From positions 1 to 55,839 of the forward strand of contig DASXMM010000425.1 in NCBI GenBank assembly GCA_036495665.1: 55,839 bases of DNA, in the 5' to 3' direction. The notes under the pieces are model-generated. The model was not told the DNA's origin. It was given only the letters and a program-made list of their open reading frames with translations, and made no database searches. Positions 1-55,839 of this stretch are shown here, piece by piece. The stretch is from Candidatus Acidiferrum sp. Lineage in GTDB: Bacteria; Acidobacteriota; Terriglobia; Acidiferrales; UBA7541. Each line of letters opens with the position of its first letter. Position 1 is the first letter of the stretch. A program made the translations under genes and the position numbers.

Positions 1-1
1 C

Positions 2-835
2 GTGGGGGCGCTGAGTGGGTTCAGCGGGAGCGTGAGTTTAAGTGTGAGCGGATTGCCGACCGGGGCGACAGGGACATTTAGTCCGACGTCCATCAGTCCG
101 GGGGCGAGTTCGACGCTAACGGTGACGACGGGGACGACGACCCCAGCAGGAAGTCCGACGGTGACGGTGACGGGGACGAGCGGGACGCTGAGTCACACAG
201 CGACAGTGACGCTGACGGTAACGGCGATGGGTGGGGGCACTGGGAATCCGATCAGTATTAATTTTGTGGGCAGCGGAACAGCGATGGCGGCGACGGAGAC
301 CGCAGGGGTAGTGGCGGAGAGTAACTGGAACCAGGAGCAGGGAGCGAGCAGCAGCACGGCGCTGGGGTTGGTGGATGATACAGGGAGCGCCACGACGGCC
401 AGCGTGACGTGGAAGGCAGACAATGTGTGGGTGCTGCCGATCACGGACCAGCCAGGGAATGTGCGGATGATGAGAGGGTATTTGGACACGGGGAGGGGAG
501 ATACGACAACGGTGACGGTGAGCGGACTGCCCTCGAGTGCGAATGGTTATACGGTGTACGTATACGCGGACGGGGACAACAAGAGTGCGAGCCGGACGGG
601 GGTGTATCAGGTAAGCGGGACGGGGATCACGACGACGAGCATCAGTCTGACGGACCTGCCGAACACCAATTTTAGCGGGACGTTCACGCAGGCGACGAGC
701 AGCAGCCCGGATGGGAACTATGTGGTGTTCACGATACCGAATGTGAGCGGGTTCACATTGTCGGCGATCCCGAGCACGGCCTCGGACGGGACCCAGCGGG
801 CGCCGCTGAATGGGATCCAGATTGTGCCGAACTGA
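2..835 (+). CDS. C-terminal part of a large Ser/Thr/Gly-rich surface protein (Ig-like domain plus beta-sandwich domain); 5' end lies outside the window
   Basis: Open frame from the window edge. Ig-like strand pattern GFSGSVSLSVSGLP...STLTVTT...TPAGSPTVTVTGTSG...HTATVTLTV, then a domain ISINFVG...SNWN...RGYLD...YVY...GNYVVF...NGIQIVPN*. Strong, uniform codon bias. Confidence 0.8.
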   Translation: MGALSGFSGSVSLSVSGLPTGATGTFSPTSISPGASSTLTVTTGTTTPAGSPTVTVTGTSGTLSHTATVTLTVTAMGGGTGNPISINFVGSGTAMAATETAGVVAESNWNQEQGASSSTALGLVDDTGSATTASVTWKADNVWVLPITDQPGNVRMMRGYLDTGRGDTTTVTVSGLPSSANGYTVYVYADGDNKSASRTGVYQVSGTGITTTSISLTDLPNTNFSGTFTQATSSSPDGNYVVFTIPNVSGFTLSAIPSTASDGTQRAPLNGIQIVPN

Positions 836-838
836 GTA

Positions 839-3800
839 TCAAGGCGCTGGAATTGGACTCGTGGCTCGTGGAGTGATGTCCCACTTGGGGCTGGCTGTCG
901 CAAAGTCTGCACCGGGTGCGTTGTTCACGCAGCCAAGTGCATTTTGGGCTGATCGCAGAGTGTTGTAAGCGCTCGCTCCGCTGTACCCTCCCTGTGCACT
1001 GGTGATGGTATAGAAATACGACATTGCAGCCATATCCTCACCCGTATACCATTCATCGGGATTCTGGGCCCCACACGCAGGCCATGTGGTAGGCTGGAAG
1101 GCATAGAAAGCCTGATCCTCCGCCCACGAGGTGATCTCATTGCCGCTCGCATCGAGCGTGGGAAAAACGTAGTCCGAGAGGTGGTAGATATTGGAAGCCG
1201 GGTTAAGGGCTTCGTTGATGAAATGGTTCGCTACGTAACCCAAAATCGTGCAGCTTCCCGGACAATATCCCAAGTCGTTGATCCATCCGACTACGACGGC
1301 AGAGTACGCATTTTGAAAATTTGAATTGCCGTCTTGTGGGGCGTTAGAGAACTGCGAAGTTGGACAAGGAGATGATGTATTTCCAAGGCAAAGAGGAGAG
1401 TTCGCGGCATAACCGTTCGGACCAACCGCAGGGCCGTGGGTCCATGCGCCTAGCGGGGTTCCCGCAGCCGAAAGATTGCTGACTCGCGCCGTGTTTCCGT
1501 AGGTCCACGCAGTGTTGTACGAGCTACCCAAATCGTTCGGTACCGTGTGGACGCCCTCCCAGACAGCAATGTTCGCTCGGAGTTTGTCTTCGAGATACGC
1601 TTTCTCGGGCGACCCGTCCACGGCGATGAAGGCCCCTAGGAAGTTCTCTCTCGCCATCCAGTCCGTACCGCGCTCCTGGTCGATGTACCAATAGCCGGCC
1701 GAGGCCATCCGAAGCGCGGAGTTCCCGGTGGATTGCGTACAAGCACGAGAGCCAGGCGAGGCGGCCAGCGCGTAGGCCGCTTGCATCAGCTGTTCCTCAT
1801 AGTAGGCGTACTGTCCGCTCATCAGATACGCCGTGTAGGCAAGATTAGGCCAGTGTGAGGTGTCCAATTCGTCGGTTCCCCAAACACCGGTGTCTTGTCC
1901 CGTGCCGAAATTGATCCAATCAGCCGGATAACTGTTGTTGCAGCTCTGCGCCGTCGTATCGAGAAGGCTGACTTGGGTTCGCGCATTAATCGAAACTATC
2001 CGGCCTTCCGTCTGTATGTTTCCTGAGACTCCTGAATTGTCGAATGTTTGCCCGTGGCCGGCGTTCGTGTCAGCCTCGCGGTAAAAATACGGTATGGCAT
2101 TGCCGAGATCGGCGTTTCCTAATGTCACCGGAAGCATCGTCGGATCTTGCGACATCAGCGTGATGATGTCCCACGTCGGAAGGGGGCCGTGGTATTCCGC
2201 CGCCCCTGTGGCGTTCATCCCACCTTGATTCGGACCCGGATAGAAACCGGCGCCGTTCGCGTTGCCCGCGAGGCTCCGATTCGTTGAAGCGAACGACGTT
2301 GCTTCGCTTGATATTTTGCTCGCCGCGATTTTCAGGTTTGGATCCCAGTGCGGCGTGAATTTTGTCTCCGATAGATAAGGCCAGTTTTGGTTGATATGCA
2401 CTGTCGACCCGCACGAATAGGCACTTCCCGCTCCGGCACCGTTGATGCAGAAGGACCTGTGCCAACGCGAGCGCGTGATGTGTGTAAACGAGGCATTCGT
2501 GAACTCGGTTACGGGATTCGCGTTTCCCCCCGTTAGAACGACACTGTACACTTGGTCCCGCGCCGAATTAGAAGGAGTTGAAGAGGCCCATGAGTTTTCC
2601 AGCGTGTAACCAAGTTGCACCAGACCGCCTTGCGGGTAGAACCATGCCTCAAATATGGGATGGAGCGGATTGCCTGTTCCGCCGTCCGTGTTCACGTCGA
2701 AGCTGCGAGCGGAGCGGTCCTCAAGAATGACTGCCGTAACGATCGGACCCTTTAGCCAGTAAGTGCACTCGTATTTGCCGCCATCTGGGTCGCTTCCTGG
2801 GTCTTGGCAGGAGCCAGCCGCAGTCAAGATCGCTCGCGCACTGATCGCGTGGCTCGCCGTGCCGGTCAGCTGAATCTTGCCATCGAAATTGTACGTCGTG
2901 GCCAACATATCGGACTGAGCCAGAAACCCGGTGTTATTTCCCGTAGTCTGATTCGCAAAGGAAACGACCGCCGAGCCATTCGCTGGGATGCTGGGAATCA
3001 CAAAGCTGACGATCGCAAACTTCAAGGAACCGTCCGGCCATCGGTTCTTGACGTCGCACTGGGTTAGCACGGCCGTCCCGGCAACCGAAGCTTGTGCAAA
3101 ATTTGCTATTTCGCCTTGTACGAACGCCCGCGAGATCGAAATGGCGCGGTTCGTTTGCCCCGAACCGGAGGCGTCCGATATCGTAACGTCGTCCCCCGCT
3201 GGCGGTGGTGGTGGCGCACCTGCCTGCGACACCGTTACGTTCACGTTGCTCGACGTCGCGCTATTTCCTGATTTGTCCGTGGCTTTCGCAGCCAGCACAT
3301 GCCCGCCGTTACTTGCCGTTGTCGTATTCCACGACACGGCGTAGGGACTTGTCGTGTCCGCAGTGCCTAGATTCGCGCCATCCAGCAAAAACTGCACCGA
3401 CGCGACTCCCGCACTTGCGGTTGCGCTCGCTGTAACTGAGATCGTGCCGGAGACCGTCGCTCCTGAGCTGGGAGAAGTGATGGACACTGACACTGTCGGT
3501 TGGCTGGTGGTGTTATTTACCTTGATCGAGATAGCCGCGCTGGTGGCTTTCTTGTTTGAGGTGTCCGTTGCTACCGCAGTCAATGAGTGCGCGCCATTGG
3601 TCAGCGTCGTTGTAACCAAAGACGCCGAATAGGGCGCCGTCGTATCCGCCGCCCCGAAGTTAGCTCCATCAACTTGGAACTGGACGCTGGCTACACCCGC
3701 GCTGTCGGAGGCTGTGCCCGTGACGCTGATGGTTCCTGAAACCGTGGCTCCCGAAGCTGGTGAGGTGATCGAAACTGTCGGAGCCGTCGTATTCACCGTT

Positions 3801-3928
3801 CCTGGCTTACTCGTCGAACCGGTCAGTCCAGCGCAGGCCGCACTGAGCATAGCCAGTGGGAAGACCACCAGCCAAAAGCCGCCCATCATTTTATTTGTCA
3901 GTCGCGTCAGCAAGCCGCCTGGAATCAT
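839..3928 (-). CDS. Large secreted/lipoprotein-like surface protein: two bacterial Ig-like (Big_7-type) repeats plus a ~780-aa domain of unknown function
   Basis: Hydrophobic N-terminus ending LSAAC|AGL. Repeats VSITSP.SGATVSGTI.V...A....GVASVQF.(V/L)DG...G.H.L.A.A.D. Pro linker APPPPPA. Start placed at ATG 3928 after GAGGA; the ORF track starts at 3976. Confidence 0.8.
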   Translation of the reverse strand: MIPGGLLTRLTNKMMGGFWLVVFPLAMLSAACAGLTGSTSKPGTVNTTAPTVSITSPASGATVSGTISVTGTASDSAGVASVQFQVDGANFGAADTTAPYSASLVTTTLTNGAHSLTAVATDTSNKKATSAAISIKVNNTTSQPTVSVSITSPSSGATVSGTISVTASATASAGVASVQFLLDGANLGTADTTSPYAVSWNTTTASNGGHVLAAKATDKSGNSATSSNVNVTVSQAGAPPPPPAGDDVTISDASGSGQTNRAISISRAFVQGEIANFAQASVAGTAVLTQCDVKNRWPDGSLKFAIVSFVIPSIPANGSAVVSFANQTTGNNTGFLAQSDMLATTYNFDGKIQLTGTASHAISARAILTAAGSCQDPGSDPDGGKYECTYWLKGPIVTAVILEDRSARSFDVNTDGGTGNPLHPIFEAWFYPQGGLVQLGYTLENSWASSTPSNSARDQVYSVVLTGGNANPVTEFTNASFTHITRSRWHRSFCINGAGAGSAYSCGSTVHINQNWPYLSETKFTPHWDPNLKIAASKISSEATSFASTNRSLAGNANGAGFYPGPNQGGMNATGAAEYHGPLPTWDIITLMSQDPTMLPVTLGNADLGNAIPYFYREADTNAGHGQTFDNSGVSGNIQTEGRIVSINARTQVSLLDTTAQSCNNSYPADWINFGTGQDTGVWGTDELDTSHWPNLAYTAYLMSGQYAYYEEQLMQAAYALAASPGSRACTQSTGNSALRMASAGYWYIDQERGTDWMARENFLGAFIAVDGSPEKAYLEDKLRANIAVWEGVHTVPNDLGSSYNTAWTYGNTARVSNLSAAGTPLGAWTHGPAVGPNGYAANSPLCLGNTSSPCPTSQFSNAPQDGNSNFQNAYSAVVVGWINDLGYCPGSCTILGYVANHFINEALNPASNIYHLSDYVFPTLDASGNEITSWAEDQAFYAFQPTTWPACGAQNPDEWYTGEDMAAMSYFYTITSAQGGYSGASAYNTLRSAQNALGCVNNAPGADFATASPKWDITPRATSPIPAP

Positions 3929-4277
3929 GAGCAAGTCCTCGCCGTAACCGGAGTATGTGTTTTCGAGCAGCAGCAAACAGGAGACCGCTCTTCGGAGGCT
4001 CTTACCGCCCCGCTTAGAGAGTAGAAACTCCGTAGTCGATTGAAAACTGACCTAAAGGACAGTTTTGGGCCAGCCTTACCGGATACACCATGCGAGCCTA
4101 CGAAAATCGATAAAATCGGCCAAACTGGCGGTAAATGTAGCCCGCGCTGTCATTGGCAATAAACTTACGGAAGTGTGGAAACGATTTCCCTCGCATCAGA
4201 CCGTTCCAACCGTGACTGATACACCTGCCGATAAGTACAACAAAACAAGACGGATGGCGTCTGACATCTACCAATAT

Positions 4278-6614
4278 TTAGCGATTGAAGCGCAAATACC
4301 AACAGTTATTGAACGGGTCGTTGCAAAGGACCGCCACGTCCAGCACAGGATCATATGCGAAGTGACCGAAGGTACCCGCATCGCCGCTGGGCAATGGGGT
4401 GCTCTGCGGATAGTCCGTACCCTGCGTCGAGCCGTAAGTCTCCGAAGTGCAAGTCCAAGTCGTTGGATCAATGTACCAAATTGCATTGCCAGAGTTGGGG
4501 TAGATAGCTACGCGCTTGCCAACTGGGTCCCAGAAGGCGCCCATATACTGGGGATTAGCATTCGAGCCCCCTATCAAGTTCGCGCAACCCGTGGTCGCCG
4601 GTTGGTTGATTGTAAAATTACTGCCGGTGCATGCGGGCGGATTGCTGCACGCTACGTTGATGTAAAGAAGTCCTTCTTGAGGACTGCTCGACTGCGGGCC
4701 GATGAGAATCAGGTACTTGTCGATGGGGTCTAGCACTGCCGTCGAGTGATAGCCGGTTCCATCGCTCGTCTCTATCGTGAGCGTGTTATTGGCCGGGTTA
4801 TACCACTCCAACCCACTCTGGTTTTGGGTCCACACTCCCTGCGTGTTGGGGTCATAGGATGCCATGCTCCCCACTCCATAAATGTTCATATAAGCGTTGT
4901 TATTCGCTGGATTGCCGACCGGAGTCCAGTTCGGATTGCACCCTTGTTGGTTCGTTGTGGTATTTGGAGCGCAGGTGTAGAGCACTGAACTCATTGACAA
5001 TAACCAAGCGTTGCTTCCCGCATTGCCGTTCGGAGATGTTGCTCCGCCAAACTCGGTCATCTTGTCATAGCCCGGAATGTATACGGTTGTGTTGTACGTA
5101 TGAACCGACCCTGGCGTCGTGGTCTGCGTTGGAGTGCATCCGCTGAGAAAATTGCAACCTGGCAGCCCAAGAACAGTTGAAACGGAGCCCGAGCTATTGA
5201 AGCTGCAGATCGCCCCGTTACCCTCTGTGACAATGCTGCCTGCCGGACCCGCCGAAGGGCAGGTAAGCGGGTCTGCGGAATGATCCAGGTGGAACATGGG
5301 CGTCGGAGCAGACGTATTCACTAGGGAAAGCTCCAGGGAAAACACGTCGTTACCCCAGTAGTGCTCGTGGCCCCCGCCATACAGAATCAGGCGGTGACGA
5401 GCGGTATCGTATGCACCGCTGTTGGAATCCTCCAGAATGTTGTAGCACTGCGATGTGAATCCAAAGCCGTAGCTCGCATAGGAGGAGTTCAGGTTATTTG
5501 GGAAATTGTCTGGATCCGTATACGCGGCGTTGTTCTGCGCTCCTCCTCCGCAAAGCGCCGTGGAGGGAATCACATGCCAGCCCGGAACGGAGCTAAGACC
5601 AGACCCCACTCCCGAGTTGTTGACAATCACGACCGCGCTGGCTATACCCGGCTGTTCCCCGCTTCCGTTCGCGGTGCCCACTGCCGTGAGTGTGTGTGGG
5701 CCATCCGCCACGGTTGTCGTGTTCCAGGACTGCGAATAGGGCGACGCAACATCAGCACCGCCCAAATCTGTGCCGTCCACTTGGAATTGCACATTCGCAA
5801 CGCCGCTGGTATCCGAAGCTGTCGCGGTTACTGTGATCGTTCCCGAGACTGTGGTACCCGCTAGAGGCGAAGTAATGGTTACGGCCGGTTCGTTGACCGT
5901 AACAGCGACCCCCGCGCTCGTGGCCGCGTTCCCGGCTGTGTCTTTCGCCACCGCCGTCAGCGTGTGACTGCCGTTCGTCAGCGTTGCCGTGTTCAGAGAA
6001 TAGGTGTACGGCGCCGTCGTGCCCGCCGCGCCCACATTTGCTCCATCCACGCGGAACTGCACGCTTGCCACGCCTAGGTTGTCGCTCGCATTCGCAGCAA
6101 CCGTGATTGTGCCGGATATCCTCGCCCCATTCGCCGGAGATGTGATCGAAACCGTCGGCGGAGTCGTGTCTGTCGTGTTCTCTACGGAGACCTTAACAGT
6201 AGTGCTCGTACCAACATTACCGGATGCGTCCTTCGCGGTCGCCTTCAGTGAATGAGTGCCATTACCGGACTTGGTCGTATTCCAAACATAGGTGTACGGG
6301 GCAGACGTTACAGGATTGCCTGCGTTGGCGCCGTCAAGCTCGAACTGCACGCTAACCACACTGACCTTGTCGGTCGCGGTTGCGGAAACCGTAACGCTTC
6401 CCTTCAACGTGGCACCACTTGCCGGCGCACCAATGGAAACCACGGGCGGTGTGCCGCCCGTATCCGCAGGTTTCGTGCTATTGCCCGAGACCAAACCCGC
6501 GCATCCCACGCTGAACAAGCCCAGGCTCAAACCCCCTAAGAGCAAAAATGCCTGTTTAGCCCCAAATTCGGTCGTTCCTCTTCTAATCCGGAAGCCTCTC
6601 ATCTTTCTCCTCAA
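4278..6614 (-). CDS. Secreted/lipoprotein-like surface protein: three Big_7-type Ig repeats plus a Kelch-like beta-propeller
   Basis: Basic N-region, hydrophobic stretch, FSVGC|AGL. Three VSI.SP..GA..SG.I.V.A.A.D repeats. Propeller signatures LILYGGGH..YWGND, HTYN..VYIP, FGG, TFGHFAY. Confidence 0.8.
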   Translation of the reverse strand: MRRKMRGFRIRRGTTEFGAKQAFLLLGGLSLGLFSVGCAGLVSGNSTKPADTGGTPPVVSIGAPASGATLKGSVTVSATATDKVSVVSVQFELDGANAGNPVTSAPYTYVWNTTKSGNGTHSLKATAKDASGNVGTSTTVKVSVENTTDTTPPTVSITSPANGARISGTITVAANASDNLGVASVQFRVDGANVGAAGTTAPYTYSLNTATLTNGSHTLTAVAKDTAGNAATSAGVAVTVNEPAVTITSPLAGTTVSGTITVTATASDTSGVANVQFQVDGTDLGGADVASPYSQSWNTTTVADGPHTLTAVGTANGSGEQPGIASAVVIVNNSGVGSGLSSVPGWHVIPSTALCGGGAQNNAAYTDPDNFPNNLNSSYASYGFGFTSQCYNILEDSNSGAYDTARHRLILYGGGHEHYWGNDVFSLELSLVNTSAPTPMFHLDHSADPLTCPSAGPAGSIVTEGNGAICSFNSSGSVSTVLGLPGCNFLSGCTPTQTTTPGSVHTYNTTVYIPGYDKMTEFGGATSPNGNAGSNAWLLSMSSVLYTCAPNTTTNQQGCNPNWTPVGNPANNNAYMNIYGVGSMASYDPNTQGVWTQNQSGLEWYNPANNTLTIETSDGTGYHSTAVLDPIDKYLILIGPQSSSPQEGLLYINVACSNPPACTGSNFTINQPATTGCANLIGGSNANPQYMGAFWDPVGKRVAIYPNSGNAIWYIDPTTWTCTSETYGSTQGTDYPQSTPLPSGDAGTFGHFAYDPVLDVAVLCNDPFNNCWYLRFNR

Positions 6615-6698
6615 ACCAATTCCCTCAGAATTTGGCGAGACACCGAGAGGGGCAATAAGTAGTTTCGCCGCTTGGATAGGCTAGGTGAGCGAGGACAT

Positions 6699-6715
6699 CA
6701 CAAGCTACTGTCCAG
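6699..6715 (-). promoter_or_regulatory. Possible variant sigma54 promoter (GG-N10-GT) for the 4278..6614 gene
   Basis: Minus strand reads CTGGACAGTAGCTTGTG. It shares CTGGACAGT with the divergent promoter at 7091, but its -12 element is GT rather than GC. Confidence 0.3.
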
Positions 6716-7090
6716 GGGGCGCAAAATGGTTCAGGTGTGCGGAGCAGGATAGGAACTGGCCAGACGGACAATTAAATGGATGCTTTCCGATGGCCAAGCA
6801 CGGCGTTGCAGAATGCCGTCTTGTTGCAATACCAGGGATCCCACTCCGAGTGGTCGTCTTATCAGGCGACGGATGGCGCACTTGCGAGGCTGGCGGCCAA
6901 ATTCACGCAAATTTGAGAGAATCCTATCTTCAGGCGAGAGAAAGACTTCTTAATAGAGTCCCTGGCCTGTCCAGCATGCCTGTGGGAAAAAGAATGCAGC
7001 AATTGTCCTTTAGTCTTCCTTGACCCAGCCGTAATTTGGCTAATCACTTTTCTTTATCATTGAAAACAAATGGTTTATTTACATGCTTCT

Positions 7091-7107
7091 CTGGACAGTC
7101 AGATGCT
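7091..7107 (+). promoter_or_regulatory. sigma54 -24/-12 promoter
   Basis: CTGGACAGTCAGATGCT: GG at 7093-94, GC at 7105-06, exact N10 spacing. IHF-like 20-mer at 7058-7077 upstream. Confidence 0.55.
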
Positions 7108-7119
7108 TTTACCATGGCT

Positions 7120-7284
7120 ATGATCGCCCAACTATCAGCATCTGAACCTGGAACGCTAGTTTTGATCGGTGGGAGTTTGCTGTCTGCATCGCTTGTCTTG
7201 CGATGGGTTCTGACGACTGTGGTACACGCGTTTAGCCGCCAACCCAAGGCTAACCTACGCACCCATGAAAGTCCGCTAAAGTAG
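7120..7284 (+). CDS. Small membrane peptide consisting almost only of a PEP-CTERM-like segment
   Basis: MIAQLSA-SEPGTLVLIGGSLLSASLVLRW...: xEP motif, TM helix and Arg, resembling PEPxTLxLLGxGLxxL...RR. Lies directly after a sigma54 motif. Alternative ATG at 7114. Confidence 0.55.
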   Translation: MIAQLSASEPGTLVLIGGSLLSASLVLRWVLTTVVHAFSRQPKANLRTHESPLK

Positions 7285-7650
7285 TCAACCTCCACAAACA
7301 TCCTTTAGAGATACCGGGGCTTTATGTTCGAGTCTCCCTAACGCCGTACTTAATATAACGAGTCGGTGGGACCAGTGCGTTCAGTTGCTTAGGGCCTAAG
7401 CAACTTTAGCCCCATATGCTGATGGCTCGCCCTCAACACTCGCTGCGGCACGCGGGCCATGGGTGCGTAATTTCACTTTTTCACTTTTTTCTGGGCAAGA
7501 AGCAGTCAAGCGTCGTATCATTGTCTATAAGGGGCAATGTCCAACCTTATCGGGCCCGGCGGTTCACGTCGGCTTTTCGTTTACTCACTTTTTCGGTCTT
7601 TTTGACGGCTCGTCTTTTCTAACTTGCCCTGGATAAAGCGGCCAATAACC

Positions 7651-7743
7651 TAAGCTCTTTAGAATCAACACTTGCAACCCGTCCGCAAATGTTGATTCTA
7701 AACGGCTTACGGAAAAGCTAAGCCCTTTAGATGCAACACTTAC
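7651..7743. repeat. Three ~25-bp copies (forward, inverted, forward) of TAAGCYNTTTAGAWKCAACAYTTRC
   Basis: 7651-7675 taagctctttagaatcaacacttgc; 7685-7709 reverse complement taagccgtttagaatcaacatttgc (22/25 identical, 9-nt spacer); 7719-7743 taagccctttagatgcaacacttac. Confidence 0.8.
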
Positions 7744-7811
7744 AGGAATCAGCGGGAGGGAGGTTACCCCGCCCGTAAGCACCCCATTCAGACCCAATCG
7801 AGCCGTAAGCT

Positions 7812-8732
7812 TTAATTCGGCTCCTCGAGAAAGGCGCCCAACTGCCCAAAAGATACTTCTGGAATTGGTTTTTGCTCTGCCAATGGTCGAGAGCGGTCAG
7901 AGATAATCCCCTCAAGCGTCGAATTCAGAGGTTGTACCTCAAAATCCCGCAGTATCCGGCGAAACTTCGCTTCTGCCCCTCTCAATCCAAAATAGTGGCG
8001 AAGACGAGCCGAGACGCTTCCTTCCATACGCGGCTGTTCGGAGTCCAGCTCCCACGGATGCAGGTAGACGCAAACGGGCTGTTCCTCACCATCGTTTATG
8101 TGACGAAGCCCCCATCTCGTAAACCAGTAGGGCAGCAGTCTGAGATATGCGCCCCCGCCGATGGGAGCTCTCTTGTGCCCAAGCTGAAGAGTGGGCATCG
8201 GGAACTCAACTATCGGTCCGCAGGCGGTCTTAATCGCAAAAGGGAAACGTGGCGCGCGCGGCCAACCGTAGCTTGGGTGGTCAATCGGGAAAATACTCGA
8301 GTCATAGGTAAATCCTAGCTCAGCCAGGATCTCGAATGCCCACAGTGAGTTACTCTTGATCGAAAAGCTGGGGGCGCGATACCCGTAAACTGGCCTCCCC
8401 GTAACATCTTCCAACAACCGTTTGGCTTGAAGGGTGTCTTGCCGGAATTCTTCGGGGCTTAAGTCGCAGACAGAGCGGTGAACATTGCTGTGGCAGGCGA
8501 TCTCATGGTGGTGGCCGGCAATTTCCTTGACCAAGTTTGGATACTTTTCGGCCGTCCATCCCAGCGTGAAGAACGTGGCGCGAGCGCCTCGCTCCTCAAG
8601 AATGGAGAGAAGCTTTGCCGTGTTACGCTCGATCCGGCTCTCAAAGGTATTCCACTGGCCAACAGCAGCTTGCTGGGAAAAAGCGGTAACCTGGTAGTAG
8701 TCTTCTAGGTCGATTGTGACTGCGTTCTTCAT
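7812..8732 (-). CDS. Polysaccharide deacetylase (CE4), PEP-CTERM/XrtA-locus type with DUF3473-like C-terminus
   Basis: NAVTIDLEDYYQV, ATFFTLGW.A, HEIACHS..H, GYRAPSFSI, YDSSIFP, GGGAYLRLLPY, YLHPWELD.EQPR. Confidence 0.88.
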   Translation of the reverse strand: MKNAVTIDLEDYYQVTAFSQQAAVGQWNTFESRIERNTAKLLSILEERGARATFFTLGWTAEKYPNLVKEIAGHHHEIACHSNVHRSVCDLSPEEFRQDTLQAKRLLEDVTGRPVYGYRAPSFSIKSNSLWAFEILAELGFTYDSSIFPIDHPSYGWPRAPRFPFAIKTACGPIVEFPMPTLQLGHKRAPIGGGAYLRLLPYWFTRWGLRHINDGEEQPVCVYLHPWELDSEQPRMEGSVSARLRHYFGLRGAEAKFRRILRDFEVQPLNSTLEGIISDRSRPLAEQKPIPEVSFGQLGAFLEEPN

Positions 8733-8838
8733 TTTCCGTTTCGGCAAAATTCCGAATATCAGCAAAGTTGACGACCCGGCAATCTTAAGCGTACTTTCAA
8801 TTTTCCCGGATTGCTTTCAGACTATTATAGCGGACCTC

Positions 8839-10029
8839 ATGAGGATCCTGGTTTTCACATCTCTGTTTCCCAGCTCGACGCGACCTGATTTTGGAATTTT
8901 CATCCTGCAACGCATTTCGCATCTGGCCCAGCGGCCGGGAACTACCGTCAAGGTAGTCGCTCCTGTCCCGTACTTCCCATCCTGGATCAAATCTAGCCGG
9001 TGGGGAAAGTATGGCCTGCTTTCCAGCGAGGAAAATGTTGAAAATCTCCGTGTGTATCATCCCCGCTACCCCTTTCTTTCCGGGATCCTGATGCCCCTGC
9101 ATGGCTTTCTGATGTTCGTGGGTTCCTTCCTTCTCGTTCGCAGGCTGCATCGCCAATATCAGTTCGACTGTATTGATGCCCACTATGTGTATCCCGACGG
9201 CTTCGCGGCTGTTCTACTCGCGAAAATGCTCGGTTTGCCGATAGTCGTCTCTGCCCGCGGCACGGACATTAACGTCTTTCCATCGTTTCGCTCCGTCCAC
9301 CCATTAATCGTCTGGAGCCTCCGCAAAGCTGCGGGGATTATTGCCGTTTCAGGCTCCCTGAAAAACGCCATGATCAGCTTGGGTTTGCCGGCCGAAAAAA
9401 TCTGTGTAATCCCCAATGGTGTAGATATAAGGCGGTTCCATCCATTCCCTCAAGGAGAAGCGCGACGCACGCTTGGCCTTCCGGCCGACGGAAAAATAGC
9501 TGTATCCGTCGCGTCTTTGACGGAGGGTAAGAATCATCCCTTGCTTATTTCTGCCTTCGCCAAAATGCTCGGAAACTCCCGAGGCGCCAAGCTCTTCATT
9601 ATCGGCGACGGCCCAATGCGACCGGTTCTGCAGACCTTGGTCGCCGAACTGCATCTAGACAACAGTGTTGTACTCGCCGGTGCGAAACCAAATCAAGAAC
9701 TTGCGCTATGGTTTAGCGCAGCCGATGTCAGTTGCCTGGTGTCCTCACGTGAAGGCTGGCCCAACGTCTTAATGGAATCAATCGCTTGTGGAACACCCGT
9801 CGTCGCAACTCGGGCCGGAGGCGTGCCAGAAATCATTTACTCGACCGACCTGGGATTATTGGCTGAACAAGACATTGACAGCGTTGCGGCCGCTCTAGAA
9901 TCGGCGTTAGCCAAAACATGGGATCGCGAAGCATTGGCTCGGCACGCCCAATCTCGCGGATGGAGCGAAGTCGCCAAAGAGGTCGAGCAATATCTGAGTT
10001 CTTGCGTTCCGCATCGTAGTGAAGCGTGA
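8839..10029 (+). CDS. GT4 family glycosyltransferase (TuaC-like)
   Basis: MRILVFTSLFP, IDAHYVYPDG, ARGTDIN, VIPNGVD, SSREGWPNVLMESIACGTPVV (EX7E). Confidence 0.9.
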   Translation: MRILVFTSLFPSSTRPDFGIFILQRISHLAQRPGTTVKVVAPVPYFPSWIKSSRWGKYGLLSSEENVENLRVYHPRYPFLSGILMPLHGFLMFVGSFLLVRRLHRQYQFDCIDAHYVYPDGFAAVLLAKMLGLPIVVSARGTDINVFPSFRSVHPLIVWSLRKAAGIIAVSGSLKNAMISLGLPAEKICVIPNGVDIRRFHPFPQGEARRTLGLPADGKIAVSVASLTEGKNHPLLISAFAKMLGNSRGAKLFIIGDGPMRPVLQTLVAELHLDNSVVLAGAKPNQELALWFSAADVSCLVSSREGWPNVLMESIACGTPVVATRAGGVPEIIYSTDLGLLAEQDIDSVAAALESALAKTWDREALARHAQSRGWSEVAKEVEQYLSSCVPHRSEA

Positions 10030-10051
10030 GAACTCTTCTTGCATAACGACC

Positions 10052-11374
10052 TTATGACTTGGCTAACGCCCTTTCATAAACAGTGGAATAGATTGCCGTG
10101 GTTTTCGACCACGTGTGATTCTCTCGAACCCAATTGTTTCCTTGGGTTGCGAGTTTTGCGCGGAGGGCGGCGTCATCCAGCAGACGCTCAAGTGTTTCGG
10201 CCAGGGCGGACACGTCACCGGGTTTGAACAAAAGACCCGTTGATTCGTTCTGGATCAATTCCCGGTGGCCTCCGATGTCGCTGGCGACCAAAGGCTTGGT
10301 CATGGCCATGGCTTCAAGCGGCTTCAGGGGGGTCACTAGTTCGGTCAGCCGCATCGAGTAACGTGGATAGACAAGAATATCGATCAGCGAATAGATGCGT
10401 GGTACGTCCTCATGCGGGAATCTGCCAGGGATGATCACTCGATTCTGCAGCGACCTTTTTGCAACCTGCCCTCTTAGCTCTTTCTCCGTCTCGCCGCCGC
10501 CAACAAGCAACAGAACGAGGTCATCACGGTTCTCGCACAACTTCGCAAACGCATTCACAAGCAGGTCGAGTCCTTCGTATCGGTAAAAGGAGCCGACAAA
10601 ACCCAGAACCTTCTTGCCCACGATTCTCAACTGTTGGGCAAATTCAGGGTCGGGGGCCAAGGCAGAGAAGTCCTGTGGATTGATTCCATTATAGACGATG
10701 GAGAGCTTCTCCGGTGATATTCCTCTCTGGATCAGATCCTCCTTGATTCCATTGCAGAGGACCGCAATCTGGGCGGCTCTCCGGCAGGCCGAGGTTTCCA
10801 TCGACCGCACCATCTTGTATTTCCAGGAGTTTGCGGAATAGGTGCCGTGATCGACTGCGGCATCTTCCCAAAACGCGCGAATTTCGTAGACCACAGGAAT
10901 GCGTAATCTTCGCGCAGCCCAAAGAGAAGCGATCACGTTCAATACAGGCGAGTGAGCATGAAGCAAAGCAGGTTTCTCAATACTTGCCACCTTTTCAATT
11001 CGCTTGGCCAACGATCGTATGAGCTGGAATTCAGAAACAAGCGGGACCGATCCGGAAGGCAAACGCCCGGTGCGGTAGAAGCGAAACCCTCCGATCTCCT
11101 CGATTTGCTGCGATGGTCCCTTCCAACTTGCTTCGTGCTTTGAGGACGTCAACGCGACTGGCGCCCATCCTCTTCGCTTTTGGTCCTCCAAAATGCTCCA
11201 TGTTCGGAAAGTGTATCCGCTGTGAAGTGGCAGGCTGTGGTCCAGGATGTGAAGAATCTTCAGGTTTGCCAAATTCGCATCGCTGTCACTGCTGGCGGCG
11301 AACGCAGTGGCTTCTTCAGGTTGGTCTACGACCTTCGAGCCTGCAATGCCATGGGATGAGTGCGTAATGGTCAC
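10052..11374 (-). CDS. GT4 glycosyltransferase, PEP-CTERM/XrtA-system type (Daro_2409-like)
   Basis: ILHILDHSLPLHSGYTFRT, LHAHSPVLN, VYEIRAFWEDAAVDHGT, GSFYRYEGL, YPRYSMRLTELVTPLKPLEAMA. Confidence 0.9.
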   Translation of the reverse strand: MTITHSSHGIAGSKVVDQPEEATAFAASSDSDANLANLKILHILDHSLPLHSGYTFRTWSILEDQKRRGWAPVALTSSKHEASWKGPSQQIEEIGGFRFYRTGRLPSGSVPLVSEFQLIRSLAKRIEKVASIEKPALLHAHSPVLNVIASLWAARRLRIPVVYEIRAFWEDAAVDHGTYSANSWKYKMVRSMETSACRRAAQIAVLCNGIKEDLIQRGISPEKLSIVYNGINPQDFSALAPDPEFAQQLRIVGKKVLGFVGSFYRYEGLDLLVNAFAKLCENRDDLVLLLVGGGETEKELRGQVAKRSLQNRVIIPGRFPHEDVPRIYSLIDILVYPRYSMRLTELVTPLKPLEAMAMTKPLVASDIGGHRELIQNESTGLLFKPGDVSALAETLERLLDDAALRAKLATQGNNWVRENHTWSKTTAIYSTVYERALAKS

Positions 11375-11383
11375 GTAGATTTG

Positions 11384-12544
11384 CTATTTCTTTTCGGTAG
11401 CGGCGGCGCTTTGCGCCTGTGGCTGGGGAGTTCCAATCGCAATCTTCACCGAACCATCGATTCCGTCCGTATACACAACGTAGATGGTTCCACGGCGATC
11501 GATCGCGATGTCTTCATAACGGTGCGCATGGGTGCCCGCCGGCGAAATCACCTGAATTGTCCAATTATTTCCATCCCAATAAGCGTGTTTCACGGCGCCG
11601 CCGTCCTCGTACACCAGGTGAGGATTGCCTTCCAGATCCAGCGCCTGGCGACTGCGGTATCCAGACCAACTGCCGGTCAAGGTAACATGATCGACGGTAT
11701 CCAACTTAAAGGTGTCATTTTTCTCCCAGGCGTACTTCACCGCTTCTCCATTTACATAGCTGATCTGTGCTTTGCCGTCGCGGTTTAGGAGGATCGAATT
11801 TCCCATGCCTCCCGACGCGCTATTCGGGCTTATGTCCGGAGAATCGACAACCGTTCGGTGCCAGTCTTTGCCATCCCAATATGCGTATTTGATTTCACCT
11901 TTCAGGAATGAATCATAAGTGATATGCGGATTTCCCTTTTCGTCGAGTACCAAGCAATTCCATTTACCCGTCTGCCCCTCGAAATCCACGGTACGAGCCA
12001 GCCAGGCATCTTTTTTGAGGACCGCGTATTTGAGATGGAGAAAATAGCCGCCCAGTGGCCCTCCGTATTGATACCAACTGACGTGGGGCGTCCCATCGGC
12101 AGCAATGGCCAATGAGCAAGTGTATTCGATCAAGCCGGACTGCGGGTCTATCTGCTGAATATTCCACTCGCGTTTTTCGAAAGATGCGTATTTCAAAACA
12201 CCGGGCGTAAAACAGATATGCGGGTTCCCTGAGGAATCCAACGCCACTCTGGTAGCGACCTCGGCGTATCCACTTCCCGGCGCCAGCTCCATCGTGAACC
12301 ACTTGGAAGAATTCGCGGGACGAAAGGCGTACTTGACACCGGCGGAAAAGTAGCTGATGTGCACATTCAGGTCGTTATCTACGGCGATGGAATTTTGAAC
12401 TCCGTTCGTGCCTACTAGCTCGGTCGTCCACTTCCAAGTCTGTGTCTGCGCGAAACTGGAATCCGGAAAAAAAGGCAAACACAGAACAAAAAGAAAAATC
12501 ATTTTCCCGTCGAAGCGGAACTTTCCTGTTCTGATAGCCGTCAT
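11384..12544 (-). CDS. Secreted repeat (beta-propeller-like) protein
   Basis: Signal peptide ending SFA|Q. About seven repeats of (I/V)D...G...S(L/I)A(L/I)D..G.PHI.Y.....LKYA....W. Confidence 0.75.
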   Translation of the reverse strand: MTAIRTGKFRFDGKMIFLFVLCLPFFPDSSFAQTQTWKWTTELVGTNGVQNSIAVDNDLNVHISYFSAGVKYAFRPANSSKWFTMELAPGSGYAEVATRVALDSSGNPHICFTPGVLKYASFEKREWNIQQIDPQSGLIEYTCSLAIAADGTPHVSWYQYGGPLGGYFLHLKYAVLKKDAWLARTVDFEGQTGKWNCLVLDEKGNPHITYDSFLKGEIKYAYWDGKDWHRTVVDSPDISPNSASGGMGNSILLNRDGKAQISYVNGEAVKYAWEKNDTFKLDTVDHVTLTGSWSGYRSRQALDLEGNPHLVYEDGGAVKHAYWDGNNWTIQVISPAGTHAHRYEDIAIDRRGTIYVVYTDGIDGSVKIAIGTPQPQAQSAAATEKK

Positions 12545-12618
12545 CTCGCTGCTCCATCTTTCTACTTCGAAGATCAACTACAACAGAAGCGCTCAGGGAC
12601 GCGGACATACGCCGCGGT

Positions 12619-13938
12619 TCACCCGGCAGGAGCCTCGACTAAATCCGCTTCGACGGGCGCTTCCGCTTGCGCCGTCGCCAAACTGGACAGCTCCTGCTTA
12701 TAAAGGATTTTCAAGAGCGCGGCGGAGGCCACCAACTGAAACCAGAGATCAAAATAAGCTCGAGGCAAAAACGCGCCGCTCACGACATAGCCCAAAAGAC
12801 AGATTTGGAGCATGTTCGAGTAGTTGTCGATCCAAGGGAAGGCAGGCTGACCACGGACACGCCGGCGCATGCTCCACAACCCAAAGAAAGTACCTCCCAG
12901 AACGAACAAAAAGATCCCAAGGCCCACGTATCCCTGTTCACCCAGGGTTTGAAAATAAATGCTGTGAGGTCCCGCGAAGGAGTACTGAGGCGTGAAGCGC
13001 GCCTCCAACTGCGGCGTGAAAGTTTCAAATCCTCCGCCCATGATCGGATATTGCGATGCAAAGACCAAAGCAAATTCCCAGGCGTGCAGGCGGCCTTCCG
13101 CTGATTCATCCAACTCGCCATGCGCAAAATTGCCCATGCGATCCATCCACGCCGCTGGTGCAAACGTCAAGATAAGCACTGCGAAAACCGCTAGAAGCCC
13201 AGCGGCTAGCATCTTGCGCTTGGACTTGAGGGCAATGGCACTCAAAACGACGGTCAGACCAAGCAAAGCGCCCCGCGAATAACTTAAAATAACAGTAAGA
13301 ATGCTGCTGTAAAAACATACCCAGAGCAATTTGCGCAAGCGAGGTGACTCTACCTCGCGAGTCAGGTAGTACATCACGGGTATGGTCATATTCAGCGCAA
13401 GCCCTAAGTCATTGTTGTCGTAGACAAAGGAGTCCGGTGGACCCCAAATCCGAAAATTGCCACCCGTCTCGAAGCCGAACAGTGTTCCTTTGATTGCCAG
13501 GGCGCCAAAACTGAAAGCAGTGACCAGCAAGAGGATTTCTAGCCGTTTCTTCGATGTGACCACCAGGATTAGGACAAACGTCATTATTAGAACTTTGCTC
13601 ACTTCAATTAATTTAAGCTGCGCATCATCTATGTGATCGGCAAAAATCGGGACCTGCGTTGCGTTGATGTAAGTGATGATGATCCAAGCCCAGAAAATCA
13701 TGAGCATCACGGTCTCTCGCACGAAAACTCCGCGATTCACTTTGCGAAAGAACAAGAGTCCGAGAAGCGTGGGGATGGCAATGACCGTGGAGACCGGAAA
13801 ATCGTAGGCAAAACCATAAGTGAAGCGATGCGGATTGAAATACGCGACCCAAACCCACATCATCGCTCCAAAAAAAGGCCTGATGAAGCAGATCGGAATC
13901 GAACCGACGATGATCGCCAGCACTAGTACGTCACGCAT
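12619..13938 (-). CDS. O-antigen ligase-like / O-glycosylation ligase, exosortase A-associated type
   Basis: MRD start, W..YFNPHR..YGFA, multiple TMs, GP..SF..DNND, SYSRGALLG, D.SA.GRL.AW, GGGF, HSIYFQ.LGE.GYVG. Confidence 0.85.
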   Translation of the reverse strand: MRDVLVLAIIVGSIPICFIRPFFGAMMWVWVAYFNPHRFTYGFAYDFPVSTVIAIPTLLGLLFFRKVNRGVFVRETVMLMIFWAWIIITYINATQVPIFADHIDDAQLKLIEVSKVLIMTFVLILVVTSKKRLEILLLVTAFSFGALAIKGTLFGFETGGNFRIWGPPDSFVYDNNDLGLALNMTIPVMYYLTREVESPRLRKLLWVCFYSSILTVILSYSRGALLGLTVVLSAIALKSKRKMLAAGLLAVFAVLILTFAPAAWMDRMGNFAHGELDESAEGRLHAWEFALVFASQYPIMGGGFETFTPQLEARFTPQYSFAGPHSIYFQTLGEQGYVGLGIFLFVLGGTFFGLWSMRRRVRGQPAFPWIDNYSNMLQICLLGYVVSGAFLPRAYFDLWFQLVASAALLKILYKQELSSLATAQAEAPVEADLVEAPAG

Positions 13939-15145
13939 TGGTTGCTCTAGCCTGCTTTTGTCCAGATTCGGCGACGCTTTCACCCAAGACGGGCCGTAGT
14001 TCAGCGTCGCTGGATCTTGGATTTTCACTGTTCGGTGAAAGGAACAGTTGATTCAACTTGAAAGCAAACATGGAGATAGACCGCTCGTTTCCCACCTGCG
14101 AGCGGCGCAACTCGAAGGCATTATCTCCTGGCTCGTTAGTTCCCTCGACCGTTGTGGAGGCCGAACGATAGCCATTTCCCTTTAGAACCGGCAGCGCAGC
14201 TGTTCCGCAGTCCGCAGGCTTGCCGAAGGGGTAAGCAAAGTGCACTGCTAGGCCGCCAATGCGCTGCTCCAACATTTGTTTGGATTCACCCAACTCGATT
14301 TCCAACTGGGATTTCGTCAGTTGGCTGACGGCGGGATGGGTCATGGTATGCGAACCAAAGGTTATCCCATCGCGACCCATGCTGCGGATTTGATCCCAAC
14401 TTAGCATCCGATCCTTAAGCTCGTCTTCAGGCAAGGTCACTTGTTCTTCGAGAGACGAGCAGTACTCTTTGCGGCGCGCATCGGGAAGAGTCCGAAGATA
14501 CTGGATGATATCCGCAGCTGCGTGCAACCGCACATTATAGGAATCGAGCCGGAAACTCCGAGGGCGATCCAGAACGATCTTTATTTCGTCTTTCGGAAAT
14601 ACTTTGAGCGCCAGGAAAATCCGGTCATACCACGGAACTTGGCCTGTTTCAATGGAGACCACCGGCAAGTATATCGTTGCCGGTATCTGATACTTTCGCA
14701 GAATTGGCAGCGCATAGGTGTGCAAGTCGCGGTAGCCGTCGTCGAAGGTAACCGCGACGGCGTCCTCTTTGTGAGACGGTCTGTCCATCTCTTCACAAAG
14801 CTGATCCAGGGACAGGACCCTATATCTCTGGCGGACATACCGCATCTGGGCTTCAAAGACGTCGGGGGGCAGCTCGCTGAACAGTGGGATTCCATCGGTT
14901 CCGATTCGGTGGTAGCACAAGACCAGGAACTTTGGATGCGCGGCCCTGCGGACGAGCACTCGTCCCCCGCGTTTGTTTCGCTTCAGTTCAAAGCGTCGAG
15001 CGACTGCCTCGATGATGCGAAGTGCTCCCGTGTGATAGAGGCCACTGGCAATCGCATTCCGCCTGGCGGGACGAGCGCGGGCTTCGCTCTTGCCAGCGTC
15101 TCCCTGGGGAATGGGACGGTCCGTTTTCTGGGCTCTAGCCAGCAA
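13931..15145 (-). CDS. Polysaccharide deacetylase (NodB/CE4)
   Basis: VLCYHRI, AVTFDDGYRD, PATIYL, MLSWDQI, FGSHTMTHP, FAYPFG. Confidence 0.88.
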   Translation of the reverse strand: MLARAQKTDRPIPQGDAGKSEARARPARRNAIASGLYHTGALRIIEAVARRFELKRNKRGGRVLVRRAAHPKFLVLCYHRIGTDGIPLFSELPPDVFEAQMRYVRQRYRVLSLDQLCEEMDRPSHKEDAVAVTFDDGYRDLHTYALPILRKYQIPATIYLPVVSIETGQVPWYDRIFLALKVFPKDEIKIVLDRPRSFRLDSYNVRLHAAADIIQYLRTLPDARRKEYCSSLEEQVTLPEDELKDRMLSWDQIRSMGRDGITFGSHTMTHPAVSQLTKSQLEIELGESKQMLEQRIGGLAVHFAYPFGKPADCGTAALPVLKGNGYRSASTTVEGTNEPGDNAFELRRSQVGNERSISMFAFKLNQLFLSPNSENPRSSDAELRPVLGESVAESGQKQARATNA

Positions 15146-17024
15146 TCGAAACCTCGCGCACTGGTTTCAGGTGCTCACGGTGCCATAGTTCGAGCGCCAC
15201 CAAATACCAGATAATCTCCCCATAAAAACCGGCGTTTTCCTGTTGATGCAAGCCGATCAGCTTCTGCAGGAATTCCCGGCGAAAATAGCCGCGCTGCTGC
15301 GTTCGAGGATCGCCGAGCACATCCTGGACCAGAGATTTAAGATTGCTGTCGTGTAAGAACCATTCTCCTAAAGGAACTCCAAAGCCGTGCTTCTTCTTGT
15401 AGAGTACCTGGTCCGGAAGAATCCCCTTCATTGCCTGCTTAAAAATGTACCGCTTCTCCATCCCTTTAAGCTTCAGGTTCGTCGGAATCCGGCCGGAGAA
15501 CTCGGCGAGACGCGTATCCAGAAGCGGATAACGGACGCGGACTCCGGCCAATTCAGCCGTTCCGTTTACCTTCCGCAAATCGTTGTCCGCCAGCGTCATC
15601 TTTACATCCATATAGAGAAGGCGGTTCAGTTCACTCGAGGCGTGCGCGGAGCGGAAGTGCTCCTCGGCAATGGCCAGAAAGCCGTTCTCTGAAGCCTGAC
15701 TCACAAAATCGGGCTCAAACACCTCTCGCGCTTCCATGTTTAGAAAGAAATTGTAGGACATGATTCGCCGGGGATTAGGAATCTGCGCGCGCCGGATGTA
15801 GCGCCTCGGCAGGCTAAGCTTTCCATCGGCCGCCGGTAATAAGCGCGCTACGGGTTCGATCAGGCCCCGCCGCAGCCATGAAGGAACCGACTGATAAAGC
15901 GCGAATTTCTTGTCATCGGCGTACCGAGCGTTTCCGCCGAACAACTCGTCTCCTCCATCGCCGGCAAACAGCGTATCCATCCCGCTCTCACGAGCGACAA
16001 GCGCGCAATGATACGAAGCAATCGCGGAGGAGTTGGCAAACGGTTCATCGTAATAGCCAATCAGCTTGGGGATGGCGGTAACGGCATCTTCGGGAGACAA
16101 GCAACGTTCGTAATGGCTGGTTTGGAATTTTTTCGCGACAGTGCGCGCAAATTCAATTTCGTTGTAACCCTCCAGTGGGAATGAAATCGAGAATGTTTTG
16201 GCCGGGGTCAGTCGCTCGGACATGAAAGCCGCCACACTGCTGCTGTCTGTTCCTCCGCTCAAGTAAGACCCAGTTTTTTGGGGATCGCAACCCTCAAGGT
16301 GGCGATGAACCGCTCCGCGCATTTCTTCTTGCAACTCCCGCGCCCAATAGCCCTCGTCACGGCTCTGATCTTCCGCATAGGCGAGATCCCAGTAGCGCTT
16401 TGTTTTCACTTCACCATTCAGGAAGGTCAGGAGGAATCCAGGGCTAAGCCTTTCAACGCCTTTAAAGATTGAAAGCGGAGCGGGAACAACACTGAATAGC
16501 AGAAATTGAGTAATCGCCTCGGGGTTGATTTCGGCCGCTGACTCCTGGCCAACTCGGACAGCGCCAACGCGTGACGCGAACACAAAGCGTTCCCGCTCGC
16601 TTCTCCAGTAAAGAGTCTTGAATCCAAAACGATCGACGGCCAGCAAGAGTTGCCGCAGGCTTTCGTCCCAGATGGCGATCGCAAACGCACCCTGAAGCCG
16701 CTCCACAAAGCTCGGCCCTAGGATGCGGTATAAGCTTGCGATAGTCTCCGCGAGAGGCAACTGGCCGGCGGCCAAGCCCTGTGTCTTAAGAAAAGTTGAG
16801 AGCTCATCGAGGTTATGGAGGTCCGCGTCCAGTGCGATTCGCACTCCTCGAAACTTGCCCGCTTGTTGGTAGGGCCAGCGCCGGCTAACTCCCAGCGCGG
16901 CGGAATTCCCTGTAAGTCCCTCAGAACCTGATTCTTCGGGCAACGAACAGGCAGCCAGCATCTCATCCAATCGCGCTCGCGAAACTTCGATTCCCGGCTC
17001 GCAAATGCCGCAGATTCCGCTCAC
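15135..17024 (-). CDS. Asparagine synthase-like amide ligase with a degenerate glutaminase N-terminus
   Basis: GTG start overlapping the upstream stop (GTGA) gives MSGICG, with no N-terminal Cys. Synthetase motifs YLSGGTDSS, YDEPFANSS, GDGGDELFGG, RYPLLD, KKHGFGVP. Confidence 0.85.
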   Translation of the reverse strand: MSGICGICEPGIEVSRARLDEMLAACSLPEESGSEGLTGNSAALGVSRRWPYQQAGKFRGVRIALDADLHNLDELSTFLKTQGLAAGQLPLAETIASLYRILGPSFVERLQGAFAIAIWDESLRQLLLAVDRFGFKTLYWRSERERFVFASRVGAVRVGQESAAEINPEAITQFLLFSVVPAPLSIFKGVERLSPGFLLTFLNGEVKTKRYWDLAYAEDQSRDEGYWARELQEEMRGAVHRHLEGCDPQKTGSYLSGGTDSSSVAAFMSERLTPAKTFSISFPLEGYNEIEFARTVAKKFQTSHYERCLSPEDAVTAIPKLIGYYDEPFANSSAIASYHCALVARESGMDTLFAGDGGDELFGGNARYADDKKFALYQSVPSWLRRGLIEPVARLLPAADGKLSLPRRYIRRAQIPNPRRIMSYNFFLNMEAREVFEPDFVSQASENGFLAIAEEHFRSAHASSELNRLLYMDVKMTLADNDLRKVNGTAELAGVRVRYPLLDTRLAEFSGRIPTNLKLKGMEKRYIFKQAMKGILPDQVLYKKKHGFGVPLGEWFLHDSNLKSLVQDVLGDPRTQQRGYFRREFLQKLIGLHQQENAGFYGEIIWYLVALELWHREHLKPVREVSIAG

Positions 17025-18910
17025 TGGACCGCTCCCGATGCAAAGCCTTTTTGCCACTTGCGGAACATTAACGCAGCCCAGAGATAGGCCGAACGATCGA
17101 ATGTCCCTCGCTGATGCTCATTCCAAATCCTTTCCAGATACTGCGGAGCCAGGATCCCGTCCTTGACGCCAAAGATCGCCTCGTGGGCCATTTCCTTCAA
17201 TTCGTTCCGGAACCAATGCGCCAAGGGGACTGCGAATCCCTGCTTACTGCGGTACAGAATGTCGTTGGAGAGGGTTGGCTCCATCGCTTTCTTGAAGATG
17301 TATTTCCCTTCCCGGCCGCGCAGTTTCATGGAGGATGGGATTCGCGCCACCATTTCCATCAATTTGTGATCGAGCAGAGGAGCCCGCACTTCCAATGACA
17401 CCGCCATGCTCGCGCGATCAACTTTCGCCAAGATGTCATCCGGCAGGTAGGTCTTAATGTCAACGTACTGTATGCGCGAAAGAGGATCCTCGGTGTCGGC
17501 GCGATCGTAATAATGTTTGAGGACTTCAATAGAATCGTAGCCCGCCAGCTGATTCTGGAAATCTTTCTGGAAGAGTTTCGACTTTTCGTCCGGACGAAAA
17601 ATGGATATCGAATTGAAGTAGCCTTCGAGCGGATTGCGCGAAAGGCTCTGAAATGTGGCTTTGGCGCGGAATACTCGCGGCGCCCAGGCTAGACCAGGAT
17701 ACCAGCGGCCCAACGGTCCAAAAACGCCGGATCGAATCCCGGCGGGTACGCGCGCCCGAATTCGGTTTTCCATCGCGTCGAAGAGATAGCGGCGGTAACC
17801 CGCAAAACTTTCATCGCCACCGTCTCCGCCAAGCGCAACCGTCACAAATTGGCGGGCTATGCCGGACACATAGTAGGTAGGAATAGCCGAAGAGTCCGCA
17901 AAAGGCTCGTCATAATGCCACGCCAGTTTATCTACAATTCCCAGCGCGTCCGGCTGGACGACCTGTTCATGATGCTCGGTATGGAACTGCTCGGCGACTT
18001 GACGGGCATATTTGGACTCGTCAAATTGCGGCACATCAAAACCGATCGAGCAGGTAGTTACCGGCTGATTCATCGAATGCGCCATCATAGCGACTACCGA
18101 TGACGAATCCAGCCCGCCGCTCAGAAACGCGCCTAGCGGCACGTCGCTCATCAAGCGCACGCGGGTTGCTTCACAAAGCTCGTGACGTATGCGTTCGCAC
18201 CAGTCTGCTTCGCTCAAGTCGTCGGTTTCTCTAAAGGACAAATCCCAGTACGATTTCTCCCGAAGTGACCCGTCACTTATCACCGTGACGTAGTGCCCGG
18301 GGAGGACTTTCCGAACGTCGCGGTAAATGGTCTTAGGCGCCGGTATATATCCGAACGAAAAGTAATCGGAAAGGGCCTGGGGATCCATTTCCCGCGAAAG
18401 GCCATCGGTCGCCAACAGGACTTTCAACTCCGACCCGAATACAACGCGCTTTTTATCCGCGGAATAAAATAGTGGTTTTTTGCCGACGCGATCGCGCGCC
18501 ATCAATAGTTTCCGCTGCTTCGAATCCCAGATGATGATGGCAAACATCCCGCGCAGCCGCGCAAAGCAACCCTCTCCGTACTCTTCGTAGAGGTGAACGA
18601 TGGTCTCGGTGTCCGAGCGAGTTGCCAGCGTGTGCCCCTTAGCCAGCATCTCTTTCCGCACTTCCGGATAGTTGTAAATTTCTCCGTTGAGCATCACCCA
18701 GATGGTGCCGTCTTCATTGGAAATGGGTTGGTGACCGCCCGCAAGGTCGATAATACTAAGACGTCGGAATCCAAGACCGATCCCCGGACCCACAAAAATT
18801 CCTTCATCGTCCGGCCCACGGTGAACGATGGTTTCGTTCATGCGGTGCACGAGCTCTTTCGAGATTTCCGGCGACCGCTGGTATTCAAAGATTCCGGTAA
18901 GCCCGCACAT
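17021..18910 (-). CDS. asnB: Asparagine synthase (glutamine-hydrolysing)-family amidotransferase, EPS-associated
   Basis: MCGLTG (catalytic Cys1), HRGPD, RRLSIIDL, NGEIYNY, SDTE, RDRVGKKPL, FLSGGLDSS, GDGGDE.FAGY, KVDRASMA.SLEVRAP. Confidence 0.92.
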   Translation of the reverse strand: MCGLTGIFEYQRSPEISKELVHRMNETIVHRGPDDEGIFVGPGIGLGFRRLSIIDLAGGHQPISNEDGTIWVMLNGEIYNYPEVRKEMLAKGHTLATRSDTETIVHLYEEYGEGCFARLRGMFAIIIWDSKQRKLLMARDRVGKKPLFYSADKKRVVFGSELKVLLATDGLSREMDPQALSDYFSFGYIPAPKTIYRDVRKVLPGHYVTVISDGSLREKSYWDLSFRETDDLSEADWCERIRHELCEATRVRLMSDVPLGAFLSGGLDSSSVVAMMAHSMNQPVTTCSIGFDVPQFDESKYARQVAEQFHTEHHEQVVQPDALGIVDKLAWHYDEPFADSSAIPTYYVSGIARQFVTVALGGDGGDESFAGYRRYLFDAMENRIRARVPAGIRSGVFGPLGRWYPGLAWAPRVFRAKATFQSLSRNPLEGYFNSISIFRPDEKSKLFQKDFQNQLAGYDSIEVLKHYYDRADTEDPLSRIQYVDIKTYLPDDILAKVDRASMAVSLEVRAPLLDHKLMEMVARIPSSMKLRGREGKYIFKKAMEPTLSNDILYRSKQGFAVPLAHWFRNELKEMAHEAIFGVKDGILAPQYLERIWNEHQRGTFDRSAYLWAALMFRKWQKGFASGAVQ

Positions 18911-18915
18911 GGAAA

Positions 18916-20223
18916 TTATCCCTGGTGCGCGGTTAAGACGCCGCGCTTCCTGGCAAGCTCGAGGTACAGGTCGCGGTAGCGGCCAGTCATACTCTCCAAA
19001 CTGAATTCCTGCACGGTTCGCGTGCGAGCCTCTTGACCCAACTCCTCGCGAAGTCTGGGAGTGCAAACGAGCCGCTCTAGGATCGCGGAGAGACCCGTTA
19101 CATCTCCCGGTTTGAAGAGGATCCCGGAGCGTTCGTCTTCCACCAACTCGGGATTACCGCCCACTCGTGTTGCTACGACGGGCAGGCCGGAAGCCATCGC
19201 TTCCAGAAGCGTGTTGGACATTCCCTCGCTCACTGAGGGAAGTACAAATACATCCATGGCGTTTAGCGATGACGGGACGTCCGCGGTGGCTCCCTCGAAC
19301 ACGACTCGTCCCGAAAGAAAGCGCGACGCCGCAACAATTTCTTTGAGCTTTGGCAACTCCGGCCCAGAGCCGACCAAAAGAACATAAACTGGCAGCCCTT
19401 TGCCGATCAAGATCTCCGCTGCCCGCAAGAGCGACCCTTGATCCTTGATTGGTACCAAGCGGCCCACTGCGCCGAAGACTATGTTGCTTTCGTCGAAGCC
19501 CAGCTGCCGGCGACTCGCCTCGCGCTCCCCGGAGCGCCGAGCGAACCGGGACGTATCGACGCCATTTTGCAACACTCGAATTCTTTCCACAGGAAGCCAG
19601 GCTTGTCGCGCATGGTAGGACCGCAACTCTTCTGTCACGGTGAAAACCGCGTCCGCAGCAGCGTAGGCGAAGCGGCGGAAGACCCGGCGCCGCGGTGGAA
19701 GACCGTTCAACATATCCACTTCGTAGCCATGCTCACTATGAATTGCGACCGGGACTCCCGAAATGCGTGACGCCAGCAAAGCTTCGATCGCCCCCCAATT
19801 CCGTGAATGGACAATATCTGGCTGGAAGTCCCGCATGATGCGCGCCAGGCGGCCTACAAGAAACTGAAATCCCGATCCCGGCCGACCTGCCACATAAATC
19901 CTGCCCTCAAACTCATGGGCTTTCGCAAACTCTTCGTCGAATCCCCGAATCGTGCAAATTCGGTGTTCAAAACCCTCACCGCTCAGTCCCTTTATGACTT
20001 TTAGTATTCCGACTTCTGTGCCGCCCATACCCAGCCTGTCAATCACATGCAAAACCCGCAGACGCGCGTGCCCGGACTTCCCGAAGCCGCGCATAATCGC
20101 CAAGTCTCGCAGGTTGTCGCCCAGGCTTGCCTCGTGGTCGGCTGGCTCGGGCGACTTAACTTCGCAAGCGGGTGCGCTGTTCTCTTTGAGCATCTCGTTT
20201 GAAGCGGTAGCCAATTTCGACAT
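18916..20223 (-). CDS. GT4 sugar transferase (PEP-CTERM/EpsH1-system type)
   Basis: VLHVIDRL..GGTE.G, PDIVHSRN, IHSEHG, NGVDT.RF, VGRL..IKDQ, SEGMSNTLLEAMASGLPVVATRVGGNPELV. Exact start uncertain. Confidence 0.88.
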   Translation of the reverse strand: MSKLATASNEMLKENSAPACEVKSPEPADHEASLGDNLRDLAIMRGFGKSGHARLRVLHVIDRLGMGGTEVGILKVIKGLSGEGFEHRICTIRGFDEEFAKAHEFEGRIYVAGRPGSGFQFLVGRLARIMRDFQPDIVHSRNWGAIEALLASRISGVPVAIHSEHGYEVDMLNGLPPRRRVFRRFAYAAADAVFTVTEELRSYHARQAWLPVERIRVLQNGVDTSRFARRSGEREASRRQLGFDESNIVFGAVGRLVPIKDQGSLLRAAEILIGKGLPVYVLLVGSGPELPKLKEIVAASRFLSGRVVFEGATADVPSSLNAMDVFVLPSVSEGMSNTLLEAMASGLPVVATRVGGNPELVEDERSGILFKPGDVTGLSAILERLVCTPRLREELGQEARTRTVQEFSLESMTGRYRDLYLELARKRGVLTAHQG

Positions 20224-20232
20224 GACGCAGCT

Positions 20233-21441
20233 TTACCGGGTCGTTGCCAGGCAGGAACCCGCTGCTTGCAACAACAATCGCTCCAGGTGACTTAGGTTCT
20301 CATGCCAGCTGAAGTTCTTGCGAACAAACTCAGCGCCTTTGCTGAAGCGATAATAGAGGGCCGGATCCTCGAGAAGAGCCACCACCGCCTTGGCAAATTC
20401 TTCCGTGTTTCCGGCGATCAAAAGTGTTTCTCCGTGTTTTGCTCCAATAGCCGCTGCCGGCCCTGGAGTCGAGACGATCGGCTTGTCGGCAGCCAGCGCC
20501 TCCAGCACCTTATTTTGAATGCCCTGAGCGATTCGAAACGGAGCTACAACGGCAGCGCAGCCTGCTAGGTATGTTTCCACTTCTGGCACTGCTCCTGTCA
20601 CCACAACGCCGGGTTTCTTCGCGAGTTTGCGCACTCGGCTCGTCGGATTGCGGCCTGCAATCACAAACTTCAGCTCAGGATGCTTCTCATGCACGCGAGG
20701 CAAAATATCTTCAGCGAAGTATTCCACCGCATCAATGTTCGGCAGATAGTCCATCGTGCCAACGAAAAGAGCATACGGCTGCAACGCTCGTATCTCGGCC
20801 GGGAATTCCGCGGTTTTCGCAGGGTGTATCTCCACTCCGTTGCTGACCACGTGGACCGGCGGTATGCCTTCTCCGCGCAATAGATCGGCCTCTTGTTGAG
20901 TGGTCACCATGGTGGAAGAACTTACCCGTGCCCATTTCTCTTCATATAGCGCCAGTTCTCTGGCCTCACGCGCATAGACCCACGAGAACGGTGGCCGCGA
21001 TCTTCTCGCGTACTGCTTCCATTTCGCGGAATCAATGTCCACAAAGTCCATAACCACAGGTATCTGCAGAGGCCACGGAATGTACTGCGCCATGGACGAG
21101 CAATAGACAAAGACCACGTCGTATTCCTCCGTGGCGAGTGACCGCTCCACCTCGGATTGAAATTTGCCCGAAAAAAAGAATCCGCACGATAGGGGTTGCC
21201 CCCGCAAAAAGCTTCGTACCGCCCCTGTCGCAATCGTGGCGCGCGAACGCGTCTCCACGTAGATTCGCCTGCAGTAATCGCCCAGTCCCGCTTGCTGTAA
21301 CGCTTCTGCCTCGGAATCCGCGAAGCAGCACAAATCCACCGTGTGGCGTGCACCTAGAAACTTCAGTTCGTGGAACGCGCGAATTTTCTCGCCTTTGTCG
21401 GGTGGATAAGGAATTCGATGAGCGAGAAAGAGTATCTTCAT
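20233..21441 (-). CDS. GT4 sugar transferase (PEP-CTERM/XrtA-system type)
   Basis: MKILFLAHRIPYPPDKGEKIR, DFVDIDSAKW.QYA, FVGTMDY.PNIDAV, VAPFRIAQGIQNKVLEA. ATGA overlap with the FemAB-like gene. Confidence 0.9.
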   Translation of the reverse strand: MKILFLAHRIPYPPDKGEKIRAFHELKFLGARHTVDLCCFADSEAEALQQAGLGDYCRRIYVETRSRATIATGAVRSFLRGQPLSCGFFFSGKFQSEVERSLATEEYDVVFVYCSSMAQYIPWPLQIPVVMDFVDIDSAKWKQYARRSRPPFSWVYAREARELALYEEKWARVSSSTMVTTQQEADLLRGEGIPPVHVVSNGVEIHPAKTAEFPAEIRALQPYALFVGTMDYLPNIDAVEYFAEDILPRVHEKHPELKFVIAGRNPTSRVRKLAKKPGVVVTGAVPEVETYLAGCAAVVAPFRIAQGIQNKVLEALAADKPIVSTPGPAAAIGAKHGETLLIAGNTEEFAKAVVALLEDPALYYRFSKGAEFVRKNFSWHENLSHLERLLLQAAGSCLATTR

Positions 21442-22526
21442 GGAAACAACCGGACCGCGGACGGTCCCAGCAACTTGGTCAACGACAGAGGAAGACTCTG
21501 CCACAGACGAATGGCCATCTCGAATTTCGGGTTGACCGGGGAAAAATTCGGAACTGTCTTGCGCTTCACAAGAAAAACCTGGTAATCAAGCACTTCTGCG
21601 TTCATATTCCATTGCGTCTTGAAGGCGTACGCTCCGGTGCTCTTCTTGCTCCGCCCAAAATCAAACGTGCGGAAACCATGCTCCCCGGCCCATTTGATCA
21701 ATTGCCAATACATGAAGTTATTCGCCGCCAGACGCGTGGCTTCGGGCGTTGCCCCGGCGTAGTAAGGGAGGATTGTGTCGCGGAAAAAGAAGGAGAGCAC
21801 TCCTGTCACAGCCTCCGCGCTGTTGTAAACAAGCATGAGTTGCGTGTGCTCCGGGAATTCTTGTACGATATTCCTGAAAAGTGATTGCGGAAATACTGGC
21901 GTACCAAGGCGGTGCACGCTCTTCGCAAAGAGATCATAAAACACGTCCAGGTTTTCCACGCCGAGCTGCATCCGCAAGCCTCCCTTTTCAGCTTTGCGGA
22001 TCATGTACCGCGTGTCCTTAGGCAGGCGTTTCAGGTTCGCCTGCGCGTCAGGAAAAAGGGGGGCGCTGAACGTGGTGTAAAGATGATTTTCGTGGAAAGC
22101 TTCAAGAATGCCTCCACCTCTTTGGCGAAGTTCAAGATATTCAGCGGAAGCCGATTGCGCGATCTGCTTTGAGTGTTCAAGGAGCGCCAGTTCGGATTCA
22201 GAGTCCGCAGCCACGATTCCCCCATAAGCGGCCAGGGGTATGGAAATGAAGCAACGGCCTATCAGCCAATTTGAGCATTCAAAAATCGGCGCGATACCTG
22301 TGATTTCTCCATCGCGCTCGGAATAGAAATAGCGCGCTTTGTGGCCGAATGTTTTTTCAATGATTCGCTTCCAGCCGATCAAATGAAAAAAACTGGCTCG
22401 GGGCTGCTCCATTACAAAGCGATTCCAAAGCTCTTGCGCGCCCGGCTCGAATGCCTTTATCAGCAGCGGCTTCGCGGCCGAGGCGGGCGGGCTCAGTACT
22501 TCGCAGTTTGCGTTAGCCTCTGTCAT
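21438..22526 (-). CDS. FemAB-family (GNAT) XrtA/PEP-CTERM system-associated protein
   Basis: W..FV...P.ASFFH..GW, S.P.A.YGG, YLELR, R.MIRKA, LGTPVFP, PYYAG, AANNFMYW, FDFGRSK..TGAYAFK..W, NPKF...I.LW..LPL......GP. Confidence 0.88.
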   Translation of the reverse strand: MTEANANCEVLSPPASAAKPLLIKAFEPGAQELWNRFVMEQPRASFFHLIGWKRIIEKTFGHKARYFYSERDGEITGIAPIFECSNWLIGRCFISIPLAAYGGIVAADSESELALLEHSKQIAQSASAEYLELRQRGGGILEAFHENHLYTTFSAPLFPDAQANLKRLPKDTRYMIRKAEKGGLRMQLGVENLDVFYDLFAKSVHRLGTPVFPQSLFRNIVQEFPEHTQLMLVYNSAEAVTGVLSFFFRDTILPYYAGATPEATRLAANNFMYWQLIKWAGEHGFRTFDFGRSKKSTGAYAFKTQWNMNAEVLDYQVFLVKRKTVPNFSPVNPKFEMAIRLWQSLPLSLTKLLGPSAVRLFP

Positions 22527-22773
22527 TACCGGACCCGGGTATTAGCTCCGACTTCGCCAAAACCTCTGATGGACCTGAAAATTCAGACTTTTCGAAAAGC
22601 CACTGCTCGCTTGCCTCCAAGTAGTCTGCAAGTTGCTTGCGCTGCGCCTCGGATGGCTCGCGGAAACCTCGAATGATCTTGCTCAGCAGTGTTTCATCCA
22701 TTCCGAGCGTCCTCGCCAGTTGGTTCTGATGGATCCCTTTGCGAAAAATCTGTAGTTTAATATTTGCGTACAT
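22513..22773 (-). CDS. Small XRE/Cro-type helix-turn-helix protein
   Basis: MYANIKLQIFRKGIHQNQLARTLGMDETLLSKIIRGFREPS...LADYL....WLF. The 3' end overlaps the FemAB-like start. Confidence 0.75.
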   Translation of the reverse strand: MYANIKLQIFRKGIHQNQLARTLGMDETLLSKIIRGFREPSEAQRKQLADYLEASEQWLFEKSEFSGPSEVLAKSELIPGSGNDRG

Positions 22774-22883
22774 GACTTCTTTCCGAAACCTCCTTCCCCC
22801 ATGTCCCTTCAACACACCCAGGTGATCTGACCCTCATTTTGAATCTGCTTCCCCAAGGGTCCGAGCTTCTCCTCACCATCCGC

Positions 22884-23780
22884 TCAGCCCGCATTCCCGT
22901 AATAGCCATACCCGATATCAGGACTGCTTGGAAGGCCATTGAACACCGTCCCGATCAGTTTTCGCTTGTCCAGGCGGTTTACACATTTCTGGGCAAGCTC
23001 GCGGGATGTAGACAATGCTCTGACAACCATCAAGACTCCATCGCATCCAGAACTGATTAATTCAGCATCCGACAGCCCATGGATTGGCGGTGCATCCACG
23101 ATGACGATGCCGTACGATTGACCGGCCCAGGATATAAACTCCGACCACAGAGGGCTGGCAAAGAGTTCAGAAGGTTGGCCGTTCAGAGATCCCGCCCCGA
23201 GCACGAAGAGGTTGTCGAATTCTGTAGGCAATACGGTTTTCTCGGCAGTCGCTTTTCTCCCAAGAAAATCAGACAGGCCGGGCCCCTCGGGCATGCTCAG
23301 TAACCGGGTGAGTCCTCTAGACCTCAGATCACCGTCCACGAGGAGGATTCGCAAATTGTGAAGTTTGGCGCACGATACCGCGAGGTTTAGGGAAGTCAAG
23401 GTCTTGCCCTCGGCGGGAACCGAACTCGTCAGCATCAGCGAACGGATACCCTTGGAGGCCTGCAGTTTCATGACCCTGGCCCGGAGCGATCCATAGGCTT
23501 CCACCACCGGCTGGGGCAGGTTTTTTTCACTTTGACTGATTTTTATCGGGCCGCGAACCGGCTTTTCCGTCACGGCGACAGGCACCTCTACGACAGGCAC
23601 CTCTACTGCAGGGGCATTCTGAAGCAACTGGGGCTCAAACTGTGGGACCAGCGGTGGAGGGACTACGTTGTCATCTTGCTTGATCGCATCAATCACCGAC
23701 ACTACGTCCACGCGCCCAGCTTCGGCAACTTGCGGAGCCCACTTGTGGGCCTTTTGCGTTTCGTCAAAGAACTTGCTCAT
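22884..23780 (-). CDS. CpsD/CapB-family tyrosine autokinase (cytoplasmic half of split Wzc)
   Basis: EAYGSLR, Walker A TSSVPAEGKT, LLVDGDLR, Walker B IVIVDAPP, C-terminal Tyr cluster GYGYYG. Confidence 0.92.
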   Translation of the reverse strand: MSKFFDETQKAHKWAPQVAEAGRVDVVSVIDAIKQDDNVVPPPLVPQFEPQLLQNAPAVEVPVVEVPVAVTEKPVRGPIKISQSEKNLPQPVVEAYGSLRARVMKLQASKGIRSLMLTSSVPAEGKTLTSLNLAVSCAKLHNLRILLVDGDLRSRGLTRLLSMPEGPGLSDFLGRKATAEKTVLPTEFDNLFVLGAGSLNGQPSELFASPLWSEFISWAGQSYGIVIVDAPPIHGLSDAELISSGCDGVLMVVRALSTSRELAQKCVNRLDKRKLIGTVFNGLPSSPDIGYGYYGNAG

Positions 23781-23783
23781 TCA

Positions 23784-24728
23784 TTACTCCCAAGTAGACG
23801 TCCGCTTCCGTTTCATTGCTCCGATTAAGAGGTCCAGTGCCGATTCGACGACGTCCAGGTCAGCCTCGCGGGCAGCTGCCTTCGGACGCTCCTCAACCGC
23901 TTCGACCGTCAACTGAAGCTGCGTCGCTGCTTCCTCGATAACGTCCGGCTGAACTTGTCTTTGTCGGGTATTGAATCCAATCACCAGCGCCGTATCACAG
24001 ATCTGGTTGATCATCCGAGGAACGCCATGCGAATAAAGATGCAGCAGCTCGACTGATTTCTCGCTAAAGGGCGACGGGCCGGTCAATCCGCCAGCCTGGA
24101 GACGCTCGGCAACATAGCTATGAGTCTCAGCCAGGTTCAAAGGCCTGAGCGCACAATATTGCGTGATTCTTTGCTGTAGTGCTCTCAGTTCGTGGCGCTG
24201 CAAGAACGGAGTTAGTTCAGGCTGTCCGCATAAAATCACTTGCAGCAGCTTTTCTCGATAGGTGTCCGCATTGCTCAAGAGGCGGATCTCCTCCAGCAAT
24301 TCCATCGTCATCAAATGCGCCTCGTCGACGATTAATATGGAGGTCCCTCCCTGCTTTTGTTTCTCGAGAAACATGTTGTAAAGAGCCGCAAGACGGGCCG
24401 GTTTGCTCGTGGACGTACAGTGCACTTCAAATTCCGTGATCAGAGTCTCCAGGAATTCTTCTCGGCTGAGCACGGGATTCAGCACGAACGCCGAAGCCAG
24501 AGGAGCGTTATTGGTGTTCAAGCGCGTGAGAATCTGCATTGCTGCGTGCAGCAAAGTTGTCTTGCCTGTCCCGATCGGGCCGTTGACCACCACGAACCCT
24601 TTTCTTCGGATGATGGATTGGACCACGGTCTCAAGCGCGACCCGGTAAGGCTGAGCCATATGCAGAAACCGGGGATCCGGAGTCAGGCTGAACGGCTCTT
24701 CGCGAAGTTGATAGTATTTTAAGTACAT
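23784..24728 (-). CDS. ExeA-like AAA ATPase (PEP-CTERM-locus type)
   Basis: MYLKYYQLREEPFSLTPDPRFL, GPIGTGKTTL, LIVDEAH, LEEIRLLSN, ILCGQPEL, LQQRI, GVPRMINQICD. Confidence 0.9.
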   Translation of the reverse strand: MYLKYYQLREEPFSLTPDPRFLHMAQPYRVALETVVQSIIRRKGFVVVNGPIGTGKTTLLHAAMQILTRLNTNNAPLASAFVLNPVLSREEFLETLITEFEVHCTSTSKPARLAALYNMFLEKQKQGGTSILIVDEAHLMTMELLEEIRLLSNADTYREKLLQVILCGQPELTPFLQRHELRALQQRITQYCALRPLNLAETHSYVAERLQAGGLTGPSPFSEKSVELLHLYSHGVPRMINQICDTALVIGFNTRQRQVQPDVIEEAATQLQLTVEAVEERPKAAAREADLDVVESALDLLIGAMKRKRTSTWE

Positions 24729-26314
24729 CAGAATAATCCTATCTTTCGTGTGATGATTGAGATCAACAGTCCTAGCCCGCTTGATAGGGCTGCGGTTAGA
24801 ATTGTCGCCAATCCGAGTCGCATTCTCCGGCTGCGCACTTGCGCAGGGGTATACATCTCCGGAATTCCCGCGAGTACCGGAATCCCGAATAATTCCGCTG
24901 CTTCATGCTCTGTCCGGACCGATTCATCCGTCATCTCGATGGCCATCGCCAAGCCGATTCCTGCGACTAGACCAAGAATCAGGCCCGCTAGACTGATCAG
25001 CACGCGATTTGGTCCGGAAGGCCGATCCGGGACGGGAGCAAGGTCAAGTACTACGAATCTTTCACCCTTTTGGCGGGCATCGAGTTCAGCCGCCATTTGA
25101 GCAGACAATTTTTTGTCCAAGAGACTCTGATAATGGGACCTCAATGAATCGTAGTCCCGCATCAAACCGGCTATTTCCTGCTCGAAGATGGGCACTCGCT
25201 CCAGCTTCGATAGATGAAAATCTATCTGTTCCTGCAAAGGCCCCTGAAGTTTTGTTTGCTCGTCGATTTCCTGGTCCAGCTTCTGGATCTGCGCTTCGAT
25301 GACCGGGTTCTTCCTCGATGTCGCCGGCGCGACCGGCTCATCCGAAAGGGTGACCGAAGCCTTTGGTTTTTCGCTAGCGGCTTTCTTTTTCAAACGCTCA
25401 ATTTCTGCCTGAGCCTTCCGTACGTCGGGAAAATTCGGCCCGTATCGCGACCGCAACTCGGCCAAGTGCGCCTCTTGCTTTTCTATCTGGATCTCCAATT
25501 GAGAAGAGCTTCCTGTGCCTCCTGCGCTTCCTCCATCCACCTCCACCGTGGGCGCTGTCGTGTTCATCACGGACTCCAGCATGACCTTGCTCTGCTTCGC
25601 TTGCCGCACGCGATCTTCGCTCGCCGCCAACTGCGTACGCAGGTTGTTCAGCGTTTCCAGGTGAAATTGTTTCGAGTCCGAAAGGTCCATCACATGAGTA
25701 GCCTTGATGTTCTGAAGCTGCTGCTCTTTGGACTCCAGTTGACTCTTCGTTTCCTGCAACTCGCTGTCGAGGAATTCCGCCGTCCCCTTGGAGTGGTCTA
25801 TCGTTGCTTTCTCGTTTTCCGAAATAAACGTCAAGGCCAGCTCGTTGGCGATTTCCGATACTTCCTTGGGATTTTCACCCTGATACCCGATCCGGAAAGA
25901 ACTGAAGTGCCCTGCAACGTCGACTGACGTTGATTTCTGAATTTTCTGGACGAGCATTTCCATGCTGACTTTGCCGCGAAGCTCCGGGAACAGCCCGTTC
26001 TTTTCGATCATGTTCGCCAGCCGGGTCGGGGACATTACCTGCTGCTGGATGGTAGATAATCTGTCCTGAAGGCTGGTGCTCACGGTACTCTGCACATAGA
26101 TGGAGGGAACTTGCTGGGCATCAACAAGAATGACTGTCTGTGACCGATAAACGTCTGGCAAGCGGCGGGCAACTACCACTGCACAAAAGAAGAACCCCAC
26201 GGTTGCCAAGATGACAAAGGCTTTCCGTCGACGAATTATGCCGAGGTAGTGACGGAATTCCTGGTATCCCGTTCCGGATGCGCCAGCTGGAACAGGCTGA
26301 TTTGAAGTGATCAC
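24728..26314 (-). CDS. Polysaccharide chain-length determinant / co-polymerase (Wzz/GumC, periplasmic half of Wzc)
   Basis: Two TMs flanking long coiled coils, LPDVYRSQTVILV, YGPNFPDV, RDY...YQSLL, F.VLD.A..P..P..PNR. Start reassigned to GTG 26314 (GGAGG RBS; a sigma54 motif lies inside the longer ORF-track version). Confidence 0.88.
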   Translation of the reverse strand: MITSNQPVPAGASGTGYQEFRHYLGIIRRRKAFVILATVGFFFCAVVVARRLPDVYRSQTVILVDAQQVPSIYVQSTVSTSLQDRLSTIQQQVMSPTRLANMIEKNGLFPELRGKVSMEMLVQKIQKSTSVDVAGHFSSFRIGYQGENPKEVSEIANELALTFISENEKATIDHSKGTAEFLDSELQETKSQLESKEQQLQNIKATHVMDLSDSKQFHLETLNNLRTQLAASEDRVRQAKQSKVMLESVMNTTAPTVEVDGGSAGGTGSSSQLEIQIEKQEAHLAELRSRYGPNFPDVRKAQAEIERLKKKAASEKPKASVTLSDEPVAPATSRKNPVIEAQIQKLDQEIDEQTKLQGPLQEQIDFHLSKLERVPIFEQEIAGLMRDYDSLRSHYQSLLDKKLSAQMAAELDARQKGERFVVLDLAPVPDRPSGPNRVLISLAGLILGLVAGIGLAMAIEMTDESVRTEHEAAELFGIPVLAGIPEMYTPAQVRSRRMRLGLATILTAALSSGLGLLISIITRKIGLF

Positions 26315-26376
26315 TTGCCTTCCTCCACCTTCCCTAGAAACTTGTCCATCAACAATTTGTGCTCCCGTATATCTTA

Positions 26377-26393
26377 GGCAATCTTGGTACCAA
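26377..26393 (-). promoter_or_regulatory. sigma54 -24/-12 promoter of the co-polymerase-to-GT operon
   Basis: Minus strand TTGGTACCAAGATTGCC = GG-N10-GC with TTGC. IHF-like 20-mer at 26422-26441 overlapping the palindrome ACTGATAAC-N6-GTTATCAGT (26423-26446). Confidence 0.7.
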
Positions 26394-26699
26394 AATAGGC
26401 CGGGGTCAGAAGCCTTTGTCCCACTGATAACAAAGGGGTTATCAGTCCTTTGATTCCCATCAGCCTGGACAGTTCGGCCAGTCTCGTGAAGCATAGGGAA
26501 AAAGAATTCCACCGTGCTCTCTTGCCGTTTTTTCGGCCTCTGTGATCTTTCCGCAAAACCGGAGCAGAATCTCCTAGGTCGCTTATCTTAGGGTATTCCA
26601 AGCGTTTCCGAGGCTTAACTGGCTTGTGGATGCTCCCGCTTAGAAAATCGGCGCCATTCGGATGCTCAAAAATTGGCTGTGTCTAAAGGCGGCAAGACC

Positions 26700-28115
26700 T
26701 CAGTACTTTGTAGGGACCGGCGGAGCCCAAGTGATGCCAACGGTACCCAAAAGACTGTGGCCGTTCAGCACAAAGACGCTATCCCCGGACTGTTTGTTAT
26801 ACGCCACACTCCCAGTAAAACTGAGGCTGCGGGTAAGTCGATAGGATGCCAGTTCCGTTGCATATTCCCCAGACGCCAAGGGAGGAGGTCCACTGGCAGC
26901 TCGGAAGTAAGCCACCGAAGTGCTTGTGGTGAACCGGTGGTTCCACCGGATCGTATTGACCAGATCTACCCGGTCCGTGGACCCTCCGGTGATGTACCCG
27001 TTGAACTGATGCCCCCGGGAGTAATTTAGCGCAAAGTCCATTACTTGGTAGGACTTGGTGGCTCCAGCGTTAATCGCCCAACCGGTTTCGCTGTATGTGC
27101 CGGTATTGCTCGTCACACCCAGGCCTGCGCTAACCCGCCAGCTCGCCCCGATTTGTTGACCATAGTTGGCCAGGAAGTCTTGCTGCCACCCCGTGGAATT
27201 TGTCGGTGCGGTAGAAGTCGAACCAGTTCCGGCCGTATAATTGGCGTGCTCTCCGGTGTAGCTTATTCCGATTGTCTGCGTGGCGCTGAGCGAGTGCGTA
27301 ATGCTAACTTGTCCGCCTTCGTAAAGAGCACTGGTGTTCTCCTGGGCATCCACCGCACCAGACGCATTTTGATATCCAAACGTCGGGGCGAAGCTAACTT
27401 TAGTTAGCGGGCTCCATAGGTACGAGATGGTCCCAGACAACGACTCATAAAGAACACTTCCGGGACCGTTCAGAAAGTTATTCTGTGCCACAGTCCCGAG
27501 GGAATAGTTTGCATCGAGCGAAAGCCCGGAGTAATACCTTTGGCTACCGAAGTAACTAAACCGATCGCTGATCTGGACACTCAACCGCGGATTTACCGGG
27601 AACGTCATATCGAATCCCGCATTCTGGTTCACCGCATCGGTGTAAACGTGTCCTTCCGTGATGAAAAGACTGGGCGTGTATTGGAGCGTCAAATCGCTCA
27701 AATGGGAAGCCCCAAACGCGTGACTCAACACGATTGCGGTCGTTAATTGACTCGACGTCTGGCTTTGGCTGAGAGTACCAGCGGTTGGATCGTCTAGCGA
27801 TACATTTCCGTAAAATTCTTGAAAGCTTACTGAACGTACCGAAAGCCATCCCCAGTGCAAGGGCCCATTTTCCCCATTCAGCGGATTGGCGCCGTTCAGC
27901 GCTCGGGCAAAGAGACCTTGGTCGACTCCGGCTGGATTCGGTGAACTCTGCCCGGAGCCGGCTCCTGGGTCGGGAGTCTGCGCTGGCGGATTTGCCGAAC
28001 CGGGATCCTGCGTCGAAGTGGGATCGGGCGGCTGCTGAGAGAATGCAAGCGTGGGGACAAGCAAAGCCGCAGCCAGCAGCACTTCCCCAAGATGCCAGCT
28101 TTTTTCCCTTGCCAT
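26700..28115 (-). CDS. Outer-membrane beta-barrel-like protein associated with EPS export
   Basis: Signal peptide ending AFS|QQ, Pro-rich linker, alternating amphipathic strands, terminal strand LLGTVGITW. Located between wza and the co-polymerase gene. Confidence 0.7.
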   Translation of the reverse strand: MAREKSWHLGEVLLAAALLVPTLAFSQQPPDPTSTQDPGSANPPAQTPDPGAGSGQSSPNPAGVDQGLFARALNGANPLNGENGPLHWGWLSVRSVSFQEFYGNVSLDDPTAGTLSQSQTSSQLTTAIVLSHAFGASHLSDLTLQYTPSLFITEGHVYTDAVNQNAGFDMTFPVNPRLSVQISDRFSYFGSQRYYSGLSLDANYSLGTVAQNNFLNGPGSVLYESLSGTISYLWSPLTKVSFAPTFGYQNASGAVDAQENTSALYEGGQVSITHSLSATQTIGISYTGEHANYTAGTGSTSTAPTNSTGWQQDFLANYGQQIGASWRVSAGLGVTSNTGTYSETGWAINAGATKSYQVMDFALNYSRGHQFNGYITGGSTDRVDLVNTIRWNHRFTTSTSVAYFRAASGPPPLASGEYATELASYRLTRSLSFTGSVAYNKQSGDSVFVLNGHSLLGTVGITWAPPVPTKY

Positions 28116-28154
28116 ATCTCTGACCCTTTCTATTGCTTGTACGGCCTACCGTAG

Positions 28155-28868
28155 CTAGGGGACGACGATTACATCGCCGGGCTGGAGTACGATGTCTTCC
28201 TTGCCTCTCCCCTTCAGAGCCTTCTTGTACTGAAAGGGAATGCGGATCTGTTTGCCATTCTCAGTTCGCAGTACGTAGATGGAATCCGCCTTTGCATAGA
28301 TTCCCACTCCTCCAGAAGAGGCCAGGACCTGCATTACGGTCTCTCCACCCTCCAGTGCATAAGCGCCCTGCCTGGTTACATTGCCTACCAAATAGACTCT
28401 CCGGCTTTTGATTCCCTGAACGATCACCGTCACTTGAGGCTCGCTCACGAAGGGCTTCAGCTTTTCGATCAAAAGCTGTTGCAGTTCAATGGGCTTCAGG
28501 CCGATAACATGCAAATCGTTGACCAACGGCAGAGTTATCATTCCGTCGGGGCGCACCACTACACTCATGGACAGCTCCGGTTCCTTCCACACGGAAATCA
28601 TCAGTTGATCGGCCAAGCCGATCCGATAGACGTCCGGGTCAACGCCAGGCGCATTCTGGGGCGCCGCTGATTTTGGACCATCTGAGTCCTGCCCCTTGGC
28701 CTTCGATTTGTCGGCTCCCTGTGCAGACGAATCCGCAGAAGGGGTCGCTTGAGGGTGGGCATCCAACACACATAAAACGAGTGCCAAACTCATGATGGTC
28801 GTCAGGAGAAGACTTGTCCGCCGAGTCGGCTTACTCGCGCCGAATGAAACTTCATATTTTCGGGTCAA
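28155..28868 (-). CDS. wza: Polysaccharide export protein (Wza/OPX family, short)
   Basis: YRIGLADQLMISVWKEPELS...VRPDGMITLPLVND, VYLVGNV..QG.Y, LQPGDVIVVP. Confidence 0.9.
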   Translation of the reverse strand: MTRKYEVSFGASKPTRRTSLLLTTIMSLALVLCVLDAHPQATPSADSSAQGADKSKAKGQDSDGPKSAAPQNAPGVDPDVYRIGLADQLMISVWKEPELSMSVVVRPDGMITLPLVNDLHVIGLKPIELQQLLIEKLKPFVSEPQVTVIVQGIKSRRVYLVGNVTRQGAYALEGGETVMQVLASSGGVGIYAKADSIYVLRTENGKQIRIPFQYKKALKGRGKEDIVLQPGDVIVVP

Positions 28869-29042
28869 GGTCGTTCCCTCCGCCGGCTATCTTATACTTC
28901 CTCGTCCTTCAAGCAGTGAGAAAATCGCTTCAACGGGCCTTCCACCTAGCAAATCAAGACATAGTCAATTGGAAGTACAAATCGGCCTCGGCGGTTTGTC
29001 TAGCTATTCTAAGATAAACAGCATTCGGCCTTCAGCAAATAT

Positions 29043-29273
29043 TCATTGATCCGGGAGGCTGTTTTCTCTGCTTCCGCCCTCCGGCCGCCCCTGATTTTTG
29101 CCGGCACGCAGGTTTTCGATGGCGCCGGCGAATCGAAATATAACAAGCACAGCAGCATACGCCGTCACCCAGGCCAAAATTAAGCATGTATCCTTAAGAG
29201 ACCGCCGCTTCCCTCTCATGCCCAGATGTGGATGGGCCGGCTGGGTTCCCAGTGTTCCTTGTGACTCATTCAT
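29043..29273 (-). CDS. Small single-TM hypothetical protein, translationally coupled to the sugar transferase
   Basis: ATGA overlap with the upstream stop at 29270-29273. Basic KRR followed by hydrophobic CLILAWVTAYAAVLVIF. Confidence 0.45.
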   Translation of the reverse strand: MNESQGTLGTQPAHPHLGMRGKRRSLKDTCLILAWVTAYAAVLVIFRFAGAIENLRAGKNQGRPEGGSRENSLPDQ

Positions 29274-30667
29274 TTGGCTCCGCGTCCATAGATCATCACT
29301 TTGGCGGTCTCAAATAGAATCGCCAAGTCCAAGACCATGGACATGTGCTTGATGTAGAAGAAGTCGTACTCCAATTTTGTCTTGGATTCTTCCACGCTTG
29401 CCCCATACTGATATTTCACTTGCGCCCAGCCCGTGATCCCAGGCCGGACCGTATGCCGCAGCTCAAAAAGAGGAATATCTTTCCCGAGCAATTCGCAGAA
29501 ATGCGGTCGCTCCGGACGGGGTCCGACCAAACTCATTTCCCCCCGCAGGACGTTGAAAATCTGCGGAAGTTCATCAAACCGGTATTTGCGAATGAAACGC
29601 CCTACCCGGGTGACCCGGTTATCGTCACTGGCAGCCCAAACCGGACCGCCTTCCTCCGCTTTGTGGACCATGGAACGAAATTTCATAATTCGAAACGGCC
29701 GGCCCTTCAAACCTGTGCGCTCCTGCCGGAATAGCACCGGAGTCCCCGACTCCAGCCAGATGGCAATCGCCACCAGCACCATCAATGGCAGAGTTAGAAC
29801 CGAAGCGATGAGAGCAATAAGGATATCGAACGTACGCTTGGCAGCATAAAGAAACTGAGATTTCTTGAACCCGTCCGACAAAATCAGCCAGCTCGGCGAC
29901 AGGTGCTCCAAGTGGATTCTTCCGGTGACCTTCTCGATAAAGCCGTGAGCATCTTCAACTTCCACGCCTCCAAACTTTAAGTGCAGGAGTTCTGACACCG
30001 GCATATTGCCGCGCCGTTCCTTCAGAGAGATAATAATGCTGTCGATACGCCGGTCCTGCACAATAGATTCGACTTCTCGAACAACTCCGATGATCCCTGG
30101 ATTCACCAACGACTTGCCGACGTTTTCTGCCTGTTCATCCAAAAATCCCTCGACCTTCAGGTTTAGCTCTGGCCGCGAGAGAATTTCCCTCACCGCGGAG
30201 ATTCCCGTGGACCCCGTACCTACAACAAGCACGCGCTTGGGACCATATAGGAGCAAGGTCGTTTTGCTCAAAACGGCTCTTGAGCTCAGCATTAGTATGA
30301 AAATTACTGGCCCAGACATCGCAGCAATGCCCCGCCCCAAACTAATGTCCTCGTCGAGATAGTAGAACAACGCAAGCAACAGGCAGGCGCTTCCGAGCGC
30401 CTGCAGCAATCCCATGAAGACTTCCAAGCCGCTCATGAAGTTGCTGCGCTCGTATAGATCGCTGTAGTAAAGCGCGACTCCAAACACCACAATGACCAAC
30501 GCAAACCTCGCGACAATGTGCGGGCCGCTCAGATATAGAATAATGGACGCGTGGTCTCGAAGCCTCAGACCGATCGCCGTCAAGAGGCCGATCACAACGG
30601 AAGCGACATCCAGAAGGACGAGGAGGAGAGTGCTTTGCGGAATCTTTTGTGCACCTATTCTAACCAT
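29270..30667 (-). CDS. Priming undecaprenyl-phosphate sugar phosphotransferase (PEP-CTERM-system EpsB type)
   Basis: N-terminal TMs, VLVVGTG Rossmann-like domain, KRTFDI, FRQERTG, KFRSM, D.RVTRVGRFIRK.R.DELPQ.FNVL.GEMSLVGPRPERP, RPGITGWAQV. Confidence 0.93.
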   Translation of the reverse strand: MVRIGAQKIPQSTLLLVLLDVASVVIGLLTAIGLRLRDHASIILYLSGPHIVARFALVIVVFGVALYYSDLYERSNFMSGLEVFMGLLQALGSACLLLALFYYLDEDISLGRGIAAMSGPVIFILMLSSRAVLSKTTLLLYGPKRVLVVGTGSTGISAVREILSRPELNLKVEGFLDEQAENVGKSLVNPGIIGVVREVESIVQDRRIDSIIISLKERRGNMPVSELLHLKFGGVEVEDAHGFIEKVTGRIHLEHLSPSWLILSDGFKKSQFLYAAKRTFDILIALIASVLTLPLMVLVAIAIWLESGTPVLFRQERTGLKGRPFRIMKFRSMVHKAEEGGPVWAASDDNRVTRVGRFIRKYRFDELPQIFNVLRGEMSLVGPRPERPHFCELLGKDIPLFELRHTVRPGITGWAQVKYQYGASVEESKTKLEYDFFYIKHMSMVLDLAILFETAKVMIYGRGAK

Positions 30668-30879
30668 TAGGGGGTCTCTAACTTCTCGCTAGAATCCTGC
30701 GGGATCGTTCTTCCGGTTTTCCGGATCTGATCTGAAGTGTCAAGAATCACTGCTTGCAAGTTATAGCTACAGGTGCTTGAGTTGCGGGAACCGTTTCTCC
30801 TGATCACAAACTCCGACGCGACCGCTCGGTCAGCCAATTCTTGCTTGTGGCACGCCAAATTCCATCGCGAGTTTAGTGC

Positions 30880-30896
30880 TGCAAGCAAGAGGCCGA
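30880..30896 (-). promoter_or_regulatory. sigma54 -24/-12 promoter of the sugar transferase-wza operon
   Basis: Minus strand TCGGCCTCTTGCTTGCA = GG-N10-GC with TTGCA. IHF-like 20-mer at 30908-30927. Confidence 0.6.
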
Positions 30897-31101
30897 TTAC
30901 CTTATCTCACTGAAAAACAAGACATTAGCTCCGTCCTGCTCTCTTCGGAGCCCTTTGTTCCTGCATCGAACCGCCCAAATGAGGGAAAGGGAGTACCCAC
31001 AACCGAAATACTTTTCTCAATAGAAGACACTCTTGTGCTTCCGGAAGCCCCCTAAGCTGGAGCGTGAGAATCGCTATCTCTACAAGTCTACGTTTTTCCC
31101 G

Positions 31102-31114
31102 CAAGATATTGATT
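31102..31114 (-). promoter_or_regulatory. IHF consensus site in the divergent intergenic region
   Basis: Reverse complement AATCAATATCTTG matches WATCAANNNNTTR exactly. Confidence 0.5.
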
Positions 31115-31332
31115 TATAAAATCTTAGCCGAATCCAATTGTGCCTCACCCAGACATCCAATCCGCTGGTTTATCGACCAATTTTTCCAACCTTCAGCGCG
31201 GCACACCGATTCTCTCTTTGGTGGCTGGCGTGCTGACTTCTTGTCTCTTTGGCGATAAGACCTATGTCTGCTGTTTTTAGCTTGGCCGAGAACTGTCAAA
31301 ACAGCTTTTTAGAGGTGGTACAAACTTCGAGT

Positions 31333-32370
31333 ATGCCAGATTGCATCCGAATCGCCGACCTAAAAGCAGACCGTTCACTTCTCACCGACCTCTTGACCGA
31401 GAACTTAAGTCCAGATGCTGGAGGCCGCAGATTTGACTGGCTTTATCTCGAGAATCCGCATGGACCAGCCCGCGCCTGGGTCGTCACGGAAGAAGGCACA
31501 GGACGAGGCCTTGGTGCCGCAGCTGCCTTTCCGAAAATATTTTTTGTGGATAATTGTCTTTGCTCGGGCTTCGTCTTGGGAGATTTTTGCATTGATCAGC
31601 GCTATCGAAGTCTTGGACTCGCCCTCCGATTGCAAAGGGCCAGTCTCGAACAGCTTAACTCTTCGCCTGGCCCCCTTGCCTATGATTTTCCCAGTGACCA
31701 CATGATGGCGATTTACCGCCGTATGCAGATCCCCGTCGCAGGTGAGATTGTTCGTTGGGCCAAGCCGTTGAGAACCAACCGCAAAATAGGCACCCGCATA
31801 AAGTCTTCCATGCTTGCCGGATTCTTGGCCGCTCCTCTCAACCAATTGCTGGCCTGGAAGGATTCCGCATCCTTTGGCAACGCCGCCTGGAACATCGAGA
31901 ATCACAAAGGAACCTGCGGCGAGGAGTTTACAGAGTTGGCGCGAACCATTGGGTCGTTCTATGGTTCCTGCGTGGAGCGTTCCGCACAGCATTTGAATTG
32001 GCGATACTTAGAGCACCCTCTCCTGCGTCACGAACTACTGACCGCGCGGTCCGGCGAACAGCTCAGAGGCTACGTTGTTTTTACGCAATACCAACAGGAC
32101 GCTAGGATTGTAGATTTGTTCGGTTTCAGCGACACTTCCATGTGGACTGCCCTTGTAGGTAGGGTTGTCTCCTTGCTGCGCGATCGGGGTTTAAACACGC
32201 TTAGTTTCCCCGCGCTCGCCGCAAATCCCTGGACTGGGCTGCTTCCCAGATGGGGGTTCCGCCCGCGGGAAGCCTCCGCTCTCGTTGTGTATAACCCCCG
32301 AACCGGGACGCAAGTCGAACTGAATTCAAAGGATACTTGGTTCCTGATGGATGGCGACCGAGAAAGCTAG
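31333..32370 (+). CDS. Tandem-GNAT-fold acyltransferase
   Basis: RFDWLYLENPHGPA, LGDFCIDQRYRSLGLAL.LQRA, YDFP, RSAQHLNWRY, terminal W.L..GDRES. Paralogue of 32657..33700. Confidence 0.75.
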   Translation: MPDCIRIADLKADRSLLTDLLTENLSPDAGGRRFDWLYLENPHGPARAWVVTEEGTGRGLGAAAAFPKIFFVDNCLCSGFVLGDFCIDQRYRSLGLALRLQRASLEQLNSSPGPLAYDFPSDHMMAIYRRMQIPVAGEIVRWAKPLRTNRKIGTRIKSSMLAGFLAAPLNQLLAWKDSASFGNAAWNIENHKGTCGEEFTELARTIGSFYGSCVERSAQHLNWRYLEHPLLRHELLTARSGEQLRGYVVFTQYQQDARIVDLFGFSDTSMWTALVGRVVSLLRDRGLNTLSFPALAANPWTGLLPRWGFRPREASALVVYNPRTGTQVELNSKDTWFLMDGDRES

Positions 32371-32387
32371 CTAGGCAAAGAAGGAAC

Positions 32388-32648
32388 ATGGCTGAAAATC
32401 ACCTGAGCGAAAAAATCCGGGAATTCATCCTTGAGAAATTCCCGTTGGCACGCAAACAGCAACTCAAGAACTCCGATGCGCTGCTGGAAAGCGGGATCCT
32501 CGACTCTTTGGGCATCCTGGATCTCGTAAACTATATCGAGCAGCAATTCTCGATCGGTGTATCGGACGACGAGCTCATTCCTGAGAATTTTCAGACCGTG
32601 GATCGAATCGCCGCGTTTGTCGAGAGCAAGTCCACTCATGCCATCTGA
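32388..32648 (+). CDS. Acyl/aminoacyl carrier protein
   Basis: LLESGILDSLGILDLV (phosphopantetheine Ser), DDELIPENFQTVDRI. Acidic, 86 aa. Confidence 0.9.
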   Translation: MAENHLSEKIREFILEKFPLARKQQLKNSDALLESGILDSLGILDLVNYIEQQFSIGVSDDELIPENFQTVDRIAAFVESKSTHAI

Positions 32649-32656
32649 CCGCGGAT

Positions 32657-33700
32657 ATGACGAAGATATCAGTGCGGCCCGTTGATCATGAATTGGACAG
32701 GCAGGAACTGCTGGGCATCTTGCAGGCAAATTTGCCTGACCTTCCTCATGCTCGCCGATTCGATTGGCTTTATCGCGGCAACCCAGATGGCTCAGCGTGG
32801 TCCTGGTTTGTTTGTGAGCCCGCCGGTCGAGCCGTTGGTGTGACTTCTCTCTTCCCCCGATCTATGTGGCTAGGAGACAGAACGGAAATGTGCGGACAGG
32901 TGGGCGATTTTGCGATTAGTGCGAGCCATCGTAGCTTGGGCCCTGCACTGTTACTGCAGCGCGCCACTTTTTGTCCCGTCGACGGCGGAGAATTGGCTTT
33001 CTGCTACGATTGCCCTCCGCACCAGGCGGGCATGTCCACCTTTCGCCGCTTAGGCATGCGTCCAAACTGCAGAATCGACCGGTACGCTCTGCCTCTACGC
33101 GTGGATGCTAGAATTCGGAAGAAGTTAGGTGCTGCCTCTGCTATTCCTGCCGCGTTCGGCAACGGCCTCCTACGGATTGCTCGGAGGTGGCATGGAAAAG
33201 CAATGTCGAGTTCGTTGGAAATCGGAGAACATGTTGGTCCCTTTGGGGAGGAGTTCTCCCATCTTGATGCTGCCGTCCGACGAACCAACGTCATCAGGGG
33301 CCGGCGCACGGCCGCCTTGCTCAATTGGCGATATCGCGCGGATCCTCTGCAGCAATTCGAAGTTATGACCGCGAAACGCGCGGGTGATTTGACAGCCTTC
33401 GTCGTTTTGCAAAATTCCGGCGAGATTGTGACCATTGTTGATCTTTTCGGAGTTGCCCTTGATGAATCCGCGCTCGTGCTCCTTGATTCAGTTGCGAATC
33501 GTTACGAACGATCGCATCAAACTTTGGATGCCTATCTGGCGGAGGGAAGCGAGCTAATCGGGCATTTTTTCAAACTGGGATTCCGGCTTCGATCTGAGGC
33601 CGCACACGTAGTCGCGTATGCAAAGCCGCAAACTGAGCTGTCTGCATTTCTGCAAAGCAAGCCGATTTGGGCATTCAACAAGGCGGAGATTCGCGTTTAA
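32657..33700 (+). CDS. Tandem-GNAT-fold acyltransferase
   Basis: RFDWLYRGNPDG, VGDFAISASHRSLGPALLLQRA, YDCP, RTAALLNWRY..DP. Confidence 0.75.
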   Translation: MTKISVRPVDHELDRQELLGILQANLPDLPHARRFDWLYRGNPDGSAWSWFVCEPAGRAVGVTSLFPRSMWLGDRTEMCGQVGDFAISASHRSLGPALLLQRATFCPVDGGELAFCYDCPPHQAGMSTFRRLGMRPNCRIDRYALPLRVDARIRKKLGAASAIPAAFGNGLLRIARRWHGKAMSSSLEIGEHVGPFGEEFSHLDAAVRRTNVIRGRRTAALLNWRYRADPLQQFEVMTAKRAGDLTAFVVLQNSGEIVTIVDLFGVALDESALVLLDSVANRYERSHQTLDAYLAEGSELIGHFFKLGFRLRSEAAHVVAYAKPQTELSAFLQSKPIWAFNKAEIRV

Positions 33701-33772
33701 TCGAAGACTCGAGAACGAGAATTCTGCCGAGATGATTGACACTGGGTTTTTAGACCCCCGGAGGTAGGTGGA

Positions 33773-35344
33773 ATGGATTTTCTGATTCACCATATGTTGC
33801 GCACCAGCGCAGAGCGCTTCCCAGACAAAGAGGCCATGGTTCACGGCGATCAGCGTCTGAGCTATCGCGAAGTTGCGCGGCGGACTGCCGGATTGGCCAA
33901 GGGACTCCGGCGTGCTGGACTCGTTCGCAGCGACCGCATCGGCATTTATCTTGAGCCCTCTGTTCCGCAGGTGCTCTCCATTTTCGGAATCTCCGAAAGC
34001 GGTGGCGTCTACGTCCCGATCAACGCAACCCTTTTCCCTGAGCAGGTCGGCCACATCGCCACGGATTGCGGGATGAAGGGTCTGATCACGACGCCCGCCA
34101 AGCTCGCCGCGTTGGCCTCCGTGCTTCGACAAATTCCGTCTCTCGAATATGTCATCTTGACGGGCGAGGGCGACGCCGGGGAAATTCGCCTGCCTGTACA
34201 TCGTTTTGAGGATTTGTGCGAGCTATCAGGCCCGCCCGAATGGCCTGAACCGTCCATCGGGAAAGACCTGGCCGCCATACTGTACACATCCGGCTCGACA
34301 GGCAAACCCAAAGGCGTAATGCTGAGCCATGCCAACGTCGTGGCAGGAAGCTCTATTGTCTCGACCTATTTGGGTATCACTTCCAACGAGCGCATCCTGG
34401 CGGTCCTTCCCTTCAGCTTCGACGCCGGCATGAACCAGCTAATGACCGCCTTTCAACAGGGTGGCACGATTGTCCTGATAAATTTCGTCTTTGCCAGAGA
34501 AATTGTTCAAGCCCTACTGAAAGAGCGCATTACCGGCCTCGCAGGAGTCCCCACACTTTGGAGTCTGCTCGCCCAGCCCAACTCCACACTTCAAAAGCAG
34601 CCTCTGCCAGTCCTGCGTTACATCACCAATACTGGCGGTGCCATGCCGCAAGCCGTCCTGAAGGTGTTGCGCCAAACACTTACAACTACAAGGATTTTTC
34701 TGATGTATGGCCTGACCGAAGCGTTTCGTTCGACGTATCTGCCGCCGGAGGAACTCGACCGTCGTCCGACCTCCATGGGCAAAGCTATTCCGGACACAGA
34801 AATCCTTGTCCTCAACGAAAACGGCCAGCTTTGCAAACCGGAAGAAATAGGCGAACTCGTCCACCGCGGGCCAACGGTTTCACTTGGTTACTGGAATAGA
34901 CCGGAAGATACCGCGCGCGCGTTGCGTCCAAATCCTCTCCTGCCAACCGCCATGGGAGATTGCGAAAGAGTCTGTTACTCCGGCGACCTCGTGAAAATGG
35001 ACGAAGACGGCTTCCTCTATTTCGTCGGCCGCCGCGATACGATGATCAAATCCTCCGGCATCCGGATCAGTCCTACGGAAGTGGAAGAAGTGCTCTTCCA
35101 GACCGGTAAGCTCCGAGGCGCGGCCGTGATCGGTATTCCCGATGAAATCCTTGGTCAAGTTATCAAAGCGTTCGTCGTGCCCAAAGACGGTGCTCCACTC
35201 GAAACCGATGCCCTCCTGGCTATCTGCGCGGAGAAGATGCCGCGCTACATGGTTCCCAAGTTCATGGAAGTCTTGAGTGAACTCCCAAAAACCTCGAGCG
35301 GCAAAGTGGATTACCCTGCGCTGCGGTGTAGGGAAGGACTGTAA
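33773..35344 (+). CDS. AMP-dependent acyl/aminoacyl ligase (exosortase A-associated type)
   Basis: LAAILYTSGSTGKPKGVMLSH, VLPFSFDAG, TNTGG, MYGLTEAFRSTYL, YSGD, GRRD.MIK.SG.RISPTEVE, PKTSSGK. Confidence 0.92.
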   Translation: MDFLIHHMLRTSAERFPDKEAMVHGDQRLSYREVARRTAGLAKGLRRAGLVRSDRIGIYLEPSVPQVLSIFGISESGGVYVPINATLFPEQVGHIATDCGMKGLITTPAKLAALASVLRQIPSLEYVILTGEGDAGEIRLPVHRFEDLCELSGPPEWPEPSIGKDLAAILYTSGSTGKPKGVMLSHANVVAGSSIVSTYLGITSNERILAVLPFSFDAGMNQLMTAFQQGGTIVLINFVFAREIVQALLKERITGLAGVPTLWSLLAQPNSTLQKQPLPVLRYITNTGGAMPQAVLKVLRQTLTTTRIFLMYGLTEAFRSTYLPPEELDRRPTSMGKAIPDTEILVLNENGQLCKPEEIGELVHRGPTVSLGYWNRPEDTARALRPNPLLPTAMGDCERVCYSGDLVKMDEDGFLYFVGRRDTMIKSSGIRISPTEVEEVLFQTGKLRGAAVIGIPDEILGQVIKAFVVPKDGAPLETDALLAICAEKMPRYMVPKFMEVLSELPKTSSGKVDYPALRCREGL

Positions 35345-36679
35345 GTGGATCGCGTCGCTTCTTTAATACAGCAGTACTTTCCCTTGTCTAAGGGAGAGCT
35401 ATCCGTTGGCGGGATACCCGTTTCGACGCTCGCAGATTCCTATGGCACCCCTCTCTTCGTTTACGATCGCGAAGTCATCGACAAAAAATGGAACCTTCTC
35501 CGCGACGTCTTGCCTGCCCGATTCTCCATCTCTTATTCCGTCAAGGCCAACCCTAATCAGACTATCTTGAAGCATTTCCTCTCGAAGGGCGCTGGACTGG
35601 AGATCGCTTCCGGGGGCGAGTTCTGCCAGGCCCTTCATGCCGGATGTCCCCCAGAGAAAATAATCTTCGCCGGTCCGGGCAAAACAGAGACGGAGCTCGA
35701 ACTGGTTCTCGGAAAAGGTATCGGCGAAATTCATCTAGAATCAGTGCGCGAAGCCGAGCGCGTCTCGGCCATCGCGCAAACGCTCGGGAAGCGTGCTCAC
35801 GTGGCGTTGCGTGTGAACCCCAGCGGCGAGGCCGAGGGAGGTGCCATGCGCATGGGCGGCCGCCCAACTGCCTTCGGCGTTGACGAAGAAACCCTTGACG
35901 AAGTTCTGGACAAGTTACTTTCCTTGCCAGGGCTAGACATTCGCGGCGTTCACCTCTTCACCGGAACGCAGATCCTTGATGCCCAGATTCTTGCCACCCA
36001 GTACCGTAAAGGAATAGCGATTGCGCAACGAGTCGCAGCACGTATCAAGAGGCCTTTACATACCCTGGACTTCGGCGGAGGTCTTGGCGCTCCCTACTTT
36101 CCGCATGAGCAGGACTTGGACATGACGCAATTCAAGGTCGAACTCGATTCGCTTATGAAATCGGTTCAGGGAGATTCTCTCTTATCCAAAACTCAGTTTA
36201 TGGTCGAGCCAGGCCGCTATCTGGTTGGAGAAGCAGGTGTTTACGTAGCCCGCGTCATTGACGCCAAGGTTTCGCGTGGCAAGAAATTTCTCATTCTCGA
36301 TGGTGGCATGCACCATCATCTCTCTGCCTCTGGCAATTTGGGGCAAACGATCAAGCGCAACTACCCGATCGCCGTGCTCAACAAACTCGACCAGCCCTCG
36401 GAAGAAACCGTTGAAGTTGCTGGACCGCTTTGCACGCCACTCGATGTCCTGGCCCGTGGAGCAATTCTGCCTCGCACGGAAGTGGGCGATGTTATCGGCA
36501 TTTTTCAGTCCGGCGCGTATGCGCGCTCAGCGAGCCCGTTGGGTTTCCTCAGCCACCCTTCTCCTCCCGAGGTCTGGGTGGACGCTGCCAGCCACCGTCT
36601 AATCCGCCGTCGTGGGGAGTTCGGCGACTATCTACGCGACCAACCATCCGACTCGAGTCAGGTACAACCGCGGAAGTGA
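35345..36679 (+). CDS. PLP-dependent decarboxylase, fold III (LysA-like; exosortase A-associated/BtrK-like)
   Basis: YSVKANP (PLP Lys), EIASGGE, AGPGK, LRVNP, HLFTGTQ, DFGGGLG, EPGRYLV, GPLCTPLD, GAY. Confidence 0.88.
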   Translation: MDRVASLIQQYFPLSKGELSVGGIPVSTLADSYGTPLFVYDREVIDKKWNLLRDVLPARFSISYSVKANPNQTILKHFLSKGAGLEIASGGEFCQALHAGCPPEKIIFAGPGKTETELELVLGKGIGEIHLESVREAERVSAIAQTLGKRAHVALRVNPSGEAEGGAMRMGGRPTAFGVDEETLDEVLDKLLSLPGLDIRGVHLFTGTQILDAQILATQYRKGIAIAQRVAARIKRPLHTLDFGGGLGAPYFPHEQDLDMTQFKVELDSLMKSVQGDSLLSKTQFMVEPGRYLVGEAGVYVARVIDAKVSRGKKFLILDGGMHHHLSASGNLGQTIKRNYPIAVLNKLDQPSEETVEVAGPLCTPLDVLARGAILPRTEVGDVIGIFQSGAYARSASPLGFLSHPSPPEVWVDAASHRLIRRRGEFGDYLRDQPSDSSQVQPRK

Positions 36680-37923
36680 AAAAAGTCCTCATCGTTGCGT
36701 ACCACTTTCCTCCACAAGCTGGAAGCAGCGGCTATCTGCGTTCCTTGAAATTCTGCCGGTATCTTCCGCAGATGGGCTGGCAGCCCAGCGTTCTTACCGT
36801 GCATCCGCGCGCGTACCCACAAACCAACCACTCTCAACTATCGGATATTCCAGAATCCGTCGTCCTTCGCAGGGCCTTTGCTCTTGACACGCAGCGACAT
36901 CTCTCCTTCCGCGGCCGCTATCTCAGAGCAATGAGCCTCCCCGACCGCTGGGTGAGTTGGTGCCTGGGAGCTATTCCAGCGGGCCTTCAACTGCTTCGCA
37001 AGGAAAGGTGCGATGCAATTCTTTCCACCTTCCCCATCGCCTCCGCCATTCTGATCGGCTGGATTTTGCATCGGCTCACAGGAAAGCCCTGGATCGTCGA
37101 TCTTCGTGACTCCATGACGGAACCGGGCTACCCGCGCGATCCAAACACCTGGAAAGCCTATCGATGGCTGGAAAAAATGGCTGTCCGTGACGCTGCGCGT
37201 CTCATATTTACCGCCAGTTCTGCGATCAAGATGTATCTCAAACGCTACCCCGAACTTTCTCCCTCTCGCTGCTCCCTGATTCTCAACGGCTATGACGAAG
37301 AGGACTTTCGGCACTTGTCTCCAGGCCCAGAAGCACCAAGCCGGCCTCTCCGCCTCGTTCACATGGGTTTGTTGTATCCTCTCGAACGTGATCCGCGGCC
37401 TTTCTTTCGCGCTCTCTCCCTACTGCAAAAACAGGGAGTGCTCGATCCCTCTCGCGTTCGCGTTGAGCTTCGGGCTTCCGGCTTCGACTCCACGTATGAA
37501 CCGATGATCCGTGCCGAAGGTCTCGAAAATCTTGTATATCTCCTCCCGTCTCTCCCGTATCGCGAAGCATTGCAGGACTCCGCCAACGCTGATGGTCTTC
37601 TCCTTTTTCAGGCCGCCTGTTGTGACCACCAGATTCCAGCCAAGCTTTTCGAGTACCTCAGGCTTGCCAAGCCTATCCTTGCTCTCACTTCTCATGCTGG
37701 GGATACTGCTGCTCTCCTCAGGGAGACCGGCGGAGCAACCATCGTGGACTCGGCTGACTGGGAAGCCATTTTTCGAGCGCTGCCTGAATATCTGAAAACG
37801 ATTGAGAAACGCTCCCACCCGGAGCCCGAATCTAGCGTGGTTGAGCGCTATAGCCGCCGGGAACAAGCAAGAGTCTTGGCGGATCTGCTAAATGACGTTC
37901 TCTCGCATGATGGCTCCTCTTGA
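36676..37923 (+). CDS. GT4-family glycosyltransferase
   Basis: GTGA overlap start. KKVLIVAYHFPP..GSSG..R..KF.RYL...GW, LPDRWVSW, WIVDLRD, NGYDEEDF, IPAKLFEYL. Confidence 0.85.
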   Translation: MKKVLIVAYHFPPQAGSSGYLRSLKFCRYLPQMGWQPSVLTVHPRAYPQTNHSQLSDIPESVVLRRAFALDTQRHLSFRGRYLRAMSLPDRWVSWCLGAIPAGLQLLRKERCDAILSTFPIASAILIGWILHRLTGKPWIVDLRDSMTEPGYPRDPNTWKAYRWLEKMAVRDAARLIFTASSAIKMYLKRYPELSPSRCSLILNGYDEEDFRHLSPGPEAPSRPLRLVHMGLLYPLERDPRPFFRALSLLQKQGVLDPSRVRVELRASGFDSTYEPMIRAEGLENLVYLLPSLPYREALQDSANADGLLLFQAACCDHQIPAKLFEYLRLAKPILALTSHAGDTAALLRETGGATIVDSADWEAIFRALPEYLKTIEKRSHPEPESSVVERYSRREQARVLADLLNDVLSHDGSS

Positions 37924-37980
37924 AGAACCATTACGCAATTTACCGAGCCATTTTTGCTTCGGTTTAAAATGACACGACAA

Positions 37981-39066
37981 CTAGTCGGCTGGAGGGACCG
38001 TTTTCCGATCCGACCGATCGGAAACTTCTTGACCAGCCGGCGTGTCACGCGCCGCTCTGTACATCAGTCCAGTATTCCGTATTTTGTAAATGAGCGTACG
38101 ATAGCTAATCTTCAACGCCTGCGCTGCTTTTCGTCGATTCCATTGATTGTTTCGCAGCACTTCCAGAATCACACTGCGTTCCATCTCTAGGATCGCGTCT
38201 TTGGCGATCTGTTTCAATGGCACGGCTTCCTTTCTCGCGATACGACTGGACGCCGCGCCGGAGCGCTGTTGCGGCGGCCCCAGCGTCACCGCGGCGTCCG
38301 GCCCAAGTAGCACATACCTCGCGATCCTATTAGAGAGTTCTCGCACGTTTCCTGGCCAATCCAGATTCTGCAAGTAATCGAGCATCTCCGCGGCAAATGG
38401 TTCGGATTTCATCGCGAACTGTTTTTCAAACGCGGTTCTCAAATATTCCGCAAGCGCCGGGATATCTTCCTTGCGTTCGGAGAGGCCTGGCAACGTAAGT
38501 TGAACAACGCTGATTCGGTAGAAAAGGTCCGCACGGAAACTTTGCGCCTCGATTTCCTCTTCTAGATTCCGGTTAGAGGAGCAGATCAATCGTGTCTCCA
38601 CACTGCTCTCCACCCCGTGACCAAGGCTCGAAAATCGGCCGTCCTGCGCGAAATGCAGAAGTTTGCCTTGCAGCGACAGATCCAGATTTCCGATCTCGTC
38701 AAGGAACAATGTCCCTTTGTGCGCCTGCTCGACGCGCCCCGGCTTCGAGACACGGGCTCCGGTGAATGCACCCTTTTCATATCCGAACAATTCACTTTCG
38801 AGCAAACTTCCGGGAATAGCCGCACAATTTACTTTTACGAATTGACCATCCCGGTATTCAGAATGGGAATGGACCCAGCGCGCCACCATCTCCTTGCCGC
38901 TTCCCGCTGGACCGCACAGCAGAACGGGTATGTTCGCTTCACAGACCTTCGCGGCCCTTTTGCGTACCATGGCCATCGCCGGCGTGCAGCCAAAAAGAAC
39001 AGCATCTGGTGGCAATTCGTAGGCGTTTTCGGCGTTCTGAACGCCGCTTCTCTTCGTGGAAGACAT
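37981..39066 (-). CDS. sigma54-dependent enhancer-binding protein lacking an N-terminal regulatory domain
   Basis: GPAGSGKE, VNCAAIP..LLESELFGYEKGAFTGA, LFLDEI, FRADLFYR, WPGNVREL, Fis HTH WNRRKAAQALKISYRTL. Only ~20 aa precede the AAA+ domain. Confidence 0.9.
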   Translation of the reverse strand: MSSTKRSGVQNAENAYELPPDAVLFGCTPAMAMVRKRAAKVCEANIPVLLCGPAGSGKEMVARWVHSHSEYRDGQFVKVNCAAIPGSLLESELFGYEKGAFTGARVSKPGRVEQAHKGTLFLDEIGNLDLSLQGKLLHFAQDGRFSSLGHGVESSVETRLICSSNRNLEEEIEAQSFRADLFYRISVVQLTLPGLSERKEDIPALAEYLRTAFEKQFAMKSEPFAAEMLDYLQNLDWPGNVRELSNRIARYVLLGPDAAVTLGPPQQRSGAASSRIARKEAVPLKQIAKDAILEMERSVILEVLRNNQWNRRKAAQALKISYRTLIYKIRNTGLMYRAARDTPAGQEVSDRSDRKTVPPAD

Positions 39067-39593
39067 AAGCTCGCAATGTACGGAAATGGCGCCGTCGCTG
39101 GAAATTGCACAACCTAGGCCATTCTCTCTTGCTCGCTTGGGTAGCAACCGCGACTCCTAAGCTCTTTACTACTAAGTGCTTACGGAGTGTAACGCGAACT
39201 GGGTTCTAGTACTAGATTTCGTTTTTCACTCGCCGATTCGGGGTTCACAGAGGAAAAATATGTCCAAACATTGATAAGGTTTTCATCTGCTTTCTCCACT
39301 TGACCGTTTTATGCTCCGGGAACGAAATCCCGCACTCTTGGGGTTTCTATTCAGGCCCCACTGGCCCTTCGCTCAGAGAAATCAACATGCGCGGCCATGA
39401 AAGCATCGCGTAAGACAGACTATTCAGCGTTCTGCCCACTCTATATCGGGCTCGCGTGAAGCGCGAATTCATCTATTAGTTTATTAATTAATATATATTA
39501 TTAATATATGAAAATTAGATGGCAGCCGAAAAGCCAGACATCTCGATTCCGCACGAAATAAAAACCAATCATCCGGAAGGAGGGAAATAGCCC

Positions 39594-39932
39594 TTATGCC
39601 GTCGCCGTTTCTCCGCGAATAATATCGTAACGCTCGATTACCGCAGCTACGCCCATTCTTGAGTGGGTCTCTTCCATCCGCCGCTCCACTCGCACAACTT
39701 TTCCACGAGCGCGCACAAATACTTCGGTGCCGTGAGTAATTTCGGCTGGCAGCGTCAACGTGATGTCCAGCTCCGAACCGGCCTCGAGGTCCTGCTCGAT
39801 GACAAAATACAGGCCGCGCGTGGAAATGTCGCGCGTCTTACCTTCCTGAGAGTCGTCCTGGCGTTCGGCGGGTATTCGAATGATCACTGGCAAAGACAAA
39901 TCATAACGACGAGCCGTTCGGCGTTCCGTCAT
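39594..39932 (-). CDS. Stand-alone PilZ domain protein
   Basis: ERRTARR (RxxxR) and RDISTRG (DxSxxG), GKVVRVE. Confidence 0.88.
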   Translation of the reverse strand: MTERRTARRYDLSLPVIIRIPAERQDDSQEGKTRDISTRGLYFVIEQDLEAGSELDITLTLPAEITHGTEVFVRARGKVVRVERRMEETHSRMGVAAVIERYDIIRGETATA

Positions 39933-40064
39933 TCCCCCGACCTCCAATATTTGCGGCGGTGACGTGCTGTAAACCGCGCTGTCGTAGTGTGAAGTTACTA
40001 GAATTCAACAGACTTCGCCAGTTCGATGTCCGCGTGGCTCGATGCGCGGAAAAGTCCAACACTT

Positions 40065-41525
40065 CTATTCGTCTCGGGTTCCCACTGTTGCCGTCGTTTC
40101 CACCGCAGTCGGTGCTGCAGCCGAACGCCGCGTGCGCGGCGTATCCAGATTGAACTGCCGCATCTTATAGAGCAGCGCCTTGTAACTGATGCCGAGCATT
40201 TTCGCGGCGTCTTTGCGGCACCAGCGCGTCTTCTCAAGTGCGTCGGCGATCGCTTCCATCTCCGCTTCATCTTTCAATCCACGCACCAACGCCTTCAGTC
40301 CTTGCTCGCGCGGCGGTGCGGATTCTTCGCGCGGCGAACTGCGTTGCCGCGCCGAAGACATTTCCACCAATTCGCGCAAGCTGCCTTCGTCATCTTCCAG
40401 AATCACGTACCGTTTCACGAAATTTTCCAGCTCGCGCAAATTGCCCGGCCACGGATAATTCACCGCGGCATCCAACAAGTGTTTTGAAGGCCCCGATGGC
40501 GTCTTACCGAATTTTTCGCTGTATTGCTCGAGAAAATGCCGAAACAAGAGCGGGATCTCTACCAGCCGCTCGCGCAGCGGCGGCACGAGAATCGACAGCA
40601 CGTTAAGCCGATAATACAAATCCTCGCGGAAACGCCCCGTCTTCATCGCCTCTTGTACGTCAACGTTTGTCGCCGCCAGGACGCGCACGTCGGTGTCGAT
40701 CAGATGGCGCCCGCCCAGCCGTGAATATTGATGATCTTGCAGAACGTGCAGAAGCTTGGCTTGCAAGGGCGTCGTCATCTCGGCGATCTCATCGAGAAAG
40801 ATCGTCCCCTTGTTCGCCATTTCAAATTTGCCGGGCTTGCTGCGTATGGCTCCAGTGAACGCGCCCTGTTCGAAACCAAAGAGTTCTGATTCCAGCAGCT
40901 CGCCGGGCAACGCCGCGCAGTTCACCTTGACAAAAGGCTGATTGCGCCGCTTCGAGCGCAAATGAATCATGCGCGCCACGACTTCCTTGCCGACGCCGCT
41001 CTCACCGCAAATAAAGACGGGCACGTCGACCGGCGCGATTTGCAAAATCTGCTGGCGGATTCGGACCATTTGCGGGCTGGCCGCAAGAAAACTCAGATCC
41101 TCGGTCACTTGGTCACAGTAATCGCGCAACGCCTGGTTTTCGGTGGTAAGCTGCTTCTTCTGGCGCGACTTGAGCATCGCCGCATCCAGCTCGGTTTTCT
41201 CAAACGGCTTCGTCAGGTAATCGTGAGCCCCGATGCGAATCGCTTCAACAACCGTGCCCACTTCGTTCGAACAAGAAAGCATGATGACGTTCAGGCTACG
41301 GTCCGCCTGCATCAGCTCTTTCAACGTCTCGATGCCGTTCAACTCGGGCATAAGCACGTCCAGAATGATGAAGTCAGGACGCTCTCCAGCGGTCACTTTG
41401 GCAATCGCTTCTCTTCCCGAGCTAACTGTCTCGACGTCGTATCCATCGACTTCGAGCAGCGTTTGCAGATACTTTCGAATGCTCGGCTCGTCGTCTACGA
41501 CTAGAATTTTTTCTTTAGCAGCCAT
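40065..41525 (-). CDS. NtrC-family sigma54 response regulator (REC-AAA+-HTH)
   Basis: ILVVDDE, ILDVLMP (phospho-Asp), YLTKPF, GESGVGKE, GAFTGA, LDEI, WPGNLRELEN, HTH AAKMLGISYKALLYK. Confidence 0.95.
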   Translation of the reverse strand: MAAKEKILVVDDEPSIRKYLQTLLEVDGYDVETVSSGREAIAKVTAGERPDFIILDVLMPELNGIETLKELMQADRSLNVIMLSCSNEVGTVVEAIRIGAHDYLTKPFEKTELDAAMLKSRQKKQLTTENQALRDYCDQVTEDLSFLAASPQMVRIRQQILQIAPVDVPVFICGESGVGKEVVARMIHLRSKRRNQPFVKVNCAALPGELLESELFGFEQGAFTGAIRSKPGKFEMANKGTIFLDEIAEMTTPLQAKLLHVLQDHQYSRLGGRHLIDTDVRVLAATNVDVQEAMKTGRFREDLYYRLNVLSILVPPLRERLVEIPLLFRHFLEQYSEKFGKTPSGPSKHLLDAAVNYPWPGNLRELENFVKRYVILEDDEGSLRELVEMSSARQRSSPREESAPPREQGLKALVRGLKDEAEMEAIADALEKTRWCRKDAAKMLGISYKALLYKMRQFNLDTPRTRRSAAAPTAVETTATVGTRDE

Positions 41526-41570
41526 CGAATTCTCCCCTGCCCCAATTTCTAAAAATCGCTCTCTGAACAA

Positions 41571-42800
41571 CTATCCTTGATCCATCGGCAACAAAAATGT
41601 AAACCTGCTTCCTACCTTCGGTTCGCTTTCCACCCAGATTTTCCCGCGATGCGCTTGAATCAATCGTTTGGCAATCGCGAGCCCCAGGCCCATTCCCGAA
41701 GTGTTGCGGTCCACGCGCACAAAATCCTCGAAAATCTCCTGATGATGCTCGGCGGCGATCCCCGGTCCGGAGTCCGCAACGGAAACTTCCACGCTGTTCG
41801 GCCGCGGCAGCCGGAATCGCCGCCGTTCCTCGACCGGCGCCACCGCAGCTACTCGCCGCTCCCAGAAATGCGGCGCCGCTTTCAATGCCACGCTTCCACC
41901 CGCCGGCGTATGCTTCAAAGAATTGTCTAAAAGATTCGCCGCCGCCTGCTGCACTTTCTGGTAGTCGAAACGGAACGTCGGAATCGACGGATCGAAACTT
42001 GCCTCCAGCTTGACCCCTTTGCGTTGAAATGCTTCGGACCAGCGCTTCGCCAACTCGTCCAAACAATCGCGGAGATCATTCTCGCGCAGTTGCAGAACCA
42101 GTTTTCCACTTTCCAAAGCCGAATAATTCAGGAACATCGAAACAAGCCGGACCAGACGTTCGCAACTGTCTTTCGATTCCTCAAGAATGTCGCGTTGTTT
42201 ATCGGTCAGCCGTCCCAGCGAGCCGGTCAACATCAGATCGTAGTAGCCCTTGATCACCGCGAGCGGCGTCTTCAATTCGTGAGCCGCCGACGCTAGAAAC
42301 ACCGTCTTCTGCCGGTTCACTTCCTGCAATTTCAGATACGCCGCCAGCAAATTCCGGTAGGTAATCTCTCGTTCCTGCAGTAACTCCTGAACAGTGAGCT
42401 GAGTAGCCGCATCGGGAAACGCCTCCGCTGGAGGCCCCGTCTCCAACTGAACAATCAAACATCCTAGATCGGCCACCCACTGAATCCGCGCGCGAATCTT
42501 CTTCTCTCGATGGACAACTTCCATCTCTACTTCGTGCTCGCCCGCGTCGATTTTTTGCTCGACATCATTCGGTTCCGTTTTAAGAACGTCCTTAAACACA
42601 TCCAACTGCCTCAGCTCATCGGGGCTCTGTGTCCCAAGATACTGCCGCGCATTGTCGTTGGAGATGAGTACCCGGCCACTTCTTTCCGAAATCCAAACAG
42701 GCACCTTTGCCGCTTCGAGCAGCGTCTTCACAAAAGCAGCGGGCAACTCTAGAGCTCTCCTGTGGCCACTGACCGTTGTTGGCGTAATGATTCCAGGCAT
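41571..42800 (-). CDS. Soluble sensor histidine kinase (PAS-like, HisKA, HATPase_c)
   Basis: H-box FLASAAHELKTPL, N-box NLLDNSLKHT, G1 DSGPGI, F-box IFEDF, G2 GMGLGLAI. No TM segments. Confidence 0.92.
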   Translation of the reverse strand: MPGIITPTTVSGHRRALELPAAFVKTLLEAAKVPVWISERSGRVLISNDNARQYLGTQSPDELRQLDVFKDVLKTEPNDVEQKIDAGEHEVEMEVVHREKKIRARIQWVADLGCLIVQLETGPPAEAFPDAATQLTVQELLQEREITYRNLLAAYLKLQEVNRQKTVFLASAAHELKTPLAVIKGYYDLMLTGSLGRLTDKQRDILEESKDSCERLVRLVSMFLNYSALESGKLVLQLRENDLRDCLDELAKRWSEAFQRKGVKLEASFDPSIPTFRFDYQKVQQAAANLLDNSLKHTPAGGSVALKAAPHFWERRVAAVAPVEERRRFRLPRPNSVEVSVADSGPGIAAEHHQEIFEDFVRVDRNTSGMGLGLAIAKRLIQAHRGKIWVESEPKVGSRFTFLLPMDQG

Positions 42801-43026
42801 TTGAGGAGATTGTCGCTAACCGAGTGGGAAAAACTTTTCCCTCGCGATTCCACATGCTCGCAGAGGGTTTTCCGACTGTCAATGGCAAAAGCGTTCCATT
42901 TGCACATTTAAGGAAACAAACTGGCGTGTGCATGAACGAGAATCGACAGTCAACTCATTCTCGGCAAGTCGACGACCGTAAATAAATGACAATGCAACAC
43001 TTAGCTTCTCCAGCCTGACGTGAAAT

Positions 43027-43043
43027 TTGGCATTCGATATGCT
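43027..43043 (+). promoter_or_regulatory. sigma54 -24/-12 promoter of the PilZ gene
   Basis: TTGGCATTCGATATGCT = TGGCAT-N5-ATGCT, exact spacing. AT-rich IHF-like element at 42984-43003. Confidence 0.7.
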
Positions 43044-43079
43044 CCTTTCCGTACTAGTTCCTTGGTACTAAGCGAAATA

Positions 43080-43436
43080 ATGATGAAAACGGGCCTCTTA
43101 AAGGACGGCAAGCGCGTGGATCCTTCTTCTAACCTAAGACGGTCCCCTCGCATTCGTCTGCAAATGCCGGTCTTCCTCCGCGCTGCGGACACATCCGGTG
43201 CGGAATTCATTGAGCTCACAAAAACGCTGAACATCAGTGCCACCGGTGCCTGTGTGGCCTCAACCCACATCCTGCGCCCTGATCAGATCGTCCATCTCAC
43301 TATCCCCGCTCCTTCCTCGGCCTCCTCGGGTGTCGTCCCGAGCGAGACCCCTCCCATCACGGCAAGAGTCCTCCGCCAGGAGTCCATCGGCGAAATGCGA
43401 CTTTTTGGGCTGGAATTCCTCAAGCCACTTGAGTAA
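43080..43436 (+). CDS. Stand-alone PilZ domain protein
   Basis: LRRSPRI (RxxxR), NISATG (NxSxxG), ARVLR...FGLEF. Confidence 0.82.
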   Translation: MMKTGLLKDGKRVDPSSNLRRSPRIRLQMPVFLRAADTSGAEFIELTKTLNISATGACVASTHILRPDQIVHLTIPAPSSASSGVVPSETPPITARVLRQESIGEMRLFGLEFLKPLE

Positions 43437-43715
43437 AGTATTGCCGCTTTGACGGGCGGCTTCCCTCGACTCAGACATTTCGGGGTAGAAATGTTACAGG
43501 ACCCGAATTTGGGATTGAGGCTCGTCCTCGAAGAAACGGACCCTATCTCCAATTGGCTTAGTCACATAGCCAATAATCTAGGTTTGCTTGATTGGCCCCG
43601 GAGCCAGCCTTAGGCCTTGCCTCGATTGGTCTTTTGCTTGCTCCTCATGAAAGAGAAAGCCACATGTGCTTTCCCCAAACCCCGCGGGGATAGGCTCTAC
43701 AGGTGTATACCGGAT

Positions 43716-45011
43716 ATGCCCAGCCCCGGCGCTCCTGCGCCCCCGCGTTTGCCGATTGAGGACTCGTATCTCGAGCTGCTCGCTGACACGCTCGAAGGTC
43801 TGGACGTTTCTGCGCGTGGCCAGTTCCTCCAACGTTACTTCCGAACCATAACCCACCTCGATCTTCGCGAAGACCAGTGTGTGCAGCTCTGGGACGAGAT
43901 GCTCACCCGTCGCCGCGAGCTGAGCGAGCACATGGATCGGCAAATCTCCTTGAAAACGGCCCTTATGGACGTGCTTACTTCTGCTGGACTTTTTCGCGTT
44001 CCCATACTCATCGAGTACGACGAGCTAAAAAAACTGCAGTTGAACGCCGTCACCGATCCTTTGACCGGCCTCTACAACCGCCGCCTGTTTAGCGAAGCTT
44101 TCGAAAAAGAGCTCAATCGCGCTCGTCGTTACGGTTCACCTCTCGGCCTCGTCATTCTCGATTTGCACCGCTTCAAGGAAGTGAACGACAAGCATGGCCA
44201 TCCCCGTGGCGATGAAGTTTTGCGCGCCGCTGCCTCCACGCTGAAAAAAGCTCTGCGTACCTCGGACTCCGCATTTCGCATCGGCGGTGACGAGTTCGCT
44301 CTTCTGCTTCCGCAGACCGATGCCGCACAAGCGCTCGGACTCAGCCGCCGCGTCGGAACCGTTTTCGCAGAATCCATCGCGCACCTTCAAATGGGTGTGA
44401 GCGTCAGCATGGACCATGGCGTCGCCACATTCCCTCAAGACGGCGATCAAGCCGATCAACTGATTCGTGTTGCGGACGAACGCCTCTACCACTTAAAACA
44501 CGCGAACCGCGTCTACACACCGCCATCGAGTTCGCACACCGAACTCGCTTCCAGCCCCACCCCCGAGTCCTCCGCACCTCCGTCGCCGGAACGCCAGGCT
44601 TCCCCTCCGCGGCCAATTCCCTTTGAATCGAAGCGCCCTCCCGAGAAATCCGAAGCTGCGGTTCCCGCTGCGACTTCTGCACCCCCTTCGGAGATTCCCA
44701 CTCCAAAAGCGCTCGCTTCTGCTCCGCCAGCCCGTATCTATTCCGTTCCGCGTAAAGCCGAGCGCGTCTCCATGTCCGGCACGAACGCCTACGCGGTTCT
44801 CGGCGATCAAGGCGTGCGTCGAGCCCGCGTACTGGATCTGGGTTTTGGTGGAGTCGCTCTCGAATTGGAATCGCAGGAGGAAATTCCGGAAAGCATTCTA
44901 GCCGTGCTGCACGTCCCAATTCTTCCGCCGGTACGCGTCAACCTGAAACCAGTCTGGTTCCAACGCACATCCCAAGGCGCCTACCGCATCGGTTGCGCCT
45001 TCGTTTCCTGA
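43716..45011 (+). CDS. Diguanylate cyclase (GGDEF) with Pro-rich linker and C-terminal PilZ-like domain
   Basis: TDPLTGLYNRR, DLHRFKEVND.HGH..GD, I-site RTSD, RIGGDEF. C-terminal PRKAER...DLGFGG...VW...IGCAF. Confidence 0.9.
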   Translation: MPSPGAPAPPRLPIEDSYLELLADTLEGLDVSARGQFLQRYFRTITHLDLREDQCVQLWDEMLTRRRELSEHMDRQISLKTALMDVLTSAGLFRVPILIEYDELKKLQLNAVTDPLTGLYNRRLFSEAFEKELNRARRYGSPLGLVILDLHRFKEVNDKHGHPRGDEVLRAAASTLKKALRTSDSAFRIGGDEFALLLPQTDAAQALGLSRRVGTVFAESIAHLQMGVSVSMDHGVATFPQDGDQADQLIRVADERLYHLKHANRVYTPPSSSHTELASSPTPESSAPPSPERQASPPRPIPFESKRPPEKSEAAVPAATSAPPSEIPTPKALASAPPARIYSVPRKAERVSMSGTNAYAVLGDQGVRRARVLDLGFGGVALELESQEEIPESILAVLHVPILPPVRVNLKPVWFQRTSQGAYRIGCAFVS

Positions 45012-45060
45012 AGTTTCTGAAACGCCGGCATTTCCGCGAAGCGTGCTCCAGCTCCCGCGA

Positions 45061-45582
45061 TCAGCCGCTCGCCTGCCCCAGATGCATCCGCAAATGTCGT
45101 GAAGTAAAAAGCAGCGCCTGCTGCAAATGGGCAAGCCCCAAACCCCACCGCAACACAGCCTTCTCGGGAGTGTCGGCTTTCGCGGAAAGCCGTATCCATA
45201 TCGCTAGCTCTTTCTGATTCGCCCGCTCTGCAATCCCCGCGCCCGCCGACGACGTCAAACAAATTGTAGCCTCAAGCGTTTCCTGCGACCCCGCCTCCTT
45301 CAACAGCTCAATCAGCTTCTCAATCAAAAGAAAATGCAAACTCCTATTGGAGCTATTTCCAGACTCTCGAAACTTAAGCGCCATTTCTCCGGAGCAAACA
45401 AAGCCGCTCGAAGATTTGTTCGTATACGGCCCCGCCAGAGCCTGCGCAACACAAAACAGCGAATCATCGCTGTCGACCGCCGCCAGGAAGCTCTTGATCG
45501 CCAATGCAACGGACGCGTCCCCGTCAACGACGCTCGCTCCGCCAGTTTTTTCTGGAACCGCTCCAACCGCCTCGACACGCAT
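45061..45582 (-). CDS. Hypothetical protein
   Basis: 173-aa ORF with codon bias matching neighbouring minus-strand genes. No motif recognised. Confidence 0.6.
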   Translation of the reverse strand: MRVEAVGAVPEKTGGASVVDGDASVALAIKSFLAAVDSDDSLFCVAQALAGPYTNKSSSGFVCSGEMALKFRESGNSSNRSLHFLLIEKLIELLKEAGSQETLEATICLTSSAGAGIAERANQKELAIWIRLSAKADTPEKAVLRWGLGLAHLQQALLFTSRHLRMHLGQASG

Positions 45583-45739
45583 CCTGCGACGCTACGCGAA
45601 CCAATTACCCGCTGCAAGCGCAAAACCAGCACGCGCCTTCACATCGTCGCCGCGGTCGCGACGCCACCTCCACATTCCCGAACCCTTGCAACCCTGCTAA
45701 AATCGCGCCCGCCGAACACACTCAAACGCGGAGCTACCC

Positions 45740-46249
45740 ATGCGCGAACCCACAGCAGGCCGTCCTCACTGGCCCGACCTCCCAAGCATGCCCAAGGATA
45801 ATCTCACCGGCCTCAAGCCCTGGGCCTGGGCCCTCGAGCGCCTCGAAAAATCTCACAATTATTGGATCGCCACCACGCGTCCCGGTGGCCGCCCTCATCT
45901 CATGCTGGTTTGGGGAGTGTGGTGGGAAGATGCCTTCTGGTTCAGCACGGGCCCGAACACCCGCAAAGCGAAAAACATCGCCGCCCAAGCCTATTGTGCG
46001 ATCGCCACAGACCAAGCCGACGAGGCCGTGATCCTCGAAGGCGTCCCCCGCGAAATCAAAGACCGCGCCGTCTGGAAGCGCCTCGCCGCCGTCTACAACA
46101 AAAAATATGGCGGCGACGTCGAACCTCTCCTCGAATCTTCCGGCGGCAACGTCTATCGCGTCGAACCACAAACCGCCTTCGCCCAGGACGAACACGCTGC
46201 TAACTTCGCCGAATCCGTCACCCGCTGGCGTTTTTCACCCAACGCGTAA
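45740..46249 (+). CDS. Pyridoxamine 5'-phosphate oxidase-like (split-barrel flavin/F420-binding) protein
   Basis: WALERL.KSHNYWIATTRPGGRPHLM.VWGVW, FWFSTG..TRKAKNI, VILEG, Y.KKY. Confidence 0.85.
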   Translation: MREPTAGRPHWPDLPSMPKDNLTGLKPWAWALERLEKSHNYWIATTRPGGRPHLMLVWGVWWEDAFWFSTGPNTRKAKNIAAQAYCAIATDQADEAVILEGVPREIKDRAVWKRLAAVYNKKYGGDVEPLLESSGGNVYRVEPQTAFAQDEHAANFAESVTRWRFSPNA

Positions 46250-46276
46250 ACACGGGAAGCAGGTCGCTGCCGGCCC

Positions 46277-46320
46277 TTGACAACTGCACCAATTACGGCC
46301 TAATATTTAGACAGTAATGG
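46277..46320 (+). promoter_or_regulatory. sigma70-like promoter overlapped by an imperfect palindrome (likely operator)
   Basis: TTGACA(46277)-N18-TAATAT(46301). Inverted repeat CCAATTACGGCCTAA-TAT-TTAGACAGTAATGG (46289-46320). Confidence 0.5.
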
Positions 46321-46327
46321 AAGCTCT

Positions 46328-46876
46328 ATGTCCAAATATGCATTGAAGCTAAAACAGGCCAGCGCTGTGCTCCGCATTCGACCCAAGGAATTGCAAAACC
46401 TCGTTCAATTCGGCGTCGTGAAGCCTGCGCGTTCGAGAGGAACCTATCTCTTCGACGCCCAGGCCCTGCTGGCAGCAAAAGTCGCATATTCCCTGAAGGA
46501 ACACCTGGGCACTCGTATGAGCGTGCTCGCGAAGCTGATGGATGCGTTCCTCGCTTCTGAATCCAAGCTGAGCTCCAAGAATCCGGAGTACGTCGTGTTC
46601 AACTGCCGCACCTCTGCCGAAGAGGAGCCTATTAAGCTCTCTGTGCCGTTCCGCGCGATGGGAGCACAAATTGAAGAGCGCATAACTCGCGCTGACCTCT
46701 ATCGGGATTTGCCACGCGGCCGCAAACGCCGTGGATGGAAGAAGGAGTTTCTCGAATCTCTGGCGGACGCAGCAAAAGATATGGGCGAAATCTCTGAAGA
46801 AGAAATCTTGCGCACAATTCGCAACTATCGCAAGGAAAGGCGCGCACGGGAGATCATCGTTGTCGCCGAAGCCTAG
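46328..46876 (+). CDS. MerR-like HTH protein, probable antitoxin
   Basis: LKQASAVL.I.PKELQNLV..GVVKP....Y.FD (MerR-type winged HTH). C-terminal acidic/amphipathic tail SEEEILRTIRNYRKER. Overlaps the PIN gene. Confidence 0.65.
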   Translation: MSKYALKLKQASAVLRIRPKELQNLVQFGVVKPARSRGTYLFDAQALLAAKVAYSLKEHLGTRMSVLAKLMDAFLASESKLSSKNPEYVVFNCRTSAEEEPIKLSVPFRAMGAQIEERITRADLYRDLPRGRKRRGWKKEFLESLADAAKDMGEISEEEILRTIRNYRKERRAREIIVVAEA

Positions 46877-47300
46877 AGGGCGCAACTCCCGGGTCGTGAT
46901 CGACACGAGCGTTCTGGTCGCTGGCATTTCTGGACTTCGAGATCGCTATATTCTTGGCAAGAATTCAAGCGCAGACATTCTCCATCGATGGGCCGAGAGG
47001 CACACCTTCAACTGGCTTATGACGGAAGACATCCTCGACGAGTACAAAGAAGTTCTGAGACGGGTTCATGTCCGTCCAAACCACATCGGCAGGGTTGTCA
47101 ATCTGATCCGAGCGCGAGGCGAAACTATCTCGCTCCATTCCTCCGCCGAGATTTCACCCGACCCTGACGATGATCGATTCTGCCTTTGCGCCAGTCAAGG
47201 AAACGCGGATTTTATCGTCACATTGAATCTGAAAGACTTCCCGCAAGATCGCTTGAGAGCCACCGTTGTCTCACCGGCCCGATTTCTCTCTTCACATTAG
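46860..47300 (+). CDS. PIN-domain toxin (VapC-like)
   Basis: RVVIDTSVLVAG, ILDEY.EVL.R, SPDPDDDRFC.CA..G.ADFIVT.N.KDFP. TTG start after GGGAGA (alternative GTG at 46896). Confidence 0.88.
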   Translation: MSPKPRGRNSRVVIDTSVLVAGISGLRDRYILGKNSSADILHRWAERHTFNWLMTEDILDEYKEVLRRVHVRPNHIGRVVNLIRARGETISLHSSAEISPDPDDDRFCLCASQGNADFIVTLNLKDFPQDRLRATVVSPARFLSSH

Positions 47301-47309
47301 CCTCATGGC

Positions 47310-47795
47310 TCACGGTTTCGGAGCCGCGTTCCACATCTCCTGCTTCACTTTCCACTCGCCGATCGCCTCGCGATGCAGCACCAACGCCATTTTCCCGCGT
47401 GAGTCGATCACCGGCTTCCCGTCCGATGGCTGCACCACCTGATGCTCCGTCGCCCATTCCGAAGCCCAATCGCCAGAAACCTGTATGTCGTGAAACTCAA
47501 TCTCCTCCTTGAGGACTTTATATCCCGGCATCCCCGCAAGAATATTTTCAACCCACGCCACGATGGATTTCTTCCCAATCAACGGCGCTTCTCCCGGCAT
47601 CAAGCTCACGCCATCTTCCGCCCACGTCCCGAAAATCCCCGCCGTATCCATCTTCAAATGCAATTCCACATAACGCTTGTTGAATGCATCGATCTCATCC
47701 CTCGAAGAGTTCGAACTCCGCGCACTCGCTCCAAGCGCGAGCCCAGCGAGCACGCCCGCCACGACCACCAAGCCAATCCCGCGCTTACCGTTCAT
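47310..47795 (-). CDS. Secreted NTF2/SnoaL-like (DUF4440) protein
   Basis: Signal peptide, WAEDGVSLMPG..PLIGK, IQVSGDWA.EW, GK..LVLHR...GEWK...EMWN. Confidence 0.8.
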   Translation of the reverse strand: MNGKRGIGLVVVAGVLAGLALGASARSSNSSRDEIDAFNKRYVELHLKMDTAGIFGTWAEDGVSLMPGEAPLIGKKSIVAWVENILAGMPGYKVLKEEIEFHDIQVSGDWASEWATEHQVVQPSDGKPVIDSRGKMALVLHREAIGEWKVKQEMWNAAPKP

Positions 47796-47900
47796 ACACA
47801 CCCCCATCCATGCAACCTTAGACGGTAAACGTAGCGGATCTCCGCTCTTAATTCCGTGAAAGGCGGGAACCGCCTGCAATCCAGGATTTCGCAGCCGCAT

Positions 47901-47929
47901 TTGGAGCTACCGCCCTTTTCCGGTATAAT
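47901..47929 (+). promoter_or_regulatory. sigma70 promoter of rpmE
   Basis: TTGGAG-N17-TATAAT. Confidence 0.6.
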
Positions 47930-48020
47930 CAACGATTGCATCGCGACCTAGCGACGCGGCAGCAATGCTCCGACCCTGTCGGAGCCGCCGTGCAGACCGG
48001 CCGCGAACGAATGGAGCCTC

Positions 48021-48269
48021 ATGAAACCCGGTATTCACCCCGACTATCACGCCGTCACAGTCCACTGCGCCTGCGGCAATAATTTCCAAACTCGCTCGAC
48101 AATCAAAGGCGAGAGGCTAAACGTCGAAATCTGCTCCAATTGCCACCCGTTCTTCACCGGCAAACAAAAGCTGATCGACACCGCCGGCCGCGTCGAACGC
48201 TTCACCAAAAAGTACGCCGACGCTGCTGCCAAAGTCGAAGCCTCAAAAACCGCCGCCGCAAAAAAGTAA
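48021..48269 (+). CDS. rpmE: 50S ribosomal protein L31 (zinc-binding type A)
   Basis: MKPGIHPDY...CACG...TRST...[25 protein letters not shown]. Confidence 0.98.
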
Positions 48270-48302
48270 GCGCCCCGGATTGCCGGAAGAAGCTTTGCGT
48301 CT

Positions 48303-48719
48303 TCAAACAAACGGATTCTCAACGATGACCTGAAAGTACTTTTGCCCCGGATTGAGGTCCTCGGAGAGAATCCGCTTGCACCCTCCGCGCTCTGCAGCGG
48401 CCACAATCATTCCATCGTAGAAATGAATTCCGTATGCTGCCCGCGCCTCAACGGCTCGGCGCACCACGCCATGGTCTAAGCCGACTAACTTCAACGGTCC
48501 CAGGGCGTCTAACGCGATCTTCACTTCTTCAGGTCGCATTGGTGGGGCGGTCTTGTGCAAGAGAGTCGCCGCAAATTCTGCGAGCACTTGGCTGGACACA
48601 ATCCCCTCTCCCGTTACCGCTCTTTCCACAATCTCTTGCGCTATTTTGTGCTTTCGCGCATCGGCAGGTGCGTAGGCATACACGAGAACGTTCGTGTCCA
48701 GAAAATCAGGACCGCTCAT
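48303..48719 (-). CDS. vapC: PIN-domain toxin VapC
   Basis: FLDTNVLVYA, SSQVLAEF, IHFYDGMIVAAA...GC..ILSEDL..GQ....V.VENPF. Confidence 0.9.
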   Translation of the reverse strand: MSGPDFLDTNVLVYAYAPADARKHKIAQEIVERAVTGEGIVSSQVLAEFAATLLHKTAPPMRPEEVKIALDALGPLKLVGLDHGVVRRAVEARAAYGIHFYDGMIVAAAERGGCKRILSEDLNPGQKYFQVIVENPFV

Positions 48720-48945
48720 ACAGGTCTTCTCTTCTCCACGTCCGCTTCCCCACTGGAGCCTTAACGAGTTCAAAGCTCCTCCGTAATCCCTCCAACTCCC
48801 GCCGCTTTCGCCCCGACTTGGCGTTCTCTGCCGCAAGTTGCTCCAGGTGCGCTCGCACCAGCCCTGTTAGCGTGGTATCCTGCTCCGCGGCGATTTTCCG
48901 AACTTCCTTTACCAGCTCATCGTCCAATGTCAGCGTAATGTTCAT
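48706..48945 (-). CDS. vapB: RHH-type antitoxin (VapB/DUF6364-like)
   Basis: MNITLTLDDELVKEVRKIAA...TTLTGLVR..L, C-terminal WRREDLYER. Overlaps the vapC start. Confidence 0.88.
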   Translation of the reverse strand: MNITLTLDDELVKEVRKIAAEQDTTLTGLVRAHLEQLAAENAKSGRKRRELEGLRRSFELVKAPVGKRTWRREDLYERS

Positions 48946-48950
48946 GTTTT

Positions 48951-48987
48951 ACCCACAATAAGGGACGCTCACACCCATAATAAGGGA
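48951..48987. repeat. 15-bp direct repeat upstream of vapB (likely operator)
   Basis: ACCCACAATAAGGGA (48951-48965) and ACCCATAATAAGGGA (48973-48987), 22-bp period. Confidence 0.65.
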
Positions 48988-49094
48988 ACCGGTCCCGTTT
49001 GGCAAACGCGCTCTTTTAACTCTGGTTCTTTCTTAAGTCAACGGCTACTTTCGAATACCGCCTTCGCCGCTCCCGTGTAAAATGATCCACCAAC

Positions 49095-50684
49095 GTGGCC
49101 ACTCAATCCCGCATGTTCGAAGGCGCGCCGTCAGACGTACTCGTGGAAACCGCCGCCCCTCGCATCACCCTCCGCAACTCCTTCGCCCATCCCTATGACT
49201 CCGCCATCGCCGCCGCCCGCATCTGCTACGCCGACCATCTCGTTGCTCCCGAAGAAATCACCGACAAGCAGCGCCTCAACATCGGCGCCGCCACCTTCAA
49301 CAGCGGCCACCATACCGTCTTTCAGCACGCCACTTTCGAATTCGGCCTGGAAAACGTCAGCCGCCAGTTCGTCTGGTCCTTCCTGCACGCCCACCCGTTC
49401 TACAATTCCGAGCAGCAAAGCCAGCGTTACGTTCGCATGGACCGCGTCCAGGCCTACGTCCCGCGCGTCGACCTCTACTTCAACGAATCCGCGAAGCAAA
49501 TCTACGAACAAGCCATTGCCCGCGCCTGGAGCTACTACCGGGAACTCTCCACCATCCTGATCGCTGATGCCCGTGCCATTCTCGCTGACATCTGGCACGT
49601 TGGCCCCAATTCCAATCCCAAGCACATCCAGAAAATTGAGCGTTCCGCCGAAAAGCGTTCCATCGAAATCGCCCGCTACGTTCTTCCACTCGCCGCTTTC
49701 ACCACCATGGTGCACACCGTCTCCGGCATCGTCCTGCATCGCCTCTGGCGCATGAGCGCGGCCACGGACACACCCAGCGAGTCTCGCGCTGTAATCGGCG
49801 CAATGGTCGAAGAAGTCAAAAAAATCGATTCGCAATTTTTCGAGCGCTTTGGCACGGAACCGCTGGAAGAAATTCCCGAACTCAAATCAACGCAATCCCA
49901 CGTCTCGCAAGGCGAACAATTCGCCCGCGAATTCGACGGCAGGTTGGAAGGAAAAACCTCGAAGCTCCTCGACTACTCCCCCAACGCCGAAAGCATCATC
50001 GCCGATTCCTACCGCGCCGTCCTCGGCCTGACGCTATCCCAATCCAGCGACGCGGAAGCTATCGATCGCCTCCTGAATCCCGCAAAAAATCTCTATCGCC
50101 TCGAAACTCTCAACGTCGGCGTCCACGCCCCCATGATGCGCGCCCTGCAACACGCCAATTACACCTTCGCCAAGAAAATCAGCCACACCGCCGACTCCCA
50201 GGACCAGCGCCACCGCATGGTTCCCGGCTCCCGTCCACTCCTCACGCTAGCCGACACCCGCGAACCCGACTACATCACCCCCGCCCTCCTCGCGCAAAAT
50301 CCCCGCGCCAAAGAACTCTACGACCGCGCCATGCACGACGCTTGGTCCGCCAAAAACAAGCTCCTCGATGAAGGCGTCTCCCCCGAAATCGCTCTCTACC
50401 TTCTCCCGAACGCCAAATCCATCCGCCTCGTCGAGTCCGGCTCCCTCCTCCACCTCCTCCACAAATGGACCATGCGCACCTGCTTCAACGCCCAGGAAGA
50501 AATCTACGCCGCCAGCATGGACGAAGTTGCCCAACTCCGCGAAGTCCATCCCCAATTCGCCAAGTATATCGGCCCCCCCTGCCATCTCCGCGCCAACATC
50601 ACCACCCCCATCTGCACCGAAGGCTCCCACTTCTGCGGCATAAAAGTCTGGCTCGACTTCCCCAACACCCCCCGCCGCATCTGA
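49095..50684 (+). CDS. thyX: FAD-dependent thymidylate synthase-like protein with two tandem ThyX domains
   Basis: Domain 1: AARICY, GHHTVFQH..F.F...VSR, SEQQSQRY, EIARYVLP. Domain 2: LQH..YTF, QRHR, EIALYLLPN, R.C..AQEEI, GPPC...CTEG..FCG. Confidence 0.75.
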   Translation: MATQSRMFEGAPSDVLVETAAPRITLRNSFAHPYDSAIAAARICYADHLVAPEEITDKQRLNIGAATFNSGHHTVFQHATFEFGLENVSRQFVWSFLHAHPFYNSEQQSQRYVRMDRVQAYVPRVDLYFNESAKQIYEQAIARAWSYYRELSTILIADARAILADIWHVGPNSNPKHIQKIERSAEKRSIEIARYVLPLAAFTTMVHTVSGIVLHRLWRMSAATDTPSESRAVIGAMVEEVKKIDSQFFERFGTEPLEEIPELKSTQSHVSQGEQFAREFDGRLEGKTSKLLDYSPNAESIIADSYRAVLGLTLSQSSDAEAIDRLLNPAKNLYRLETLNVGVHAPMMRALQHANYTFAKKISHTADSQDQRHRMVPGSRPLLTLADTREPDYITPALLAQNPRAKELYDRAMHDAWSAKNKLLDEGVSPEIALYLLPNAKSIRLVESGSLLHLLHKWTMRTCFNAQEEIYAASMDEVAQLREVHPQFAKYIGPPCHLRANITTPICTEGSHFCGIKVWLDFPNTPRRI

Positions 50685-50896
50685 AACCCGGCATTCACTT
50701 AACTCGTCCAATGCGCTGGCGAAAGAACTGGTCTTTCGCACCTAGCGACCGCCTCATCATTGAACCTGTAGGGAGGGCTTTGACTTACAGCTTTATGAAA
50801 TTGTTTAGTAAATCTCTGTGGTAATATCGAGCCGTAGACGTATGGGTGTGCAGTCCTCAGTAAGCGATCAATCGTCTGACCCAAGGTGACACCATT

Positions 50897-53800
50897 ATGA
50901 TGCGCCGAAACTCCCATCGCGGGTTTTGCTGTGGAGTGATGGCGCACGGTTTATTTCGGCGCTCTCGCTCGCTGCGTTTCCTCGTTCTTGTCACTGCTTT
51001 GGCTGGCAAACTCGCCCTGGCGCAAACCCATCCCGCCTCTCGCATCACGGAGCCAGTAGATGACCGCGTTCGTGTCATCCTGAAAGGGAACGTTTACCCC
51101 CTCGCCCAGGCCCGGTACGACCGAGGCCCCGTTTCTGCTTCTTTTCCAGTCGAGCGCATGTTACTGATGCTCAAGCGCTCTCCCGAGCGGGAGACCGCGC
51201 TCCAGCAGTTCCTTCAGGACGCGCATACGCAAGGTAGCCCGAACTATCGCAAGTGGCTCACGCCCCAAAAGTTCGGCGAACTCTACGGACCAGATGATTC
51301 AGAGATTGCGTCCGTAACTGGGTGGCTCCGGGAGCACGGTTTCTCGGTCGCTCGCGTTACCAAGGGCAAAACAGCAGTCGAGTTCTCAGGCTCAGCTGGC
51401 CAGCTCCGCGAATCCTTCAGCACCGAAATACACACTTATTTTGTCGACGGTGAAGAACATCACGCCAACAACCGCGATCCGCAAATTCCGGCTGCCCTCG
51501 CGCCCGTGATTGCCGGCATTACTCCGATGAATGACTTTCGGCCTCGGCCGCAAATTAGGGTTCTTGGAAATGCCTTATACAACCCCAAGACCCATGTGGT
51601 GACACCCCAATGGACAATTAACAATTCCCCACTCGCCTTGGCTCTTGCTCCCGGCGATTTCGCCGCTCAATACGATCTGAATCCTCTTTATGCGTCCGGC
51701 ATAAACGGCGCCGGCGTGACCATCGGCATTATTGGCGCTTCTAACGTCTATCCTGACGTCGTCGCCGACTACCGTTCGTTCTTTGGCCTGCCAGCAGGCA
51801 CACTCAATATCGTCATCGATGGACGCGATCCTGGACCAAGCGCCTCAGTGGATCGCGGGAACTGGGCTGAACTCGAGTCCTTTCTCGACGTGGAACTCTC
51901 CGGAGCGGTCGCTCCCGGCGCGACCATAAATCTGTATACCGCTGCCGACACGACGGTTCAGGCTGGCTTGTTGCTAGCCGCGCAGCGCGCTGTCGATGAC
52001 GACGTCGCTGCGGTTCTCAGCACCAGCTACGCCGAGTGCGAACAAGCCCTCGGTTCTTCTGGCAATCAGTTTTGGGCCGCGCTTTGGGAACAGGCTGCTG
52101 CGGAGGGACAAACCTCCTTCGTCTCCTCAGGCGATAACGGTTCCGCGGGTTGCGACGACTTCAATGCGGGGACGCCCGCCGCTTCAGGCCTCGCCGTCAA
52201 CGGCTTCTCTTCCACGTCCTGGAATATATCCGTCGGAGGAACGGATTTCTTCTATAGCACCTACGCCGGAACTGCGGCTTCGCAGAATACGGAACTGGCG
52301 ACCTACTGGAACTTGACGCCAACCGGCCTCATGTCACCCACCACCTCGCTCCTAAAACCGATTCCAGAGCAGCCCTGGAACCAAGCCTTCGGCCTGGATC
52401 TTTACAACGGTGGCGTTTATAACCCGAATACACCGACCATCGTCGCCGGCAGCGGCGGCGCAAGCAGCTGCATTTCTGGCGTGCAGTCCTCCGACGGCTC
52501 ATTCGCTTCTTGCACGAAGGGTTATGCCAAACCGGCTTGGCAAACCGGCAAAGGGGTTCCAGCCGACGGAGTGCGCGATCTTCCCGACGTCTCACTTTTC
52601 GCGGCTGACGGCGAGAATGCTAGCTTCTATCCCATCTGCCTGCCTGGGGAAGGCTGCACCGGGCTGAATCCAGCCTACATGGAATTCGCTGCCGTCGGCG
52701 GCACGTCGACTTCCTCGCCGTCAATGGCCGGCATTATGGCCCTCGTCAACCAGAAGTTTGGCCGTCAGGGGCAAGCGAATTTTATCCTTTATCCGCTCGC
52801 TGTCCAGCATCCCACGGCTTTTCACGACATTGCAATCGGCAGCAACAACGTCCCATGCCAGCAGGGCACGCCTGACTGCACCCTGAGCGCGCTTACCGAC
52901 AACACGAAGGGTTTCTACACTCTTGGTGAATATTACGCGAGCGCGGGCTACGACCAGGCCACCGGCCTCGGCAGCGTGGACGCGAATTTGCTTGTCCAGT
53001 ATTGGAACTCGCTGACGTTTACCCCCAGCAACACTTCGCTGAACCTTAGCCAGACGACTTTTACCCACGGGACACCCATCAATGTCAGCGTGGCCGTGAC
53101 CGGCAATGGGGGCACTCCAACAGGTGACGTCGGCTTGCTTCCTACCGAGAGTCCGGCCGCAGCCAATATCAGCCTGAACGAACTCACCTTGCAGAGCGGC
53201 GCGGCCTCGGCCACTGTAAGCAATTTTCCAGGCGGCCAATACCAGCTCACGGCCAGATACACAGGCGACACCGTTTTTGCTTCAAGCAGTTCTACTCCTG
53301 TTACGCTCAACGTCGCTCCTGAAACCAGCACCGTCTCCGTCACCGGAAGCTACTGGAACAACATCACCAGCTCGTTTTCACCTATTTCGAGCGGCGCCAG
53401 CTATCCTTATGGCACCTACATAGCGTTTGATGCCCTGCCGATTGGCGCTAATTCCCCGCAAGGTGGCTCTGACGGTATCGCCACTGGAACGATTACTTTT
53501 ACGGATACGGCCGGCACGTCCACGGTTAATTCCGGCGCTTTAAGCTTGAACGCGAAAGGGATTGCCGAATGGATCCCTACTCTCTCGTTTCCGATTGGTC
53601 CAACCGCTGTGGGCGCCAGCTATTCCGGCGACGCCAGTTTCCGCCCGTCTACCAGCTCGACGCCGCTCTCGTTCACCATCACTAAAGCACCCACCGTATC
53701 CTTTTTGGATGCGAAGCCGTCTCCCGTGGCTCTGGGTTCGGCCACCACGCTTGAAGTGCAAGTAAGCAATCAGTTTTCAGGCCCGGCGTGCGCAGCAAGT

Positions 53801-54946
53801 GCCACTTGCACTTTCTTCCCTTCATCTCCCGCATCTCCAACAGGCAGCGTCACCTTTTCCTTCGGGAATACGACCCTGGGAACGGTGTCCCTCGCTCCCC
53901 CCCTCAACAGTCTTTTTATATCCTATGCTACGCTGAACATTGCGAGCTTGCCCTTGGGAACCGACACCGTAACCGCGGCCTACGGCGGCGATTCCAACTA
54001 CAGCTCCGCCACTGCTTCTTTTAACGTCGTTGTCGAGCAACCAGCTACCCTCTCGGCCACTGCCAACCCTAGCTCCATCAACCAGGCGGAATTCACTCAA
54101 GTCAGCGCCGCCGTCACTGGCTTGAGCGGGCTGCCTGTTCCTACGGGAACCGTGACTTTCTCTACCACCGGACCTGGCTCCTCCTGGAGTGATTCGGAGC
54201 CGCTCAAGAACGGCTCGGCGATCTCGAGGGCTCTCACGGGCGGTCTTTTCTCTCCTCCCGTCAACGGCCAGATTGCAGTCCCTATTAATGTCTCTTACTC
54301 AGGGGACTCCACTTATGGTCCAGCCAGCGTGACCGCGCCTCTCACTGTAACTCAGGGCAATCTTTCACCTTTCTCCGTTAGCGCCACTCCAGTCACCATA
54401 GCGACTCCCGGAGCAACGACCGGCAACTCCTCCACCATCACAATTACCCCCTCCAACGGATTTACTGGTGCTGTTTATCTCTCTTGCGCGCTCACTTCTA
54501 CCCCGCCGGGAGCAGTGCATCCTCCAACCTGCGCCATTCCGGCTTCGGTAAGCATCCCAGGAACCGCCGCTGTGACGGCAGTGATGGCCATCAACTCCAC
54601 GGCGCCAAGTTCCACCGGACTCTTCAACCCAGCCCCGCGTGGGCCGACGTCGAATATCCCGCTGCCCAATTTGCCAACCTGGTTAGCGGGAGCAGCGCTG
54701 GCCGTCTTGTTGTTCTCGGGATTGTGCCGCCAAAGGCGGCGTACTTTGCGCTTCGCGAGCTTCCTGTTTCCCTTGGCTGTTCTTGGGGGACTCGCTTCCT
54801 GCGGCGGAGGTAGCAGCAATATTACTCCCCCTCCCGTTCCGATTCCTGGCACGACTCCCGGGAGCTACGCGTTTACCGTAGATGCTTCGTTTACCGCGAA
54901 TGGCGTCAGCCAGGCTCAAACTGCCGTGACCGCCACGGTTCAGTAG
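50897..54946 (+). CDS. S53 (sedolisin/kumamolisin-like) protease: pro-domain, catalytic domain, several Ig-like (Big_3) repeats and a C-terminal TM hairpin with lipobox
   Basis: Pro-domain LLMLKRS..RE.AL......SPNYRKWLTP..FG..YG. Catalytic ESFLD, SSGDNG, GGTSTSSP. Ca site GYDQATGLGS. Repeats PTG.V.F...(T/A)A.Y.GD..(F/Y)..S. Start could be ATG 50939. Confidence 0.9.
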   Translation: MMRRNSHRGFCCGVMAHGLFRRSRSLRFLVLVTALAGKLALAQTHPASRITEPVDDRVRVILKGNVYPLAQARYDRGPVSASFPVERMLLMLKRSPERETALQQFLQDAHTQGSPNYRKWLTPQKFGELYGPDDSEIASVTGWLREHGFSVARVTKGKTAVEFSGSAGQLRESFSTEIHTYFVDGEEHHANNRDPQIPAALAPVIAGITPMNDFRPRPQIRVLGNALYNPKTHVVTPQWTINNSPLALALAPGDFAAQYDLNPLYASGINGAGVTIGIIGASNVYPDVVADYRSFFGLPAGTLNIVIDGRDPGPSASVDRGNWAELESFLDVELSGAVAPGATINLYTAADTTVQAGLLLAAQRAVDDDVAAVLSTSYAECEQALGSSGNQFWAALWEQAAAEGQTSFVSSGDNGSAGCDDFNAGTPAASGLAVNGFSSTSWNISVGGTDFFYSTYAGTAASQNTELATYWNLTPTGLMSPTTSLLKPIPEQPWNQAFGLDLYNGGVYNPNTPTIVAGSGGASSCISGVQSSDGSFASCTKGYAKPAWQTGKGVPADGVRDLPDVSLFAADGENASFYPICLPGEGCTGLNPAYMEFAAVGGTSTSSPSMAGIMALVNQKFGRQGQANFILYPLAVQHPTAFHDIAIGSNNVPCQQGTPDCTLSALTDNTKGFYTLGEYYASAGYDQATGLGSVDANLLVQYWNSLTFTPSNTSLNLSQTTFTHGTPINVSVAVTGNGGTPTGDVGLLPTESPAAANISLNELTLQSGAASATVSNFPGGQYQLTARYTGDTVFASSSSTPVTLNVAPETSTVSVTGSYWNNITSSFSPISSGASYPYGTYIAFDALPIGANSPQGGSDGIATGTITFTDTAGTSTVNSGALSLNAKGIAEWIPTLSFPIGPTAVGASYSGDASFRPSTSSTPLSFTITKAPTVSFLDAKPSPVALGSATTLEVQVSNQFSGPACAASATCTFFPSSPASPTGSVTFSFGNTTLGTVSLAPPLNSLFISYATLNIASLPLGTDTVTAAYGGDSNYSSATASFNVVVEQPATLSATANPSSINQAEFTQVSAAVTGLSGLPVPTGTVTFSTTGPGSSWSDSEPLKNGSAISRALTGGLFSPPVNGQIAVPINVSYSGDSTYGPASVTAPLTVTQGNLSPFSVSATPVTIATPGATTGNSSTITITPSNGFTGAVYLSCALTSTPPGAVHPPTCAIPASVSIPGTAAVTAVMAINSTAPSSTGLFNPAPRGPTSNIPLPNLPTWLAGAALAVLLFSGLCRQRRRTLRFASFLFPLAVLGGLASCGGGSSNITPPPVPIPGTTPGSYAFTVDASFTANGVSQAQTAVTATVQ

Positions 54947-55030
54947 CCTTTGCCAGTCCGCCCGCACGGCCGTACAAAACGAAACGGCGCTACCGTTCTT
55001 GTCCGTCTAATAGGTATAGAGGTGCTCCTC

Positions 55031-55810
55031 ATGCTCTCATTCTTGCGCACTGGTCTCCCGCTCATTACCACAGCTTTGCTCTTGGTGCCGCCTTCTTTCG
55101 CCTTTGACACTCCTCTATCTCCCGAAGCCGTTCGCGACGCCTACTTCCTCGGCCAGCACAACGACCAATCCACCCTCTCCTTCTTTTCTCAATACGTTAA
55201 AACTCTCCCCGCCCCCGAGCAGGGCGCCTACATCTCCGAAGTTGAAATCTACACGCCTTACTCCCAAATCATTGAGCGCTCCCGCCGCCGTACCGGCAAT
55301 TACAGCGCCCAGCAAGCCGACCTCGATTACCGCCACAGCCACGACAAACTCTATGTCCGCATTCGCATCAACTTCACCGATACCTACGGCGCTCTTGAGC
55401 TCTATCGTTCCGCGAAGGGCGATCAACAGCTATCCGGCGCCGAGGAGCCTCTTCCCGATTTCTATCGTGACTTTCGCGTCGGTCTTTCTCAACGTTCCGC
55501 CGCGGATCGTGACCGCCCTTCAAGCGAAGCTCAGTGGATTGAACCGATGCGCATCATTCTCCAGCCCTCCTATGCCCAGAACTCAAACCACCTTCCCTTC
55601 ATACCCGAAGACTTCGGCTTTTCCTACTACGCAGGAGCGGATGGCTCCTACGGCTACTCCAGCGCGAACGGCATTGCCTATCCCACCGGCTGGCTCGCCT
55701 GGCTCGAGTATGACGCCAGAGACGTAGCCTCCGACGACGCGACCGTCGAAGTCATCACTACCGACGGCCAGCACGTCTCCGTCCCCTTCGACCTCTCCCG
55801 CCTCCGCTAA
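55031..55810 (+). CDS. Secreted hypothetical protein
   Basis: GAGGTG RBS, signal peptide ending SFA|F, LSPEAVRDAYFLGQ, TPY, terminal VEV.T.DGQ.V...FDL..LR. Strong C-ending codon bias. Confidence 0.75.
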   Translation: MLSFLRTGLPLITTALLLVPPSFAFDTPLSPEAVRDAYFLGQHNDQSTLSFFSQYVKTLPAPEQGAYISEVEIYTPYSQIIERSRRRTGNYSAQQADLDYRHSHDKLYVRIRINFTDTYGALELYRSAKGDQQLSGAEEPLPDFYRDFRVGLSQRSAADRDRPSSEAQWIEPMRIILQPSYAQNSNHLPFIPEDFGFSYYAGADGSYGYSSANGIAYPTGWLAWLEYDARDVASDDATVEVITTDGQHVSVPFDLSRLR

Positions 55811-55839
55811 GCCCATGCTCTCAGTGAAGAGAAGTCCTT

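What the first reader, a model, noticed from the sequence alone, without database searches (positions are those of the whole stretch)
54367..54946. Split Ig domain with an embedded lipoprotein signal: candidate undescribed C-terminal lipid-anchoring system
Seen: the last Ig-like domain of the S53 protease begins normally (FSVSATP...STITITP.NGFTGAVYLSC...AVMAINSTA). It is then interrupted by TM1 (WLAGAALAVLLFSGL), a basic cluster (RQRRRTLR), TM2 (FASFLFPLAVLGG) and a canonical lipobox LAS|C (Cys1302, codon at 54800), followed by GGG and a Pro linker. It resumes with the missing strands (GTTPGSYAFTVDAS...AQTAVTATVQ*). The uninterrupted version of this domain is in the same window (ORF 2..835: GFSGSVSLS...STLTVTT-GTTTPAGSPTVTVTGTSG...HTATVTLTV), which pinpoints the insertion to one loop. 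Established: basic cluster + hydrophobic helix + L-A-S-C is the Lgt/LspA substrate, normally at the N-terminus. Inference: after export, the internal signal is lipidated and cleaved. The 48-aa lipopeptide would then complete the Ig fold by strand complementation and tether the ~1250-aa enzyme to a membrane, possibly with a second cut before TM1 to allow transfer to the outer membrane. I know of no characterised sorting system like this.
Basis: partly seen in the sequence, partly recalled or inferred. Interest (0 to 1): 0.78.

Follow-up and report, generated by a model that had tools for sequence, protein, structure and literature searches.

The report
Lipo-invert lipid anchor splitting Ig domain
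This exported protease of a likely acidobacterium ends in a real, widespread tail in which two predicted membrane helices and a lipoprotein-type cysteine interrupt its last Ig-like domain; the cysteine is likely lipidated and cut, and the short end-piece is predicted to hold the enzyme at the cell envelope by completing that domain; NCBI already lists this tail as a putative anchor, and I found no paper testing it.

Summary
Observation confirmed. The 1349-aa S53 protease ends in a split Ig-like domain: N-half, TM1, basic loop, TM2, LAS|C1302, then two closing strands.

It is catalogued: it passes NCBIfam NF058595 'invert_tail, lipo-invert putative C-terminal anchoring domain' (52.1 bits, cut-off 37). 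This scan reported it on other DNA at least eight times. My searches found no paper on it.

The mechanism is well supported computationally:
- Cys is kept in 118 of 120 tails, always after G/A/S, never followed by Asp.
- AlphaFold plus VIA-align join both halves into one Ig fold; the two pieces in trans score weak support, 0.57 vs 0.00.
- 668 of 720 domain copies are contiguous; all 26 lipobox-split copies are C-terminal.
- A paralogue carries two extra domains after the Cys and still closes the fold.
- The tail occurs in 65 of 65 genomes of four families, against 3 of 85 others in the class, on many unrelated passengers.

Lipidation, cleavage and the second cut are untested; no dedicated enzyme was found.

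The parts
50897..54946 (+). S53 (kumamolisin/sedolisin-like) protease precursor, 1349 aa, the passenger
   Evidence: PF09286 Pro-kuma_activ E 5e-29; PF16640 Big_3_5, 4 stretches
50897..51022 (+). N-terminal export signal, predicted signal peptidase I type (basic, hydrophobic, ALA|Q)
   Evidence: sequence; no SignalP run
51119..51538 (+). Pro-kumamolisin activation propeptide (residues 75-214)
51869..52720 (+). S53 catalytic motifs: ExxLD (325-333), SSGDNG (410-416), GGTSxSSP (601-608)
   Evidence: positions; motif assignment recalled from kumamolisin
53042..54364 (+). Stalk of Big_3_5 Ig-like domains (approximate end)
   Evidence: 4 stretches, best at 716-807
54365..54604 (+). N-half of the split Ig-like domain (residues 1157-1236), with the Cys1197/Cys1212 pair (likely disulfide)
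   Evidence: 108 of 120 each; pLDDT 87-97
54605..54679 (+). Low-confidence Ser/Thr/Pro linker to TM1; candidate region of a second cut
   Evidence: pLDDT 50-65; 11-41 aa in homologues
54680..54724 (+). TM1, predicted stop-transfer helix
   Evidence: (helix 1261-1279)
54728..54751 (+). Basic loop RQRRRTLR, predicted cytoplasmic
   Evidence: K+R at least 2 and net positive in 118 of 118
54752..54799 (+). TM2 = h-region and lipobox L-A-S of an internal lipoprotein signal
54800..54802 (+). Cys1302, predicted lipidation site
54803..54847 (+). Gly/Ser/Pro tether after the Cys
54848..54946 (+). Closing beta-hairpin GTTPGSY...VTATVQ and stop; predicted to complete the Ig sandwich
   Evidence: (pLDDT 95-98)
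2..220 (+). Intact copy of the same Ig-like domain in ORF 2..835 (reference for the insertion point)

Best explanation
The tail is an internal lipoprotein signal placed inside the last Ig-like domain of an exported protease: the housekeeping Lgt and LspA likely lipidate and cut at Cys1302, and the 48-residue lipopeptide is predicted to stay bound by supplying the domain's last two strands, which would tether the enzyme by its C-terminal end. Steps: (1) Sec export by the N-terminal signal (inferred). (2) TM1 stops transfer, the basic loop stays inside and TM2 re-exports the last 48 residues (inferred from the positive-inside rule). (3) The two halves fold into one Ig sandwich on the outer face (predicted). 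(4) Lgt adds diacylglycerol and LspA cuts S1301|C1302 (inferred from the lipobox; about 0.75). (5) The leftover TM1-TM2 hairpin is trimmed by general membrane proteases, leaving the lipid as sole anchor and letting the folded two-chain protein move outward, possibly through a secretin (inferred; about 0.5). Rationale (inference): S8/S53 proteases shed their N-terminal propeptide, so an ordinary N-terminal lipid would be lost; this design gives a lipid anchor at the far end using standard enzymes.
For: NCBIfam NF058595 above cut-off. The lipobox fits [LV][ASTVI][GAS]C as given in PMC8689077 (passages). -1 is G/A/S in 118 of 118 and 19 of 19 tails, +2 is Asp in none, and an uncharged run of 12-21 residues precedes the Cys in all. 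198 distinct split tails with TM pair and lipobox Cys were found in the pooled sequences; the 6 hydrophobic tails without Cys were intact domains followed by one ordinary C-terminal helix (the set was gathered with tail queries, so it leans towards Cys). AlphaFold gives pLDDT 95-98 for the closing strands; VIA-align matches 98-104 residues over model range 1-193 to single domains (Vpr 8jmw Z 11.8, rmsd 2.2; sialidase 1eut Z 11.4), which the 80-residue N-half cannot supply alone. The two pieces in trans score 0.57, best control 0.00, verdict weak support, partner pLDDT at least 69, runs agree in at least 93% of contacts. 668 of 720 domain copies have the halves contiguous; 26 of 26 lipobox-split copies are terminal. 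Paralogue G000:C432 has two extra domains between Cys and hairpin, and the hairpin is still modelled into the split domain. One LspA in each of 5 carrier genomes examined, so no dedicated copy. Many unrelated passengers. Only 1 of 118 tail carriers had an N-terminal lipobox by my rule.
Against: No experiment; nothing here shows lipid or cleavage. Only 72 of 118 and 9 of 19 tails fit the strict lipobox, although my 34 rough N-terminal lipoprotein candidates of the same genome fit it in only 9. No conserved cut motif before TM1: GG near its start in 49 of 118. Rhomboids are in 151 of 151 genomes with no excess in carriers. No secretin passes the canonical GspD cut-off in 5 of 5 carriers tested, and LolA is only a partial hit at a contig end. 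Scores of 0.60 or under were reached by only 18 of 157 solved complexes and by both mismatches that passed, and halves of one domain can pass by likeness to solved folds.
Confidence: 0.55

Rival explanations
1. Lgt and LspA act, but there is no second cut: the enzyme stays on TM1-TM2 in the inner membrane facing the periplasm, and the lipopeptide only completes and stabilises the last domain.
For: No conserved motif before TM1 and no dedicated protease; TM1 is hydrophobic in homologues (best 15-mer median Kyte-Doolittle 2.19).
Against: A lipid would be redundant beside two helices, yet the Cys is the single invariant residue. Passengers include long Ig stalks, MBG/YDG adhesin-type repeats and hydrolases typical of cell surfaces (inference).
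Confidence: 0.25
2. The Cys is acylated but the chain is never cut; the tail is a covalent membrane hairpin with an extra lipid.
For: Described LspA substrates carry N-terminal signal peptides (PMC8689077 passages); an upstream helix might hinder the enzyme.
Against: -1 is restricted to G/A/S in every tail, the requirement of the lipobox and its scissile bond; splitting an Ig domain around the site makes most sense if the chain is cut (inference).
Confidence: 0.1
3. A dedicated, non-Lgt/LspA system (for example a CPBP/Rce1-like myxosortase analogue) lipidates and cuts the tail.
For: Sharp lineage restriction; 7 CPBP-family matches in this genome; MYXO-CTERM is cut by such an enzyme (PMC11980579 passages).
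Against: In MYXO-CTERM the Cys precedes the helix and the cut is distal to it; here the Cys follows the helix in lipobox register. No recurring processing gene beside the tail genes among the neighbours scanned in 20 fetched regions.
Confidence: 0.07
4. Chance fusion or assembly artefact joining a membrane protein to a small lipoprotein gene.
For: The genome is a fragmented assembly (617 contigs, 74% complete).
Against: Same architecture in 119 of 120 listed proteins and in single-contig genomes with many copies (G190: 15, G229: 8 matches).
Confidence: 0.01

Closest known systems
NCBIfam NF058595.1 invert_tail, 'lipo-invert putative C-terminal anchoring domain' (release 20.0, June 2026)
   Same: This tail is a full-length member: residues 1227-1349 match profile 2-113 of 113 at 52.1 bits, cut-off 37.
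   Different: Nothing in sequence. The model covers only the last strand of the N-half onward and is labelled putative. I saw no curator comment, so whether the split-Ig and strand-complementation reading is on record is unknown.
Standard Sec/SPII lipoproteins (Lgt, LspA, Lnt)
   Same: Basic region, h-region, [LV][ASTVI][GAS]C lipobox and disordered tether (PMC8689077 passages).
   Different: The signal is internal, preceded by another helix and about 1260 exported residues; the lipidated piece is only 35-60 aa in most carriers.
MYXO-CTERM/myxosortase and GlyGly-CTERM/rhombosortase
   Same: Lineage-restricted, multi-copy C-terminal signals that anchor diverse exported proteins, proteases among them (PMC11980579 and 10.1101/2023.06.07.544157, passages).
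   Different: Those have motif, one helix and a basic end, a dedicated protease and a covalent anchor on the passenger. Here there are two helices, the Cys follows the second, a folded element comes after it, and the predicted link is non-covalent.
SEAL (RsgI) and MAIN/GAIN autoproteolytic domains
   Same: A domain cut in a loop whose two products stay joined through a shared beta-sheet, tethering a passenger (abstracts of PMC10556640 and 10.64898/2026.05.12.724683, plus passages of the latter).
   Different: They cut themselves and are anchored by a helix or a sortase; here the loop holds a membrane hairpin and the predicted cutter is LspA.

Membership tests
NCBIfam NF058595 invert_tail | Score above the curated cut-off over the whole model | tested here: met
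   52.1 bits (full protein) and 57.2 bits (tail) vs 37; profile 2-113 of 113
NCBIfam NF058595 invert_tail | C-terminal position on an exported protein | tested here: met
   match ends at residue 1349; N-terminal signal-like stretch by inspection
C-terminal sorting signals in general | Several copies per genome on unrelated passengers, lineage-restricted | tested here: met
   4 proteins over cut-off in this genome, up to 15 matches in relatives; S53, S8, NHL, FG-GAP, SBBP, Kelch, phosphoesterase, beta-helix and MBG passengers
C-terminal sorting signals in general | A dedicated, co-distributed processing enzyme | tested here: inconclusive
   rhomboid counts do not track the tail; single LspA in 5 of 5 carriers; CPBP paralogues not profiled
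Lgt/LspA lipoprotein | Basic region, hydrophobic helix, lipobox with invariant Cys | tested here: met
Lgt/LspA lipoprotein | Signal peptide at the N-terminus of the precursor | tested here: not met
   Cys is residue 1302 of 1349; it works like a lipoprotein signal but the precursor is not a standard prolipoprotein
Lgt/LspA lipoprotein | Diacylglyceryl-Cys and globomycin-sensitive cleavage | not testable with these tools
   needs labelling and mass spectrometry
MYXO-CTERM | Cys motif before a single terminal helix and basic tail; hit to TIGR03901 | tested here: not met
   no MYXO-CTERM hit in the NCBIfam scan at E 0.1; Cys follows TM2
GlyGly-CTERM | GG motif, one helix, basic C-terminus | tested here: not met
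   no NCBIfam hit; GG near TM1 in 49 of 118 homologues and absent here; 64 residues follow the basic cluster
SEAL/MAIN autoproteolytic domains | SEA- or GAIN-like fold with self-cleavage site | tested here: inconclusive
   the model matches Ig-like sandwiches; self-cleavage not testable
S53 sedolisin/kumamolisin proteases | Activation propeptide and Glu-Asp-Ser catalytic motifs | tested here: met
   PF09286; motifs located, assignment recalled

The most novel reading that the evidence does not exclude
Terriglobia have a surface-display route of a kind not yet characterised: a self-made two-chain complex in which an internal lipoprotein signal is lipidated and cut by Lgt/LspA, the membrane hairpin is discarded, and the lipopeptide clips onto its own passenger by completing an Ig fold. 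This gives C-terminal lipid anchoring without any sortase, allows a second set of domains on the lipidated chain (as in G000:C432), and may allow force- or exchange-driven release.
Probability: 0.4. Interest if true: 0.78.

Novelty: new member of a known kind. Interest (0 to 1): 0.42.

Why it matters
If right, it is a distinct solution to C-terminal anchoring that reuses the universal lipoprotein enzymes. It would explain how a major group of soil bacteria keeps proteases, hydrolases and adhesins on the cell, show that Lgt/LspA accept a signal deep inside a polytopic precursor, and offer a portable tag for displaying proteins that need a free N-terminus. The signal itself is already catalogued, so the value lies in the testable mechanism, not in the locus.

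Tried and rejected
Literature: 'lipo-invert' gave 0 papers. Searches on Acidobacteria with lipobox or sorting signal, internal or C-terminal lipobox, and NCBIfam anchoring domains listed nothing on this tail; most hits were judged from listings only, the library lacks most subscription papers, and bioRxiv supplements were not seen. 'Acidobacter' and 'invert' do not occur in the main text of the myxosortase preprint.

Dedicated rhomboid: not supported by counts. 151 of 151 genomes have rhomboids; the tail-rich family f2 has 1-4, non-carriers 2-6. Dedicated LspA: single copy in 5 of 5 carriers; Lgt 1-3 matches.

Conserved partner gene: in 20 fetched regions the neighbours scanned were housekeeping genes or further carriers; ppk recurs in 3 regions of one genus.

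Stand-alone lipopeptide genes: the short tail ORFs in L053-L058 start inside the N-half or follow an upstream fragment, and look like broken or contig-edge genes.

Foldseek against PDB gave no match at E 0.001 or better. The search of 50% representatives (36,521 hits at E 0.001) is dominated by intact repeats and was not used as a count of tails. GspD: no secretin over the cut-off, so the export route is open.

Full report
Observation. ORF 50897-54946 (+) encodes 1349 aa: a signal-like N-terminus ending ALA|Q, a pro-kumamolisin domain, S53 catalytic motifs and four Big_3_5 matches (motif assignment recalled). The intact domain is in ORF 2..835.

What it is. Residues 1227-1349 match NCBIfam NF058595.1 'invert_tail, lipo-invert putative C-terminal anchoring domain' over profile positions 2-113 at 52.1 bits, cut-off 37. 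I saw the name only. A full-text search for 'lipo-invert' gave 0 papers, and seven related searches listed nothing on it. The scan's own index shows eight earlier notes on the same tail in other genomes, all filing it under this model. I had found the match before that look-up.

Conservation. A search with residues 1157-1349 gave 259 proteins at E 0.001 or better among 7993 candidates scored; 120 were listed. In an alignment of this tail with the 119 non-self ones, Cys1302 is in column in 118 of 120; one miss is a one-column shift and one protein ends within TM1. G1318, T1319, G1322 and Y1324 are kept in 114-118 of 120, and the pair Cys1197/Cys1212 in 108 each. Among the 118, position -1 is G, A or S in all, +2 is never Asp, 13-20 uncharged residues precede the Cys, the loop is net basic in all, and the piece from the Cys on is 35-60 aa. 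The strict lipobox fits 72 of 118. For comparison, 9 of my 34 rough N-terminal lipoprotein candidates in this genome fit the strict pattern; that list was picked on G/A/S at -1 and includes false positives. In two diverse alignments of 19 and 35 tails (19 rows shared) the Cys is the only invariant column.

Distribution and passengers. This genome has four proteins over the cut-off (C45, C425, C109, C432) and a fifth cut by a contig end (C452). Their passengers are NHL repeats, S53, a propeller with ASH domains, and S8. In the phylum sample 19 of 201 genomes pass the cut-off: this one, all 17 of the same class, and one partial match. In the class sample the tail is in 21 of 21, 22 of 22, 21 of 21 and 1 of 1 genomes of four families, and in 3 of 85 genomes of nine others; 0 of 14 control genomes pass. 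Kin are not independent, so this may reflect one origin. Named relatives are mostly Acidobacteriaceae, Terriglobales, Ca. Sulfotelmatobacter and Ca. Acidoferrales, so the host is likely Terriglobia. Passengers elsewhere include Kelch, SBBP/DUF7948, FG-GAP, phosphoesterase, beta-helix, VPS10 and MBG/YDG repeats (40 ORFs scanned from 20 regions). By my rule 1 of 118 carriers had an N-terminal lipobox, 81 a hydrophobic signal-like start and 36 none detected.

The split domain. AlphaFold on a 69-row alignment gives seven strands in residues 1-77 of the tail and two in 166-192, at pLDDT 87-98, with two helices between at lower confidence. VIA-align matches 98-104 residues across model range 1-193 to single Ig-like domains (Vpr 8jmw Z 11.8, rmsd 2.2, 104 aligned; sialidase 1eut Z 11.4). 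The N-half has only about 80 residues, so the closing strands must be part of the match; I did not see coordinates. Foldseek found nothing at E 0.001. Folded as two chains (residues 1157-1242 and 1302-1349), the pair scored 0.57 against a best control of 0.00. The verdict is weak support: 116 of 157 solved complexes and 2 of 215 mismatches reach the mark, but only 18 solved ones and both mismatches do so at 0.60 or under. Runs agreed in at least 93% of contacts, partner pLDDT was at least 69, and halves of one fold can pass by likeness. In 151 repeat-rich proteins, 720 domain copies could be paired: 668 have the halves contiguous, 26 have a helix pair with lipobox between them and all 26 are terminal, 25 have long gaps without a lipobox (probably missed hairpins) and 1 is intermediate. 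Pooling all fetched sequences gave 198 distinct split tails with a lipobox Cys; 184 end in a detected hairpin, and most of the 14 others show a divergent one by eye. A telling variant, G000:C432, has two further Ig-like domains between the Cys and the hairpin. Its model still has the first 72 and last 25 residues at pLDDT 97-98, matching single domains over range 1-384 (the alignment put the hairpin in register, which favours this). P0223 is similar. The post-Cys piece thus looks like a lipoprotein in its own right, and C542 encodes an ordinary N-terminal lipoprotein that starts CGGGSS and carries the intact domain.

Machinery. The genome has one Lgt, one LspA, two rhomboids, seven CPBP matches, a partial LolA and two secretin matches. 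Four other carriers have one LspA each and 1-3 Lgt matches. Rhomboids are in 151 of 151 genomes with no excess in carriers. No secretin passes the GspD cut-off in five carriers. GG near the start of TM1 is seen in 49 of 118. No processing gene recurs beside the tail genes among the neighbours scanned.

Mechanism. Shown: architecture, conservation, family membership, spread. Predicted: the closing hairpin completes the Ig fold. Inferred: topology, lipidation by Lgt and cleavage by LspA (about 0.75), then loss of the helix pair and outward transport (about 0.5). The argument for the second cut is that a lipid would be redundant beside two helices, yet the Cys is the one invariant residue; the argument against is that no motif or enzyme was found. 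A C-terminal lipid suits proteases that shed an N-terminal propeptide (inference). Rivals: cut once and kept in the inner membrane (0.25), acylated but uncut (0.1), a dedicated CPBP-type system (0.07), artefact (0.01).

Comparison. Member of NF058595. It works like a lipoprotein signal but is not a standard prolipoprotein (PMC8689077, passages). It differs from MYXO-CTERM and GlyGly-CTERM in order of parts and in the non-covalent link (PMC11980579 and 10.1101/2023.06.07.544157, passages). It resembles SEAL and MAIN domains in keeping cut products together through a beta-sheet (PMC10556640, abstract and opening; 10.64898/2026.05.12.724683, abstract and passages).

Verdict. Real and mechanistically attractive, but a new member of a catalogued, untested family that this scan has met repeatedly. 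Interest 0.42; 0.78 if the full two-chain anchoring route is shown.

Noticed in passing
G000:C432:18389-20917 (+), loci L006/L007: S8 subtilase whose lipo-invert tail has two extra Ig-like domains (about 200 aa) between the lipobox Cys and the closing hairpin; P0223 has one extra domain there.
   Followed up: yes
G000:C542:9497-10492 (+), locus L010: Ordinary N-terminal lipoprotein starting CGGGSS...PPPP followed by an intact copy of the same Ig domain; a possible source of the internal signal by rearrangement.
   Followed up: partly
G000:C452:10854-14291 (+), locus L008, and L080: Tails in which a different domain follows the Cys; both lie at contig ends, so the closing hairpin is not seen.
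   Followed up: no
window 55031-55810 (+): 259-aa ORF with a signal-like start directly after the protease; no Pfam or NCBIfam match.
   Followed up: partly
window 49095-50684 (+): Tandem (double-domain) ThyX thymidylate synthase upstream of the protease.
   Followed up: no
L064, L065, L066, L067, L070, L071: Tail-bearing genes often sit in tandem clusters of two or three, beside ppk in three genomes of one genus.
   Followed up: partly
G000:C390 and C264; C8-C609 list: Near-duplicate genes on different contigs (CPBP on C390/C264; lipoproteins on C168/C546 and C34/C311) suggest strain mixture or duplication in the assembly.
   Followed up: no
window 839-6614 (-): Two large Big_7 Ig-repeat proteins (1045 and 778 aa) opposite ORF 2..835.
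   Followed up: no
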